Of a DNA stretch of 64,000 nt, positions 1 to 64,000 are shown piece by piece. The translations under genes and the position numbers were made by a program. The notes beneath the pieces were generated by a model. It worked only from the letters and a program-made list of their open reading frames with translations. It ran no database searches and was not told the DNA's origin. Numbering within the stretch: the first letter of the stretch is position 1; the number at the start of each line of letters is the position of its first letter. This stretch comes from the human T2T-CHM13v2.0 reference genome, Homo sapiens: the NCBI RefSeq assembly GCF_009914755.1, contig NC_060933.1; one strand, written 5' to 3'.

Positions 1-200
1 TGGACAACATTGGAAAAGGAAGAATTGTCTTGGGACACACATAAAATACACTAACATTAACAATAGCTGATGAGCTAAAAAAGAAAATTGCAAAACAAAT
101 CTCCTAATGTTTTAAGAAAGTTTATGAATTTGTGTTGGGCCACATTCAAAGTGATCCTGGGCTGCATGCGACTCACAGGCTGTGGGTTTGACAAGCGTGG
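1..200 (+). mobile_element. MER30-like hAT/Charlie MITE (left end outside window)
   Basis: Matches remembered MER30 core 'agaattgtcttgggacacacataaaatacactaac...atagctgatgagctaaaaa...tttaagaaagtttatgaatttgtgttgggccacattcaaa' ending 'ggtttgacaagcgtg'. Confidence 0.85.
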
Positions 201-412
201 TGTAGCACTTTCCCCTTCTCTCTCTTCCTCCTCCTGTCATGAGATCTGCCTGCTTCCCCTTTGTATTCCACCATGACTGTAAGTTTCCCAAAGCCGCTCC
301 AGCCATGCTTTCTGTACTTCCTGAGGAATTGTGAATCAATCAAATCTTTTATCCTTATAAATGACCCGGTGTCATGTATTTCCTTATAGCAATGCAAGAA
401 TGGACTAATACA
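201..412 (+). mobile_element. MST-family (MaLR) LTR, 3' half
   Basis: 'ccatgactgtaagtttccca...ccagccatgct...ttatagcaatgcaagaatggactaataca' is the typical MST/THE1 LTR 3' terminus. Confidence 0.85.
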
Positions 413-429
413 ACTATCATTTATGTGTT

Positions 430-662
430 CCTGCTAATTTATGGCTTTAGTAGCTTCTGCCCCACATAAGCAACTCTTGGTTGCCTCTGTGTATAAACCT
501 GTCTCTCCAGATTTTAGGGTGAAAATTTACCCTGCAGCTTCCACTCTCTGCTGATTCCAGGAAAAGTCCTTGATTTTCAGATTGTTTGGTGTATCTTGTT
601 GTAAGACCAATGGTGATGGCTTTCAAGCTTTTTAAATGTGGATTTTGAATTTGGAAGTCTCC
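430..662 (-). mobile_element. Old L1M 5'UTR fragment
   Basis: 'ctctccagattttagggtgaaaatttaccctg...gatggctttcaagcttt...ggaagtc' resembles the reverse complement of L1MC/L1ME 5' ends; recognition only. Confidence 0.45.
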
Positions 663-723
663 TCTTATTACGGATTTAAGTTGCATTTCACATAGAGGTC
701 TTTTATATTAAAAAAAAAATGCT

Positions 724-1094
<371 letters not shown>

Positions 1095-1957
1095 TTAATG
1101 AGATTTAAATGGTGAAGTTTACCTTAATTGTATATGTATCCCTAATATCTGGCATTGTGCATTGCTCTTAGTATATGCTTGAAAAATCTATATTAATTTA
1201 ATAAAATAAATCCAGCAAAAGAAAATTACTCATCATTAAACTACAAATACTATGGAGTAAGATGAAGTCTTTAGCATCAAAAAGCTTTCAGTAAGATATT
1301 GACTGGAATATGTTTAATGACGATGCAAATTATTTCACATTTTGAACATTTACTATGTGAAAGTCATGATGAAAGCATTATAATAATTCATTAATCATCT
1401 AATACTAACAACTCTCCTACCATATCTCACCATCATACACTTAAGGGAACTGAAGTCTCAAAAAGCTAAACTGCCCAAGACTTTTTGGCCCCTTAACAGC
1501 AGAGCCAATCTAAGTCCAAAGAACTAGATTAGAATTAAGCTGTACCATGTAACAGCTCTGTGAACCAGTATGATAACCTTCATCTTGTTAAATCTCAAGA
1601 TTTCATCTAGAGTAATAAGGAAAATAATAGTTTTTATGTTCCTATTAGTGTTAAATGTGATTTAATGGATTTAATTAATATTAGTTTTTTCCTTTATGTC
1701 TTACAGTAGCTTAGAGAAAATGAAGATTAGTAAGATTATCCCTTTCTTAAACATTTCATTTTCTTACTTTTTTCCTCTGACTTTCTTATTTAGTCTTCTG
1801 GGACCACTGGTCCATAAGGCACCAAATTCTGGCTGGTTAGTAAAGGAGAATGGAAAGAAATCTGTTATTGTTAAGCCGATATTGATCCCTTGACTTCACT
1901 AGATGATCTAGAAGTAACTTATTGGCCCTTGATGCCTATTATTTTGAATCACAGAAT

Positions 1958-2790
1958 TTGTGCTTAAGTAGGGAGAACATCTTGAAAATATGAAGTTGCC
2001 ATTGAAAAAGCACAGTAGTCATCCTTAGCTGCAGGTCTGGAGTGGTCATATGGGCCAGTTTGGTATAGTGCTTAAGAGTATGAACTCTTGAATAAGATAA
2101 ATATGCACTCCTAAATCAGCATTACTATTTCCATATCTAGAAAATTGGAATTAAAAGCAACCATCTAAATAAAAATATTTTTATCTATGTGCATATTTAT
2201 TCCACAAATATTAATTGAGTTCTTTTCTAGGAAATTAACACAAAGCAATGAACAAAGTAGTCAAAAATCGCTATGGTCAGAAAACAAAAAAAAATGAAGT
2301 TCATAAGCCAACCTATTGTTGGTTGATAGATATAGTGGTAGTCTTATAGAAATTCTTTCCTGATTGTGGCATAGAGTAAATATTTGAAGGAACTCTAATA
2401 GGCGGGATAATTGATATTGAGCTTCTGTAATAAACAACTAAACTTAAGAACTTCATTTTTTTCTTTTCTGACCATAGTGATTTTTGACTACTTTGTTCAT
2501 TGCTTTGTGTTAATTTGCTAGAAAAGAACTCAGTTAATATTTGTGGAATAAATATGCACATAGATAAAAATATTTTTATTTAGATGGTTGCTTTTAATTC
2601 CAATTTTCTAGATATGGAAATAGTAATGCTGATTTAGGAGTGCATATTTATCTTATTCAAGAGTTCATACTCTTAAGCACTATACCAAACTGGCCCATAT
2701 GACCACTCCAGACCTGCAGCTAAGGATGACTACTGTGCTTTTTCAATGGCAACTTTATATTTTCAAGATGTTCTCCCTACTTAAGCACAA
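1958..2790. repeat. Long inverted repeat: arms 1958-2307 and 2443-2790, 135-bp spacer
   Basis: Hand alignment of left arm against reverse complement of right arm gives 6 substitutions and one 2-nt indel over ~350 bp; 1993-2214 pairs perfectly with 2534-2755. Confidence 0.98.
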
Positions 2791-3192
2791 GTAATTAACA
2801 ACTAACGTAGCTTAAACCAGCAAAAGAAAAAAAGAACTTTATTTCTTGCCCACAACACATTCCAGTATGTCAGGTTAGTATGGGAGCTTGTGGGAGGAGA
2901 CTCTGATTTATAACATCATTCAAGAACCAAGTCTGACAGAAGAACCTATAATCCTCAATCGTTTTAGTGCATGACAACAGGGATCGACCTGATTATTTCT
3001 ATCCAAAAAGTGTTTGGGAAATAAGACAGAACAGAAGATCATGCAGGATATTTTATGGGCAGGCCTGGGTGGATCAGTGTTCAGTCACATTCCCCCAAAT
3101 AACTACAGGTAAAGTCGGAAAATGTAGCTTTGCTGTGTGCCTAAAAAGAAAATAAAACGGATTTGGTAAACTCATAGCATTGTCTATATTAC
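2400..3192 (-). mobile_element. MLT1J/K-like MaLR LTR interrupted by the right arm of the inverted repeat
   Basis: 'gcttctgtaataaacaactaa' before the arm and 'gtagcttaaaccagc...ctttatttcttgcccaca...gaaaatgtagctttgctgtgtgcc...ggtaaactcatagcattgtctatattaca' after it are consecutive MLT1-type motifs. Confidence 0.6.
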
Positions 3193-3194
3193 AG

Positions 3195-3280
3195 GAAGCA
3201 AATGGGATAATGTTTGTAAAGCACCTGGCACACTGCCTGGCACATAATAAGCCTTCAATAAATGGAGGCTATTACTACCA
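3195..3280 (+). mobile_element. MIR 3' fragment
   Basis: 'aaatgggataatgtttgtaaagcacctggcacactgcctggcacataataagccttcaataaatg'. Confidence 0.75.
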
Positions 3281-3774
3281 CAGGAATTTTAATTTGTTAG
3301 AATATAACACATTTTTATTGAATTTGGGTAATTACAGAATGGAACATTTTGTTCTGCATAAACCCACTTGATTATAAGAATAGCAGTGCCATATTACATT
3401 TGCATTACGTTTTACTGTTTATGAAGCACTTCCATAGATATAATCTCACTTTGTTTTTTTTTTCTTTTCAGTACTCTATGAAACAGGTAGATAATATTCC
3501 TATTTAACCATAATCAAACACTTTTAGAGAGTGGTATCCTAGCCAAGGTATTACAGCTAATAAATGATAGAGACAAGATTCAAATCCAGATTGTTTTACT
3601 GTGAGGTCAGTTTATCTTATTATACCACCACTACCCAAATCACTAAAATCCACAACTGTTCTCTACTATTAAAAATTTGGTAATGATTCCTGTAAAAGCT
3701 GGGCGATCTGTGAGTCCCAAGTTTGTTTTTTATTGTGATTAAGAAACATCCTTTGTAAGTGCCTAATATCATAT

Positions 3775-4030
3775 TTCTTTTTAATTGATGCATAATATTT
3801 TACATATTTCGGTGGTACATGTGATAATTCATTGCATACATAGAATGTGTAATGAACAACTCAAAATATTTGGAGTTTCCATCACTTTGAGTATTTGTCA
3901 TTTCTATATGTTGAGAACATTTCAAATTCTCTCTTCTACTTACTTTGAAATATACAATACATTGTTGCTAAATATAGTCACTGTACTCAGCTTTAAACAT
4001 TAGGACTCAAAACTTCTATCTAAACGTATA
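3775..4030 (-). mobile_element. L1MA-type 3' end fragment
   Basis: 'tttacatatttcggtggtacatgtgata...acatttcaaattctctcttctacttactttgaaatatacaatacattgttgctaaatatagtcac'. Confidence 0.8.
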
Positions 4031-6649
4031 TTCTAAAGAAATTTATTTATTTACCTTTAAGATATTGGGTCTCATATTTTAAGAAGGACTTTGAAAAATG
4101 GGATCATGTCCAGAAAAGAAAAAGTAATGAGAAGGTGAGAATATCTGGAAACAATATTAAAAAAGTAATTTTTGGTGAAACTGTATATATTTATGTAGCA
4201 GAATAAAATATCAAGGAAAGACATAGCTATTGCATTCAAGTATTTGAAGGACTCCAGAGGAGGGTCCATAGTTACAATCATTTTTTGCATTCTAGATTTT
4301 TGATTATTTAAGTATATATTTTTCCATTTTTAAATCTCTACTGATGAGTGTGGTGCCTGGTACAGGGTAGAGACTCAGAAAATGCTGGGGGGAGAGTGGA
4401 ATAAGAATATATGTGATATATAGAATAAGCCACTTGTTAGACATGGCACAAATGCAAATGTCTGCTCCACATAAAGAGGAGCTATTGAACAAAAGGTGTG
4501 TTATGATCATGCAATTGAGTACCTTGTGATGTAATAAGCTTCCTGTCTCTGAAAATAGGAAAACGCATGTTAATAATTTCTGAATGAAGCAGAGAATTGC
4601 TAGTCAATCTCTGAGACTCTTTAACTCTAAGATTCCCTCAATACTTTTACACTAGTCTCATTTCATAAAAGACACATGGGTGAACACATGGAATGTAATC
4701 CTTCCGTTATGTGCCCACACCTGAAGTGCTCATTAACACCATCTGACAAACTTCTCTTCAGGGAAGCAGAGATAGCCCATCAGATCCTCATAGATTTTTC
4801 CATTATTAGCTTCTTATGTTCTCTCTTTGTGCTAGGTTTTCTCTTTCTCACCACACAATCTCACTTCCCCCAGGAAGTAATCTAACTATTTCTTTGGTGT
4901 CCCGAGTTTCTCTATATTTTCTTGGCCTTAAAGGACATATTCTGTTAGCTCTTCTCACATTATTATGATTCTCTGTATGTTATGAAATATCTTTCAATTG
5001 CATCTTGAAGGAATATCTCCTAAATGTCTTATGTTTACACTTTTACTTCCCTTACTATTTTATTCTTACATAGGTGAGAATAGAATTTTCTCCTGACATA
5101 TCATAGCCATTATCAATTAAAAGACATTATATCGCCACACATTGTCATTAATAATAATCTATCGAGTTTCAATAGCAGTTTATATAACATTTTCTTATTT
5201 ATATTATTTCCTTATCTTATTTCCTTCCAATAGTCCTATGAGACATAAAGGCAGTTCTTACTATTCCCATCTGACATGTAAGAAAACTAAAGCACAGTGA
5301 GGTTAAATGACAATCCAAAACCAGCCAGCTTGTTATTGGGAATTTCAGAAACAGAATCCACATCTTATTATTTATTCCCTTATACTTTTCCCAGCTGCAT
5401 GCCACCTTCTGTGGTTGCTCTCTTTTTGTCTCTATTCTGCCTGTGATATGACTCATCTCTGCTTACTCTCTCATAAAGAATCTTCTTTCTTTGGTTATCC
5501 TTTGAATTGGGAAACATTGCATATTGACAGAAAAACGGCTATTGAATGGAAACACAGAGACAAACTTGACACTCTGCATAAGACTTCAGCATTTCTGTTA
5601 CAAAGTTTGGGTTTAATGAGAGTCGCTTTTCTATCCTCACTAAATGTAGTGGATGAAGTTTCCATCTTAAGCATTAGTACCACTGCCTCAGATATAGTGC
5701 GGAGAGAAAAAGAAGGTAGGCCCTAAAGAAAGGGATATTGACAAGGGAGTCAATATCCCAAGGGAGATGACTCTCAGGTTCTCCCTACAGTCAGCTTCTC
5801 AAACATGAAACTCCAAGCTAAACTGTACACCTATCCTTAGCGTGTATCCATCACACAGGCTGTGGATTCTGAGAGCTTGAAAATTCTTAGACCAAAGCAC
5901 AAGACTGACTCAAGAAACATAAACTCTTTAATGCTCAGGGGATAGCATCATGGATTAGGCTGGCAGAAACTATGGGCGGCTGATACAGGGCAAGGGCCTT
6001 AGTAAGGCCTATTGCAGCTGTTTGTGGTGCTGACTGAAAACCAACCTTGGCGTTTAACCTGCTTAGTTCTGTGGTTTTAAATTCCAGTCATTGATGGAAA
6101 TACATCTAACATTTTATACTGATTCTGTCTGGACAATTGCTTATAATGGCTACTCAAATGTCCAAATAAATTAAACCCTTTGTGATTTCACCATTTGTGA
6201 TGAAACCTTTAATTTAGTTTCTAACTCAAATATTTTCTGTCTTGACATGCTTATTGTTTAAAACTTGACCTGTTTTATATTCTACTTCAGCCCCAACTTA
6301 AGCATATCTCTTGATTGAGCCATTTTCTCATTTGGAGAGCAATCACTTGGTACCTAACATGGACCAAACACAAGGGTAAGAGTTCGAGGTCTCATCCCCA
6401 TTCATTGTCTTCTTATGTAAAAAGGAGCATAGTATATCAAAGATTAGCTTTTGTTGGGCTTCGGTAGATTCCTCAAGGTGATTAGCATTTGGAAATTCAA
6501 AACTAAATGATTCATAGGAGCTCTAGGCTGAAATCGGTTTTTACTTTATTATCTTCTTCTGTGTACTTCCAGGTAGGACTCTCCCTTGAAATAGTCAAGA
6601 GATAGGAAAATGAAAACAGTTTTTTGATTTTAAAAATGGCAACCTAGGT

Positions 6650-6825
6650 ATTAATTGTCCTTGTAACCTTCGACAGTTTTGCTCCCTGGTGCCTCAGTTT
6701 CCTCCTTTGTAAAATAGCTATTGCTTCCTAGTGTTTTGCTAGAGTTAAATGTGATAATTAATGGAAAGGGCCTAGTGCAGAGTCAGGCACATAGTAAGTG
6801 CACAATAAATAGTAAATTATTATTA
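6650..6825 (+). mobile_element. MIR
   Basis: 'gtgcctcagtttcctcctttgtaaaatag...gttaaatgtgataat...ggcacatagtaagtgcacaataaat'. Confidence 0.8.
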
Positions 6826-6839
6826 TATATAAATCCTTA

Positions 6840-7985
6840 TTTTTTCTTTTTACTTCAGATAGTCACAGCTACTTTAATATTCATAATACACAGTCATCAT
6901 GTAGTTTATTACTTTCTCTGCATTTTACATTTATAATATTATTTCCCTCTCCTGACAGAGACCTATAAATTTTATTTTCAATTATTTCCTTCCAATATAC
7001 TTTTATATATTGATTTATGTTATGAAAGTATGAAAAATATATGGTTTGATGTGCATATTTATGACATTTAAATTATGACAAATTGTATTATATTGCAAAT
7101 ATTATTTTCATAAGGTTTTTTTCCTTAACATCATAGTTTGGGAAACAAACATCACCACATATATATTGCTCAGTCTTTCTGATCATTTAGTATATCTCTT
7201 GGACATGTGTTTCATTTAATTAATCTGCTCTCTTATTGATAGACCCTAGATTGCACCCAACTCTTTATGACCCTGTCTGAAATATGGACGGTGTACAATG
7301 GAATCCATGGCTTTTTGCGCATCTGTGTAAAAGTTTATCACAGGCCTATACGTAAGAGTACAGTTGCTATGCTTTAAATTATAGGCAAACTAATGAGATA
7401 AATGTCATGTGAGATTTTTCAGTGTGGCTTGTTAGCTTATGTCTCTCCCATCAGCAGTGTATGAGGGTTACCATTTTGGCCTATAATCACAATCATGCAG
7501 AATTGGTTTTTCTTCTTGTTGCCATTCTGATTTTGTAAAATCATGTCTTATTACTGCCGTAATTTGCATTATTCTTATCGGAATTGGGACTGAGGATATT
7601 TTCCAAGTAAGTAACCTTTCATATTTGTCCTCGTGTACTATCAAAATAATTTTCCCGCTTTTTTGGGGGGCATTGTAGGTTTTTTTTCTATTTTTCAGGA
7701 AATATAGTTAATTCTTTATCAGTCATTAATTTGGCAATTATCTTCTCTGAATATGACACCTGTATGTTAACTTTGTCTATAATGTCATGTGTTAAACAGT
7801 TATATTTAATTTTGATGTATTAAAATCCACCAGTGTTTTTCTTTGTGGTTTATGATTTTTTTGTCTTGATTTTCAAAATACTTCCTAAGTCTTATTTCTT
7901 TTAAAAGTTTAATTACTTTATCCTTCTTATTTAAGAATTGAATTCATGTGCAGTTCATCCTTGTATAGGGTGTGATGTAGAAGTT
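6840..7985 (-). mobile_element. Highly diverged L1ME-type 3' region
   Basis: T-rich antisense L1 motifs such as 'catcagcagtgtatgagggttaccattt', 'tttaattttgatgtattaaaatccacc', 'gtatagggtgtgatgtaga'. Confidence 0.6.
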
Positions 7986-8719
7986 ATGCTACCTTTGTTC
8001 ATTGTTAAGATAATTGGCTGTCGTGTTCATGGTTGTGGAAAGAGGTGCATGGTAGACAGTATGGATGGATAGGCTGTCCATCAGATACGGGTAAAATTTC
8101 CTTCTGTAATTTGATCCAAACAAGCTAAAATTCAGTTCTGATATCTAAATAGCTTTGACAATTTCAGTATTTTCTTTATAGTTTTTAGTTCTTGCGTATT
8201 CCTTACCAATTTTGTGGGTAAAAGAGATTTGAACTAGAAGTCAGAAATCTGGCTCTCTTTGTTAGCTTGGCCACTAGCTGTCTTTTCTTTCCCTATTTTA
8301 AACTAGAACACACACCCACATTTATGATGCAAGATAACAAAATGGGTGAGAACATATTTAGACTCACAAAAATAAGGACTCAGATTTAAATTCTGGTTCA
8401 GTCTTTCATTATTCTCATAAATTTTAGGAAGTATGCCTCTTAAATCTTGATTTCCTCATCTGTGAAACAACTGTGGAATACATAAAAGGTTTTGTGATGG
8501 TTAAATAGGGAGGGTTTGTTTACTTATTTGTTTATTACAAACCTGTATGTTTGTTATTGAGGATCATATCACACTTTTTCATCATATTTTCCCAGCAGGA
8601 GTCACACTGCTTGGCTCTTAATATATTTTCAGTATTTATTTGCTGAATCCTAAAAAGCAGGCTCAGATTTTAGATGATATTTTATTAATTTTTTTTTCTG
8701 ATTTTTCCATTGAATAGTA

Positions 8720-9230
8720 GTACTAGCTAACACTTGTAAAGCCTAAAATATGTACCAGACTGGGTTCTACAATCTTTGCATACTTAATTTGTCCTCATAG
8801 CAATGTTCTGACATATGTGCCAACAATAACCCCATTTTGAATGAAGAAAACTGAGGCAAAAAGAGGTGAGATAACTTGCTCAAGGTTTCATAGCTATTAA
8901 ATAGCATAGCCCATATTGAACCCAGACACTTTGTCCTCCAGAGTTTATGTTCATAGCTATTACACTTTGCAGCTTGTCTTTAGTGTTTGAACAAATCTGC
9001 AGGATTATTGAGAGCCTACAGAATAAGTTTGAATACCAGCTCTGCCTCCCACTCCCTGCTTGATCACCAACAAGTGGCTTGACTTTAGTAAGCCTCTGTT
9101 TTATTTTCTGCAAAATAAGAAAACAAATCACCCAGTTTCATAGAGTTCCTGTAAAGGCTAAATGAGATAATCCATATGAAGCATTTAGTACAGTGCCTGG
9201 GACATATGTATTTAATATACATTAATTAAT
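8720..9230. mobile_element. Two adjacent MIRs in opposite orientation (- at ~8720-8960, + at ~9020-9230)
   Basis: 'cccattttgaatgaagaaaactgaggc...aacttgctcaagg' and 'gtttgaataccagctctgcc...aaatgagataatccatatgaagcatttagtacagtgcctgg'. Confidence 0.75.
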
Positions 9231-9335
9231 ACAAGCATCATTGCAGGTACATGCATATTTCATCTTGCCTATAATTGAAAATAACCAAGGAAAATATTTC
9301 ATTTTTTAGCATTTACAAATCAGTCGGTAAATTGA

Positions 9336-9640
<305 letters not shown>

Positions 9641-10615
9641 CTAAATGATGTATTTTAATAATTGTCTCTATACTACCATCTCTACTCTGAGTATGCACCT
9701 AGTATACAGGTATCTTATTTGCTTTGGACCTCTGTGAAGGAGGGGGTTAAACTAGATTCTCTTTTAGTCTTTTCTTGACTGTGATCATCTATGAGATTTT
9801 AATGTGTAACCATGGAAGGTCAGGTTATCTGTGTGGGTGAGAAGTTTTTACAGTTATCCAGCAATGGTCTTGGATGATCTTAATTCTATTTTTATTGTTA
9901 TAAAAGCAGATCTCAATATCTCTCCATCCTGCCTCTTTCTCCTCTTCTCCATCAACCCTGATCAAGGTCATCTTGCTCTCTTTGGAAGCCCCAAACCTCC
10001 TGCCACTGGTTTAATGGTTGCTATAAGCAAAAGGCGAGTTATGAATGTGAAGTGTGTCAGCTACTAAAAGCCTGTGAATTAGAGTTTCCTTCCCCTATCT
10101 GTCATGCAGCATACTTTTATAAAGAAATAACTTATCCTTGCAAAAGGGCTGACCTGTCACCAATCTGCTCGGCTGCAGCAGGCCTAGCACCTCTTCATCA
10201 TGAACTGCTGAAAGAAGATGTCCTGTCTGTCCCAGGTGGGGTTCTCTCAGGGTCCCATGACATATTACAGCTTCTCTCAAGTCAAGGGAGGTTTTGAAAG
10301 GGTAGATTACTCTTGATTTGAAAACTGATCTCAATTTTGTTCCAAAGAATATTGGCATGCTTGCACTCAGAAACCTTGAATCTCCACACTTCCATAACTC
10401 TTTTTACCCCCACCTTTCACATCAGCTTCCCTTTGGGGCCCTAAGAGTCTGTATACTCTCCCTGGAAGTTCTGAGGGACACATCTGCTCTTAGCACTTTG
10501 TGTCACTTTGTCCCATTTTTTAAGGAATGACTAGCTAGCACACCATTGTCTCTAGTCATATAAAATTATACAGAACTTTATACAAGATTTTGGAATTTTC
10601 CAAGCATTGTCATGA

Positions 10616-10930
<315 letters not shown>

Positions 10931-11864
10931 TAATCATTTTCTCAATTTAATCTCACAACATCTTTTGTATTTCTTGAGAAATACTTTACAAATTTTGCTT
11001 CTCCTATTTTACAGATTTATGAACCGAGGCCCAGAGAGGTGAATTTCCTTGCCCCTAGTGACTTACCTTATAAGTGATAGACACACTGACATGCTCAACA
11101 TAATCCCCAGTCTTCAATTCTCTAGCTGGTGCTCTTTATTTCTGCAGCTCGGCATATTTAACTAACTTTGCCGGACTATATGTTACTTTGTGCCCCTTGA
11201 GCTGACTGTCTCCTACATGATTATTTTAAGCACAAGGGAAGTAGGAACTGATCATGCTGGCAGCAAAGATCCTAAGCTTTTCCCCTGATATGGGGGAATG
11301 TTTGTGCTTCTGGAGTCAGGATTCAGCATTTAAGTACTTAATATTTTTATAGGGAGATCTCAGAGCACTTTCAACACAAGGGTAGACATCTTTGTAGGTA
11401 AAAAAGACAATAAGGTGAGATAAGATAAACCCTTGCTCTGGGCAAGTTGCTGAAGTCCATCAGTGAAATTAGGGGCCTTTAAAAAGAGTAAGTAGAATCT
11501 CACAAAGGCTTCAGGGTATACTATTAGTGGTGCTGGGAGTGATGGAAGGGCTCCAAGCACCAGACATGTAAGTCATGGACAGTTTCACCAATAGCAAGCC
11601 ACTCTTAACTCTTAGGCCAAATGGTGATTCTGTAAATGTTCTCCACAAGACACAGCACAGCAAGTCAGTGGGGCTCTAAGAGAATCTACCTTGACATGGT
11701 TAAGGCCGAAAGTACATTAGCATCTTCTGATATGCTTTTGTTATTAAATAAATGCTAGTAGCTACTTTTTGAACAGCTGCCAATCTTTGCCCTGTATTGG
11801 AGCTACCATATGTCTGCTGCATCCACTTGCAAGGACTTAACACTGGGTCTCAATTTTATTTCGT

Positions 11865-11985
11865 AAAAGCATACTGGAATGCCTGTTTAAAATGCAGATC
11901 TAGGAACCCATTTCCACAAATTCTTATTAATTTTTACTCTACATTTTTAACAAGTGGCCCGGATTATTTTCATGCAGACCATTCA
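11865..11985. mobile_element. MER5-like hAT fragment
   Basis: 'ctggaatgcctgtttaaaatgcagatctagg...catttttaacaagtggcccggattatttt'. Confidence 0.55.
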
Positions 11986-12320
11986 TATTCTACATATTAT
12001 AAAATGTGCTTTTACTTATTGACCTTGAATGGGAGTAATATACTGGGGAAGGGGTGGAGTGAAGCTTGTTAAACACATGAAGCAATACAGGGAGAATGCA
12101 GGGGTTCTTCCCCTAAGGCCAGGTGGTCTTAATGTTGAGCACATGTTTAGAATTATCTACTGGCTTCTAAACTATGCTCCTGTCCACGCCCAAACCAAAC
12201 TAATTGAATCTTGAACGTGTTTCACCTACACATTGGTGTTTTCTAAAGATCTTACTCCAAATGATTACCAATCAGGGGAGAAAATCACCAGAGTCTAGAT
12301 GATGGCCCCAACCATGTAGA

Positions 12321-12381
12321 TGTGTGCCTAATTCGCAAGGGATCTTTTCTGTGTGCCTAATTCACAGGGATCTTTTCTGTG
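12321..12381 (+). repeat. Tandem duplication, 29/28-bp unit x2
   Basis: tgtgtgcctaattcgcaagggatcttttc + tgtgtgcctaattcacagggatcttttc + tgtg. Confidence 0.92.
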
Positions 12382-14061
12382 AATATCAATGCATTGTTTT
12401 TGTTTTGTTTTGTTTTCACAGAGGCCAGATGAGCACATTTCAGTGCTGGCTAAGGTCTAGCACAATGAAGTGACTTCTGAGCTCTGGGGACAGTTGTTGA
12501 CACTGTTTGGTTTTGACCTTCTTTAACAAATTTAATTAGCTGTAATTAATGGAGCTGCTTCTCTAACTCAGAGGACTTCAGACACTCAGACCCCACAGAC
12601 TCAACAGTGAGCTCAAACTTTCCTGGATCTTCTCTCTGCACATAAAAGATGACACCCTTTACAGTATCATGAGTAGGGGCCTTTGTCTTTTCACTTCTTG
12701 AGAAAATAGAGCATCAGTGGCATCTGTATCCCTTGCCTTCTCCTCTGGGCTTGTTGAAGCAGAACCATCATGGCAAAAGGTCCATGGGCCAGAGGACTGT
12801 TCTTTCACCTTTCATTTAAATGAATCTGTCTTTTCTAATAATAAAAAATATATCCTAGTTATTTTTGAAGTGAGATCTATCTGACAAAAAATGTAATAAA
12901 ATTAAAATTTCCCTCCAAATCCCATTCTTTTTATCATTATGTGAACAGCCCTCTAGGTATCTTTTGTTCTGTATATATAAAACAGAAGCATACTCAAAAT
13001 GCATGCGAAACAAGTCTGATCACAGAGCAAAGCTTGGCATTTAGTCATTGCTCAATAAACATTTGTCGCACTCATGACTACATATACATACTTATTTGTA
13101 ACCTGTTTCTCTACTTACCAAAAATTCTGAAGTGTCTTTTCATCTTTACATATAGATCTACCTCATCCTTTAAAAATATTATAAATCAATTGAATTGTTT
13201 TGCCATGGTTTATTCAACTAGTTTTCTAACTGAGTTACATTTAGGTTGCTGCCAGCTTGTCAACATAGGGTCTGTACATTTTAAGTTTGATCTATGTTGC
13301 CAAGCTACCCTTCAGAAATGGCACCCTCACATATACTCCCACCAACATGCCCTACAATTTTAAATGCTTTCTGTTCCATCGTGTGTCATAGGAAGGGGAC
13401 CCAATAATTTAGAACATAAGTGGATGTTAAAAGCAATATCTCTTCTCTTAATTCATCCCTTTAAGACAACAACTCAGAAGGGTTCCACAGGAAGTTATTA
13501 TAACTTTTCAGGTTCAGTGTCAACATAGAATCTAGAGAGTAAAGAAACTAAAACCCTAGGCATCTGGGGACACCAGGTTTTTTAAAAAATTATTTCCACT
13601 GCTCTGAATCATCTTTAATTGACTATAAGACTGAAGGAAAGAGTGCTTCAGTAGAGAGAAGGGTAACTTATATTTTTTCATGAAAGTTGAATCTAATTAT
13701 TACGTGCATTCGATGATAGCTTGAATCTGAATAGAAAGGAGAGGGAATCTACCAGATAGCTATTTGACCTTGAATAACATACTTAAACAGGAAAATAATT
13801 CAAGCGTAAGAGCAGCAATGATTGTCAGCAGGGCCTTAATATAGAAATAGTCCACGGTAAAGCCCTCTTGTCTCGTAGTCTTCAGGTATTGTGGTGCAGT
13901 TGTAGAGAATTAATTTCTACAGTAGAGTGACCCAAGTTCATGCGTCTTTTTTCTAAGCCTCTTTCCTGTTAGATCTTGAGTAATTTGCTGAAATATTTTA
14001 GTCCTTTGTTTCCTTATCAAGAAAATCGACTAGTACTTCATAAAATCTTCAATTTCGCTTT

Positions 14062-14710
14062 TCAGTATGTATCCAGAGGAAATGAAATTAGTATCTCAAA
14101 GAGTTATCTGCACTCCCCTGTGCATTAGGGTATTATTCACAATGGCCAAGATATGGAAACAACTTAAGTGACCATCAATGGATGAATGGATAAAGAGTGG
14201 TAATAATAATATACAATGAAATATTATTCAGCCATTAAAAAGAAAGAAATCCTGGTGTTTTTGACAATATGAACCTGAAGGACATTATGGTAAGTGAAAT
14301 AAGCTACAGAAAAAAAATACTGCATGATCTCACTTATACATAGTATCTAAAAAAGTTGGACTCATAGAAGCCAAGAGTAGGATGGTGGTTGTGGGGGCCT
14401 AGGGGTGGGAAAAAATTGCAGGATATTGGTCAAAGCATACATATGTTTAGTTATAAGATGCACAAGTTCTGGCAATGAAATGTACAGCATGAGTGGTGGT
14501 GGATGTGTTAATGAATTTGATTATTGTAATCATTATACAATACAGAGAGATTATTGTATTGTATTGTATAATGATTATTGTAATCATTATACGATAGAGA
14601 GAGAGAACATAAGTGGATACTATACAGTGTATACATATATAAAATCATTATGTTACACATCATTGACAATTACATATTTAAAATAAAAATAAAAATAATA
14701 AAAAATAAAT
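14062..14710 (+). mobile_element. L1MA-type (late MA/early MB) 3' end with A-rich tail
   Basis: 'gaaatgaaattagtatctcaaagagttatctgcactccc...ggatgaatggataaag...gcatgatctcacttata' then 'aaaataaaaataaaaataataaaaaataaa'. Confidence 0.85.
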
Positions 14711-15354
14711 CTATGGATTTTTATGTATTAAGGCAATTAGGATTTATCTTAAAGAAAGAAAGAAAATATAGTACTAAAATAAGCTTAAAAGTTTGTTTCA
14801 AAGATTTAATTACTTGAGGCATATTAAAACCTTAGGAGAGTATTGGACAAATACCAAAGCTATCAATAAATGGGAGGCATTAAAATTCATCTGTTAAGTA
14901 ATGTAGATACAAGAGCAATGCACTTGGAGTTAGAAGAGCTGAGCTGGAGTCAGTTTTCACAACTTACTAGATATGTGGCAAATCACTCTGTTGACAGCCA
15001 AGCAGAATTTAAAAAATTAAAAAATAAAGCAAACCTGAATGTTTATTTTTCTTCCACTGTAAATTGGCACTCATCAAATATACTCTGTCCACTTCCAGGT
15101 AATTTTAATTTTGGAGGTCCAGATCTGAAATACATAAGACATGCAAAAATCTGTTATACCTATAAATCTCCATGGGAATGTGAAACATTTAGAATTATAT
15201 TTCCAATATTTTTATCGATGGTCCCTTCTAGCTGTATACTTCCAGGATTCTCTGGTTTTAAGATGTCACAGGTGGATGGAAAGTGTGGGCTAATCAGTGT
15301 TCATGTGTCTGTGACACACGTCTGCACTGGCAAGAGAGGGGATTAACAAGGTGT

Positions 15355-15780
15355 CATGGCATCTAGAGGTGAAGCCGAGCCTGGGGTCCTGCCACTTTTC
15401 TGCTGTGTAAATATGGATAACCATCTTAGCCTCCTCAGTCTACATTTCTTCATGTGGGAAAAAAAGTGATTCCGGCAAATGTATTCATACTTCTCTATAA
15501 AATTAGCATGATGACCAGCACAGAGTAAGCACTAATAAGCTGCCATTTACTGATCATAAACTGTTCCAGTCACTAAGTTAAGCACTTGGTGCATTCGCGC
15601 ATTTAATAACTCAAAACACTCAATGAGGTAGGTTATATTTCTATTTGTCCCATTTTCAGATGCGATTTGTGAGGCTCACAGAAGATAAATGACGTAGGTC
15701 AGTTCAGAAAGTTGGTGAGTAGACAGAAGACTAATACCTGGTCAATCTGACATTCAAGTTATGGATTTTAGCCACTTCAC
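15355..15780. mobile_element. Tail-to-tail MIR pair (+ then -)
   Basis: 'cctcagtctacatttcttcatgtgg...cacagagtaagcactaataa' then 'cccattttcagatgcgatttgtgaggctcacagaag'. Confidence 0.65.
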
Positions 15781-17929
15781 TTCTAAACAATGTTTGTAAA
15801 TGTAAATCCTTCTTCAACCATCCACTTGTAAAGTAAAGCCCATTTCAGAGTACTGTTACCTATGTTCCTTTCCCATGCTGTAAACAGTGCAATCAATATG
15901 TGTGTGTATGTATATATGTGTATATAAACATATACACACAGACACACACGTTTGACAAGCCTAAGCAAAAGTTATTTCAGGCAATAAACAGCAATTTCGT
16001 GTGAATCTAAAATTGGGGCATAACATTTACTACCTAGAAATGGATAATTCCCAATAAGAGTCATCAGAATGTGCAAAGAACTGACAAGGTTTCTGAAATC
16101 TACTTTAGATGATGATGACAATGATAACTATGATTCGATGACGATTTCAATCAAAGAACTACTCCAAGAGTTCCTAGCTCAGGCCTTGCTAAAATAATTC
16201 TCCATAAATATTTACTGATCGAATAACTAAATCTTATATCTCAGAGGGCATGTAAGACCAGCAAGCTTAAAGGCAGAGGAATTACCAAAATGGTCCTTCG
16301 AAATGATTTATGATTTTTGATGATTTACGGAGTCCTTATCTCATTTGTTTTTCCTCCTAATAATTATTGTACTTCTGTGAACTAAAAGGTCGCTTGTTGT
16401 GTTTGGCGATGCAGACGGAAGAGAGTAGTGCACTCAGACATTAGTGAGAAAATTGATTTGAATAATGAAAAAAATCAATTCTAGAAATTTTAAAAGTACT
16501 TAAGTGGTTTTCAGAAAAATAAACTCACTAAAATACCTCAAGGTTGATGTACATATAATTAGCCTTCAAAGTTCTAGAAACAACATTTTACTCAAGCCCC
16601 CTTATTTAAGTTTCCTGTAAGGCACTTAAAGATCCTTGAGTAACAGCTTTTTGGACTCTGGAATGTTGGATCTGAATACAAGATGCAGAGTTAAGCTTGC
16701 CCGCCCATGTGCGAGACGGGAAAAAAAAAGAGAGAGAAAAAATATAATCTTCTAATGGCTTTTCTTTATCAGGCAATACAGAAATATGGATTATTCAATA
16801 TCTATCGCTATTTCAATACTATGTTTGAGAACAAAAAGATGACTTTTGGTAGGAACTGACCCAGGAGAATAATAACTGACCCATTCATGGGTTGTGAAGA
16901 AAACATAAAACTGGACATGATTTTTCCTCCCATTTCTTATATGGAATTTGGGGCAGGTATCATATTTTTCCTTCATTATTTAGAAATAAAAAGAAATCCT
17001 TTGGTCATTTTCAGTTTCAGAAACAGTCTCATTTCTGTAATTAAAATTTCCATCCCAGTGTAATAATCTTCAAACTGCCAAGTCAGAGCTAAATTAGAGC
17101 TTCTCTCCCTGCAGATTAACAGTACTTTTAGCCGAGATACTTGTAGTGGGCAAGCTGATTATGGTCAGCCAATTCTCCCTCACCTTGCTCCATCTCTTCT
17201 CCCCCTTGAACACCTTGGGTTCTCCCCGCCCCCCCAACTTCTAAGGTAGGGCTCAGGGAAGGAGGAGAAGAACGAAAGAAGTCTTTGGTGGCCATTGTAA
17301 TCTGCACCTGGCTCATCCTGAAATTTATCTCTTTCTTTCATGGGGAGTTTCAGGTCCTCTAACCGGAACTTCCTTTCACAGGAAATGTCTTTCCTACCTT
17401 CAAAACACCCGTGGTCAGGTACTGGAGGGATTGAGAGGGGATAGGTATACACACACATTCAAAACTCTCTCCAATAAAATCATTTTGGGGTCTCCTTAGC
17501 CTCTCATAGAAGCTGGAGTTGGTATCACTAGCTAGCAAAACTGGGTTCACAATCATTTAGCATTCTCTATAAATGGTCTACTACCTCTCTTGGAAATGTG
17601 GGGATTCTGGGAACCTATAGGTAGGTCCTGATTCTTGGCTGATAAAAGTGTTTACGTTGTGTGTTTTGAAGATAAATTACAGTATATTATGAGGCTCGTA
17701 AATGGATTTTAAGGAGGTCATTTAGGTCCTCATTCTACTTATTTGTGTTTATGATCTGTTTTGAGAAAGTGATGAAAACTATGGATCCATACCCTGGAGA
17801 AACAAACATAGACATTTTGTTTTTCAGAAATTTTGGGGTAGGATATGTAATACAATGGCTTCCCAAATTCCATCTATAGATTCTATTCATGGACTTTGAG
17901 TCAATGAAATCTCTGAATGGGCTGCTTTT

Positions 17930-18083
17930 CTGTCCTTTCAGTCTTTTTTTCTCCCTTCCTTCTCTTCCCTCTCCTCTCTCTTTCTCCCTCCCTTTCTCCT
18001 TCCTTCCTTCCTTTCTTCCCTCCCTCCCTTTCCTCCCTCCCTCCCTCCCTTCCTTCCTTCCTTCCCTCTTTCCTTCCCTTTTT
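17930..18083 (+). repeat. Polypyrimidine (CCTT/CCCT)n low-complexity tract
   Basis: Almost pure C/T for ~140 bp. Confidence 0.95.
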
Positions 18084-18355
18084 CATAACTTAGTCTAAGA
18101 ACTATTAATTGGAGTTAAGTGAGAAAGATACGTATGGCTTATCAGTGGCATCTGGGCAGAGGGGAAGAGCCCAAGTGAGAAAGGTGGCCACATGAGGCAA
18201 TGACCTACTGGATCTGGGATAGATTTAAAAAAATAACTATTTGAACATAATGATGACCAATTTTGTTAATGCTAGAATGGGAGTCATAAATGGGGGAAAG
18301 TTGTATTAAATTCTGAGGTGTTAGATTGGAATTAGTGGTATCAATATAAACTTAT

Positions 18356-18909
18356 AATATTAGTTGTCTATTATTGCTGTAACAAATTATCACAATTTTC
18401 ATGTTTTAAAACAACACAAATTCATATTACATTACACTTCCATAAGTCAGAAGTCCTATGTGGGTCTCACTGAGCAAAAAGTAAGATGTTGGCAGAACTA
18501 ATTTTTTTTTCTGGTGGCTCCAGGAGATAATCCCTTCTCTTATCTTTGTTCAATGTGTAGAGGCCACCCATATTCCTTGGCTTGTGTCCCCTTCCTCTCT
18601 TTTCCAAGCCAGCATCTGTGGGTCAAGTCTTACATTGCATTACTCTGACCTTCTGTTATAGTCATACTTCATTCTGACTCACTTTTTCTTCTTCCCTTTT
18701 CCATTTTTAAGGATCATTCTTATTACATTGGGCACACCTGGATAATCTAAATTAAACTCCTTATCTTAAGGTCAGCCAATTAGCAATCTTGATTCCATGT
18801 GCAATCTTAATTTCTTTTTGCCATGTAGCCTAACAGATTCATAGACCATGTTTGGGAGGGTATTATTTCATGCAGCCATATTTGGGAAGGCATTATTCTC
18901 TTTACCACA
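18356..18909 (-). mobile_element. MLT1D-like solo LTR with 5-bp TSD, inside an old L1MC-type fragment
   Basis: 'gggtctcactgagcaaaaagtaagatgttggcag', 'aaggtcagccaattagcaatcttgattccat', ends 'taccaca'; CTTAT at 18351-18355 and 18910-18914. Confidence 0.85.
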
Positions 18910-19155
18910 CTTATGATATTCAATATATAGCTGAATATGTAGAAAGATGGAGGTAAAGGTAAATGTATACAGGTATTCTCTAACTCTCCACTGAGAGGGT
19001 CTGGGGACAGCAACATGACACATCTTCTGGGGTTGGGCAAAGGGAAAAGTTAAACTAGCATGAAGACCCATTGAAGCCCTCAACTGGCACTTTGAAAAAC
19101 TCTGGAGCTAGGATGGCAATTCATAGTATCCCTGATTTGAGCAAAGAGACCAAGC

Positions 19156-19262
19156 TAGGAAAAGAAAAAAAATGAAGAGAGAGAGACAGAGAGGAAAAGG
19201 GAGTGAGAAAGGGAGGGAGAAGAGGGAGGGAGAAAGGGAGGGAGAGAGGGAGAAAAAAAAGT
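19156..19262 (+). repeat. Polypurine GA-rich tract
   Basis: 'agagagagagacagagaggaaaagggagtgagaaagggagggagaagagggagggag...'. Confidence 0.9.
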
Positions 19263-19789
19263 GAGAATTAACTATTCTCTCCACTATTTAACCTGATATT
19301 CAAAATGACTAGTTTATTTGGGGGCAGCTCTTCAGGTACATTAAAGTACAATGTTAAAGAGAAGTCACTGATGAAATATGAAAGTATTTAGTAATAGTGT
19401 TTGATTTGTGTGCCACGCTCATCCCCATGCTATAGATGGAAGGGTAATTACAGCCCATTACCAAATTACTTGCAGTTATCCCTTGATCTTGTAGTTAATA
19501 CAGTGAACCCTCATTTCCATGAATATTATTAGCATATCTCCCATCACATTATGATCTTTTTAAGAAGTGGCTGTTGCCTAGTTAAAGGATATCAACTTGG
19601 AATATTTTCTTTCCTTGCAGCCATTCCTGAGCATAATTTAACTTTTATAACTGGTGGCAGATTCAGAAAAAGGAAGGTGCAAAGGAGAGGAGTGAGAGCT
19701 GTTAAACAATAAGATTTTGAGGGTAGAAAATGACTTTTATTTATCTTCATATTCACAGAACCCAGCATAGCACTTGGCAGGCATTTGAT

Positions 19790-20470
19790 GCATTATATTT
19801 GTCATCTTCACCTCAAAATCTCACTGACATCTCACACTTTCTCTTCAGTACTAAACTCATTACTTTTGTGACTCCAAAACCTTCTCTTCTTTATAAGGGC
19901 ACTACCATCAACCCATTTATTGAAGCCAAATTCTGGAAGTCATTCTCAAAATTATTTTTCTTTAACAGCTGTCTACCACCATATCCCATCAGTCCAAACT
20001 CCTTAATAACCTTCACATCCATTCATTTCTTCCCATTTCCCCATATATAGCTTAGTCCATGCAACCAACATTTTATACTTGCTCAACCACAATACTGTTT
20101 CAACTAGTTTCCCTACCTATATATTTGTTCCCTTCAATTTCTTGTTCATACAGCACTCAGAATCATCCCTTTATAATAAAGATATGCTCTAGTCAATTTA
20201 GTCTCTAGCATAAATCTCCCTCAATTTCTTTTCATTATATTTCATGTGAAATCTTAACTTTTAACCATGTGATATAGTCCCAGCCTGTTTCTCCAACTTA
20301 AATCCACCCCCTGCCACACCCTTGTTCTCACCACGCCACAACACTTTGTTAATATCTTGAGGTCCTTGTGTATAGTGCTCCTGCTCTGTGCAATGTTCTT
20401 ACCTACACCCACACACTTTAATTCACATATACAAGACCTATTCATCCTTCAAATTTTAGATTATCAGCTA
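19790..20470 (+). mobile_element. L2 LINE fragment
   Basis: 'ggcactaccatcaacccattt...aagccaaattctggaagtcattctc', 'ttagtccatgcaaccaacattt'. Confidence 0.65.
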
Positions 20471-20618
20471 TTTATTTTTCAGTGGCTACTCGAGAACTGC
20501 CTCCATATTTTGTACTATTGCAAATGGATCTTGTTTTGTAGAAATTATGTTAACTCATATAAATTAATTATGCAATTTATGCTTTTTGCAACTTCTTGAT
20601 TAAAATATGTTGGAAAAC

Positions 20619-21317
<699 letters not shown>

Positions 21318-21589
21318 AAAAACAGAAATTACATTATGTATTACTTATTTCCAGTGCCTTAAAGCATTCTTGGCCAGTGAGGTTCAATAACTATTTAATG
21401 AATAAATGAATGAAATAAAGACCACAGGAAGTCATCAGGAGACTTAGCTTCTAGTCCTGAATGTGTCTCCAATTTCCTGGGTAACATTGTAAAATTACTC
21501 CCACAATCATTTAATTAGGTCAATTGTACACTTTCGCTGGGGCATAATCATGAATTTGAGGTCTGGAAATACAAGAGATAATGTAAAGA

Positions 21590-23450
21590 AAAATCTCCCT
21601 TTCCAAATCTGCTAACATATCTGCTTCTATACTCATACATTCTTTTATTTTCAGTTATTATAGATAAGCTGTCCATGTTCCTATCTCAAGTCTACCCTTT
21701 CCATCTTACACACCCAAGGATATCACTTCCTCATTGTCAGTTTTTTTCTGTCTACTGGACCATTCCCATAAACATACAGACATGTTTTATGTAAGGTTTT
21801 TTCTCCTCACAGGAACAACAAAAACAGCAGCAACAACAAAACCCAAAAAACCTTTCTTCCCATGATATGCTATTCAATTCCTGCTGCATTTCTCAATCAC
21901 CATTAAAAAAAGAAAAGAAAACATCCTCAAGAATCTTCTATACTGGCTTGCCCCACCTCCTAACTTCATAGTTTTTCTTAAACTATTCTACTAAAATTTT
22001 ATTCACCAGAAGTTGCCCCAGTTATTCTTACCAACGTTACCGATGATCTCTGTTATGTCAAATGCAACGGTAATTTCTCTTTGTTACCTGGACATAGTTG
22101 ATCATGCTCTCTTCTTGATATCCATTTTCCCTTTGGATTTTGAAGTATTGCTCTCTCTGGGTTTTCTGTCTGTCTCACTGGTCATTTCTTTTTTAGTCTC
22201 CCCTGCTGAATACTGCTTGTCATCATATTTAGTAAAAATAGGAGTTCTCCATGGCTTAAGTCCTTAGATATTTTCTCTGCTCTTTTTACCTAACTATGCA
22301 ATTGATTGTATTTTATAAACTCATTAAATGCCTTCTATATTTGTTTTTTTTTCTTTTGAGACGGAGTTTTGCTCTTGTTGCCCAGGCTGGAGTGCAATGG
22401 TGCAATCTCGGCTCACCTGCAACCTCCACCTCCCAGTTTCAAGCGATTCTCCTGCCTTAGCCTCCCAAGTAGCTGGGATTACAGGCATGCACCACCAGGC
22501 CCAGTTAATTTTGTATTTTTAGTAGAGACGGGGTTTCTCCATGTTGGTCAGGATGGTCTCAAACTCCCAACCTTAGGTGATCTGCCTGCCTTGGCCTCCC
22601 AAAGTGCTGGGATTACAGGCATGAGCCACCGCGCCCAGCCTAAATGCCTTCTATATTCTGTCAGCTTCCAAATGTATATGTCTAATTCCAATATTTCTCA
22701 TGAATGCTCTCTCTCTAGTATATCCAAGAGCCTCTTCTGCCTACATTTAGATGTCAGATAGCTATCTCACAATTAGCATGACCAAAACCAAACTCTTGAT
22801 TTTCTCTCCCAATTCTGTTACTCCACATGTGTAATATCAATAAAGTACTCATTCTTTCAATTGATCAAGCTCCAAATCTTAATGTCACATTTGACTCATT
22901 TTTCCTTCTTCTTGTTGTCTCTCAGTTCTACTCTCAGATTATGCACAATACAACTATTTCTTCCCAATTTTACCACCACTACCCAATAGGCTCCTAACAG
23001 GTCTCCATGATTCCACTTTGACCCCAATCTCTATTTTAACAGAGCAGCCTTAGCGATACTTTTGGAAAATAACTCAGATCACAATGGCTCAAAACTATTT
23101 CATTAGAAACAAAGTTCAAAATACTTAGGTTGGCCTTAAAATTGATCCATGACCTCAAAACAGATGACCTTTCTGGTCTTCTTTTGGACCCCCCTTGTTC
23201 TCATTCAGCATACTCCAGCTACACTAGCATCCACGTGATGGCACAAATAGGTTCTGGTTTCTCTCACCTCAAGGCCTGTGTACTTACCTTTGCTTAACCT
23301 AGAATACACTCTTCTAGGTATCTACATGATCTTCTTCTTTACTTCCTTAAGGTCCCTGATCAAATTGATTTTTAGAGAAATCTCCTATGACCACAAATAT
23401 ATACTTTTTGTATCTGTTCTGCCCACCATTGTGTCAGACACTATGTCAGC
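21590..23450 (+). mobile_element. L2a-type LINE relic split by an Alu
   Basis: 'tctactggaccattcccataaacataca', 'ttagcatgaccaaaaccaaactcttgatttt', 'ctcctaacaggtctccatgattccactttg'. Confidence 0.75.
22342..22640 (-). mobile_element. AluSp-like with perfect 17-bp TSD
   Basis: 'gagttttgctcttgttgcccagg', 'ttctccatgttggtcagg'; taaatgccttctatatt at 22325-22341 and 22641-22657. Confidence 0.97.
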
Positions 23451-23769
23451 ACTTAGAATTTACTAATTTCATCATTCTCTATCCCTTAATTGCACTATGT
23501 TTTTATTTTATTTCTTTTTACTACCATTGGACATATGAAAATTTTTCTACATTATAAGGTAATTTTCTGTGGTGTAAATAAGAAAATATTCATTCTATTA
23601 AGGTTTTGCTTACCTTACAGGTCCATCTTGGGCTAGTGGCAAATGGAAAGGCTCTGTTTATGATAGTCGCTCAAGGACCCAGAAAAACAAGCATCCATCA
23701 CTGGAATGTCATCAGTTATTGACTCAAAAAAGACCTTTGACCCAACTCAACCTGACAGTAGTCATAAAT

Positions 23770-24775
23770 ATCTCCTAATGTGTTTACTGGCTTCATTGGT
23801 TATATTTATTTTTTCTTCTGTGAAATGCCTACTTATGCTTCTTGCCCTTTTTCTATTAGATTTGCCCACTTTTAATAATGAGTAGAAATTATTTATATGT
23901 TCTTGAGTTTAATACTTTATTAGTTACATATACTGCAAATATCTCTTAACTGTTTCTCCATTCTTTTCATTTGGTTCAAGATATGTGTTGAAAAAAGGAA
24001 AAGTTTTTAGTTTTATTAGAACTCAAATGATCATCCTTTTCTTACATAGCTAGTGCTTTTTGTAACTTGTTTATGAAAAGACTGCCCAGCCCATATTCTA
24101 AGAGATAATCATCTATAGTTTTTCCAAACATTTTACTATGTAGATTTTGAAATTTAAGCCCTTTATTTGTCTCAATTTGATATTTGTATATAAAGTGACA
24201 GAGAGGTCCAATATTTTTATTTTATACAAGAATAATTATTTTATTAAGTTCCATTTTGGGAATAATTCCTTTTCTCTCCACTGATCTGATATGCCACACA
24301 TACATTGGTGTTTCACATATGTGTAAATCTGTTTTAAAACTGTCCATTGTGTTAGTGGTCAATTTGCCTTTCTATTTCCAAATATTGTTTTAAATAATAT
24401 AAGAAGTCTTGATATCGAGAAGAATAAATTTTTCCTTAACTTTTTCTTGGCTTTTTAAAATTCCCATGGAGTCTTCAAAAACTTTTGTTAGAATATTTCC
24501 AAGATGTATGTTTTAATACCCTCCAATCATATATATATATAGTTTATTTTCTATGTTTGTAAGTAGTATTATGGGAAGACAAGTACATCTTAAAATTATT
24601 CTTAGTGTTTATCTACCTTGCTAAATGCTTTTCATAATTAAATTGATTTATTTGTAGAATTAATTTTGTGTATAATCATAGCATCTGCAAATAGAGCTCT
24701 CTTTCTCTTTTTTTCCCAGTACTTACGCCTCTAATTTATTTTCTTGACCCATTGTATGGGCTAGAACCTCCATTA
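23770..24775 (-). mobile_element. Old L1ME-type ORF2/3' fragment
   Basis: 'ttttcttctgtgaaatgcctacttatgc', 'catagcatctgcaaatagag', 'gggctagaacctcca'. Confidence 0.65.
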
Positions 24776-26765
24776 TGATCATTAATGGAATGATCATCAA
24801 TAAAAATATTTAAGTCAGCATTTTTAGGTATGCCAGTAGCTCTGGTCAAATATATCCGATCAAATAGAAGTTCAGAGCTTGCAGAAAAGAGAGAAAGAAA
24901 GAGAATCTCGTTAGAATGTCCTTATTAAGGCAAGTCTTCATGGGAAGAGACCAAAGATGATGTGCTATACAATGGTGCTAACTTTGGGTCAGAGAAACAT
25001 CATCCGCTAGTAAAATATAGCTTAGTAAAAGCCCTGCACTCTGATCAATCAGATCACTGTCTCTTTCTTTTTTTGGAGGAGGAACTAATCATTAGATGGA
25101 CAGAGATACTAAAGTTGAGAAGAGGCACAATAATGTACTCTCCACATGCAGAGTTTTTAAAAGTGTATTTTAAAGGCTTGAGAAATGAAAGTACTTGACG
25201 ATAATATATTAGTTTATTCTCCAGCTGATATCTCTATGAGATATTCTGGACTTTAGGACAGCCTGTTTCATATCTCAGAAGAAGTGACACTCCATGGCCT
25301 ACTGTTATTTTATGGGGCCATTCTGAAAGTCTGCAGGCTGATCTAGAGACCTAGACTGAAAGCATCAACTCGTTCTAAGTGCAGGACAGAGCCATAGGAT
25401 TGATGTTGTCTTTTACAGTGTTTCCAGCTTTGAGACAAGCTGTAAGACTTTTAATGGACTTAAAAGCTTGGCTCTGATAAAGTACCACTTAACACAAATT
25501 AACAGGACAGATGAATTATCTCAGAGAAACAGACTCTAACTTGGCATTTGATAGACTCAGAGGTTCAGAAACATGAACAGGGAACACTGAGGAGGAGAGG
25601 TCAGCTGAGATTAGACTCAAATCTAGTTGTTACTGTTTAACTTGTTACTCTGATAGTAGTTCACAGACACTCACTCAACAAACACTGTGATCCTACTCTA
25701 ATTAAGGTGCACTTTTCAGCCACTGAAGGCTTATTCTTTGTCTTCGTGTTGGTTACAGACTAGTAGGAGAGATGAGGTATGTGCGTACATAATTTTATTC
25801 AACATTAAGAAGTTGCAAGTATTGGAGAAGGATTCTGGGAATATGGAAAAGGAAGCATCAGGAATCTGTCTCCCTACCTAGACAACAATTGCACTGGCAG
25901 AATCAGTCTTAGGAAACCATTTGGGAACTCTGGAGGCTATCAAAGGCTTGCAATTTCAAACAGAAGGCATGGATAGTAAAGTGTTGTTAATTTCAGTACA
26001 TTTCAGCAATTAACACAGTGGTAGTTACCCATCTCCCTCCCCAAGACCCAAGGTAGACAGCTTTACATGTGTTCCTGGAACAATCTGCACATAGCTTGTG
26101 GGAGGCAGGGTGAGCAAAAAAGACCTTGTCATACAAATATGAGGGATCTGTGCTCTGATTGCTGCTTTTAACCAAAAGGTACAGATAAAGAGGTGGATGG
26201 CCACTGTTGTTACACCTCCCCTTATTATTGCAAGCCTCTCCCCATCCAGCTGAAGTGACTTCCTGGGGATTTAAACGGCCACTGCCCTTCTCTCCTCTCA
26301 TTTTTCTGTTTTGATGTTGTTGTTGTTGTTTGTTTGTTTGTTGTTTTTGTTTTTGTTTTGAGAGCCGCACATTAAAGACCAGGGCATTCAAAACCAATTG
26401 CTTATACGGGAAAAATTAGGAAGTGACAAGTCATGCCCAGGGAAATGTGTAGGCTCAGAAGAGACCTGAGAAGACTTTAAGTTAGCGTGTCAGAATACTC
26501 CTTGGCCCAGAGACAACATACAACAATAAAAACAATAAGAATAAATATATGAAAATAATATCACCACCCCCAAAAATCTGAAATCTGATTTTCAGTTGCC
26601 ATATTATTAGATTCAAGTGTCCACTTTTCAACAAAAAGTCACAAGGCATACAGAGAAACAGGAAAGTATGGCTCATCAAAAGAAAAAAAAAGAAATTAAC
26701 AGAAATTGTTTCTGAACAAGGCCTGATGGCACATCAACTAGGAGAAAAGCTTTTGAAGTAATAGT

Positions 26766-28862
26766 GGTTTTCTTTTCTTTCTTTTTTTTTTTCTTTGCAG
26801 CTATTGTAAAAGAGGTTGAGTTCTTGATTTGATTCTCCACTTGGTCGCTGTTGGTGTATAAGAGAGCTACTGTTGTGTACATTAATTTTGTATCTGGAAA
26901 CTTTGCTGAATTCTTTTATCAGTTCTAGGAGCTTTCTGGGTGTGTCCTTAGGGTTTTCAAGGTAAACGGTTACATCATCAGCAAACAGTGACCATTTTGA
27001 ATTCCTCTTTACAAATTTGGATGCGCTTTATCTCTTTCTCTTGAGTGATTGCTATGGCTATGACTTCCAGTACTATGTTGAAGAGGAGTGGTGAGATTGG
27101 GCGTCCTTGTCTTGTTCCAGTTCTCAAAGGGAAATAATACTTAGGAATATACCTAACCAAGGACTCAAAAGACCTCTACAAGGAAAATTACAAAACACTG
27201 CTGATGGAAATCACAGATGACACAAACAAATGGAAACATCCCATGCTCATGAATGGGTAGAATTAATATTGTGAAAATGACCCTACTGCCAAAAGCAATC
27301 CAAAAATTTGATGCAATTCCCATCAAAATACCACCCTCATTCTTAATTAGAAAAAACAATACTAAAATTCATATAGAACCAAAAAAGAGACTGCATAGCC
27401 AAAGCAAGACTAAGCAAAAAGAACAAATCTGGAGGCATCACACTACCTGATTTCAAACTATACTATAAGGCCATAGTCACCAAAACAGTGTGGTACTGAT
27501 ACAAAAATAGGTATACAGATCAATGGAACAGAATAGAGAACCCAGAAATAAACACAAATACTTACAGTCAACTGATCTTCAACAAAACAAACAAAAACAT
27601 AAAGTGGGGAAAGAGTACCCTTTTCAACAAATGGTGCTGGGATAATTGGCTAGCCACATATAGGAGAATGAAACTGGATCCTCATCTTTCATCTTATACA
27701 AAAATCAACTCAAGATGGATTAAGGACTTAAACCTAAGACCTGAAACTATAAAAATTCTAGAAGATAACATTGGAAAAACTCTTCTCAACATTGGCTTAG
27801 GCAAGGATTTCATGACCAAGAACCCCAAAGCAAATGCAATAAAAACAAAGATAAATAGCTGTGACCTAATTAAACCAAAGAGCTTTTGCATGGCAAAAGG
27901 AACAGTTAGCAGACTAAACAGACAACCCACTGAGGGGGAGAAAATCTTCACAATCTATACATCTGACAAAGTACTAATATCCAGAATCTATAATGAACTC
28001 AAACAAATCAGTAAGAAAAAAGCAAACAGTCTCATCAAAATGTGGGCTAAGGACATGAATAGACAATTCTCAAAAGAAAATATACAAATGGCCAACAAAC
28101 CTAAGAAAAAATGGCCACCATCACTAATGATCAGGGAAATGTAAATCAAAACTACAATGAGATACCATCTCACTCCTGCAAGAACGGTCATAATCAAAAA
28201 ACAGTAGATGTTAGCATGGATGCAGTGGACAAGGAACACTTTTATGCTGCTGGTGGGAATGTAAAGTAGTACAGCTACTATGGAAAACGGTGTGGAGATT
28301 ATTTGAAGAACTAAAAATAGAACCACCATTTGATCCAGCAATCCCACTACTGGGTATCTACTCAGAGGAAAAGAAGTCATTATTTGAAAAAGATACTTGC
28401 ACACACGTTTATAGCAGCACAATTCACAATTGTAAAATCATGGAACCAACCAAACGTCTATCAATCAACGTGTGGATAAAGAAACTGTGGTGTATATATA
28501 CAATAGATTACTACACAACCATAAAAATGAATGAACTAACAGCATTTGCAGTGACGTAGATGAGATTGTAGACTATTATTCTAAGTGAAGTAACTCAGGA
28601 ATGGAAAACCAAAATATTGTGTGTTCTCACTGATATGTGAGAGCTAAATTATGAGGACGTGAAGGCATAAGAATGATGCAATGGACTTTGGGGACTTGGA
28701 GGGAAAGAGTGGGAGAGGGCGAGGGATAGAAGACTACAAATATGGTGCAGGGTATACTGCTCAGGTGATGGGTGCACCAAAATCTCACAAGTCACCACTA
28801 AAGGACTTACTCATGTAACCAAATACCACCTGTACCCCAATAACTTATGGAAAATAAATAAA
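26766..28862 (+). mobile_element. L1PB-type, 5'-truncated with 5' inversion (inverted ~26766-27132, sense ~27133-28862)
   Basis: Minus-strand ORF2 peptide '[22 protein letters not shown]' joined to plus-strand '[15 protein letters not shown]' and '[20 protein letters not shown]'; PB-type 3'UTR ending 'taacttatggaaaataaataaa'. Confidence 0.9.
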
Positions 28863-28946
28863 ATGGTAGCGTTAAAGATGCACAAATACGTAAAGAAAAA
28901 TACAGAAAAAGTAAAGAAAATGATGTCTAAACAAAATGGAAATACC

Positions 28947-29007
28947 AAGAAAGAAAGAAAGAAAAAGAAAGAAAGAAAGAAAGAAAGAAAAGAAAGAAAG
29001 AAAGAAG
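28947..29007 (+). repeat. (GAAA)n microsatellite
   Basis: Interrupted GAAA array seen directly. Confidence 0.92.
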
Positions 29008-29063
29008 ATTCTAAAGCTAAAAAGTACAATAGCTAAAATATTATTAAAAATCTACTGGGGGGA

Positions 29064-29406
29064 TGTATTAGTCCATTCTCACATTGCTGTACAGAACTAC
29101 CTCAGACTGAGTAATTTATGAAGAGGTTTAATTGACTCACAGTTCTGCAGGTTTAACAGGAAGCATGACTGGGAGGCCTTGGAAAACTTACAATCATGGC
29201 AGAAAGCGAAGGGGAAGTAACACCTTCTTCACACAGTGACAGGAGAGAGAGAGCGTGAAGCGGGAGGGGCCACACACTTTCAAACAACCAGATTGTCTGC
29301 CCTCATTATTCAATAACCTCCCACCAGGTTCCTCCTCCGATATGTGGGCATTAAAATTAGAATTCGAGATGAAATTTGGGTGGGGACACAGAGCCAAACC
29401 ATATCA
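29064..29406 (-). mobile_element. MSTA/THE1-family solo LTR with 5-bp TSD GGGGA
   Basis: 'tgtattagtccattctcac...ggggacacagagccaaaccatatca'; GGGGA at 29059-29063 and 29407-29411. Confidence 0.92.
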
Positions 29407-31975
29407 GGGGAATTAGAAGGCATATTTGAGCAGGCAGAAGGAAGGATCAGTGAACTTGAAGGCAAAACAATGGAAACTATTGAATTTGAAGAACAAAATA
29501 AAAAATATTGATGAAAAATGAACAGAACCTGTGGAACACCATCAAGCAAACCAACATATTGTGGAAGTCCCAGAAAGGGAGAAAGAGAGAAAAGAGCAGA
29601 GAGAATATTTGAATAAATATTGGCTGAGAATCCCTCCAAATTGAGTGAAAGACATAAATATAAACACTCAGAAAGCTCAATGATCTGCAAGTAAGATGAA
29701 GTCAAAGAGACACATACTAAAATACATTATAATCAATCTTTTGAAAGAAAAAGTCAAAGAGGGAATCTTGAAAGCAACAAGAGAAAAGGGACTTGTCATA
29801 TACAAGGAATTCTCAATAAGATTATCAGCAGATTTCTAATCAGAAACTTTGGAGGCCAAAAGGCATTGGGGCAGTATATTCAAAGTGCTAAAAGAAAAAG
29901 AAGTTAAAAAACTATCAACCAAGAATTCTATACCCAGCAAAACTGTCCTTCAAAAGTAAGAAAGAAATCAAAATATTCCCATATTAACAAAAGCTGAAGG
30001 AGTGCATTAACACTAGGACCTTCTCTATAAGACATGCTTAAGGGAGTTCTGTAATTTGAAACAAAAGGACCCTAGTTATTAGACAGTAACTTGAGGCTAT
30101 ATGAAGAAATAAAGTTCTCAATAAAGGATTATCTTATTTCCAATAAATAGATGGAAAATTATAAAAGCTAGTATTATTGTTTTAATGGTCTGTAACTCCA
30201 TTTTTGTTTTCTACATGATTTAAGAGTCTAATGCATTTAAAAGAATTATTAGTTTGTATTTTTTTGGTACACAGAGTATAAAGCTGTAAATTTACAATAT
30301 TGACAACTGAGAAGGCTGGAGACAGAGGTAAAAAGAAACAGAGTTTTTGTATGTTGTTGAAGTTAACCTATTATAAATTCAAATTAGAATGTTATAACTT
30401 TAAGATGTTAAATGTAATTGCCAGGGTAACCAAAAGGAAAGTACCTATAGAATATACACAAAGGAAATGGGAAAGAAATGTAAACATTTATCTGCAAAAA
30501 ATCAACTAAACACAAAAGAAGACAGTAATGAAGGAAATTAGGAAAAAAAAAAAACACTATAAGACATATAGGAAACAAATAGCAAAGTGACAAAAATAAG
30601 TCCCTTCTTATCAGTAATTACTTTAAATGTAAGAAGTTTCACTCTCCAAACAAAAGACAGAGATTGGCAGAATGGATAAAAACACATGAGACGACAATAT
30701 GTAGTACAGAGGAAACTCAGTTTCGATTTAAAGATACAAATAAGTTGAAAGTAAAAGGATAGAAAAAAGGCATTCCATATGAATAGTAACCAAAAGAGAC
30801 CAAAGGTAGCTATACTATTATCAGGCAAAATAAACTTTGAATCACAAAAGTTTACAAGAGACAAATAAGGATATTATAGATTAATAACAAAATTCAACAC
30901 AGTAAGAAGTTAAAAGTTCTTAACCATTGATATAATCATGATATACTTTTATACATCAAATAACAGCCCATCAGTATATAGGAAGCTAAAACTGATAAAA
31001 TTGCAGAGAGAAACAAGCAGTTCTATAATAATAGTTGGAGACATCAGTATCTCTCTCTTAATAATATATATAACAACCAGACAGAATAAGTAAGAAAACA
31101 AAGAACATAACCAACAACATAACAATAAATAAACCTGATAGACATATACATCACACTCTAATCAACAGCATATACATTTTTTTTCAAGTGCATATGAGCC
31201 ATTTTCTAGGATACTCCATATGTTAGCCCACAGATTATCAACAGATTTTTTTTGAAAATATAAATATCACACAAAGTATCTTCTCTGATCACTACAGAAA
31301 AAAATTTAGAAATAAATAACAGAAGTAAAACTGAGAAACTTGAAAAATTGTGAAAATTAAACAACACACTGTTAAACAACCAATGGATCAAAGAAGAAAT
31401 TACAAGAGAAATTAAGAAGTACTTACAGGCAAATGAAAATGAAAACACAACAGACCAAAACTTATGGGATGCAGCACAAGCAGTTCTAATGTGGAAATTT
31501 ACAGCTATAAACACTTACATTGTAAAACTAGAAAGATTTCAAATCAACAACCTAACTTTACAACTTAAGGGTATAGAAAAACAAACTAAACCCAAAGTTA
31601 GCAGGAGGAAAAAAAGAATAAAGAATAGAGCAGAGATAAATGAAATGGGGAATAGGAAAACAATAGAGAAAATAAATGAAACCAAAGTTGGTCTTTTGAA
31701 AAGCTCAACAAAGTTGACAAACTTTTAGCTAGAAAGACTAAGAAAAAAAGAGATAAAATATAAATTATTAAATTAAGAATGAAAGTGAGAACACAATTAT
31801 TAACAATTTTAAAGAAGTAAAAAGGATTATATGAGTACTATAAACAATTATATGTCAATAAATTAGAAAACCTAGATAAAATGGACAAATTCCTAGAAAC
31901 ACATAATGTACAAAGACTACATCACAAAGAAATAGAAAATCTAAGTAGACTTATAACCAATAAGGAGATTGAATC

Positions 31976-31980
31976 AGAAA

Positions 31981-32038
<58 letters not shown>

Positions 32039-32060
32039 GAAAGAAAGAAAGAAAGAGAAA
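31976..32060 (+). repeat. (GAAA)n microsatellite
   Basis: Long, nearly pure GAAA array. Confidence 0.96.
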
Positions 32061-32695
32061 ATCGCACAGCAAAGAAAAGCCCTGGATTTGATGGCTTCAG
32101 TAATGAAATATACCAAATAGCTAAAGAACTAATCACTATCTCCCTCAAACTTTTCCAAACAATTGAAGAGTAGGAAAGAACCCATATTAAAAATAAAGTA
32201 ACAAAATTATCTCTGTTTACATGATGATGTAGAAAACTTAACTATCCCGGAAAAAAAAACTAATAGAGCTAATAAAATAAATAAAACTAATAAAAGGATT
32301 CAGGAAAGTAACAGCTTACAAAGTCAACATACAAAAATCAGTTGCATATCTATACACTAACAATGAGCAATCTGAAAAGAATTACAAAATCAGTCCCATT
32401 TATAATAGCATTAAATAGAGTGAAACACTTAAGAATTCACCAAGGAAGTGAAAGACTGAAAACTACAAAACATTGCTGCATGAAATTAAAGAAGACACAA
32501 ATAAATAGAATCATCTTCTGTGTTCATGTGTTGGAAGAATTAATATTGTTAAAATGTCAGTACTGCCCAAAGTGATCTACAGATTCAATGCAATCACTAT
32601 CAAAACCACAATGACATTTCTTACAGAAATAAATAAAACCCAGTATAAAATGGAATCTTAAGTAGCCAAAACAATCTTGAAAAATAACAAAGCTG

Positions 32696-33556
32696 TATAA
32701 GAGTTTCCTTCTCTCTTCATCCTTACTGACGTTTGATATTTTTTATCTTTCTGGTTATAGCTTGTTGGTGGGAATATAAATTTCCATTATAGAAAACATT
32801 TCCATTATGGATATTTCTCAAAAAACTAAAACTAGGACTACCACTAAATTCAGCAATCCCACTACTGGGTACTTACCCAAAGGAAAAGAAATCAGTATAT
32901 CAAAGACATACCTGCATCTTCATGTTTATGGCAGCATTATTTGTAATAGCAAAGATATGGAATCAACCTAAGTGTCCCTCAATGGATGAACAGATAAAGG
33001 AAACGTGCTATACAAACCTAGTGGAACACTACTCAGCCACCCCAAAAATGAAACCCTGCCATTTGAAGCAACATGAATGGAAATGGAGTCATTCTGTTAT
33101 GTAAAATAAGCCAGGCACAGAAAGACAAATGTAAAATATCACATGTTTTTACTCATATGTGAGAGCTAAAAAAGTTGATCTCATGAAGGTAAAGAGTAGA
33201 ATGATAGTTGGCAAAGTCTGGGAAGGGTATCTGTATGTGTGTGTGGTAGGTAGAGGGAGACGGGACAGATGGAGACAGTTAGGTTAATAGGTACAAAAAA
33301 TACTGTTAGAGAGAAGGAATAAGTTCTGATGATTGATAGCACAGTAGGGTGACTATAGTTAAAGATAATATATTGTATATTTCAAAATAGTTAGAAAAGC
33401 AGATTTGCAATATTCCTAACACAAAGAAATGGTAATTATTCAAGGTGATGAATAACTTAAATACTGAGTTGATTATTATACATTCTATGAATGTATCACA
33501 GTATCACCTGTATTCCATAAACATGTGCAAATATGTATTAATAAAAGAAAAGGAAT
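32696..33556 (+). mobile_element. L1MA-type 3' fragment with short 5' inversion, nested in the L1MB ORF2
   Basis: Inverted 32696-32761, sense from 'ttgttggtgggaatataaat'; degenerate TSD aaataacaaagctg / aaagaacacacctg; host ORF2 resumes 'gaggactcagac'. Confidence 0.8.
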
Positions 33557-35368
33557 AAAGAACACACCTGGAGGACTCAGACATGTTAATTTTAAAACTT
33601 AATATAAAGCTATAGTAATCAAAACAGTATAGTAGTGACTTAAGACAGATGTACAGACCAGTGAAATAGAATGGAGAGCCCACGAATAAACTCTCATATA
33701 TGTGGTCAAACAATTTTGACAAGGCTACTAAGATTATTTAATGGGGAAGGACAGTGTTTTCAACCAATGGTGGTAGGAAAACTGGATATCCACATGCAAA
33801 AAAAGGAGGAAAGAGAGAAAGAAAGAAAGAGAGAGAGAGAAAGAAAGAAAGTGAGCAAGCAAAAGAAAAGAAAGAGAGAAATTGGATCCTTATCTAACAT
33901 CAGATACAAAATTAATTCAAAGCGGATCAAAGACCTAAGTGTATGACCTAAAATAACAAAACTTTTAAAACAAAATATAGGGCAAGCTCTTCACAACATA
34001 GCCTTTGACAATGATTTCCTGGATATGCCACCAAAGGCACAGGCAACACCAAAAAAAGAAAAAAATTAGAGAAACTGACATTTATGAAAATGAAAAAAAT
34101 ACACTATCAACAGAGTAGAAAGGCAACCCACAGAATGGGAGAAAATATTTGTAAATTACATATCCGATAAGAGATTGGTAATCAGAATGTATAGAGAACT
34201 CCTAACACTCAACAATAACACCAAAAACAACCTGATTTTAAAAATGGGCAAAAGACTTGAATAAACTTTTCTCCAAAGAAAATATACAAGTAGCCAATGA
34301 GCACACAAAAAGGTGCTTAGCATCACTAATCACTAGGGAAATGGAAATCAAAACTAACTACTGCTAAGAGATACCACCTTATGCCCAATAGGATAGGTAT
34401 TATCAAAAAAGAAAAAGAAAAAAGAAAGAAAGAAAAAAATGTTGGAGAGGATGTGGAGAAATTAGAACCCTTGTGAACTGTTGGTAGGAATGTAAAATGG
34501 TACAGCTGCTGTGAAAAACAGTATACATATTCTTCAAAAAATTAAAAATAGAACTACCATATGGCCAAAGATTTCCACTTCTGCATATATATCTAAAATT
34601 TGAAAGCAGGGTCTCAAAAATATATTTTTAGACCCAGGTTTATGACAGAATTACACACAGTAGCTAAAATGTAGAAGCAATCCGTGTCATTTTTGCTGAA
34701 TGGATGGATTTTTTAAAAATGGTATACACATACAAAGGAATATTATTCAACCTGAAAAGGGGGGGAAAACCCTGTGCTATATGCTACAACCCAGATGATG
34801 CTTGAGAACAATATGCTAAGTGAAATAAGTCAGTCACTAAAAAAGACATATAATACTGTATGAGTCTGCTTATACAAGATAACTTTGGAGCAGTTAAAAT
34901 CACAGAGACAGAAAGTAGAATGGTGGATGACAAGAGATGGGGGAGGGAGAATGAGGACTAATTGTACAATGGGTATACAGTTTCAGTTTTACAAAATGAA
35001 GAGAGTTACGAAGGTGGGTGGTGGCGATGGTTGCACAATATTATGAATGTATTTAATACTACTGAACAGTCCACTTAAAATGCTTAAGATGGTAAATGTT
35101 ATGTGTCTTTTACTACAATAAAAAATTGAACAGAATATAAGTGGCAAGTATTGTGAGCAGGTTGTGTTAAGAGAAGAATCACATCAGTTTGGAGTGGTGG
35201 AAATCAGAGAAGTTTAGCTGGAAGGTAGAATTTGAATGTTTCTTTGAAGGAGCAATAGGATTTAGAAAACTCCCAAATTTGGTTCAAGCTAAAAGCAAGA
35301 CACTTTTTAACATAGAGGTAAAGAGGCAGAGAGAAGAGAAAAGCCATTACGTATCTTGGGAAGGAGGT

Positions 35369-35393
35369 GATGGTGGTGGTGGTGGTGGTGGTA
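35369..35393 (+). repeat. (GGT)n microsatellite
   Basis: tgatggtggtggtggtggtggtggt seen directly. Confidence 0.9.
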
Positions 35394-36328
35394 GAAGGGG
35401 GATGAGTGGATCTAAAGAAGACTAAGAAAGAGTTTTAAAGGAAAGATCAGATATGACATAGTTTAGATTCAGGGAAAAAGGTGAGATCAAAACAGAACAG
35501 ATATATTTATCGTCAGTAGGAGGACAAGGGAAAGAAAATTAGAGAGGGAGGAAAGCTAGGTTACGTTGGCATCACTATAATTTTTCACAGGATAGAGTTT
35601 ATGGTTTGAAAAAGGACTTTTATTCTGCAGCATACGTAAATAAACAATTTTAGTATGTCTTAAATTCATGATTCAGAAATCATTGTTTTAAAAAATGCAA
35701 GAAATACATAATTTTAACAAACTTGTCCCTTTGGAAAAAAATTTCCTGCTATTTCCCTCACTAACATGAGTTGATAGACTAAACAGGATTCTTTCTTTTC
35801 CTTTTTACCAGTCTTAAAATAGCTGTCTCTAATGCCCTGGGGTAGGCATCTGAGTCAGAGACAATTGAGCATGCGCAACAACGACCTCATAATTGAAGTG
35901 TGAGGCGTGTTTTCTCACCACGCTGATGAGGCTGGGGAGAGTAACACCGGTTGATTGTGGCGCAGGTGTTGCTGAGCCTGATTAGTTTTAGAGTTGCAGT
36001 GGCAGAAAGGGAAATTGAAAAAGATAAATGAAGTTAAGTAAAGTAAGAGAGTGAACTGGGTGGACTAAAAGTTGTAGGCTGGGCACTTTGGACAGAATTT
36101 AGAGATTGATCACCTAGTCCAGTCTTAAGAGTTTTTAAGGACTCCCAGCACCAGAGATTGAATGGCAAACTTAAAGTCACAGAGCCAGTTGACCGCACAC
36201 TGTAAACCAAGACCCCAGGCTACAGTCTCTCCCAGTTCAGCATTCTTTCCACTCCAGGTTCTATGAGAAGAATAGGGTAGGGAAAATAAGGCCTTTTCTG
36301 GAGGCATGGACTGTGATAGGTGTACAGT

Positions 36329-36506
36329 CAGGGCTGGCTTCATGGGCCTGCACTTTGCACTGTTGGGTGAGATCCCACTCTCCAAAGGGCCTCATGCTGG
36401 GTTTAATGATCCACTGCCAATATCGTGAAATTCTTTATAATTCTGAAACAAGGGACCCCACATTTTTATTTTGCATTGAGCACTGAAAATTATGTTCCTG
36501 ATCCTG
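36329..36506 (+). mobile_element. MER45A-like hAT (Tip100) MITE
   Basis: 'cagggctggcttcatgggc...ttttgcattgagcactgaaaattatgttcctgatcctg' with cagg/cctg termini. Confidence 0.8.
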
Positions 36507-36603
36507 CTTGTCCTACCAATATGCCCACGATGAATCCAGAATGCAAGCTAGTTATGAGATGGCTCTTGCACTTTGCTTGCCATGAATGATAACTCCGTTC
36601 CTC

Positions 36604-36641
36604 TGCAGGTTAAGGAAGTGATGCAGGTTAAGAAAGTGATG
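36604..36641 (+). repeat. Tandem duplication, 18-bp unit x2
   Basis: tgcaggttaaggaagtga + tgcaggttaagaaagtga + tg. Confidence 0.9.
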
Positions 36642-36954
36642 AGTCTTGATATCAATTAGAAAATATTTGTAATATCTAATTTAAAATATCAAGGTATGGG
36701 ATAAGCATTCATAGGTAAACATTGCTTAGAAAAGGCTTTGGGCTGAGGAACCAATGATTCTCATCACTGAAACAAAGTAAATTTCTGAGCCTTAGTTTCC
36801 TTTATTTTTTTATAGAAGAGATCATTTTAAAAACAGCATAATGTAAAAAATATGTATTGCAATGACAGCAATACATATTGCAAGTCACAGCACAAAATTG
36901 TCATTTAAGACAGCTCGTTGCTAAGATTTCTGTGGCATTATGAAGGTGGGTGGG

Positions 36955-37200
36955 TAATATAGTTATTAAGGATGCAGGACTTGTCAAAAAATCAGAGTTA
37001 TTATCCAGTCTCTACCACACAATAGCTATGACCATGAATTAATACCCTACTTAAGCAGTCTGAGTCTTTCTTAGTTTACTTATCTGTAAAATGGGGATAG
37101 AACTACCTAGCAAGGTTATTTTAGGAAGAAATGAGTTAGTGTATATAAGTACATGGCGTGGTCCCATCTCATAGTGGAAACCTATGAAATAATAGTCATA
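36955..37200 (+). mobile_element. MIR
   Basis: 'agtttacttatctgtaaaatggggatag...aaatgagttagtgtatataagtacatggc'. Confidence 0.7.
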
Positions 37201-40200
37201 CTATTAATAGTAAACTGACACCTTTGATCTTAATTCATCTCCTAAGTATTGGAATCCAGATCCCTTCATTCAGTAGGCTTGTTCTTGGCCTCTGAAATAT
37301 TTCTCAGACTTTCAAAGGATTGGTAACTATTTTGAGTGGGGGATGGAGAGATAAGAGGAAGCATTTGTTTCCACCAAGTGGGAGCCATCCTCTTCTCCGA
37401 TCCAGGATTTTGCCCAGCAAGACCTGCTATGCATATTCACAGCATCTAACAGCTTGTTCTGTCATGCCCAAAAGATGAATTATTGCACAGGCCTCCGACT
37501 TTCCACTCACAAGCTGTCTATTCCTATACCAAAGCCTGATTGGGACTGTGGCAGGAGGTATAGGGGGATGTTTAGGGTTGGGAGGAGGCTGGGATAGAAA
37601 CAGATGGTGGTTTGGCAGAGTGATTAAAACACTAGATATCTGTTTTAATGAATTGCCTACCCAGCAGATAAAACACTGCAATAGTGAGTCTCAGTCTTCT
37701 CCGTCAGTAATTGCAGTCTTATTTACAGAGTGTATTTGCTGCTGGTAAAGCCATGCATTTGCCACTGTCCCCTTGAATGTCATGGGGTGAAGAACTATAA
37801 GGGCAGAGAGGAAAAAACTTAGATAAGCAAGAAGAAATAGATTGATCAACTTCTTCCCAAGCTCGTACCAATATGGAAGCTTCACCAAGCAGTCAAATTT
37901 TTCTGTGTGATCTTTGGTGAGTCACTTAACCTCCCCGTGCTTCCTTTCCTCTGTTAGGAAAATGCAGCTGGAAATCTGGTCTCCTAGCTATGTCATCTTT
38001 AAATTAATGATGAAGAGATGAGGTCCAGATCATAATTCACTTTGGAAGAAATATACTATGGTAACCATTAAACACTGTTATAAAATGACCAGCAGGAAAC
38101 CAAAACAATCCGATATGTAACTGTTGACCTTCAGACTCAAAATGATTTTTTATGCATTGGGGAGCTAATATTTCCACCTGTGAATTAGGAACTATTATGT
38201 GTAATAATGATTTAATGTCCTCCACTTAGCAGGAGGACAAGAAGAAACCCGCTGACATTTCCCTGCCTGCAAAAGCTAATTTGGAGTTGTATATTAATTA
38301 ACTGTATCGATGCAGAACAAACCAATCAGAATGAGGAATATCAGGTTAATGCTACTCTTCCTTATTTGGTGGCTGAGGTAATTCTCTCTGGATTTGAGCA
38401 TTTCTAACTCTTTATTTTACAGGCACACTAACCTTAGAATAATCATATTGTCAGTGAACACAGTTTTTCATATTCCCTACATCTCTTTTATAAATCTGAG
38501 CTTCTTTATCTGTGAAATGGGAATTGCTGAACATATCACAGGATTATTGGAAATCAGGTGTAGTGGGTGAGAAAGTACTCGGTAAATTATGAAACACCAT
38601 AACAATGTTATCTAGTCATTTTGTTATAATAATTACTATAAGTTTTTAAAAATGAATTTCAAAAGAGATTGGAACAAAGGATTAAGTTACTGTGTTAATA
38701 TTTGAAGATACATTTTAAACATGACTTCATAACAAAGCAGAAAAACACAAATATCATGTGATAAATGAATAAATCAATCTTCTAAATGGCAGTATTGTTG
38801 CACCTGGTGAGTCTTGGTCTGTTGTGAGGAGTATTACAATTATTGTCCTAACAATAATAATTAAGGTACAAAAGTTTGTAAACATTTACTTTTTACTATT
38901 GCTTAGATCAGAGTTTATACATTGTTTTGTCATTCACGTGAATTCCAATATGCTTTCTTGTGTGGTTGAGAAAGCAGCAGCTTCATAGCTACTTAGGTGG
39001 CAATTTCACATAACCTTGAGTAAGACTCCAAGAATGTGTTGAATGTTAACCTTAAAAACACATGATGTAGTCGGTAAAGTGAGTTATATAACTTTGAGGA
39101 TGATTATTTTTAATTATAACATTATACAATTCTAGTGGGTTTATTAGACTGATAGACAGGATTTTTCTGAACATAGTTTTGATATCATCCTTTGCACAAC
39201 AATAGCTAGAGAAGAAAGGTAAATTTTAGCCCAGAAATCATGATAGCCCTAAGTCACAATTGATATTTAGAATACTGTTTTGGCAGTTTGATATTTAGAC
39301 AGATAAGCTTCACAAAGTTTCCTAAAAACAAAACAAAACACTTAAGTCAAATGACTATAAACCATGCTTTTATTACTTCCCTTTTAGCTGTATGGCCTAA
39401 ATTTACTTATTTACTATCTCTATACTTTAGCACTCTCAGTTACAAAAGATAGAGCATATAAACCAATAAGCAAGGCATTGGTTCAAGTTAAATATTAGAA
39501 TATGGGACATTCCAAAATGTAATGGAGTGCTACTATCAACACCAATGATGTCATTATGTTTTTCAGTAATGTCCTTTCATGAACTGGGTTTAGCTGAGCA
39601 AGGCTTGTGAGTGGACATGGCAAGAAAACTGACTTTGATCGTCACCTTACCAGATGGTGGTGGGGGAGTGACAATTTAGCCTAAGGACAGGGTTTCCATT
39701 GCTGGCTCCTCAGAGGTAGAATTCAATGTGTGTTTGTAGGCATTTATTATTTTAGGTAACTCTCATTGTTTTCAAAGTGCAGGTGCTCTCATAAGTTCTG
39801 TTAAGTAATACTTTATTAACTCTCTGCCAGTCACTCCAGGAAGAAGAGTGAAGTGGAAAAGGAAGTTCAAGAACTCTGACCTATTACAGTTGTTGATAAT
39901 GTTCTCTGTTTCTTTCTCAACCCCAAGTAGAGGGAATTTTGTTTAACTAGTATCAACTCCATTGTAATAAACCATCTGCCTGGGTCCTACAATTTTTTCC
40001 CAGACATTTGCCCAACCAGATAATCATTCCCTCCTCTGTGATATACTTCTAATATCTACTTGTTATAATAGCCTGTTGACATGTTTATGACTATTTTCTC
40101 TATTAGACTATAAGCTCCTTGAGGCATGAGCTGTAATTTAATATCTTATTCATCAGTATCTACTATAGTACATGTGATGTAATGGATACCCAAAGCTTAT

Positions 40201-40946
40201 TTGGATAATGTAAATTGATATGTTTAACTATTTTTGAGGTGTCAGCCAAAGGTCACTGGTATTCTGGGGCAGAGATACATGGCAGATTTAATTGGGGTAA
40301 TTCAAACATTTAATATTGCTTCAATATGTCTTGATATCCTTAAATTGAAAATAAGATCAGCTTGTTCTAGCTATAGATTTAAAAATTACTTAAAATCATT
40401 TCCCACTTTTTCAGGAAGAGAAACGTAATATTGCAAGTTGTGAGTTCAAAACAATGATCAGTAAGTATAAGTCAAAGAAAGCCTTGAAATAAGAGTAATA
40501 GGCATGTAAATATCTCTCAATAATATTTGTTATCAATTCAGAGGTGATAAAGTTTTTTTTTTTTAAAAAAAAAGAGCTGCCCAGGACAAATTTGTTTGTA
40601 AGACCAAGCAAAGTCTTACCTTCTCTAAACATTTTTACTGCCAAATCATATTTTCAAGTAATAGACCAAGGATCTTTACAAATCAAACTGAATTATGAGA
40701 AAAATTAAGGCTAGCCTGAGTAAATAATATGCCCATTAATATTCATGCTATTGACTCACAGAGGTAACTGTGTGTGCGTGTGTGCGTGTGTACTATGTTA
40801 GAAAAGGTGCAACCCCTAGATAAAATAAACTTGAAAGATTTATGATTTCTTTGTATAAGCAATATAGCTGATAAGTAGAAATATTGCTATAGGTCCAGTG
40901 TGATGCTCTTCTCAATTGCATTCCTGAAAATTGTAAAAACAAGTTT

Positions 40947-41243
40947 GTTTTTTTTTTTGAAATAGGGTCTCACTCTGTTGCCCAGGCTGGAGTGCAATAG
41001 ACTGATCTTGGCTCATTGTAGATTTGACCTCCTGGGCTCAAGCGATCCTCCCACCCTAGTCTCCTGAATAGCAGAGACTACTGGCACACACCACCATACT
41101 TAGCCAACTTTTGTATTTTTTTTTTAGAGATAGAGGTCTTACTATGTTGCCCAGTCTGGTCTTGAACTTCTGGACTCAAGTGATCTTCCTGCCTCAGTCT
41201 CCCAAACTACTGGGACTACAGGTATGAGCTACTGTGCCCGGTT
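40947..41243 (-). mobile_element. AluJ-type with TSD gtaaaaacaagttt
   Basis: J diagnostics ('gggctcaagcgatcctcccacc'); identical flanks at 40933-40946 and 41244-41257. Confidence 0.95.
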
Positions 41244-41260
41244 GTAAAAACAAGTTTTGA

Positions 41261-41602
<342 letters not shown>

Positions 41603-42354
41603 TTGTGGTTACTATTTCTTGAAGAGACACAGTGCAATACCCTCCAGGGTGCTAGCTATATGAGTGCAGAGACCATCTGCATTTTATCTTTAGGACCTAT
41701 AAGAGTACTTGGTATGTAATTGCAACTCAATACATATTTGTGGAAAGAACAAAAACGTAGATTAAGACCATTGCATTCCGTGACCATAAACTTTCCCACT
41801 TATCCACTGGACCAAAACTTAATTATCTTCCAAGGCCCAGATCCAAAATTGCATTTCCTCTTTTAGTACAGTAGGAGGAACCAATAAATATCTTCCTCAT
41901 GACAAAAAGAATAATAAAAATGATTATGAATGCCATTTATTGAGCCACCAATATGCCAATCTTTCTAAACAGAGTCACTCTAATTCTTACAACATCCTTT
42001 GAAGCAGACTTGTTTGCCTCCTTCCCTAATTGAAGAAAAAGGGGGCCACAAAAGTAAATATATGCCCAATTCACAGAGCTAATAATTGACAGATCCAGTA
42101 TTAAAAAATGGGTTTCTCTGCTTCCAGACGGTGTTTTTCCAACTCTGCCAAGCTGCTTCCCACACTTTTAAAGCACTGTAATATGCTAATTTAAATAGGC
42201 ATCGTTTGCATTATTGAGCAGCTGTGTGAGGCTCCAAATTGACTTGTCTTCCAAACTGCACAGAAAATAATATCTAATCCATATTAATTATAAATACATA
42301 ACCCTGTGTTTTAAGTACTGGGTAGTTGATGAGTATTGCTGAGCTAAATTTTTA

Positions 42355-42741
<387 letters not shown>

Positions 42742-42922
42742 TTAAACCTTGAAAGGACCTTAGAAATATTTAGTACAGTATTTCATAATGAGAGTGCTTT
42801 TGTTTTTGGGCAAGAGTTGTACAGGGCTAGAAAGGGCTTAATATGTTGCCTCTTTGCCTTTCCCCTACTCAAGGCCAAAGGCACTCCTGTCATTAAGGCA
42901 ATCAGAAATGCCTCTCCACATT

Positions 42923-42976
42923 AAAACAAAACAAAACAAAACAAACAAAAACAACAACAACAACAATAACAAAAAA
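42923..42976 (+). repeat. (CAAAA)n/(CAA)n simple repeat
   Basis: Seen directly. Confidence 0.9.
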
Positions 42977-43236
42977 TCCCTCTTTCATGCATTTGAAAAG
43001 GTTCCACTGGGAGGCTACCATCACATAAGGACTGCTGATTGTCCAAATCCAACTTGTGTGGAGCCTGTAGGTGTAGAGATAGTGGGTGCTCTACTCAAGA
43101 TCACACAGTAAGTAAAGTAAAGAGCAGAGCCAGGAGTGTTCTATTTAGTGGTAATAACATCTACCATTTACTAAGAACTTTAGTTCCAGACCCTATACTA
43201 AGGGATTTACATTACTGTCTTCTTTGTTCCCCAGCC

Positions 43237-43653
43237 TGTATAAGGAACTTATACAAATTTACAAGAAAAAAACCTATTTAAAAGCAGGCAAAGGACATGA
43301 ACAGACACTTTTCAAAAGAAGACATATTGCAGCCAGCAATCATATTAAAAAAAGCTCGACATCACTGATCATTAGAGAAATGCAAACATCACTGATCATT
43401 AGAGAAATGCAAATCAAACCACAATGAGTTACCATCTCACAGAAATCAGAATGGCTATTATAAAAAAGTCAAAAAATAACAGATGCTGGCGAGGTAGGAG
43501 GGAGAGAATCAGGAAAAATAACTAATGAGTACTAGGCTTAATAGCTGGGTAATGAAATAATCCGTATAACCAACCTCCCTGACACAAGTAGATCTATGTA
43601 ACAAATCTGCACTTGTATCCTTGAACTTAAAATAAAAGTTAAAAAAAAAAAAA
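43237..43653 (+). mobile_element. Older L1PA (about PA13-16) 3' fragment with internal deletion and 27-bp tandem duplication
   Basis: ORF2 C-terminal motifs ('aaggacatgaacagacacttttcaaaagaagacata') fused at ~43495 to distal 3'UTR 'aggagggagagaatcaggaaaaataactaatgagtactaggcttaat' plus poly(A). Confidence 0.85.
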
Positions 43654-44677
43654 CTGGCTAGGCAGTCAGAGAGACTTTGTAAAAGACAAAGAGCTAGAAT
43701 TGTACTTGCCCCTAGAAATATAGACAAGAGTCATATTAATAAAAAACAGAAGATGGCACTGGATAAATAAGAATGAAAATATTTAAAATCAGTGCATTGC
43801 AAGATGGAGATATGTGTAGATGTGTCTGAGAAAGAGAGAGAGCGAGCTAGTGTTGTAGTGGCCTCCATCAAGGTAGGAAATATCCGTAACAAAGAGCAAA
43901 GCATAATTGGAGGATGGAATACAAGCAAATGTTCAAATATACAACAGCTTTGGGATTGACCCAAGGGAATTTCGTTTCATCCTTAGAGGAAACAGCTTAT
44001 TCATTCGTGGCCCCTTAATCATAATCCCAAGAATAGTATGTGAAGAGTGAAACTAATCCCAAGATACTGAAGAGGCACTAATTGTTTTACGTATTGTAGC
44101 TGGTCATGTGAAGGTATGTTGAAAGGGTTAGAGTGCTTTGAATAAGAGAAAGAAAATAAAAGAGCAATATTCAGCAGAGATGTGACAGAGAACCTGAATA
44201 ATTGAAGCAATGAGAAAAGAAAAGGAATTTGGATGGATTAGTCCTGAAAAATGAAGGCTTGGGATAAAGGAGGTAGGGAATGGGAAGTGAGGTGCCAGTG
44301 GATGACTCATAGCATTCAGCTTACATTCCTTTGTGCAGAGCACTTTAGCACAGTGACTGACACTACAGAATATACAGAAATGACACTGTGGTCTCTATTC
44401 TTAAGAAGTTTCTAGTCTTATAAAATCTATATAATGGATGTAAATCAATCACTTTTATAAGAGGCGATAAGTATTCTGGTGGCATCATAAAGAGAAAATT
44501 GCACCCAGCTGGAGGGAGTAGAGTGGGTGATTTCCCCATTGAGGTTACAGAAACAGCACTGTATTAGAATATATAAGATAGGCATTTATATCCTGATTCT
44601 GTCCTCCAGCAGGTCCTTCCATGGATATTGGGCAGCATTTTCTTCTCTATAGGCCTGTGTGTGTGTGCCCACATAGG

Positions 44678-44852
44678 TATTGTTTTAAATTTGGTTTCAT
44701 ATTAGAATCCCACAGAGAGCTTTTAAAAAGTACTAATATTGAGCCTTAACCCAGACTATTTAAATAAGAAATTGCTGTAAGCTGGGCTTAGGCATTGACA
44801 ATTTAAAAACGTTCCCAGGTGATTCTATTAAGTTGCAGGTTTGAGAACTCCT
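44678..44852. mobile_element. MER5-family hAT MITE
   Basis: 'attagaatcccacagagagcttttaaaaagtactaat...ttcccaggtgattctattaagttgcaggtttgagaactcct'. Confidence 0.75.
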
Positions 44853-47779
44853 TTGCTTTAGTTTGCTTCAAGGATGGTGAGGAAGTTAGAGCAAATCAAA
44901 TTTAAAGTCACTTCCAATTTAAAAACTTTATCATTCCATTCATTTCATATTCTTATTTACACATTATCTTCTCCTTTTGCTGATGAAGACAGAGATCTAG
45001 ACAGTGTATGTGACTTCCTCGAAAAGCAGGTAAGTCCCGCAATAAGAAAATGTCAGCATCTGCACCATGGCCCTGTGCTTCTGCTTACCAGCCTTGAGCC
45101 TTCCTCCCCATCACTTGGCCATTCATCCTCTTAGATGAATTCTGAGATCCTGACTACAGGGAAGGGTTAGGTTAAAGGCTTAGGGTATTTGTGAACTTAT
45201 AATACAATTTGTCAACATTCTGGAATTGAATTTTGCATCAGTAACAGCAGTGTTAGGGGTAGCAAAGTGACAGTCTCAGCAGCAGTGTTTGATTCTCCCA
45301 CTGACACACTCTTCGACGTTTTGCCCCTATTTGAAGAGGCATTCAGGTGTAAGTCAATACAGCTGGGTCTCAGGGTGCACCTGAGTCGGGAAGTGGCTTG
45401 CTGCTCCCCAGGCTGAACAGTGGAGGGAGACAGAACTCTGAATTTGCCCTAATGGGTTTTTTTGACCACTAAGTGCTGGTTTTCATTTTCTCTGAAATAT
45501 TGTTGTTGTTGTTGTTGTTGTTTGAAAAATATATATAAATGACCCTTACCTCAGAGTTATGGAGAATAGATTAAAAGTGCTGTGGGGGAGACATGGGTGA
45601 GTTAGCTCAGACTAACAAATTTAGGAAGGGACGAGGAAAAAGGGGACCACACAGGCCAAAAAGTGAGTGTGTGGAGGTTTGTTTGCCCCTGTGCAAGGGG
45701 AAAGGAAGGACATGAATGAGGGAAATGAGTTGGGTGTTGATAAATATGTTGAAACATCTGACCTCAACTTTTGGAGTTAAGAGTACAGTCTTTACAGACC
45801 ATTCAAAGTAATTCTGGCTTTTCTTTCTCTTTCTCTTGCTTTTCTCAATGAAATCCTTATGAAGTATGTACTAAAAACAGGGCTGTGAGTTTCAAGAGGG
45901 CAGAGGCATGTCTGTTCACTTCTTTGTGACTAGGACCTAGCTCAGTGCCTGAACCACGGTAGATTCTCACCACCTGTTTGATTCTGATGAATTCACTGAG
46001 AACACCAACTCATTGGCACAGGCAGCACCTCCTTAAGAGTTTTCTTTTAAACCACCTTAGCATTTATGTGCTCCAACCTCAAAGGTAAGCAAATCATATT
46101 GCCTATGTGATATCAGAGCTTAGCCACAGTCTGTTGAGTTGCTCATGGTGTTAAGTGAGTTCTTCTATGGAGCTTTATGTTCTTAGAATTTGTTTGATGC
46201 GGATCTCTGTTCACTGTGCCTTTCATTCTCTATGATCTTGCAGATGGTGTTTTATCTAAAGAAATCACCTTTATTCCAGGCAAAAAAAAAAAAAATGGCT
46301 CCCAGATATATTGTCAGTGTTTCTGCCAGCTTGTGTTAATTTTCACAACCTCTGAACAACTGGCAAAATAATTGCTGATGTGGCAGCTGCTGTAATGCTC
46401 TCAAGTAATTCAAGTAATTTTCCACGTTATTGGTACATTGATGACACCGTTTAGAACTATAAACAGCATAAAATAGTGGATACATAGTATTCATTCATTC
46501 ATTCAACAAGCATTGATTGCCAGGTGCATCTTGACATTTAAACTCATGTTTTTCCTTTACTAAAATTATTGCATTTTTAAAACATTAATTACAAAATATA
46601 TAATGGTCACTAATAGAGAATCATTGAATAGTTGGGGGGAGGCTCTGCAGGAGAGCAGGCTTATGTAGGTTTTGCTTGTTCATTGATTTGTTTTTGTTTT
46701 GTTTTGATTTATCCAGGAGAGAGCTGTGACTGAAAGTCAACATGGTCACATTTAGGAGAATAAATTCATTTTGAGTTAATGAAAACAGCATTCTCCCATT
46801 CTCCCTCACATAGAAGATCTTAGCAGTGTGTAAATAGCCCCTAGACAGGTGTGTGTGGAGTCCCATTATCTTGAAAAGGTGATGAAATTAGACTCTGGAT
46901 TTCAAGACTTGGAAAAGCAATATTGCTAAAATCTTGGAGGTGTGGACCACTGGGAAAAAGGAGACAATAGTCCTTAGTTTGTGAGAGACAACAACATTAA
47001 GCAAATACAGCTTACTGTTATTGAGAGGTCCAGCTTTCTGAGGCATAGCCACATTTGAGAATGCAAGAAGCAAATACCAAGGTGGACAAATCTAAGAACT
47101 CAAGCAAGGGATACCTATGGCTAGTTTTTGCACTCAGAGAGTGGAATGAGCTTTCCTTAAAGGCCCAAGAACCTACCGAGGCACCTGGATCAGCAGGTGA
47201 TTGACATCATAGGTGGAGCTGATTTTCTTTATTCTTACAAAACTATGGTAATGATAGTAACCAGCCCTAGCTGACTTCTGATAATGAAGCTAGACCTCCT
47301 TTGGGGCTGTGTTGCCTCCAGAATTTCTTACGTAGTTCAGGAGGAAGTGAGAAGCTCCAAATATAAAATGTGTGATTCCCTGCTGATGTGTCAGTAGGAC
47401 CCTATTTTATTTGAAAACTGAGAGAGAATTTTACACATTGGAGTTCTGAGTTTGTAGGAGAATTCATCTTTGATATAGGCAAACTTTGGAGCAATTTAAG
47501 AAAAATTGCACTTGTCTTAGTCAGGGTGAGATCACATCTCTGCATCTCAATGTTTTAGAGTTTTTAGAGTAATCCCAAATATTACTAATTGGAATGAGTA
47601 ATACTATAAGTATTTTTATAGTGTAAGTCTCTATGTGTTCTCATCTTACTTCTCACTAACATGTTGTCAATAACATTCCTCCCTATAAAACATTTTTACC
47701 CCTTGGCTTCCATAACAAAAAACTCTCTTGATTGCTATTCTTCCTTTCTTGCCTCTCTAGAATCTATTTTCCATAGATT

Positions 47780-48930
47780 TACACTATGCTTGTTTGGCTG
47801 CTACCCAACACTGAAGTTGGCTGTGTTCATCTGACTTGGTTTGGACAATGGAATTGGGTGGCAAGTGACTTATATAACTTCTAACCAGAAGCTTTTAGAG
47901 CCCTGTCACATACCTGGCAAAAATCCAGGTGGCAGTCCTTCCATTAAGCTGGATCTCAGAGTGAGGATGACCCGGAGCTGAGCCCTCAGCTGATGTGAGC
48001 TGGGCACAGAACATGAGTAAACATTGTTATTTGTCTTAACTGACTGAGAGTTTTATATTGTTTACTACTGAAGCCTTCCCTACCCTGACTGATGTAGTGG
48101 GACACTTAGAAACTGGGCTGCTGCAAAAAGTCCCTCATATATGTGCCATCCCATTAATGATTGGCTGACAGGTGGTAAACAAACTGATCAGAAGTTGGGA
48201 AGATCATATTTTCTATTTTGCAGAGAAACAGCAAAATTGGTAAAAAAAAATTATCTATGGTAAGTTGGGAAGAAAATTACATAGCTTGTGAACTTGTGGC
48301 TGTAGAAGAAATGGCATGAAAGGGAATTTAGTCCTTCTGGTTCTGTCTGGCAATGCACTAATAAAGAGATGATCTCAGAAATGTATTAGCCAGCTTGTAA
48401 ATTGAAATGTAAGGGAATAGAGAGAATTAGTCAATCCAGGGACTGTAAGAGTTAGAAAAGAAAGTTACTTCTCAATACCAACCAGTAAAGAGTACAATTG
48501 AGAAGGCTCTTGAGTGGCAAAGGCTGATTCAAACTCAAACTTGCAGCAAGGATAAAATTAGAGATATGACCTTTGCACCCATTGATACAACTCTGAAAGG
48601 ATGAAATGTTTGAAAGTTAAAGGGCCAACTAATGAAGTTACACACAGTAAGTCCTTACAACTGCATGCACAAAATGGCTTAAGGAAAAAAAGTGTAACCT
48701 GAAGACGCTCAGGGTACCTACGATTAAGGGGGGATGGGGGAAGGAAGAGAAGAAAGTACAGAGGTTAGAGTACGAAGAAGTAGGTCATATTTAAGAAGTG
48801 AAGAAATGTGTCTACAAGTAAACTGTTTATGTTGCTACTGGCACATGAAATTGGCTGGAATCAAACAGATTTCTTAAAAACTCAGTTTGTGAAAGAGTTC
48901 ATTGTACTAATCATGAGCCACAGAGCTGGA
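47780..48930 (+). mobile_element. MLT1H/I/J-like LTR (~47780-48096) followed by MaLR internal sequence
   Basis: 'gacttggtttggacaatggaattgg...gaagcttttagagcc...accctgactgatgta' then internal-type 'gggctgctgcaaaaagtccctcatatatgtg...aaattggtaaaa...gaacttgtggctgtag'. Confidence 0.65.
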
Positions 48931-49858
48931 TAACAGTTTCAAAATTGTGTTCTAATATAATATGTAAACTATCTGAGGAACACTGGAATGTTAAGCTTGA
49001 GAAAAGGAGGCTTAGGTAGGTTATAATGCATATTTCAGACATATTAAGAACTGAAATGTGAAGAAGACATTGTATGTAGAATTAGAATCTGGAGTCTATT
49101 TTCCAAAGAACAATGACCACTAGCACAATTTAACTCAATGTAAAAAGACCATCAGTACTTTCCAGAAATTGATCAAGCTGTCATGAAAAAAATGAGCTAT
49201 TTAGCATTGGTTTGGCCAAGCCAATGCTGGCTGTCTGGCTTTGGCAGTTGGAGAGGAGTAATGCATTGCATAGCTCATTGGATAAAATTTCCACACAGTT
49301 ATTTATGCCTTTGCTTTATAGATACTTAACTAGCCAGGCATAAAGCTAAATAATTTCAAAGATTATCGTATCTACAAATACAAATATATGAGATTCCTAT
49401 TTATTTTATACAACTAGTAAAACTCACAGCTAGAATATGAAACTAGCCTTTTGAAATTTTCCAGCTCATTGCATCTATGAACCCATTATCTGTAGCTTCT
49501 TTTTGATGATATATCTTTTCCACCAAAGAGTATGTTTTAATGAAATAGGATTAAGGACTTTTACTTTTCATTGGACAGCACTTTTCAATAAAAATAAGGA
49601 TAGATTTAGTAGAAGGAGTTTTGAAATCAAAATTAGAAAACTTACATTCTTGGGCTCACCACTCTCATTGAATGGCCATGGTCTGGGCTTTGAATCTATT
49701 CTTTAGTTCTTTGTATTTTAATTTGTAAGAAAGACTCTACAATGTGTCCTATATGTCAAAGGTTTTTACTGTGGATGGAATCATGTTCATGAACACTGCT
49801 ATTTATAAATAGAATGTGATTTTCATAACTCACAATGGAAACATTTAACCAGACATAG

Positions 49859-50184
<326 letters not shown>

Positions 50185-50769
50185 CAAATCTTTTTGTTTT
50201 TCATATTTCAGCAAATGACTTTTTTCCTGATGTCTTCCCTCCAGCAAAGCAATGTATAACCCCCAAGACTTTTCTGCTTAGGGAGGAGAACTCTTGTTTC
50301 TCAGTATAATTTTTTGTTCATTTGCTTCTTCAGCAACACCTGTCAAGTTTCTCTCCTCTGGCTAGTTCTCAGCCAAGTTGTCACCCACTTGGAAGAGAGT
50401 GAAACTAAAATAGTTTATTACCATCTACTGCGCTACTAAGTACTGGACACTGTGTTAGATGAGTAAATTGATTCTTTAAATTAATCGTTACAATAAGTAT
50501 ATAAAGTGGGCTTTATTTTATAAATAAAGAAATCAACACTCAGAGAGATTAAATAACGACGTCTTATGACTAGTATGTATGGATCGATTTCAAAGTCCAA
50601 GTTCTTTTCATTATGAATGCAACACTTTCTTTTCCCCTCCCACTTTTATAGCTCTATTGTCTGTAATCACTATCAAGGTTGTATCACCATGAGGCCTGTT
50701 CTTCCCGAAAAGTCTCTATCATTCTCCATGACCATTAGCAAGTTTTGAGAGTAAGCACTAATGTATTAC

Positions 50770-51121
50770 TGTCTTAGTCCATTTTCTGCTGCTGTAGCAG
50801 AATACCATAGTCTGGACACTGTACAAAGCAAAGGAATTGATTTAAATCATGGTTCTGGAGGCTGGGAAGTCCAAGATTCAGGAAGTCCATCTAGTGAAGG
50901 CCTTCTTGCTGCATTGTAACATGGTGGAAGTACATCCTATGATAGAAAAAGAGAGGAAATTGGGCCAAATTCCTCCTTTTTTATCAATAACCCACTCCTG
51001 AAGTAACAGCATTAATCCATTCATGGACCTAAGCACCTCTTATAGGTCTGGATTCTCAACACTGTTACAATGGAAATTAAATTTCAACAGGAGTTTTAGA
51101 GGGGGCATTACAACCATAGCA
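50770..51121 (-). mobile_element. MSTB/C/D-like solo LTR
   Basis: 'tgtcttagtccattttctgctgctgtagcagaatacc...ggttctggaggctgggaagtccaagat...caaccatagca'; ATTAC/GTTAC flanks. Confidence 0.85.
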
Positions 51122-51244
51122 GTTACCATGAAACACAAACTTAGGCTGGAAGTAAAGGCTCTTCATTGTTGAACTCCAGTATAATTCACCACAATTATCA
51201 TTGTTGCCTTTATTGCATTTTCTGATCCAGATAAGTGCAATTGC

Positions 51245-51392
51245 TAGTTCTGTCCTATCTAGAATGCAAGCTCCATGAGAGAAAGATTACTTTTGTCTGT
51301 GCTGTTCACTGCTATTCCTAGCTCCTAGAGCAGTGACTGTCACAGACTAGACATTCAATTAGTAGATGTTGGATAGGTGAATAAATGAATGA
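51245..51392 (+). mobile_element. L2 3' end
   Basis: 'ctagaatgcaagctccatgagag...tgttcactgctattcctagctcctagagcagtg...gaataaatgaatga'. Confidence 0.8.
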
Positions 51393-53086
51393 GTATGCTG
51401 CTCTAACATATTTCTAGAACTCTTCTGGAATGCCGTACATCCATCTTCACCTACCTGACTCTTAACCTTCAAGATCTAGATCAAAGACTACTCCTTCCAT
51501 CAATACTTCTTAAATTCTCAGGCTGGAGCTCTATAGAGTTAGTGAATATATACAATTCTAATATTAGTTTGGCTTTTGTAGGCTTGGAGGTAGCTACCAT
51601 TTGCCACCACTGAGTTCCTCTTTTAACTTCATATACGGAAAACAGAGGAAACCGTAGCAAGTGATTACCCCAGTGCCACACAGATAGCAGCCAGTTACTG
51701 GCAGGAACAAGAAAAATTCCAGGCTTCCATCCCCAACCCAAGTACAGTAATCTTTCCATTTATATAAAGGGTAATGAATTATAAAGATTTAACACTCTGA
51801 ATGCTAAAGGCTAATTATTATCTTTAAATGCACAGAGAGATGCAGCCATATGGTATACTTCCATAGGTCAAAATGTGAGAAAGTACAAGTGGGAAGGAGC
51901 TTAGACAGTTCACTAGAAAGACGATCTGTCTGTATATGTGATGAGGATAGTAAGAATGCAGTCAACAGTAAGTGCTTTTTTTTTTCTCTGTATTGCTGAA
52001 AATCCATGACAGACATAGTAGCTGATAAGACTGAGGAGCAGTGGGAGTCCGATCCAGCCCGTTTGAATGAAAGGATGAAACAAACGAAACAAACTTTTTG
52101 AAGCCAGAGCAGCAGTAATCCCTCTTGTGCACATGTTAGTGAAGTTGGCCTTCCAGATATAGATTTGTAAAGAACAAAGTGGCAGCCCATGGATGGCAAT
52201 GGGAAAACCAGGTTTATAGGCAAAAACCTCAGAAGGAAGGTGGGAAAAGGGAAGAGAATGAATTCACTGTGAAGGAAGAATCTGGCTGTCTATTGTTCAT
52301 TGTTTTTGTTTTACCACATACAATTTTGTTGCCCCTAAAATGTATCTTTAGAAGGATGGCGATATCTTTTGTATGAAGATATATGGTTGGAAAGTACTAC
52401 GTTAAATTATATTCATTATCTCTTTGGATTCTCACAGCAATAGGAATTCTCATAGCAATTCCTAATATAGTAGGAATAAGCTATTATCTTATTTTTTTTG
52501 GAAGGTTTTATACTTTTCCCAATATTATAAAGGAGGAAACTGAAGCAGGAAAGTGGGGACTGTGGTAGTATCAGCACAATAAGTTGAAGTCCTGGACTCT
52601 TTCAACTGTTAAGACACCCACCTAATGGCTTCCAGAGCTGAGCTTATAATAACTTTTAATAGAGACCCTATGATAACTATGCATTATTTTAACTGGCTCC
52701 AGAAATGTAACATTTCCTTGCATCTCCTTTTCTTCTTCTCTCCCTCACTTTGTCTCTTCCCTATGCCTTCTCTCCTCCCTACACCTTCCCTTGTTCTCTC
52801 TCTTGTTCTTGTGTCATTATTTTCTCTGTCTCTCTCACTGTTGCTCTCATACTGGTTTCCTTTCTATCCATTTTGCTCTCTCTTCGTCTGAGTCTTTCTG
52901 TCTCTACTGGAGGAAGTTAAAGTGTAAGACTTTGATTTAATCAACTTTGATATAATTTTGAAATTTCGAAAGATTAGTAATGCTTGTTTTAGAACTCCAA
53001 AAACAAAATAATTATAGAAAAATCAAGATGCACAGATGCATACAAGTCCTATAATATGTGATAATAATTGTGATATTTTATTTCTA

Positions 53087-53434
<348 letters not shown>

Positions 53435-55305
53435 TCAGACAACAGAATGATTACAAAGGGAGGGACATAATGAGTCTCAATGAAATACGTGAGAAAGACA
53501 CTGAGAAACCAATGGTGCCTAAAATATAAACTGATGCTCATCTAAAAGCATTTCTCATATTAAGTCCTATTAGGTTATTACTAATAAAGCTTGCGTTACA
53601 TTTCTGTCATCATAGGTTCCTACTGACATTTTAATCATTCCGAATGACATCAAGAGCTAGATTCATTCCACAGTCCAGAAGCTTCTTATCAATGAGTGTA
53701 GAAGTTCAAACAATACTGATCTGTACTTATAGAACTATAAGGAAAATAGATAAATAAAAGCAAAAGTACCACTGACTTATATTTCTGTTCCTTTTGCTTT
53801 ACCTTGGAAGCTGGGCCATCACTGGAGGCAATTGTCCAGGGCTTTACAATACAAGCGTGCATTTGTTCAAAGTCACAGACCCTAAGCTGTTAAAAGGTAC
53901 AGCTTATAATTCTTGGTTCTTGAACAAGGAAATTTCCTTTCCAATTGTCAACTGTGAAGCAGTCAATTTTAAGTTCTCTTTTGCAATCTTTGCAATATAT
54001 ACAGCTTCATTGTTCCTGCCTGGAAGAAAAAAGGCAGCAGCTGGAGGAAGAGACTTGTTCTTAATTCTGAGCCGAAATTCTGTTCAGTTGCCATTTGCTG
54101 ATAGAACCCATGTGTACCCAAACCTACGGTCAAAAAATATGTCTACGGCAAATTGTGATAGTTCCCAAGTTCACAGGATGTGAAAAACAGGGCAGATAAG
54201 AATCTAGTGCTTCATGGTGCCACAGATGTCCAAAAGCAGAACAGATACTGCTGTTTAGCAGAATGCATGGGTCACCAGCTATAACAACTACCTAATTAAC
54301 TCTTACATCCTACTTTAAGTTTCTGCTTATTATGTTTATCAGCATCATGCAAAATCTTTTTGGGTAGTGGATTCACTTATACCATTTTATGCTGCCCTAT
54401 TTATCTTCTCTATTTCATCTACTACTTGGAACAAACACTCTGCGAGGAACACACAATGCTTAAGGCAAGAACTATGGCCAGTAACAAGTGAGACGGCAAG
54501 ATCACAATCTGAAATTTGGGAGCTGTTTTCACTCCATAAGCTGCTGTTGTCTTAAGTACTTATGATGTAGCCCAGAAAAGACAAATAGTCTTCTGAAAAT
54601 ATCTCTACAAAAAAAAAAAAAAAAAAGCCTTCTCCCCAGTACCTATAAAACATTCATAACACCTTCATTGTGCTGTAAATCCTTAGCAGGAGTTGATAAC
54701 AGTGTATGAATTTTTAATGTAACATTTATAAATGGTTATTAAAACTATCCTTAAAGTAAAGTGTCAGTTTATTTTTAATTAACTGTTGGCTATTTAAGCT
54801 CCCAGATGGCCTGGGGAAAGACCAATAAGCCCACATGTCAATTATCCTCCCTTCTGCTCCATCTTTAACCCCTTATTGCTTGCTATCACAAAGACCAATG
54901 CATGTAAGTTCTAAGAACTTAAATAAACTCCAGATTATGGTCTTTGGAACATTTTATTTCTTATAAAGTGGTCCTGAAATGTCTGTCACCTACCATGGCT
55001 ACCATGAAACTTTGAATTAAGCACTACATGGTCTGTCTGAGTCCCAAGAGCCCAGACCAACTTCTACATACATATATGATCCAGCAAGAGAGAAAATTGG
55101 GGCAAAGAAGAGTGATAGGTGGGTTCTAGACTGCTAAACATGAGGCTTAAGATTTTAACTTAGGCTAAGTGACATCCTGCTTGTATGACCTTGAGCCAAT
55201 TTCAGTTTCTTCCAATGTACTTCTTTATCTGCACATATAAAGCTGATGTAAATTGCTCTTATTTCCTCAAGAGGTTATAAGCATCAAATTAAAAGCTGGG
55301 CATAA

Positions 55306-55622
<317 letters not shown>

Positions 55623-56459
55623 TAAATTTTTAAAAATAAATTATAATAAGCCATCTATGCATATGGTCTCATTTTTTCCAATTATTTGTTATGTTCTCAT
55701 GATCGTCTGGTATGGACTTCCTCAAATTCTGAGTTTGCCATTTCTTTCTAGAACCCAGAAATCAGGGAAACTCATTTTGTCAATATGCTTTAGACTTCAA
55801 TTCTTTTTTCAGGCTGGAAAGATTATTTCACCCAGGGTACAAATTACGTCTGCATCATCCCTTGAGAATGTCTGTATGGCTTCTGACCACAGTCCCAGGA
55901 GCAACAAGCTTATTATACTTTATAATTAGGAAATCCAATTGTTAGAGAGATCAGTTTGGTTTTTTTTTAGCTTTCTTTTTGAGCCCCCAGATATGTTTGT
56001 GCTTCTGATTTCCAACAAGATGCTTGAAATGGACTTGCCTCGCTATTGGAAGTTCTGACTCTGACTCTATGTGTATCGCATGCCCCATACCCAACATTCC
56101 TGGCTCTGTTTCATTTGCCTCAGGGGACAAGCATTCCCCAGTCCAACATGGGGAATGTGAAAATCCAGGAATCTGGCATTCACAGGATCCATGTGAGTGC
56201 ACATGCATATGCTTATGTGTGTTAACATGTATTTGCACAAACATTCAAATGTCTAAGGTCAAAAACAAGGATTTGTTAATGTTCATTAGCAAATGGAAAA
56301 TTAAGTCCCCTGGGAATTCACACATTCCTAAAATCACATTAAAAGCCTTTCATGGCCAGGCCTCAGGTGTGCCTCTAGTATTCATTTTCTCCACTTCAAC
56401 TTTGCCTCTGTGGGGTCTAAGAAGACTGAATTACTTACCATTCCTCTGAATAAAACCCA

Positions 56460-56775
56460 CTTGTTTTATGCCTCTTAGCAGTTGCACATTGTACCTCCTC
56501 TTCCAAGCATGTTCTTCATTTCCTTTTTTACTGATCATTCTTCAATATTCCACTCAGGCACTGTCCTCTGGGAAGTCTTCCCTGACCATATAATCCTGTG
56601 ATCACTCCTATTAAAGCATTTATCACATTACATGCGAATTTTCTGCTTACATTTTTGTTTTCTTCATGGAAGTGTGAGCTCTGCAAGAGCAGATAAAATG
56701 TCCTATTCTTCCATCACCCAGTTATAACACAGTGCTAGACGTGGAGGAGGCATTCAATAATCGTTTGTTGAATAA
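56460..56775 (+). mobile_element. L2 3' region
   Basis: 'tcctctgggaagtcttccctgacc', 'tgtgagctctgcaagagcag', 'cattcaataatcgtttgttgaata'. Confidence 0.75.
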
Positions 56776-57148
56776 GAGAGTGCAAATTAAGTTTCAGAGT
56801 AGGCTTTGTAAATTCTGCTGATCATAGTTAAAGGTAAAAGGGTTAATTCTCTTTTGGATTATGCTATTCACCATTAACAAAGAGTTTATTTTGTGGTCAG
56901 GAATGATGATGCGTTTATTCTAATTTGGTTACAACAAATTTGCAGTGTTGGCAAAACCTCTGAGTTTCACTAGAAGAAAACGGCATGGTAGGACTGGTTC
57001 AGGCTGTGACTGTAGATACGAGACTTTTCTAAGCATAAAATGACTAAAACTTTGTGTAAAAGAAAAAAAGAATATGGAAGAGAAAACAGGACCTAAAGTT
57101 AAACATAGTAGATTGCACACAGACTTTGTCTGATCTTTCTCCATTCTT

Positions 57149-58410
<1,262 letters not shown>

Positions 58411-59272
58411 CTAAACATATGGAGTAAAAGCGAATTAGAAAAAGGTTGATGGATAATGAGGAATATCAATACAATTATGAAAGGTAGTGACTGATTTAGC
58501 CTGTGAGAGAAAGCTGAGTAATTGGCATTATGAAAACCTGGAGAGAATCATGAATTAGAGGTGACAGGTACCTCTGAAGTCAGAGGTAATGGGTGGAGCT
58601 GGAAACAGAAGGGACGGTTGAAAGCCTGCATAAAGAACAGTGAGAGGCCCAGAAAAACTCCTTCAAAGCAGGCCACTTGGTTCCTGCCACTCCCCTCCCC
58701 CTAAATAAGATAGGATGCTGTGTACCTTAAAAGACTGAATCAGTGGGACTCCATTCTCAGGGACACTAGACAAAACTGAGAAGAAAAAAAAAAAAAAAAG
58801 CAGATGCATAGAAGGCAGATGTATTGATTAGAAGTCCGCCACTACTTGGCTTCCAGAATGCCAAAAGCAAAGTTTATGTCTCTCAGATATTCATCTTTAG
58901 GAAAAGTGACTGATTTAATGGAAAGACCCATGTAAGCAGACATCTACCAGCATATTGGCTGGTCTGGCACAACTCACCCACCAGTGAAACCCACCAGTCG
59001 ACAAGTCACACCCTTATATTCTGTTCTGAGGAAGCTCCTTAGATAAATAGATAGATATGGAGATAAAATTGATGTCCATATAAGAGAAAAATACTGAAAC
59101 AAATACATTTTAGAAAAGAAATTGAGTGAATAGAAATAATGTAGAGAACAAAACATAATATCTGGGAAAATATAATAACTGTTCTTTAGAGGGGAAAATA
59201 TTTAATCTATGAAACAAAAAAAAGATGACATAAAATGTAATAGAGAAAAATACATCTTGAAAACTGAAAATA

Positions 59273-59646
<374 letters not shown>

Positions 59647-60396
59647 CTAGAAACATAAATATAATATGGGAAAAAAAGACAAAATTGAAGACTAATAGAA
59701 AAAAATTATAATCTGACCCAAGAAAATTACAAATAACAGGAAAAAGAGAAAGAAAAGTATTTACCAAATAAATAGTGTAACAAAGGACCCACGGAGTACT
59801 CAGCATGTCATAGCATTATTGTTATAAGATTTCAGAACATGATGAATGAAATGCTCTAAGAGATATAGATTATATAGAAGGGACTCACTAAAAACAACAT
59901 TGGCCTCTACCAGACAGTGGAGCAATATCATAAAAGTTCTGAGAGGATAATTTCAAACCTACGATTCTATAGGCAAGTCATTATTATTAAAAACAATTTT
60001 TTCAGGCATACAGAAACTCAAAAACTTAACTCCTAGTTCCACTTTATCAGGAGGATGGAGAATGTATGACACACAAATGAGAGAGTAATCCGAGAAAGAA
60101 GTAGATGCAAGAATCAGGAAACAGAAGATCCAACAGCAAAGGGGTGAAAGATACAAGGGTTGAGAAGAGACCTGGGTCAGAAATTGCGAGTAGCTGCCGA
60201 ACCAACAGTAGGAACTAGAGAAGGTGGAGATGGCAGGTGGCTCCTGGACAGAGAAATGGAAAAGGAACCTACACATTAACATGGTCTGATGCATGTTAGA
60301 ACATTTAGAAAAACATTTGAGAATGCATTAGTAATAAGACCATAGAAAAGTAAGCCAGTGAAAATAAAATGAGTCAATTGTCCACTTCCAGAAAAG

Positions 60397-60520
60397 TTAT
60401 ATATATGAAATGTGTATGTATATATGATATATATATAAAGCATGTATATATAAAAGTTATATATATGTATACATACACACACATACATACACAATAACAT
60501 ATATACACAAAGCACACACA
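60397..60520. repeat. (TA)/(TG)/(CA) low-complexity tract
   Basis: Seen directly. Confidence 0.88.
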
Positions 60521-62457
60521 TGATTAGAGTATACGGTATATTTCAGCTGTAGAAACAATTGCAGAATAAATTATAACTATAAATTTAATATAAAAGTTAA
60601 TATAACTATATTGGGAGGACGGGAAAATAATTTAAATTGATGGATTGTATAAGAAAACTAATTTTTTTCCTCAGAGTATGAATTCAAGATGGCTAAGCAT
60701 TTTTATAAACAAATGAAACAGTGTACCCATATGTCTTAGAAATATGGAGATAAATACTTAAGAAACCATTTAAAAATGTTGAAATAAGTTAGCTCTGGGG
60801 ATAAATGGAGTAGAAACTCAATGTTTAAAAGCTTGAATTGTTGACTTTTTTGTAGGGTTTCATTTTATTATTTTTAAACTCGTGTTCAAAAGTGTACTTG
60901 GTACGGGCACTAGAGATAACAGAAATAAAGAGGCCAGGTAATACTCAACTCCTTATGGATATTGTATTATTATGGAGATAAATATTTAAAATATACATTA
61001 AAGAGATAGCTTCAGGCAGTGATTAGTTTCCATAAAGAAAATAAAAATAGGAAATGCATAGGATATGCGTGGAAATAGATTAAATCTGCTAGCTTAAAAA
61101 AAAAAAAAAAGTCATGGTTGACCTAAAATTCCAGCTAGATGATGATTATAGGAGACACACTTCAAGCTGTTAAGATAATTTTAAGTTAAAGAAGGAGTAA
61201 AAAAAAGCTATATTGGTCAAAAACTGGCCAATAACCCTGTCATAGCTATATGTATTTCAGAAAAAATATAGAATAGATTTTAAGAAAAAAATATTAGGAA
61301 CGAAGTGACTCATTTTTATAGTGAAAAAGTGAGTTAGTCACCATGAAGAACAGCTCTGAACATGTACACAAATAATAAAAGAACCCCAAAATGAACAAAG
61401 CAAAAAATAGAGAATAAATTGATAAAAATCCCTATCAATTTGGAGGCAACAGAACTATTAACTTTTGAAACCATACATACTTGTTTTAAATATATTAATT
61501 AAAGATACGGAGGGGAAATACTTGGAGAAATACCACATCTAGAAAGGTGAAGGAGTAATCAGAAAGTAAAAACAGGATCATTTACATTCTCATGATAAGA
61601 TGGAGAAGATGGAATTGCCAAAAAAAGGAGGGTGGGGGTTGGAGGAGTGAGAAGCGCCTCAGAGATGTCAAGTTGGGATAAGAACAGAGTAAACATTGTT
61701 TGGCCACTAATGGGCCATCAATAGCTGTTTCAGAAGTTCACCTGGGGCCACTTAGTCTGACTGGGAAAGGTTTTCAGATAAGTCAAGGATGTAACCTCTC
61801 CCGTTTCAGACACTTCTGCCCTCTGATCATTATTTCTCTGATCCACTCCACCATAGTCAGTTTCAGACTTTTCCGATGTTGTAGGTAAGCAACAGGGATC
61901 TGCTATTTTTCTGAGGGAGCAATCCATCTACAAGTGTTTCTCCTGTGCTTTGCATACTGGCTTGATTTGTTCTGAAAAAAGAAACTCATGGTGTTTACTA
62001 TTGTGGGGACATTTAGCAATTTAGTGCAGAAGGCCACATTAGAAGAAATAAAAGAACTATATAGATGGGCACAAAGAGTCAAGTGATAGAATTAGCGATT
62101 TAGATGTGAGCTATTATAAAAGCTCCTGAGAGTCAAAATAGCTGAGAAACACCACAAAAGGAGTCTAGGCCTGAACTGAGATTTGAGGGTATTATGGAGG
62201 GACAAGAGGGAAAAGGTAATGAAGGCAGGGAAGGAATTGCTTTAGGAGATAATGTTGACTGTGTTTCTCCAGAAACATATGCCTATATCCAGAAACACAA
62301 AACCCCTGTCTGGGTGAATGTGAGCCTCATCACTTTATTCTAGTTTCAGCTCTGCCATTCAGCTATTGTGTGATTTTGTACAAATCCAACTTTCTTAGGT
62401 CTAAATGGCAATTAATAAACCTATTGCATCACCTAGGGATGATGGCTGTTTTAGTAT

Positions 62458-63045
62458 TGTTTGAAATGCTTGCTTCCCGGTGCCATAAAGAAATAGCACT
62501 TGAACATAAATTTAATTTACTTGCAAGGCCATTTTTACTTCTTGCAGAAAGGGTACACTCGCCAGCAGTTTTGCCATGAGAGCACACCGAACAAAGGAGA
62601 TAGGGTCATTTATAACTTGACATGTCCACCCTACTGCTGTGTCTGGTTTCCATTGACTGGAACGGGACCTCACATTCTGTATTTGTTCTAACTGGCTAGC
62701 AACTTAGAACTTTTTAAAAGAGGCAAAGGCAGAGGAGAACAAAGGAAGGAGGAAGTAACTTGCGGAATGCTGAGAAAGGTAAAAACACCTTCAAATAAGG
62801 AAGAGGAACAGGCTATGACCTAATACTTTTTTGGACCAGTATAAGCATGCCAGGGCAAATATTTAGGCTACATTGTGGGAGCTAAGGACATAAAGTACAT
62901 TGATTTCTTTATCACGGCTAGCAGATATTTAAGAATGTTAGCACAGTTATTTGAATAAATTTTGCTTGTAAGAGAAGTTAATATTTATTCCTAATTAAAT
63001 GGGGAGGAAAGTCTTTGAAGAGGAACCTCTATTTTACTTTTTACA
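62458..63045 (-). mobile_element. LTR10-type (HERV-I, probably LTR10C) solo LTR with 4-bp TSD GTAT, inserted in a MIR
   Basis: Reverse complement begins 'tgtaaaaagtaaaatagaggttcctcttcaaagactttcctcccc' and ends 'agcatttcaaaca'; GTAT at 62454-62457 and 63046-63049. Confidence 0.85.
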
Positions 63046-63339
63046 GTATTATAAAATGGGGCAAACAAGGGAGCAGTGATGGGGGTTGAGTTGTCGGACT
63101 TGGTGACTGCCTTTTATCTTTAATTCAATCCAAGTCATTCATTCATTCAATACACATATGTTAGGCCGCTCAGGTTTTGGAGTGGAATAAGACATTGTTC
63201 CATGTAAGATAGACATTATGCAACTAATTACTCAGTTGATTATATAAATCCTTAGCATGCACATCAGAGGTTGCATTATCTGCTTTTTACTCACCTCTAC
63301 TGCCCATGTCTTGGAGCCCTTGAGGAGTCATCACCTAGG

Positions 63340-63700
63340 CCTTCTTTCATCTTCATGACGTGCTCTGCTTCTTCCCTGCTCAGAGACTTGGGGCACTTCA
63401 CTTTCTTTCTGTTTCTCTTCACTCCTCCTCCTACTTCAGATCTTAGTTAAAGTGTCCACACCACAAGGAAGCTTTTCTTGAAATCCAGCGTGGAGTCAGG
63501 TTACCCCATAGCATCTTATGACTCTCCATTGGGGCAGTAACCAGAAGTTGTAAATACAAATTAAATAATGTGATTTAATTTCTGTATTTCTCTGCTAGAA
63601 TATATGCCCTAGGAGAGCAGGAATATTTTTATTATTGTAACTCTAGACTTTGTATGATGCCTGCCTATAATAAGCCTTCAACACACATTTTCTAAATGAC
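63340..63700 (+). mobile_element. L2 3' region
   Basis: 'cctcctacttcagatcttagttaaagtgtccac...gctagaatatatgccctaggagagcagg'. Confidence 0.65.
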
Positions 63701-64000
63701 TGGTCAGACATTCGTAAAAGCTATTTTCAGAATTTTGGTCATAAGCGACTATTCATCCCCATGAATCTCTAATTTTCTTTAACAGCCGGTTACAGATCCA
63801 TCTTCTCCAGGTTTATCTAACCATCCCTGATTCTATTTTTATATACTTGCAAGTTCTTTAAGTTATTGCAGAAATGTCAGACCCAGAACCAAATTATATT
63901 ATCTTTGTCCATTATTACCAGGAGTCAAAGACTTTTCTTATTCTACTTTATTTTTTCATTTACTGGTAAAATTGGGAGGCAAGGAGAAAATCTACTCTAA

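What the first reader, a model, noticed from the sequence alone, without database searches (positions are those of the whole stretch)
1958..2790. Uneven divergence along the arms suggests arm-to-arm gene conversion
Seen: the outer 257 bp have one mismatch (222 bp perfect), while the 93 bp next to the spacer have 5 substitutions and a 2-nt indel, and the 15-bp flanking duplication has one mismatch. One duplication event should leave evenly spread differences. Inference: the event is older than the outer stem implies, and the outer stem has been homogenised by conversion or hairpin-templated repair, as is established for much larger Y-chromosome palindromes. Error-prone synthesis just after the switch is an alternative.
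Basis: partly seen in the sequence, partly recalled or inferred. Interest (0 to 1): 0.7.

Follow-up and report, generated by a model that had tools for sequence, protein, structure and literature searches.

The report
Small inverted duplication, human chromosome 9
A 350-base stretch of human chromosome 9 sits beside a mirror-image copy of itself, likely made in one copying slip millions of years ago; the few differences between the copies bunch at the inner end, likely mostly through chance and mutation-prone spots, though one later gene-conversion event is nearly as likely, and the structure is an ordinary kind of rearrangement.

Summary
The counts are exact. The arms are 1958-2307 and 2443-2790, with a 135-bp spacer. 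There is one mismatch in the outer 257 bp (222 bp perfect), 5 substitutions plus a 2-nt indel in the inner 93 bp, and 1 mismatch in the 15-bp flanking duplication. The right arm is the inserted copy of a local inverted duplication, a known class.

The skew is only mildly unusual. Nominal P is 0.007-0.017, and 20 of 747 matched windows of a distant 98% duplicate pair look as skewed. One inner 'substitution' is likely junction sequence, one is a CpG transition and two events share a poly-A run; without the junction base and poly-A events P is 0.08.

Bayes factors for a conversion tract are 1.3-13 and shrink with hot-spot weighting. At the average human non-allelic conversion rate, conversion erased differences in 18 of 44 accepted simulations. 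Near-Y-palindrome rates fit 0-1 of 60,000 runs.

Odds: chance plus hot spots 0.45, a sporadic conversion or fold-back tract 0.38, error-prone synthesis 0.15. Primate orthologues, not available here, would decide.

The parts
1958..2307 (+). Left arm, the donor (inferred original) copy, 350 bp
   Evidence: no flanking direct repeat around it
2308..2441 (.). Spacer (with 2442, 135 bp between the arms); ends in the first copy of the 15-bp direct repeat; single copy in the genome
2427..2441 (+). First copy of the 15-bp target duplication
   Evidence: (family D2)
2442..2448 (+). 7-nt inner junction (ACTTAAG). It matches the reverse complement of 1963-1969 at the donor's outer end and contains the extra base 2442 and the 'mismatch' at 2447; likely a short templated junction insert
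   Evidence: P about 0.004 per 20-nt stretch, noticed after the fact
2443..2790 (-). Right arm, the inserted inverted copy, 348 bp
   Evidence: bracketed by the 15-bp direct repeat
2791..2805 (+). Second copy of the 15-bp target duplication, one mismatch
1993..2214 (+). 222-bp perfect core (pairs with 2534-2755); the candidate converted tract
2215..2307 (+). Inner 93 bp holding 5 substitutions and a 2-nt indel (pairs with 2443-2533)
2206..2256 (+). Fragment of an old dispersed repeat inside the arm (L2-like; the name is recalled, not tested)
   Evidence: 14 other genomic matches, 0 for the reversed control
1951..1956 (-). 6-nt microhomology (TTCTGT on the minus strand) just beyond the donor's outer end; it matches 2423-2428 at the start of the target duplication
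   Evidence: P 0.04 for 6 exact, 0.011 for 8 of 9

Best explanation
This is a 350-bp inverted repeat with a 135-bp spacer, likely made in one template-switch or break-repair event that copied the neighbouring 350 bp backwards and re-copied 15 bp of the target, and its uneven differences are most likely chance plus mutation-prone sites rather than later homogenisation. Shown: the arms, the target duplication, single-locus copy number and the position of every difference. Inferred: synthesis stopped at 2441, switched to the opposite strand (perhaps after a 7-nt false start at the donor's outer end), copied 2307 back to 1958, and returned 15 nt behind the departure point (switch order 3-2-4-1), helped by a short microhomology. 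The mirror direction on the other strand cannot be excluded. Also inferred: the arms then diverged neutrally by about 1.5-2%, roughly great-ape age.
For: The target duplication brackets only the right arm and abuts its outer end, so all 349 bp arrived at once. There is microhomology at the outer junction and a templated-looking 7-mer at the inner one. Of 7 events, one is junctional, one is a CpG transition at the arm's only CpG, and two lie in its longest poly-A run. What is left is 2 inner versus 1 outer ordinary substitution, P 0.18. A duplicate pair 80 Mb apart gives a comparable skew in 20 of 747 windows with 6-7 events and 53 of 1386 with 5-8. With hot spots weighted and the junction site dropped, Bayes factors against uniform divergence fall to 1.3-2.2 for a generic tract and 0.7-1.1 for error-prone synthesis.
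Against: Every unweighted test leans away from uniform: P 0.007-0.04 for gap size and 0.002-0.017 for an inner-end cluster. A recent-tract model keeps Bayes factors of 2.7-13 and a fold-back model 1.7-8. Dropping sites after seeing them is itself post hoc. At the average human conversion rate, conversion erased differences in 18 of 44 (weighted) and 8 of 15 (flat) accepted runs; at ten times that rate, in 62 of 70 and 22 of 28. The duplicate pair used as null may itself have been converted, which would inflate the null.
Confidence: 0.45

Rival explanations
1. Same origin but older (arm divergence 2.5-5%), with the outer stem reset once or a few times by non-allelic gene conversion or by fold-back template switching. 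In fold-back correction the already-copied inner part would prime and keep its mismatches while the outer part is rewritten from the other arm.
For: Perfect 222-bp core with differences at both edges. Mean human tract about 250 bp and rate 2.5e-7 per site per generation (bioRxiv 10.1101/135152, passages). Bayes factors 1.3-4.4 for a generic tract, 1.7-8.2 for fold-back and 2.7-12.9 for a recent tract. Simulated fit is 1.3-1.4 times better at the average rate and 2.1-2.5 times at ten times that rate. Inner part plus target duplication: 6 substitutions in about 106 sites.
Against: Small counts. The signal shrinks each time a hot-spot site is weighted. No cross-species or haplotype data. Continual Y-like conversion fits 0-1 of 60,000 runs. 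The arms are shorter than the smallest repeats (654 bp) behind the recurrent inversions in PMC6748972 (passages). PMC5453318 found template switches to be mostly inter-strand, not fold-back (section 6).
Confidence: 0.38
2. Error-prone synthesis at the origin: a low-fidelity polymerase made the first 90 or so bases after the switch, so the inner differences are as old as the insertion and lie in the inserted arm.
For: The inner end is where synthesis would start if it ran on the plus strand (inference). The junction 7-mer suggests more than one switch. At the one site that old repeat copies can polarise (274), the left-arm base G is in 9 of 14 paralogues and the right-arm base C in 1 of 14, so the inserted arm is likely derived. 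Unweighted Bayes factors are 3.5-19.
Against: Weighted Bayes factors drop to 0.7-2.2. Site 258 is uninformative (T 8 of 14, C 6 of 14) and 313 is not resolved by paralogues. A CpG transition points to later deamination. The direction of synthesis is unknown. The paper I recall on error-prone junction synthesis (Carvalho 2013) was not held.
Confidence: 0.15
3. Assembly or polishing artefact that homogenised the arm cores, or stepwise growth of a small old inverted repeat.
For: Near-perfect palindromes can confuse read mapping (general knowledge, not tested here).
Against: The whole repeat spans 833 bp, well inside long reads (recalled for this assembly). The intact target duplication abutting the outer end argues against a second, extending event.
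Confidence: 0.02

Closest known systems
Local inverted duplications ('Inverted Dup') of the 1000 Genomes SV map (PMC4617611; passages); 'non-tandem duplication, opposite strand' in PMC5829575 (passages)
   Same: Under 1 kb copied, inserted within 5 kb in inverted orientation, no sign of retrotransposition. That paper reports this as 54% of its sequenced 'inversions'.
   Different: Those were polymorphic; this one carries 6-7 differences and is probably older and fixed (not tested).
'4 before 1' template-switch events of the four-point model (PMC7954356, passages; not seen in PMC5453318, section 6)
   Same: A reverse-complement local template, return behind the departure point, a direct repeat, and the look of one large insertion.
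   Different: The copied piece is 349 bp against a median of 12 and a maximum of 128 in that gold-standard set; the ancestral state is inferred from the target duplication, not from an outgroup.
Arm-to-arm conversion in Y palindromes such as P6 (PMC3723533, passages)
   Same: Inverted arms with a spacer; many residual differences near arm boundaries.
   Different: Arms are 350 bp and 98% alike, not over 99.9%; the locus is autosomal. Rates of that order (2.9-8.4e-5 per variant per generation there) would erase nearly all differences here.
Ordinary non-allelic gene conversion between human duplicates (bioRxiv 10.1101/135152, passages)
   Same: The tract length (mean 250 bp) matches the 222-bp core; the rate makes one event plausible.
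   Different: Estimated on gene duplicates, not on a 135-bp-spaced inverted pair; not demonstrated here.

Membership tests
Local inverted duplication (inv-dup) | Duplicated stretch under 1 kb, inverted, within 5 kb of its source | tested here: met
   350 bp, 135 bp apart
Local inverted duplication (inv-dup) | Source is local and unique, not a mobile family | tested here: met
   2 matches in the genome, both at this locus (that search skips very common words)
Local inverted duplication (inv-dup) | An allele or species without the insertion exists | not testable with these tools
   No primate or other human genomes are held; not found in the supplements searched, with the limits given in the full report
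'4 before 1' template switch | Direct repeat from a return point behind the departure point | tested here: met
   15-bp repeat at both ends of the insert, chance 1.5e-4
'4 before 1' template switch | Short copied fragment (up to 128 nt in the published gold-standard set) | tested here: not met
   349 nt; it works like one but is larger
'4 before 1' template switch | Microhomology at the switch points (general knowledge of such events) | tested here: inconclusive
   Outer: 6 nt, P 0.04, but offset by 5 nt from the observed join; inner: 5 nt, P 0.24
Y/X-type palindrome under concerted evolution | Long arms over 99% identical | tested here: not met
   350 bp, 98%
Y/X-type palindrome under concerted evolution | Continual conversion at about 1e-5 to 1e-4 per site per generation | tested here: not met
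   0 and 1 of 60,000 simulations fit at 2.5e-5, ages 1-40 My assumed
Y/X-type palindrome under concerted evolution | Arms closer to each other within a species than to their orthologues | not testable with these tools
   No primate sequence available
Sporadic non-allelic gene conversion | A tract of identity longer than local divergence allows | tested here: inconclusive
   P 0.007-0.18 by event set; 13 of 747 in the empirical null
L1-mediated (TPRT) insertion or inverted-repeat transposon | Poly-A tail at the insert end, endonuclease site (TTTT/AA, recalled) or many dispersed copies | tested here: not met
   No tail at either junction, the T-run is inherited from the donor, and the target duplication has no A- or T-run edge; two copies only

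The most novel reading that the evidence does not exclude
The duplication dates to the ape or catarrhine ancestor, and its outer stem has been re-homogenised repeatedly and independently in several lineages. The cause would be fold-back correction or a loop-size limit that spares the 90 bp nearest the spacer. A tiny non-genic autosomal inverted repeat would then record a distance-from-loop gradient of concerted evolution that could be tested across all small inverted duplications.
Probability: 0.12. Interest if true: 0.5.

Novelty: new member of a known kind. Interest (0 to 1): 0.2.

Why it matters
As it stands it matters little: one more small inverted duplication in gene-free DNA. No gene is annotated in the window (hub table); there is no Rfam match at gathering score and only three ORFs of 40-82 codons nearby. 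It is a clean specimen of a '4 before 1' templated insertion with readable junctions. If recurrent homogenisation were shown, short inverted repeats would be poor clocks. They would also give a genome-wide natural assay of how spacer length and distance from the loop shape conversion and fold-back repair in the primate germ line.

Tried and rejected
Mobile-element origin of the arms: rejected, two copies only.

L1-type insertion: rejected, no tail and no endonuclease-like edge.

Stepwise extension of a 93-bp old repeat: rejected because the target duplication abuts the outer end.

Continual Y-like conversion: rejected by simulation.

Polarising the differences with local paralogues: nhmmer over the window and two more loci gave no non-self hit below E 0.1. 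A genome-wide pattern gave 14 paralogues that inform only site 274.

Showing that the insert interrupts an old repeat: spacer and right flank each matched only themselves, so this is not shown.

RNA gene: the best Rfam hit, MIR8643, scored 35.8 bits against a gathering score of 135 and merely reflects the hairpin.

A class-level test on other short-spacer duplications: none other of 40 bp or more at 90% or more in the window apart from simple repeats, and the genome could not be scanned for them.

Looking the locus up in print: no hit in the supplement searches; one search had nothing readable. Several key tables were not held.

Full report
Observation. The arms 1958-2307 and 2443-2790 align over 350 columns with six substitutions (arm positions 35, 258, 274, 313, 330, 346 from the outer end) and one 2-nt indel; positions 36-257 are identical. 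The single strand folds at -399.7 kcal/mol, z = -69 against 20 shuffles. The arm has only these two matches in the window's genome; spacer and right flank match only themselves.

Anatomy and origin. A 15-bp direct repeat, 2427-2441 and 2791-2805 (14 of 15 identical, 364 bp apart), brackets the right arm exactly; such a pair arises by chance at 1.5e-4 with 121 offsets allowed. So the right arm is the inserted copy and all 349 bp (2442-2790) arrived together. In the four-point notation the order is 3-2-4-1. PMC5453318 did not see '4 before 1' types (passages and section 6). PMC7954356 found many, each leaving a direct repeat and looking like one insertion, though its gold-standard copied pieces reach only 128 nt (passages). 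By size and spacing the locus fits the inverted duplications of PMC4617611: under 1 kb, within 5 kb, 54% of sequenced 'inversions', not tied to retrotransposition (passages). It also fits the opposite-strand local duplications of PMC5829575 (21 of 166 rearrangements, passages).

Junctions. A 6-nt microhomology lies near the outer join (P 0.04; 8 of 9 matching, P 0.011) but 5 nt off the observed join; the inner one is unremarkable (5 nt, P 0.24). The first seven inserted bases, 2442-2448, equal the reverse complement of 1963-1969 at the donor's other end (P about 0.004 per 20-nt stretch; noticed after the fact; the 7-mer also occurs at 1439). That would account for both the extra base at 2442 and the 'substitution' at 2447, so site 346 is likely junction sequence, not divergence.

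Is the skew more than chance? Under a uniform null the largest gap reaches 222 with P 0.007 (7 events), 0.017 (6), 0.034 (junction site dropped, poly-A changes merged), 0.08 (poly-A dropped) and 0.18 (CpG dropped too). A halves test gives 0.125-0.22. Site 313 is the arm's only CpG and the indel and C/G change lie in its longest A-run.

Empirical null. I aligned 100 kb of 9p with its paralogue 80 Mb away. I kept 19 alignments of at least 1 kb and 95% identity (87,374 columns) and dropped windows with indels over 10 nt, leaving 2,999 overlapping 350-column windows. Of 747 with 6-7 events, 13 have a gap of 222 or more, 13 have all but one event within 93 of an end, and 20 meet either test. Of 1,386 with 5-8 events, 53 meet either. 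Without overlap the counts are 0 and 1 of 44, and 2 and 4 of 93. So the pattern is about 1 in 30-60: suggestive, and picked out after the fact. That pair may itself have seen conversion, which would make the null too generous.

Model comparison. Bayes factors against uniform divergence, from unweighted down to weighted (CpG x10, poly-A x3, my assumptions) with the junction dropped: generic tract 4.4 to 1.3; fold-back tract 8.2 to 1.7; recent tract 12.9 to 2.7; error-prone synthesis 18.7 to 0.7.

Forward simulation used mutation 1.2e-8, tract 250 bp and the rate 2.5e-7 from bioRxiv 10.1101/135152 (passages), with ages 1-40 My and 60,000 runs per cell. Accepted runs, weighted: 33, 44, 70 and 1 at conversion rates 0, 2.5e-7, 2.5e-6 and 2.5e-5; unweighted: 11, 15, 28 and 0. 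Conversion had erased differences in 18 of 44 and 8 of 15 accepted runs at the average rate, and 62 of 70 and 22 of 28 at ten times it (small counts). Y palindrome P6 converts at 2.9-8.4e-5 per variant per generation (PMC3723533, passages), a regime these data nearly exclude. One sporadic tract is plausible; Y-like upkeep is not.

Polarity. A degenerate pattern from the inner arm found 14 other genomic copies of an old repeat (0 for the reversed control; L2-like by recall). At site 274, 9 of 14 carry the left-arm base and 1 of 14 the right-arm base (3 A, 1 T). At 258 they split 8 to 6, and 313 is unresolved. One site pointing to the inserted arm is compatible with every model.

Age. Whole-arm divergence is 6 of 348, 1.7% (0.6-3.8%); inner 5 of 91, 5.5% (1.8-12.8%); outer 1 of 257, 0.4% (0.01-2.2%). 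With recalled human-ape and human-macaque divergences (1.2, 1.6, 3.1, 6.5%), a perfect 222-bp run has P 0.07, 0.03, 0.001 and 5e-7. Presence or absence in orangutan, gibbon and macaque therefore decides the question.

Verdict on mechanism. Origin by one local template switch or templated break repair is about 0.9 likely. For the skew I integrate the above with my own priors: chance plus hot spots and a junction base 0.45, sporadic conversion or fold-back correction 0.38, error-prone first synthesis 0.15, artefact 0.02.

In print. To look the locus up I placed it at about hg38 chr9:117,884-117,885 kb from the TLR4 exon 3 frame and a recalled SNP position; hg19 and hg18 offsets are recalled too, and drift of some kb is possible. 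Coordinate-prefix searches found nothing for this locus in supplements of:
- PMC12350169 (one file cut, one unreadable; the single hit was an unrelated chr15 row)
- PMC4617611 (1 file)
- PMC10150506 (3 files, T2T prefixes)
- PMC6467913 (3 files)
- PMC6748972 (files 13-18 of 18 not searched, and even 'chr9' was not found, so weak)
- PMC7954356 (6 files)

PMC12058530 had nothing readable. Three SV catalogues I wanted were not held, and their tables or other unseen supplements may list it. Ten text searches were by topic and listed no paper on this locus. This is not evidence that it is undescribed.

Also read as passages: PMC13629690, PMC8755829, PMC1803023 (small inverted repeats maintained in Caenorhabditis), PMC6748972 and PMC10150506. 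PMC8604942 was seen only as a search listing with the start of its abstract.

Score. A new member of a known kind, with an honest but unresolved hint of conversion: interest 0.2.

Noticed in passing
window 2308-2325: A small hairpin (5-bp stems, 5-7 nt loop) sits right at the donor's inner boundary and might have helped the switch; it appears in the fold.
   Followed up: no
window 2400-2441 and 2806-3000: The sequence on both sides of the insert looks like one old LTR-type repeat fragment (MLT1-like, recalled). Searches found no paralogue, so this is untested.
   Followed up: partly
window 2060-2090: Short stretch resembling the head of a MIR element (recalled, not tested).
   Followed up: no
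window 2166-2187 and 2561-2582: A short internal palindrome inside the perfect core shows up as a direct repeat between the arms (D5).
   Followed up: no
window 710-724 and 1005-1019: Exact 15-bp direct repeat flanking the masked repeat at about 720-1012, an intact target duplication of an Alu-like insertion (D14; family name recalled).
   Followed up: no
window 43359-43413 and 12321-12381: Short tandem duplications: a perfect 27-bp pair and a 28-bp pair at 93%.
   Followed up: no
window 27669-28404 and 57615-58358: Long inverted pair at 71-77% identity, 29 kb apart, within masked repeats; likely two old copies of one interspersed family.
   Followed up: no
L007-L016 versus L018-L027: Differences between the 9p and 9q paralogues are clumped: variance 13.9 against mean 5.4 per 350 columns, and 47 gaps of 222 or more against 31 expected among 1,443.
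   Followed up: partly

What the first reader, a model, noticed from the sequence alone, without database searches (positions are those of the whole stretch)
1958..2805. 350-bp inverted repeat made by a locally templated insertion flanked by a 15-bp direct duplication
Seen: 1958-2307 and 2443-2790 are ~98% identical reverse complements. The right arm is bracketed by gtaataaacaactaa (2427-2441) and gtaattaacaactaa (2791-2805). Removing the arm and one copy rejoins what looks like one MLT1 LTR, so the right arm is the derived copy. The arm is ordinary flanking DNA (MIR/L2 scraps) with no TIRs, no poly(A) and no L1-endonuclease-type site, so it is not a MITE or a typical retrocopy. Inference: synthesis left the template at ~2442, copied 350 bp of the opposite strand starting 135 bp upstream, then re-primed 15 bp behind the exit point. 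This fits template switching (FoSTeS/MMBIR) or a templated insertion at a staggered break.
Basis: partly seen in the sequence, partly recalled or inferred. Interest (0 to 1): 0.85.

Follow-up and report, generated by a model that had tools for sequence, protein, structure and literature searches.

The report
Old inverted local duplication from break repair
A 348-base stretch of ordinary human DNA was copied in reverse and pasted 135 bases away, inside an old retroelement LTR, leaving a 15-base target duplication; this is a clean example of a known kind of DNA-repair scar.

Summary
Arms 1958-2307 and 2443-2790 are reverse complements: 348 aligned columns, 6 mismatches and one 2-base gap. They are the only two copies found in the 3.1-Gb genome. 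The right arm is bracketed by a 14-of-15 direct repeat.

The right arm is the derived copy. Both repeat copies fall on one single-copy site of a dispersed LTR family.

Neither junction shows microhomology. There is no poly(A) and no good L1 endonuclease site.

Best reading: repair of a break staggered by 15 bases, with a locally templated inverted copy as the patch. This matches the "repair-mediated duplications" of Pace et al. 2009. They reported 824 proximal cases in the human genome, up to 619 bp, and 6 of 39 inspected had target duplications.

A pure replication template switch fits less well. It would need a return behind the exit point, a type not seen among 794 short events.

An L1 ORF2p-made staggered break with fold-back synthesis is a live sub-hypothesis.

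No primate outgroup, RepeatMasker run or supplementary table was available. The feature is real but ordinary, and interest is low to moderate.

The parts
1958..2307 (+). Donor (source) arm, 350 bases of low-copy DNA
   Evidence: Aligned to the reverse complement of 2443-2790. It has no flanking direct repeat of its own. Only two copies were found genome-wide.
2308..2426 (+). Spacer between donor and target site. Its last ~15-20 bases appear to be the 5' start of an old LTR copy (start inferred at about 2405-2412).
   Evidence: The 24- and 30-base words ending at 2441 match the 70 bases upstream of the family motif in 24 family copies. Random window words matched as well in only 9 of 3000 and 6 of 3000 trials. 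Alignment.
2427..2441 (+). Target-site duplication, copy 1
   Evidence: family D2. Best family offset is -25, the same as for copy 2.
2442..2442 (+). Single orphan A: either a 1-base filler or a 16th, mismatched base of the target duplication
   Evidence: It matches neither the donor's next base nor base 2806.
2443..2790 (-). Derived inverted copy of the donor, 348 bases
   Evidence: 6 mismatches and a 2-base gap against the donor. It is bracketed by the direct repeat and interrupts an LTR family copy.
2791..2805 (+). Target-site duplication, copy 2 (one mismatch to copy 1)
   Evidence: family D2.
2806..2890 (+). Continuation of the interrupted LTR copy. Only this stretch was aligned; the element probably runs further.
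   Evidence: Two blocks taken from 2810-2817 and 2838-2846 define a pattern with 1009 genome matches against 6 for the reversed control. Aligned with 24 family copies.

Best explanation
The right arm (2443-2790) is a one-off, locally templated insertion. It is a DNA-repair scar, not a mobile element.

Inferred sequence of events:
1. A double-strand break with ends staggered by 15 bases arose inside an old LTR copy.
2. A reverse-complement copy of the 350 bases lying 135 bases upstream was made or captured as a patch. This could be fold-back synthesis on the resected left 3' tail, copying from the sister chromatid or homologue, or capture of a locally made fragment.
3. The patch was joined at both ends without microhomology.
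4. Fill-in of the 15-base overhangs produced the direct repeat.

Shown here: the structure, the direction (right arm derived), the lack of copies elsewhere, and the junction anatomy. Inferred: the staggered break and the way the copy was made.

The event belongs to the repair-mediated duplications of Pace et al. 2009. It probably has no function, although it creates a roughly 350-bp hairpin-forming palindrome.
For: - Arms: 348 columns, 6 mismatches, one 2-base gap.
- Only the right arm is bracketed by a 14-of-15 direct repeat. The chance rate for such a repeat is about 1e-5 per position.
- The arm has 2 matches in the whole genome, both here.
- The downstream flank is a dispersed family: 1009 pattern matches against 6 for the control.
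- In an alignment of 24 of the 30 fetched copies, both repeat copies fall on the same columns, which occur once per copy.
- The last 24 or 30 bases before the insertion match the family upstream region better than all but 9 of 3000 or 6 of 3000 random window words. Both repeat copies have their best offset at -25.
- Both junctions have 0 bases of microhomology, with at most 1 filler base and no poly(A).
- Pace et al. (passages and section 7 read): 824 human insertions with a unique donor within 5 kb, mean 162 bp and maximum 619 bp. None of 39 inspected proximal cases had poly(A), and 6 of 39 had target duplications of 4-21 nt.
- The 6 arm differences and the 1 repeat difference argue against an assembly artefact.
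Against: - Pace et al. attribute their class to synthesis-dependent strand annealing. 31 of their 39 inspected proximal cases had microhomology, and the 'filler + target duplication' category was 0 of 39 among proximal cases. This locus has no microhomology.
- Pairwise local alignment of the upstream flank to the 24 family copies scored no better than shuffles (mean 18.8 against 17.1 +/- 3.2). The two repeat copies shared at least 10 of 15 subject positions in 0 of 24 copies. LTR continuity therefore rests on the set-wise test and the multiple alignment.
- I dropped 6 of the 30 fetched copies by eye before aligning.
- No outgroup or empty allele could be examined.
- A 15-base stagger is typical of L1 ORF2p rather than of random breaks, so the origin of the break is open.
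Confidence: 0.75

Rival explanations
1. Footprint of L1 ORF2p. The endonuclease made its usual staggered nicks. No cDNA was retained. The reciprocal (left) end was resected, folded back on itself, primed synthesis of the inverted copy, and was ligated to the other end. This is a specific version of the best explanation that names the source of the break, so its probability lies inside the 0.75 given there.
For: The 15-base duplication lies within the 12-18 bp range reported for ORF2p-made insertions. A 2026 preprint version describes inverted duplications of genomic DNA at the reciprocal end of ORF2p-made breaks with the target duplication preserved, and says other break sources rarely give that feature (passages only). 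The geometry fits. If the first nick was on the minus strand at 2426/2427, the inverted copy sits on the reciprocal (left, plus-strand 3') end (reading).
Against: Neither side has a good endonuclease site. The minus strand reads TTAC/AG and the plus strand CTAA/CG, against the 5'-TTTT/A-3' consensus quoted. No L1, cDNA or poly(A) is present at either junction. The fold-back junction has 0 bases of microhomology, whereas the preprint's two examples had 2 bp.
Confidence: 0.2
2. Replication template switch (FoSTeS/MMBIR, or a long version of the four-point model). The nascent strand left its template at 2441/2442, copied the opposite strand from 2307 back to 1958, and returned 15 bases behind its exit point.
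For: A single reverse-complement copy from close by is what the four-point model produces, and such events are known to make new hairpins (passages, listings). 5 of the 6 substitutions and the gap lie in the first 93 bases of the copied tract. The probability of 5 of 6 falling in either terminal 93 bases is 0.013, which would suit error-prone synthesis just after a switch.
Against: Neither switch point has microhomology. The event would be type 3-2-4-1. Löytynoja and Goldman report that no type with point 4 before point 1 occurred among 794 filtered events, because the return would need the new duplex to be reopened. That survey covered short events only. The clustering of differences has other explanations: an A-run, gene conversion between the arms, and a cut-off chosen after seeing the data.
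Confidence: 0.12
3. Reverse-transcribed copy of a local, non-polyadenylated transcript, inserted by target-primed reverse transcription or used as a cDNA patch (templated sequence insertion, class 1 or class 2).
For: Target duplications of at least 5 bp define class 1. RNA-templated patches at breaks are documented (passages).
Against: There is no poly(A), no polyadenylation-signal arrangement and no TTTT/A site. The donor is 135 bases away, whereas those insertions are described as templated from distant regions. In Pace et al. 0 of 39 proximal cases had poly(A) tails, against 17 of 29 in the other group. No transcript is annotated over the donor in the hub's gene table.
Confidence: 0.07
4. 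Assembly artefact or a mobile element (MITE-like).
For: Fold-back chimeras occur in long-read data, and a target duplication is a transposon hallmark.
Against: The arms differ at 6 sites plus a gap, the repeat copies differ at 1 of 15, and a 135-base unique spacer separates the arms. The genome search found only the donor and this copy. No terminal inverted repeats were seen on reading the ends, beyond a shared 6-base palindrome near both ends.
Confidence: 0.02

Closest known systems
[quoted passage not shown]
   Same: An insertion of at least 50 bp interrupts a transposable-element copy. The donor is otherwise unique and lies within 5 kb on the same chromosome. The size is within range (maximum 619 bp). 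There is no poly(A). Filler and target duplication are both among the breakpoint features listed.
   Different: No microhomology here, whereas 31 of 39 inspected proximal RDs had it. The donor is very close (135 bases; their cut-off was more than 50). The copy is larger than their mean of 162 bp. The passages I read give no breakdown by orientation. I could not open Table S1, so I cannot say whether this locus is listed there.
Short template-switch mutations, four-point model (Löytynoja and Goldman 2017, PMC5453318)
   Same: One event copies a nearby segment in reverse complement and creates a new inverted repeat or hairpin.
   Different: The copy is 348 bases, whereas events there were kept from 14 bp upward and described as short. 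The switch-point order would be 3-2-4-1, a type with point 4 before point 1 that was not observed there.
Inverted duplications at ORF2p-made break ends (bioRxiv 10.1101/2024.12.14.628481, 2026 version)
   Same: An inverted duplication of DNA next to a staggered break, with the target duplication preserved. The proposed route is fold-back priming on a resected 3' overhang.
   Different: Those examples accompany an L1 or cDNA insertion, sit at endonuclease motifs and show 2 bp of microhomology. None of these is present here. Those events are somatic or experimental, whereas this one is in a germline assembly.
Templated sequence insertion polymorphisms (Onozawa and Aplan 2016 review, PMC5110952)
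   Same: A non-repeat genomic sequence is inserted as a patch while the donor is retained. Class 1 has target duplications; class 2 has end-joining junctions with non-templated bases.
   Different: This locus mixes the two classes: a target duplication without poly(A) or a TTTT/A site. The donor is adjacent rather than distant, and nothing here points to an RNA intermediate.

Membership tests
Repair-mediated duplication (Pace et al. 2009) | An insertion of at least 50 bp interrupting one transposable-element copy whose two parts are adjacent in the family | tested here: met
   Pattern 1009 against 6 for the control. Multiple alignment with 24 copies. Set-wise test 9 of 3000 and 6 of 3000. The weaker pairwise test was negative. 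The family name was not tested.
Repair-mediated duplication (Pace et al. 2009) | The inserted sequence is present at only one other place in the genome, within 5 kb and more than 50 bp away | tested here: met
   2 matches genome-wide, both at this locus. The gap is 135 bases. The search tool's counts are stated to be lower bounds, and diverged copies would be missed.
Repair-mediated duplication (Pace et al. 2009) | No poly(A)/poly(T) tail of 5 or more at an insertion end | tested here: met
   Junction sequences. The A-run inside the arm is templated by the donor.
Repair-mediated duplication (Pace et al. 2009) | Break-repair signature at the junctions (microhomology, filler, deletion, target duplication) | tested here: inconclusive
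   A target duplication of 15 and at most 1 filler base are present. Microhomology is 0 at both junctions.
FoSTeS/MMBIR template switching | Microhomology at the switch junctions (typical range recalled, from no call) | tested here: not met
   0 bases at the entry junction and 0 at the exit junction.
Four-point template-switch mutation | [quoted passage not shown] | tested here: met
Four-point template-switch mutation | Switch-point order among the observed types (point 1 before point 4) | tested here: not met
   The order here is 3 (1958), 2 (2307), 4 (2427), 1 (2441). Types with 4 before 1 were not observed in 794 events.
L1 ORF2p-mediated insertion / class 1 templated insertion | Target-site duplication of L1-like length | tested here: met
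   15 bases. The quoted range is 12-18 bp.
L1 ORF2p-mediated insertion / class 1 templated insertion | Poly(A) tail and a TTTT/A nick site | tested here: not met
   No tail. The sites read TTAC/AG and CTAA/CG. Consensus as quoted.
DNA transposon / MITE | Terminal inverted repeats and multiple dispersed copies | tested here: not met
   Only the donor and this copy were found. No terminal inverted repeats were seen on reading the ends.

The most novel reading that the evidence does not exclude
The site is a germline footprint of an aborted L1 ORF2p integration. Staggered nicks were made at a non-canonical site, no cDNA was retained, and the break was healed by fold-back synthesis on the reciprocal end. 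If so, target-duplicated local inverted copies without any L1 sequence would mark ORF2p damage across primate genomes, and would be one way in which long hairpin-forming loci arise.
Probability: 0.2. Interest if true: 0.5.

Novelty: new member of a known kind. Interest (0 to 1): 0.25.

Why it matters
On its own this is one more scar of imperfect break repair in a gene desert, with no sign of function. Its value is as a clean specimen: both junctions are intact, the target duplication is exact, there is no microhomology, and the donor lies only 135 bases away.

That combination sits between the published classes (capture by strand annealing, L1-type insertion, template switch). A genome-wide collection of such sites could show whether target-duplicated local inverted copies come from L1 endonuclease breaks.

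The event also created a roughly 350-bp near-perfect palindrome. Such a structure could form a cruciform or a long double-stranded RNA if transcribed. No evidence for either was sought beyond the fold and the Rfam scan, which found nothing in 1958-2805.

Tried and rejected
- Whole-genome DNA search with the flanks 2308-3200 found only the locus itself. The tool skips common words, so it cannot detect old repeat families.
- BLAST and nhmmer of the flanks against the 64-kb window gave nothing significant for 2308-2441 or 2806-3170. Only 3171-3300 had one weak significant hit, E = 0.00058.
- nhmmer of the flanks against the 30 fetched family loci gave no hit at E <= 0.01.
- Pairwise local alignment of the upstream flank to the family copies was no better than shuffles.
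- The supplementary files of Pace et al. were closed. I could not check whether this locus is in their Table S1, nor see their orientation data.
- No primate or other human assembly, and no repeat library (Dfam/RepeatMasker), is reachable with these tools. Dating by outgroup, the empty allele, and the names MLT1, MIR and L2 are therefore untested. From recall only, the flank family looks like a MaLR/MLT1-type LTR and 3171-3300 looks like MIR.
- I built no in-silico empty allele. The two flanks were always handled as separate rows.
- Rfam found nothing in 1958-2805.
- Print search: four searches found the general classes but nothing on this locus. None of them searched for the locus by coordinates.

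Full report
**What is there.** The window is human (T2T-CHM13 chr9, per the hub note). The repeat finder reports inverted arms 1958-2292/2456-2790 (335 nt, 99%) and 2283-2307/2443-2467. A gapped alignment joins them into 1958-2307 against 2443-2790: 348 aligned columns, 6 mismatches and one 2-base gap in an A-run.

The right arm is bracketed by a 15-base direct repeat, 2427-2441 and 2791-2805, matching at 14 of 15. A single unmatched 'a' sits at 2442. The left arm has no such bracket.

A 14-of-15 repeat at this spacing is rare. It occurs at 6 of 63,621 positions in the window (this site plus five at 40944-40949), and at 17 of 1,971,910 over spacings 300-450.

As single-stranded DNA the region folds into one long hairpin, -399.7 kcal/mol against -77.6 +/- 5.7 for 20 shuffles. 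That follows directly from the repeat.

**Not a repeat family, not an artefact.** The window's own genome is searchable (3.1 Gb, 24 contigs). The arm finds two places, the arms themselves. The tool says its counts are lower bounds and it cannot see old, diverged copies. The arm is therefore not a young dispersed family, but I could not test whether it contains ancient MIR or L2 fragments.

A self-comparison of the 64-kb window finds no other high-identity local pair at depth 2. The other local pairs lie in segments with self-hit depth 9-10, apart from one 68% pair.

The 6 substitutions, the gap, the mismatch between the repeat copies and the 135-base unique spacer all argue against an assembly fold-back. 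I could not look at reads.

**Which arm is derived.** Direct searches with the flanks failed:
- the genome search skips common words;
- BLAST and nhmmer against the window found nothing significant for these flanks.

I then took two short blocks from the right flank (2810-2817 and 2838-2846) as a gapped pattern. It matches 1009 places in the genome, against 6 for the reversed control, so the right flank is a dispersed family. In most listed copies the blocks are 8 bases apart; here they are 20 apart, with an A-rich expansion.

Of the 30 fetched copies I dropped 6 that did not resemble the rest (L004, L005, L009, L012, L026, L031). I aligned the other 24 with the two window flanks as separate rows. 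The upstream flank ends, and the downstream flank begins, on the same columns. Those columns occur once in each family copy and lie about 11-25 bases before the first block.

Three controls were run:
- nhmmer of the flanks against all 30 loci gave nothing at E <= 0.01.
- Pairwise local alignment of the upstream flank scored no better than shuffles (18.8 against 17.1 +/- 3.2). The two repeat copies shared at least 10 of 15 subject positions in 0 of 24 copies.
- A set-wise ungapped test was positive. The last 24 and 30 bases before the insertion reach a mean identity over the 24 copies that random window words reach in 9 of 3000 and 6 of 3000 trials. Both repeat copies have their best offset at the same place, -25. 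The 15-mer alone is not significant (209 of 3000).

I take LTR continuity as supported but not proven. Only about 30 bases of the element lie upstream of the insertion, which limits the power of any test. The name MLT1 rests on recall only.

**Junction anatomy.** At the entry junction the acceptor and the donor (in acceptor orientation) share 0 bases before the arm. At the exit junction they share 0 bases after it. There is at most one filler base (2442), which could instead be a 16th, mismatched base of the duplication.

There is no poly(A) or poly(T) at either end. The A-run near the inner end is copied from the donor. The possible first-nick sites read TTAC/AG (minus strand) and CTAA/CG (plus strand). 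Neither matches the 5'-TTTT/A-3' preference quoted in the review read.

**Distribution of differences.** Five of the 6 substitutions and the gap lie within 93 bases of the inner end, and a 222-base stretch is perfect. The chance of 5 of 6 falling in either terminal 93 bases is 0.013. The chance of a clean run of 222 or more is 0.016. Both cut-offs were chosen after seeing the data.

Possible causes:
- error-prone synthesis at the start of the copied tract;
- the mutable A-run;
- gene conversion between the arms.

One difference is at a CpG that is kept in the donor.

Divergence of 6 of 348 (Jukes-Cantor 0.0174) corresponds to about 7-17 My at recalled rates of 1.2e-9 to 0.5e-9 per site per year. 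The event is younger if the inner differences arose at birth, and older if the arms were homogenised by conversion.

**Mechanism.** A duplication of the target on both sides of an insert is most simply explained by a break whose two strands were cut 15 bases apart, with both overhangs kept and filled.

The patch is a reverse-complement copy of DNA 135 bases away, and the donor is intact, so it was synthesised or came from a sister or homologous molecule. Its polarity is what fold-back synthesis on the resected plus-strand 3' tail of the left end would give. The lack of any pairing between that 3' end and 2308 onward leaves the priming unexplained. Ligation of a locally produced fragment is equally compatible.

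I give about 0.75 to 'repair of a staggered break with a locally templated inverted copy' in the broad sense, which includes the ORF2p variant. The replication-switch and reverse-transcription readings account for most of the rest.

**Comparison with what is known.**
- *Pace et al. 2009* (outline, passages and section 7 read). They searched for exactly this configuration: a TE copy interrupted by at least 50 bp whose only other copy lies elsewhere. They found 1,136 cases, 824 with the donor within 5 kb (mean 162 bp, maximum 619 bp). None of 39 inspected proximal cases had poly(A) tails, and 6 of 39 had target duplications. However, 31 of 39 had microhomology, and 'filler + target duplication' was 0 of 39 among proximal cases against 5 of 12 interchromosomal cases without tails. 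The locus therefore fits the class while sitting in a rare junction category. It may already be in their Table S1, which I could not open.
- *Löytynoja and Goldman 2017* (passages). Their four-point model also yields new inverted repeats. In that model this event would be 3-2-4-1, and no type with point 4 before point 1 occurred among 794 filtered short events. The authors explain this by the need to reopen the new duplex.
- *The templated-insertion review* (passages). It splits insertions into an L1-type class (target duplication, poly(A), TTTT/A) and an end-joining class (none of these). This locus has the first feature only.
- *A preprint on L1-induced rearrangements* (passages of the 2024 and 2026 versions). 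It reports 12-18 bp duplications at ORF2p-made insertions. It also reports inverted duplications of genomic DNA at the reciprocal break end, made by fold-back priming with the duplication preserved, and says other break sources rarely give this feature. This makes an ORF2p-made break a serious sub-hypothesis (about 0.2). Against it stand the absent nick motif, the absent L1 sequence and the absent microhomology.

**Verdict.** The direction of the event and the 'staggered break' reading are supported, and the 'template switching' reading is weakened. The event is a clean member of a catalogued class of germline repair scars, with no evidence of function. Its interest lies mainly in being a well-preserved specimen for asking what makes 15-base staggered breaks in the germline.

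Noticed in passing
window 2818-2837: Within the interrupted LTR copy, the two family blocks are 20 bases apart with an A-rich filling, against 8 bases in most listed family copies. This looks like a local A-rich expansion.
   Followed up: partly
window 697-1051: Sub-threshold Rfam matches to Metazoa_SRP, mir-1268 and mir-3135, in a stretch masked as repeat in the hub note. From recall, this is what an Alu element gives.
   Followed up: no
window 28293-28648 and 32808-33170: A pair of direct copies at self-hit depth 2, 368 columns at 68% identity, 4160 bases apart. Probably two old copies of one element.
   Followed up: no
window 40944-40949 (and +364): Five consecutive positions with a 14-of-15 match at a spacing of 364. 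This suggests a longer local direct repeat or low-complexity stretch next to the masked repeat at 41076-41597.
   Followed up: no
window 3171-3300: Several weak nhmmer matches elsewhere in the window (best E = 0.00058 at 6736-6811). This suggests an old dispersed element; from recall it is MIR-like.
   Followed up: no
window 1963-1968, 2443-2448, 2780-2785: The palindromic hexamer CTTAAG lies near both ends of the inserted copy. At the inner end it exists only in the copy, because of the substitution at 2303/2447. Probably coincidence.
   Followed up: no
window 3849-3863: A third, 13-of-15 copy of the 15-base repeat lies about 1 kb downstream (family D2). I treated it as chance and did not test it.
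   Followed up: no
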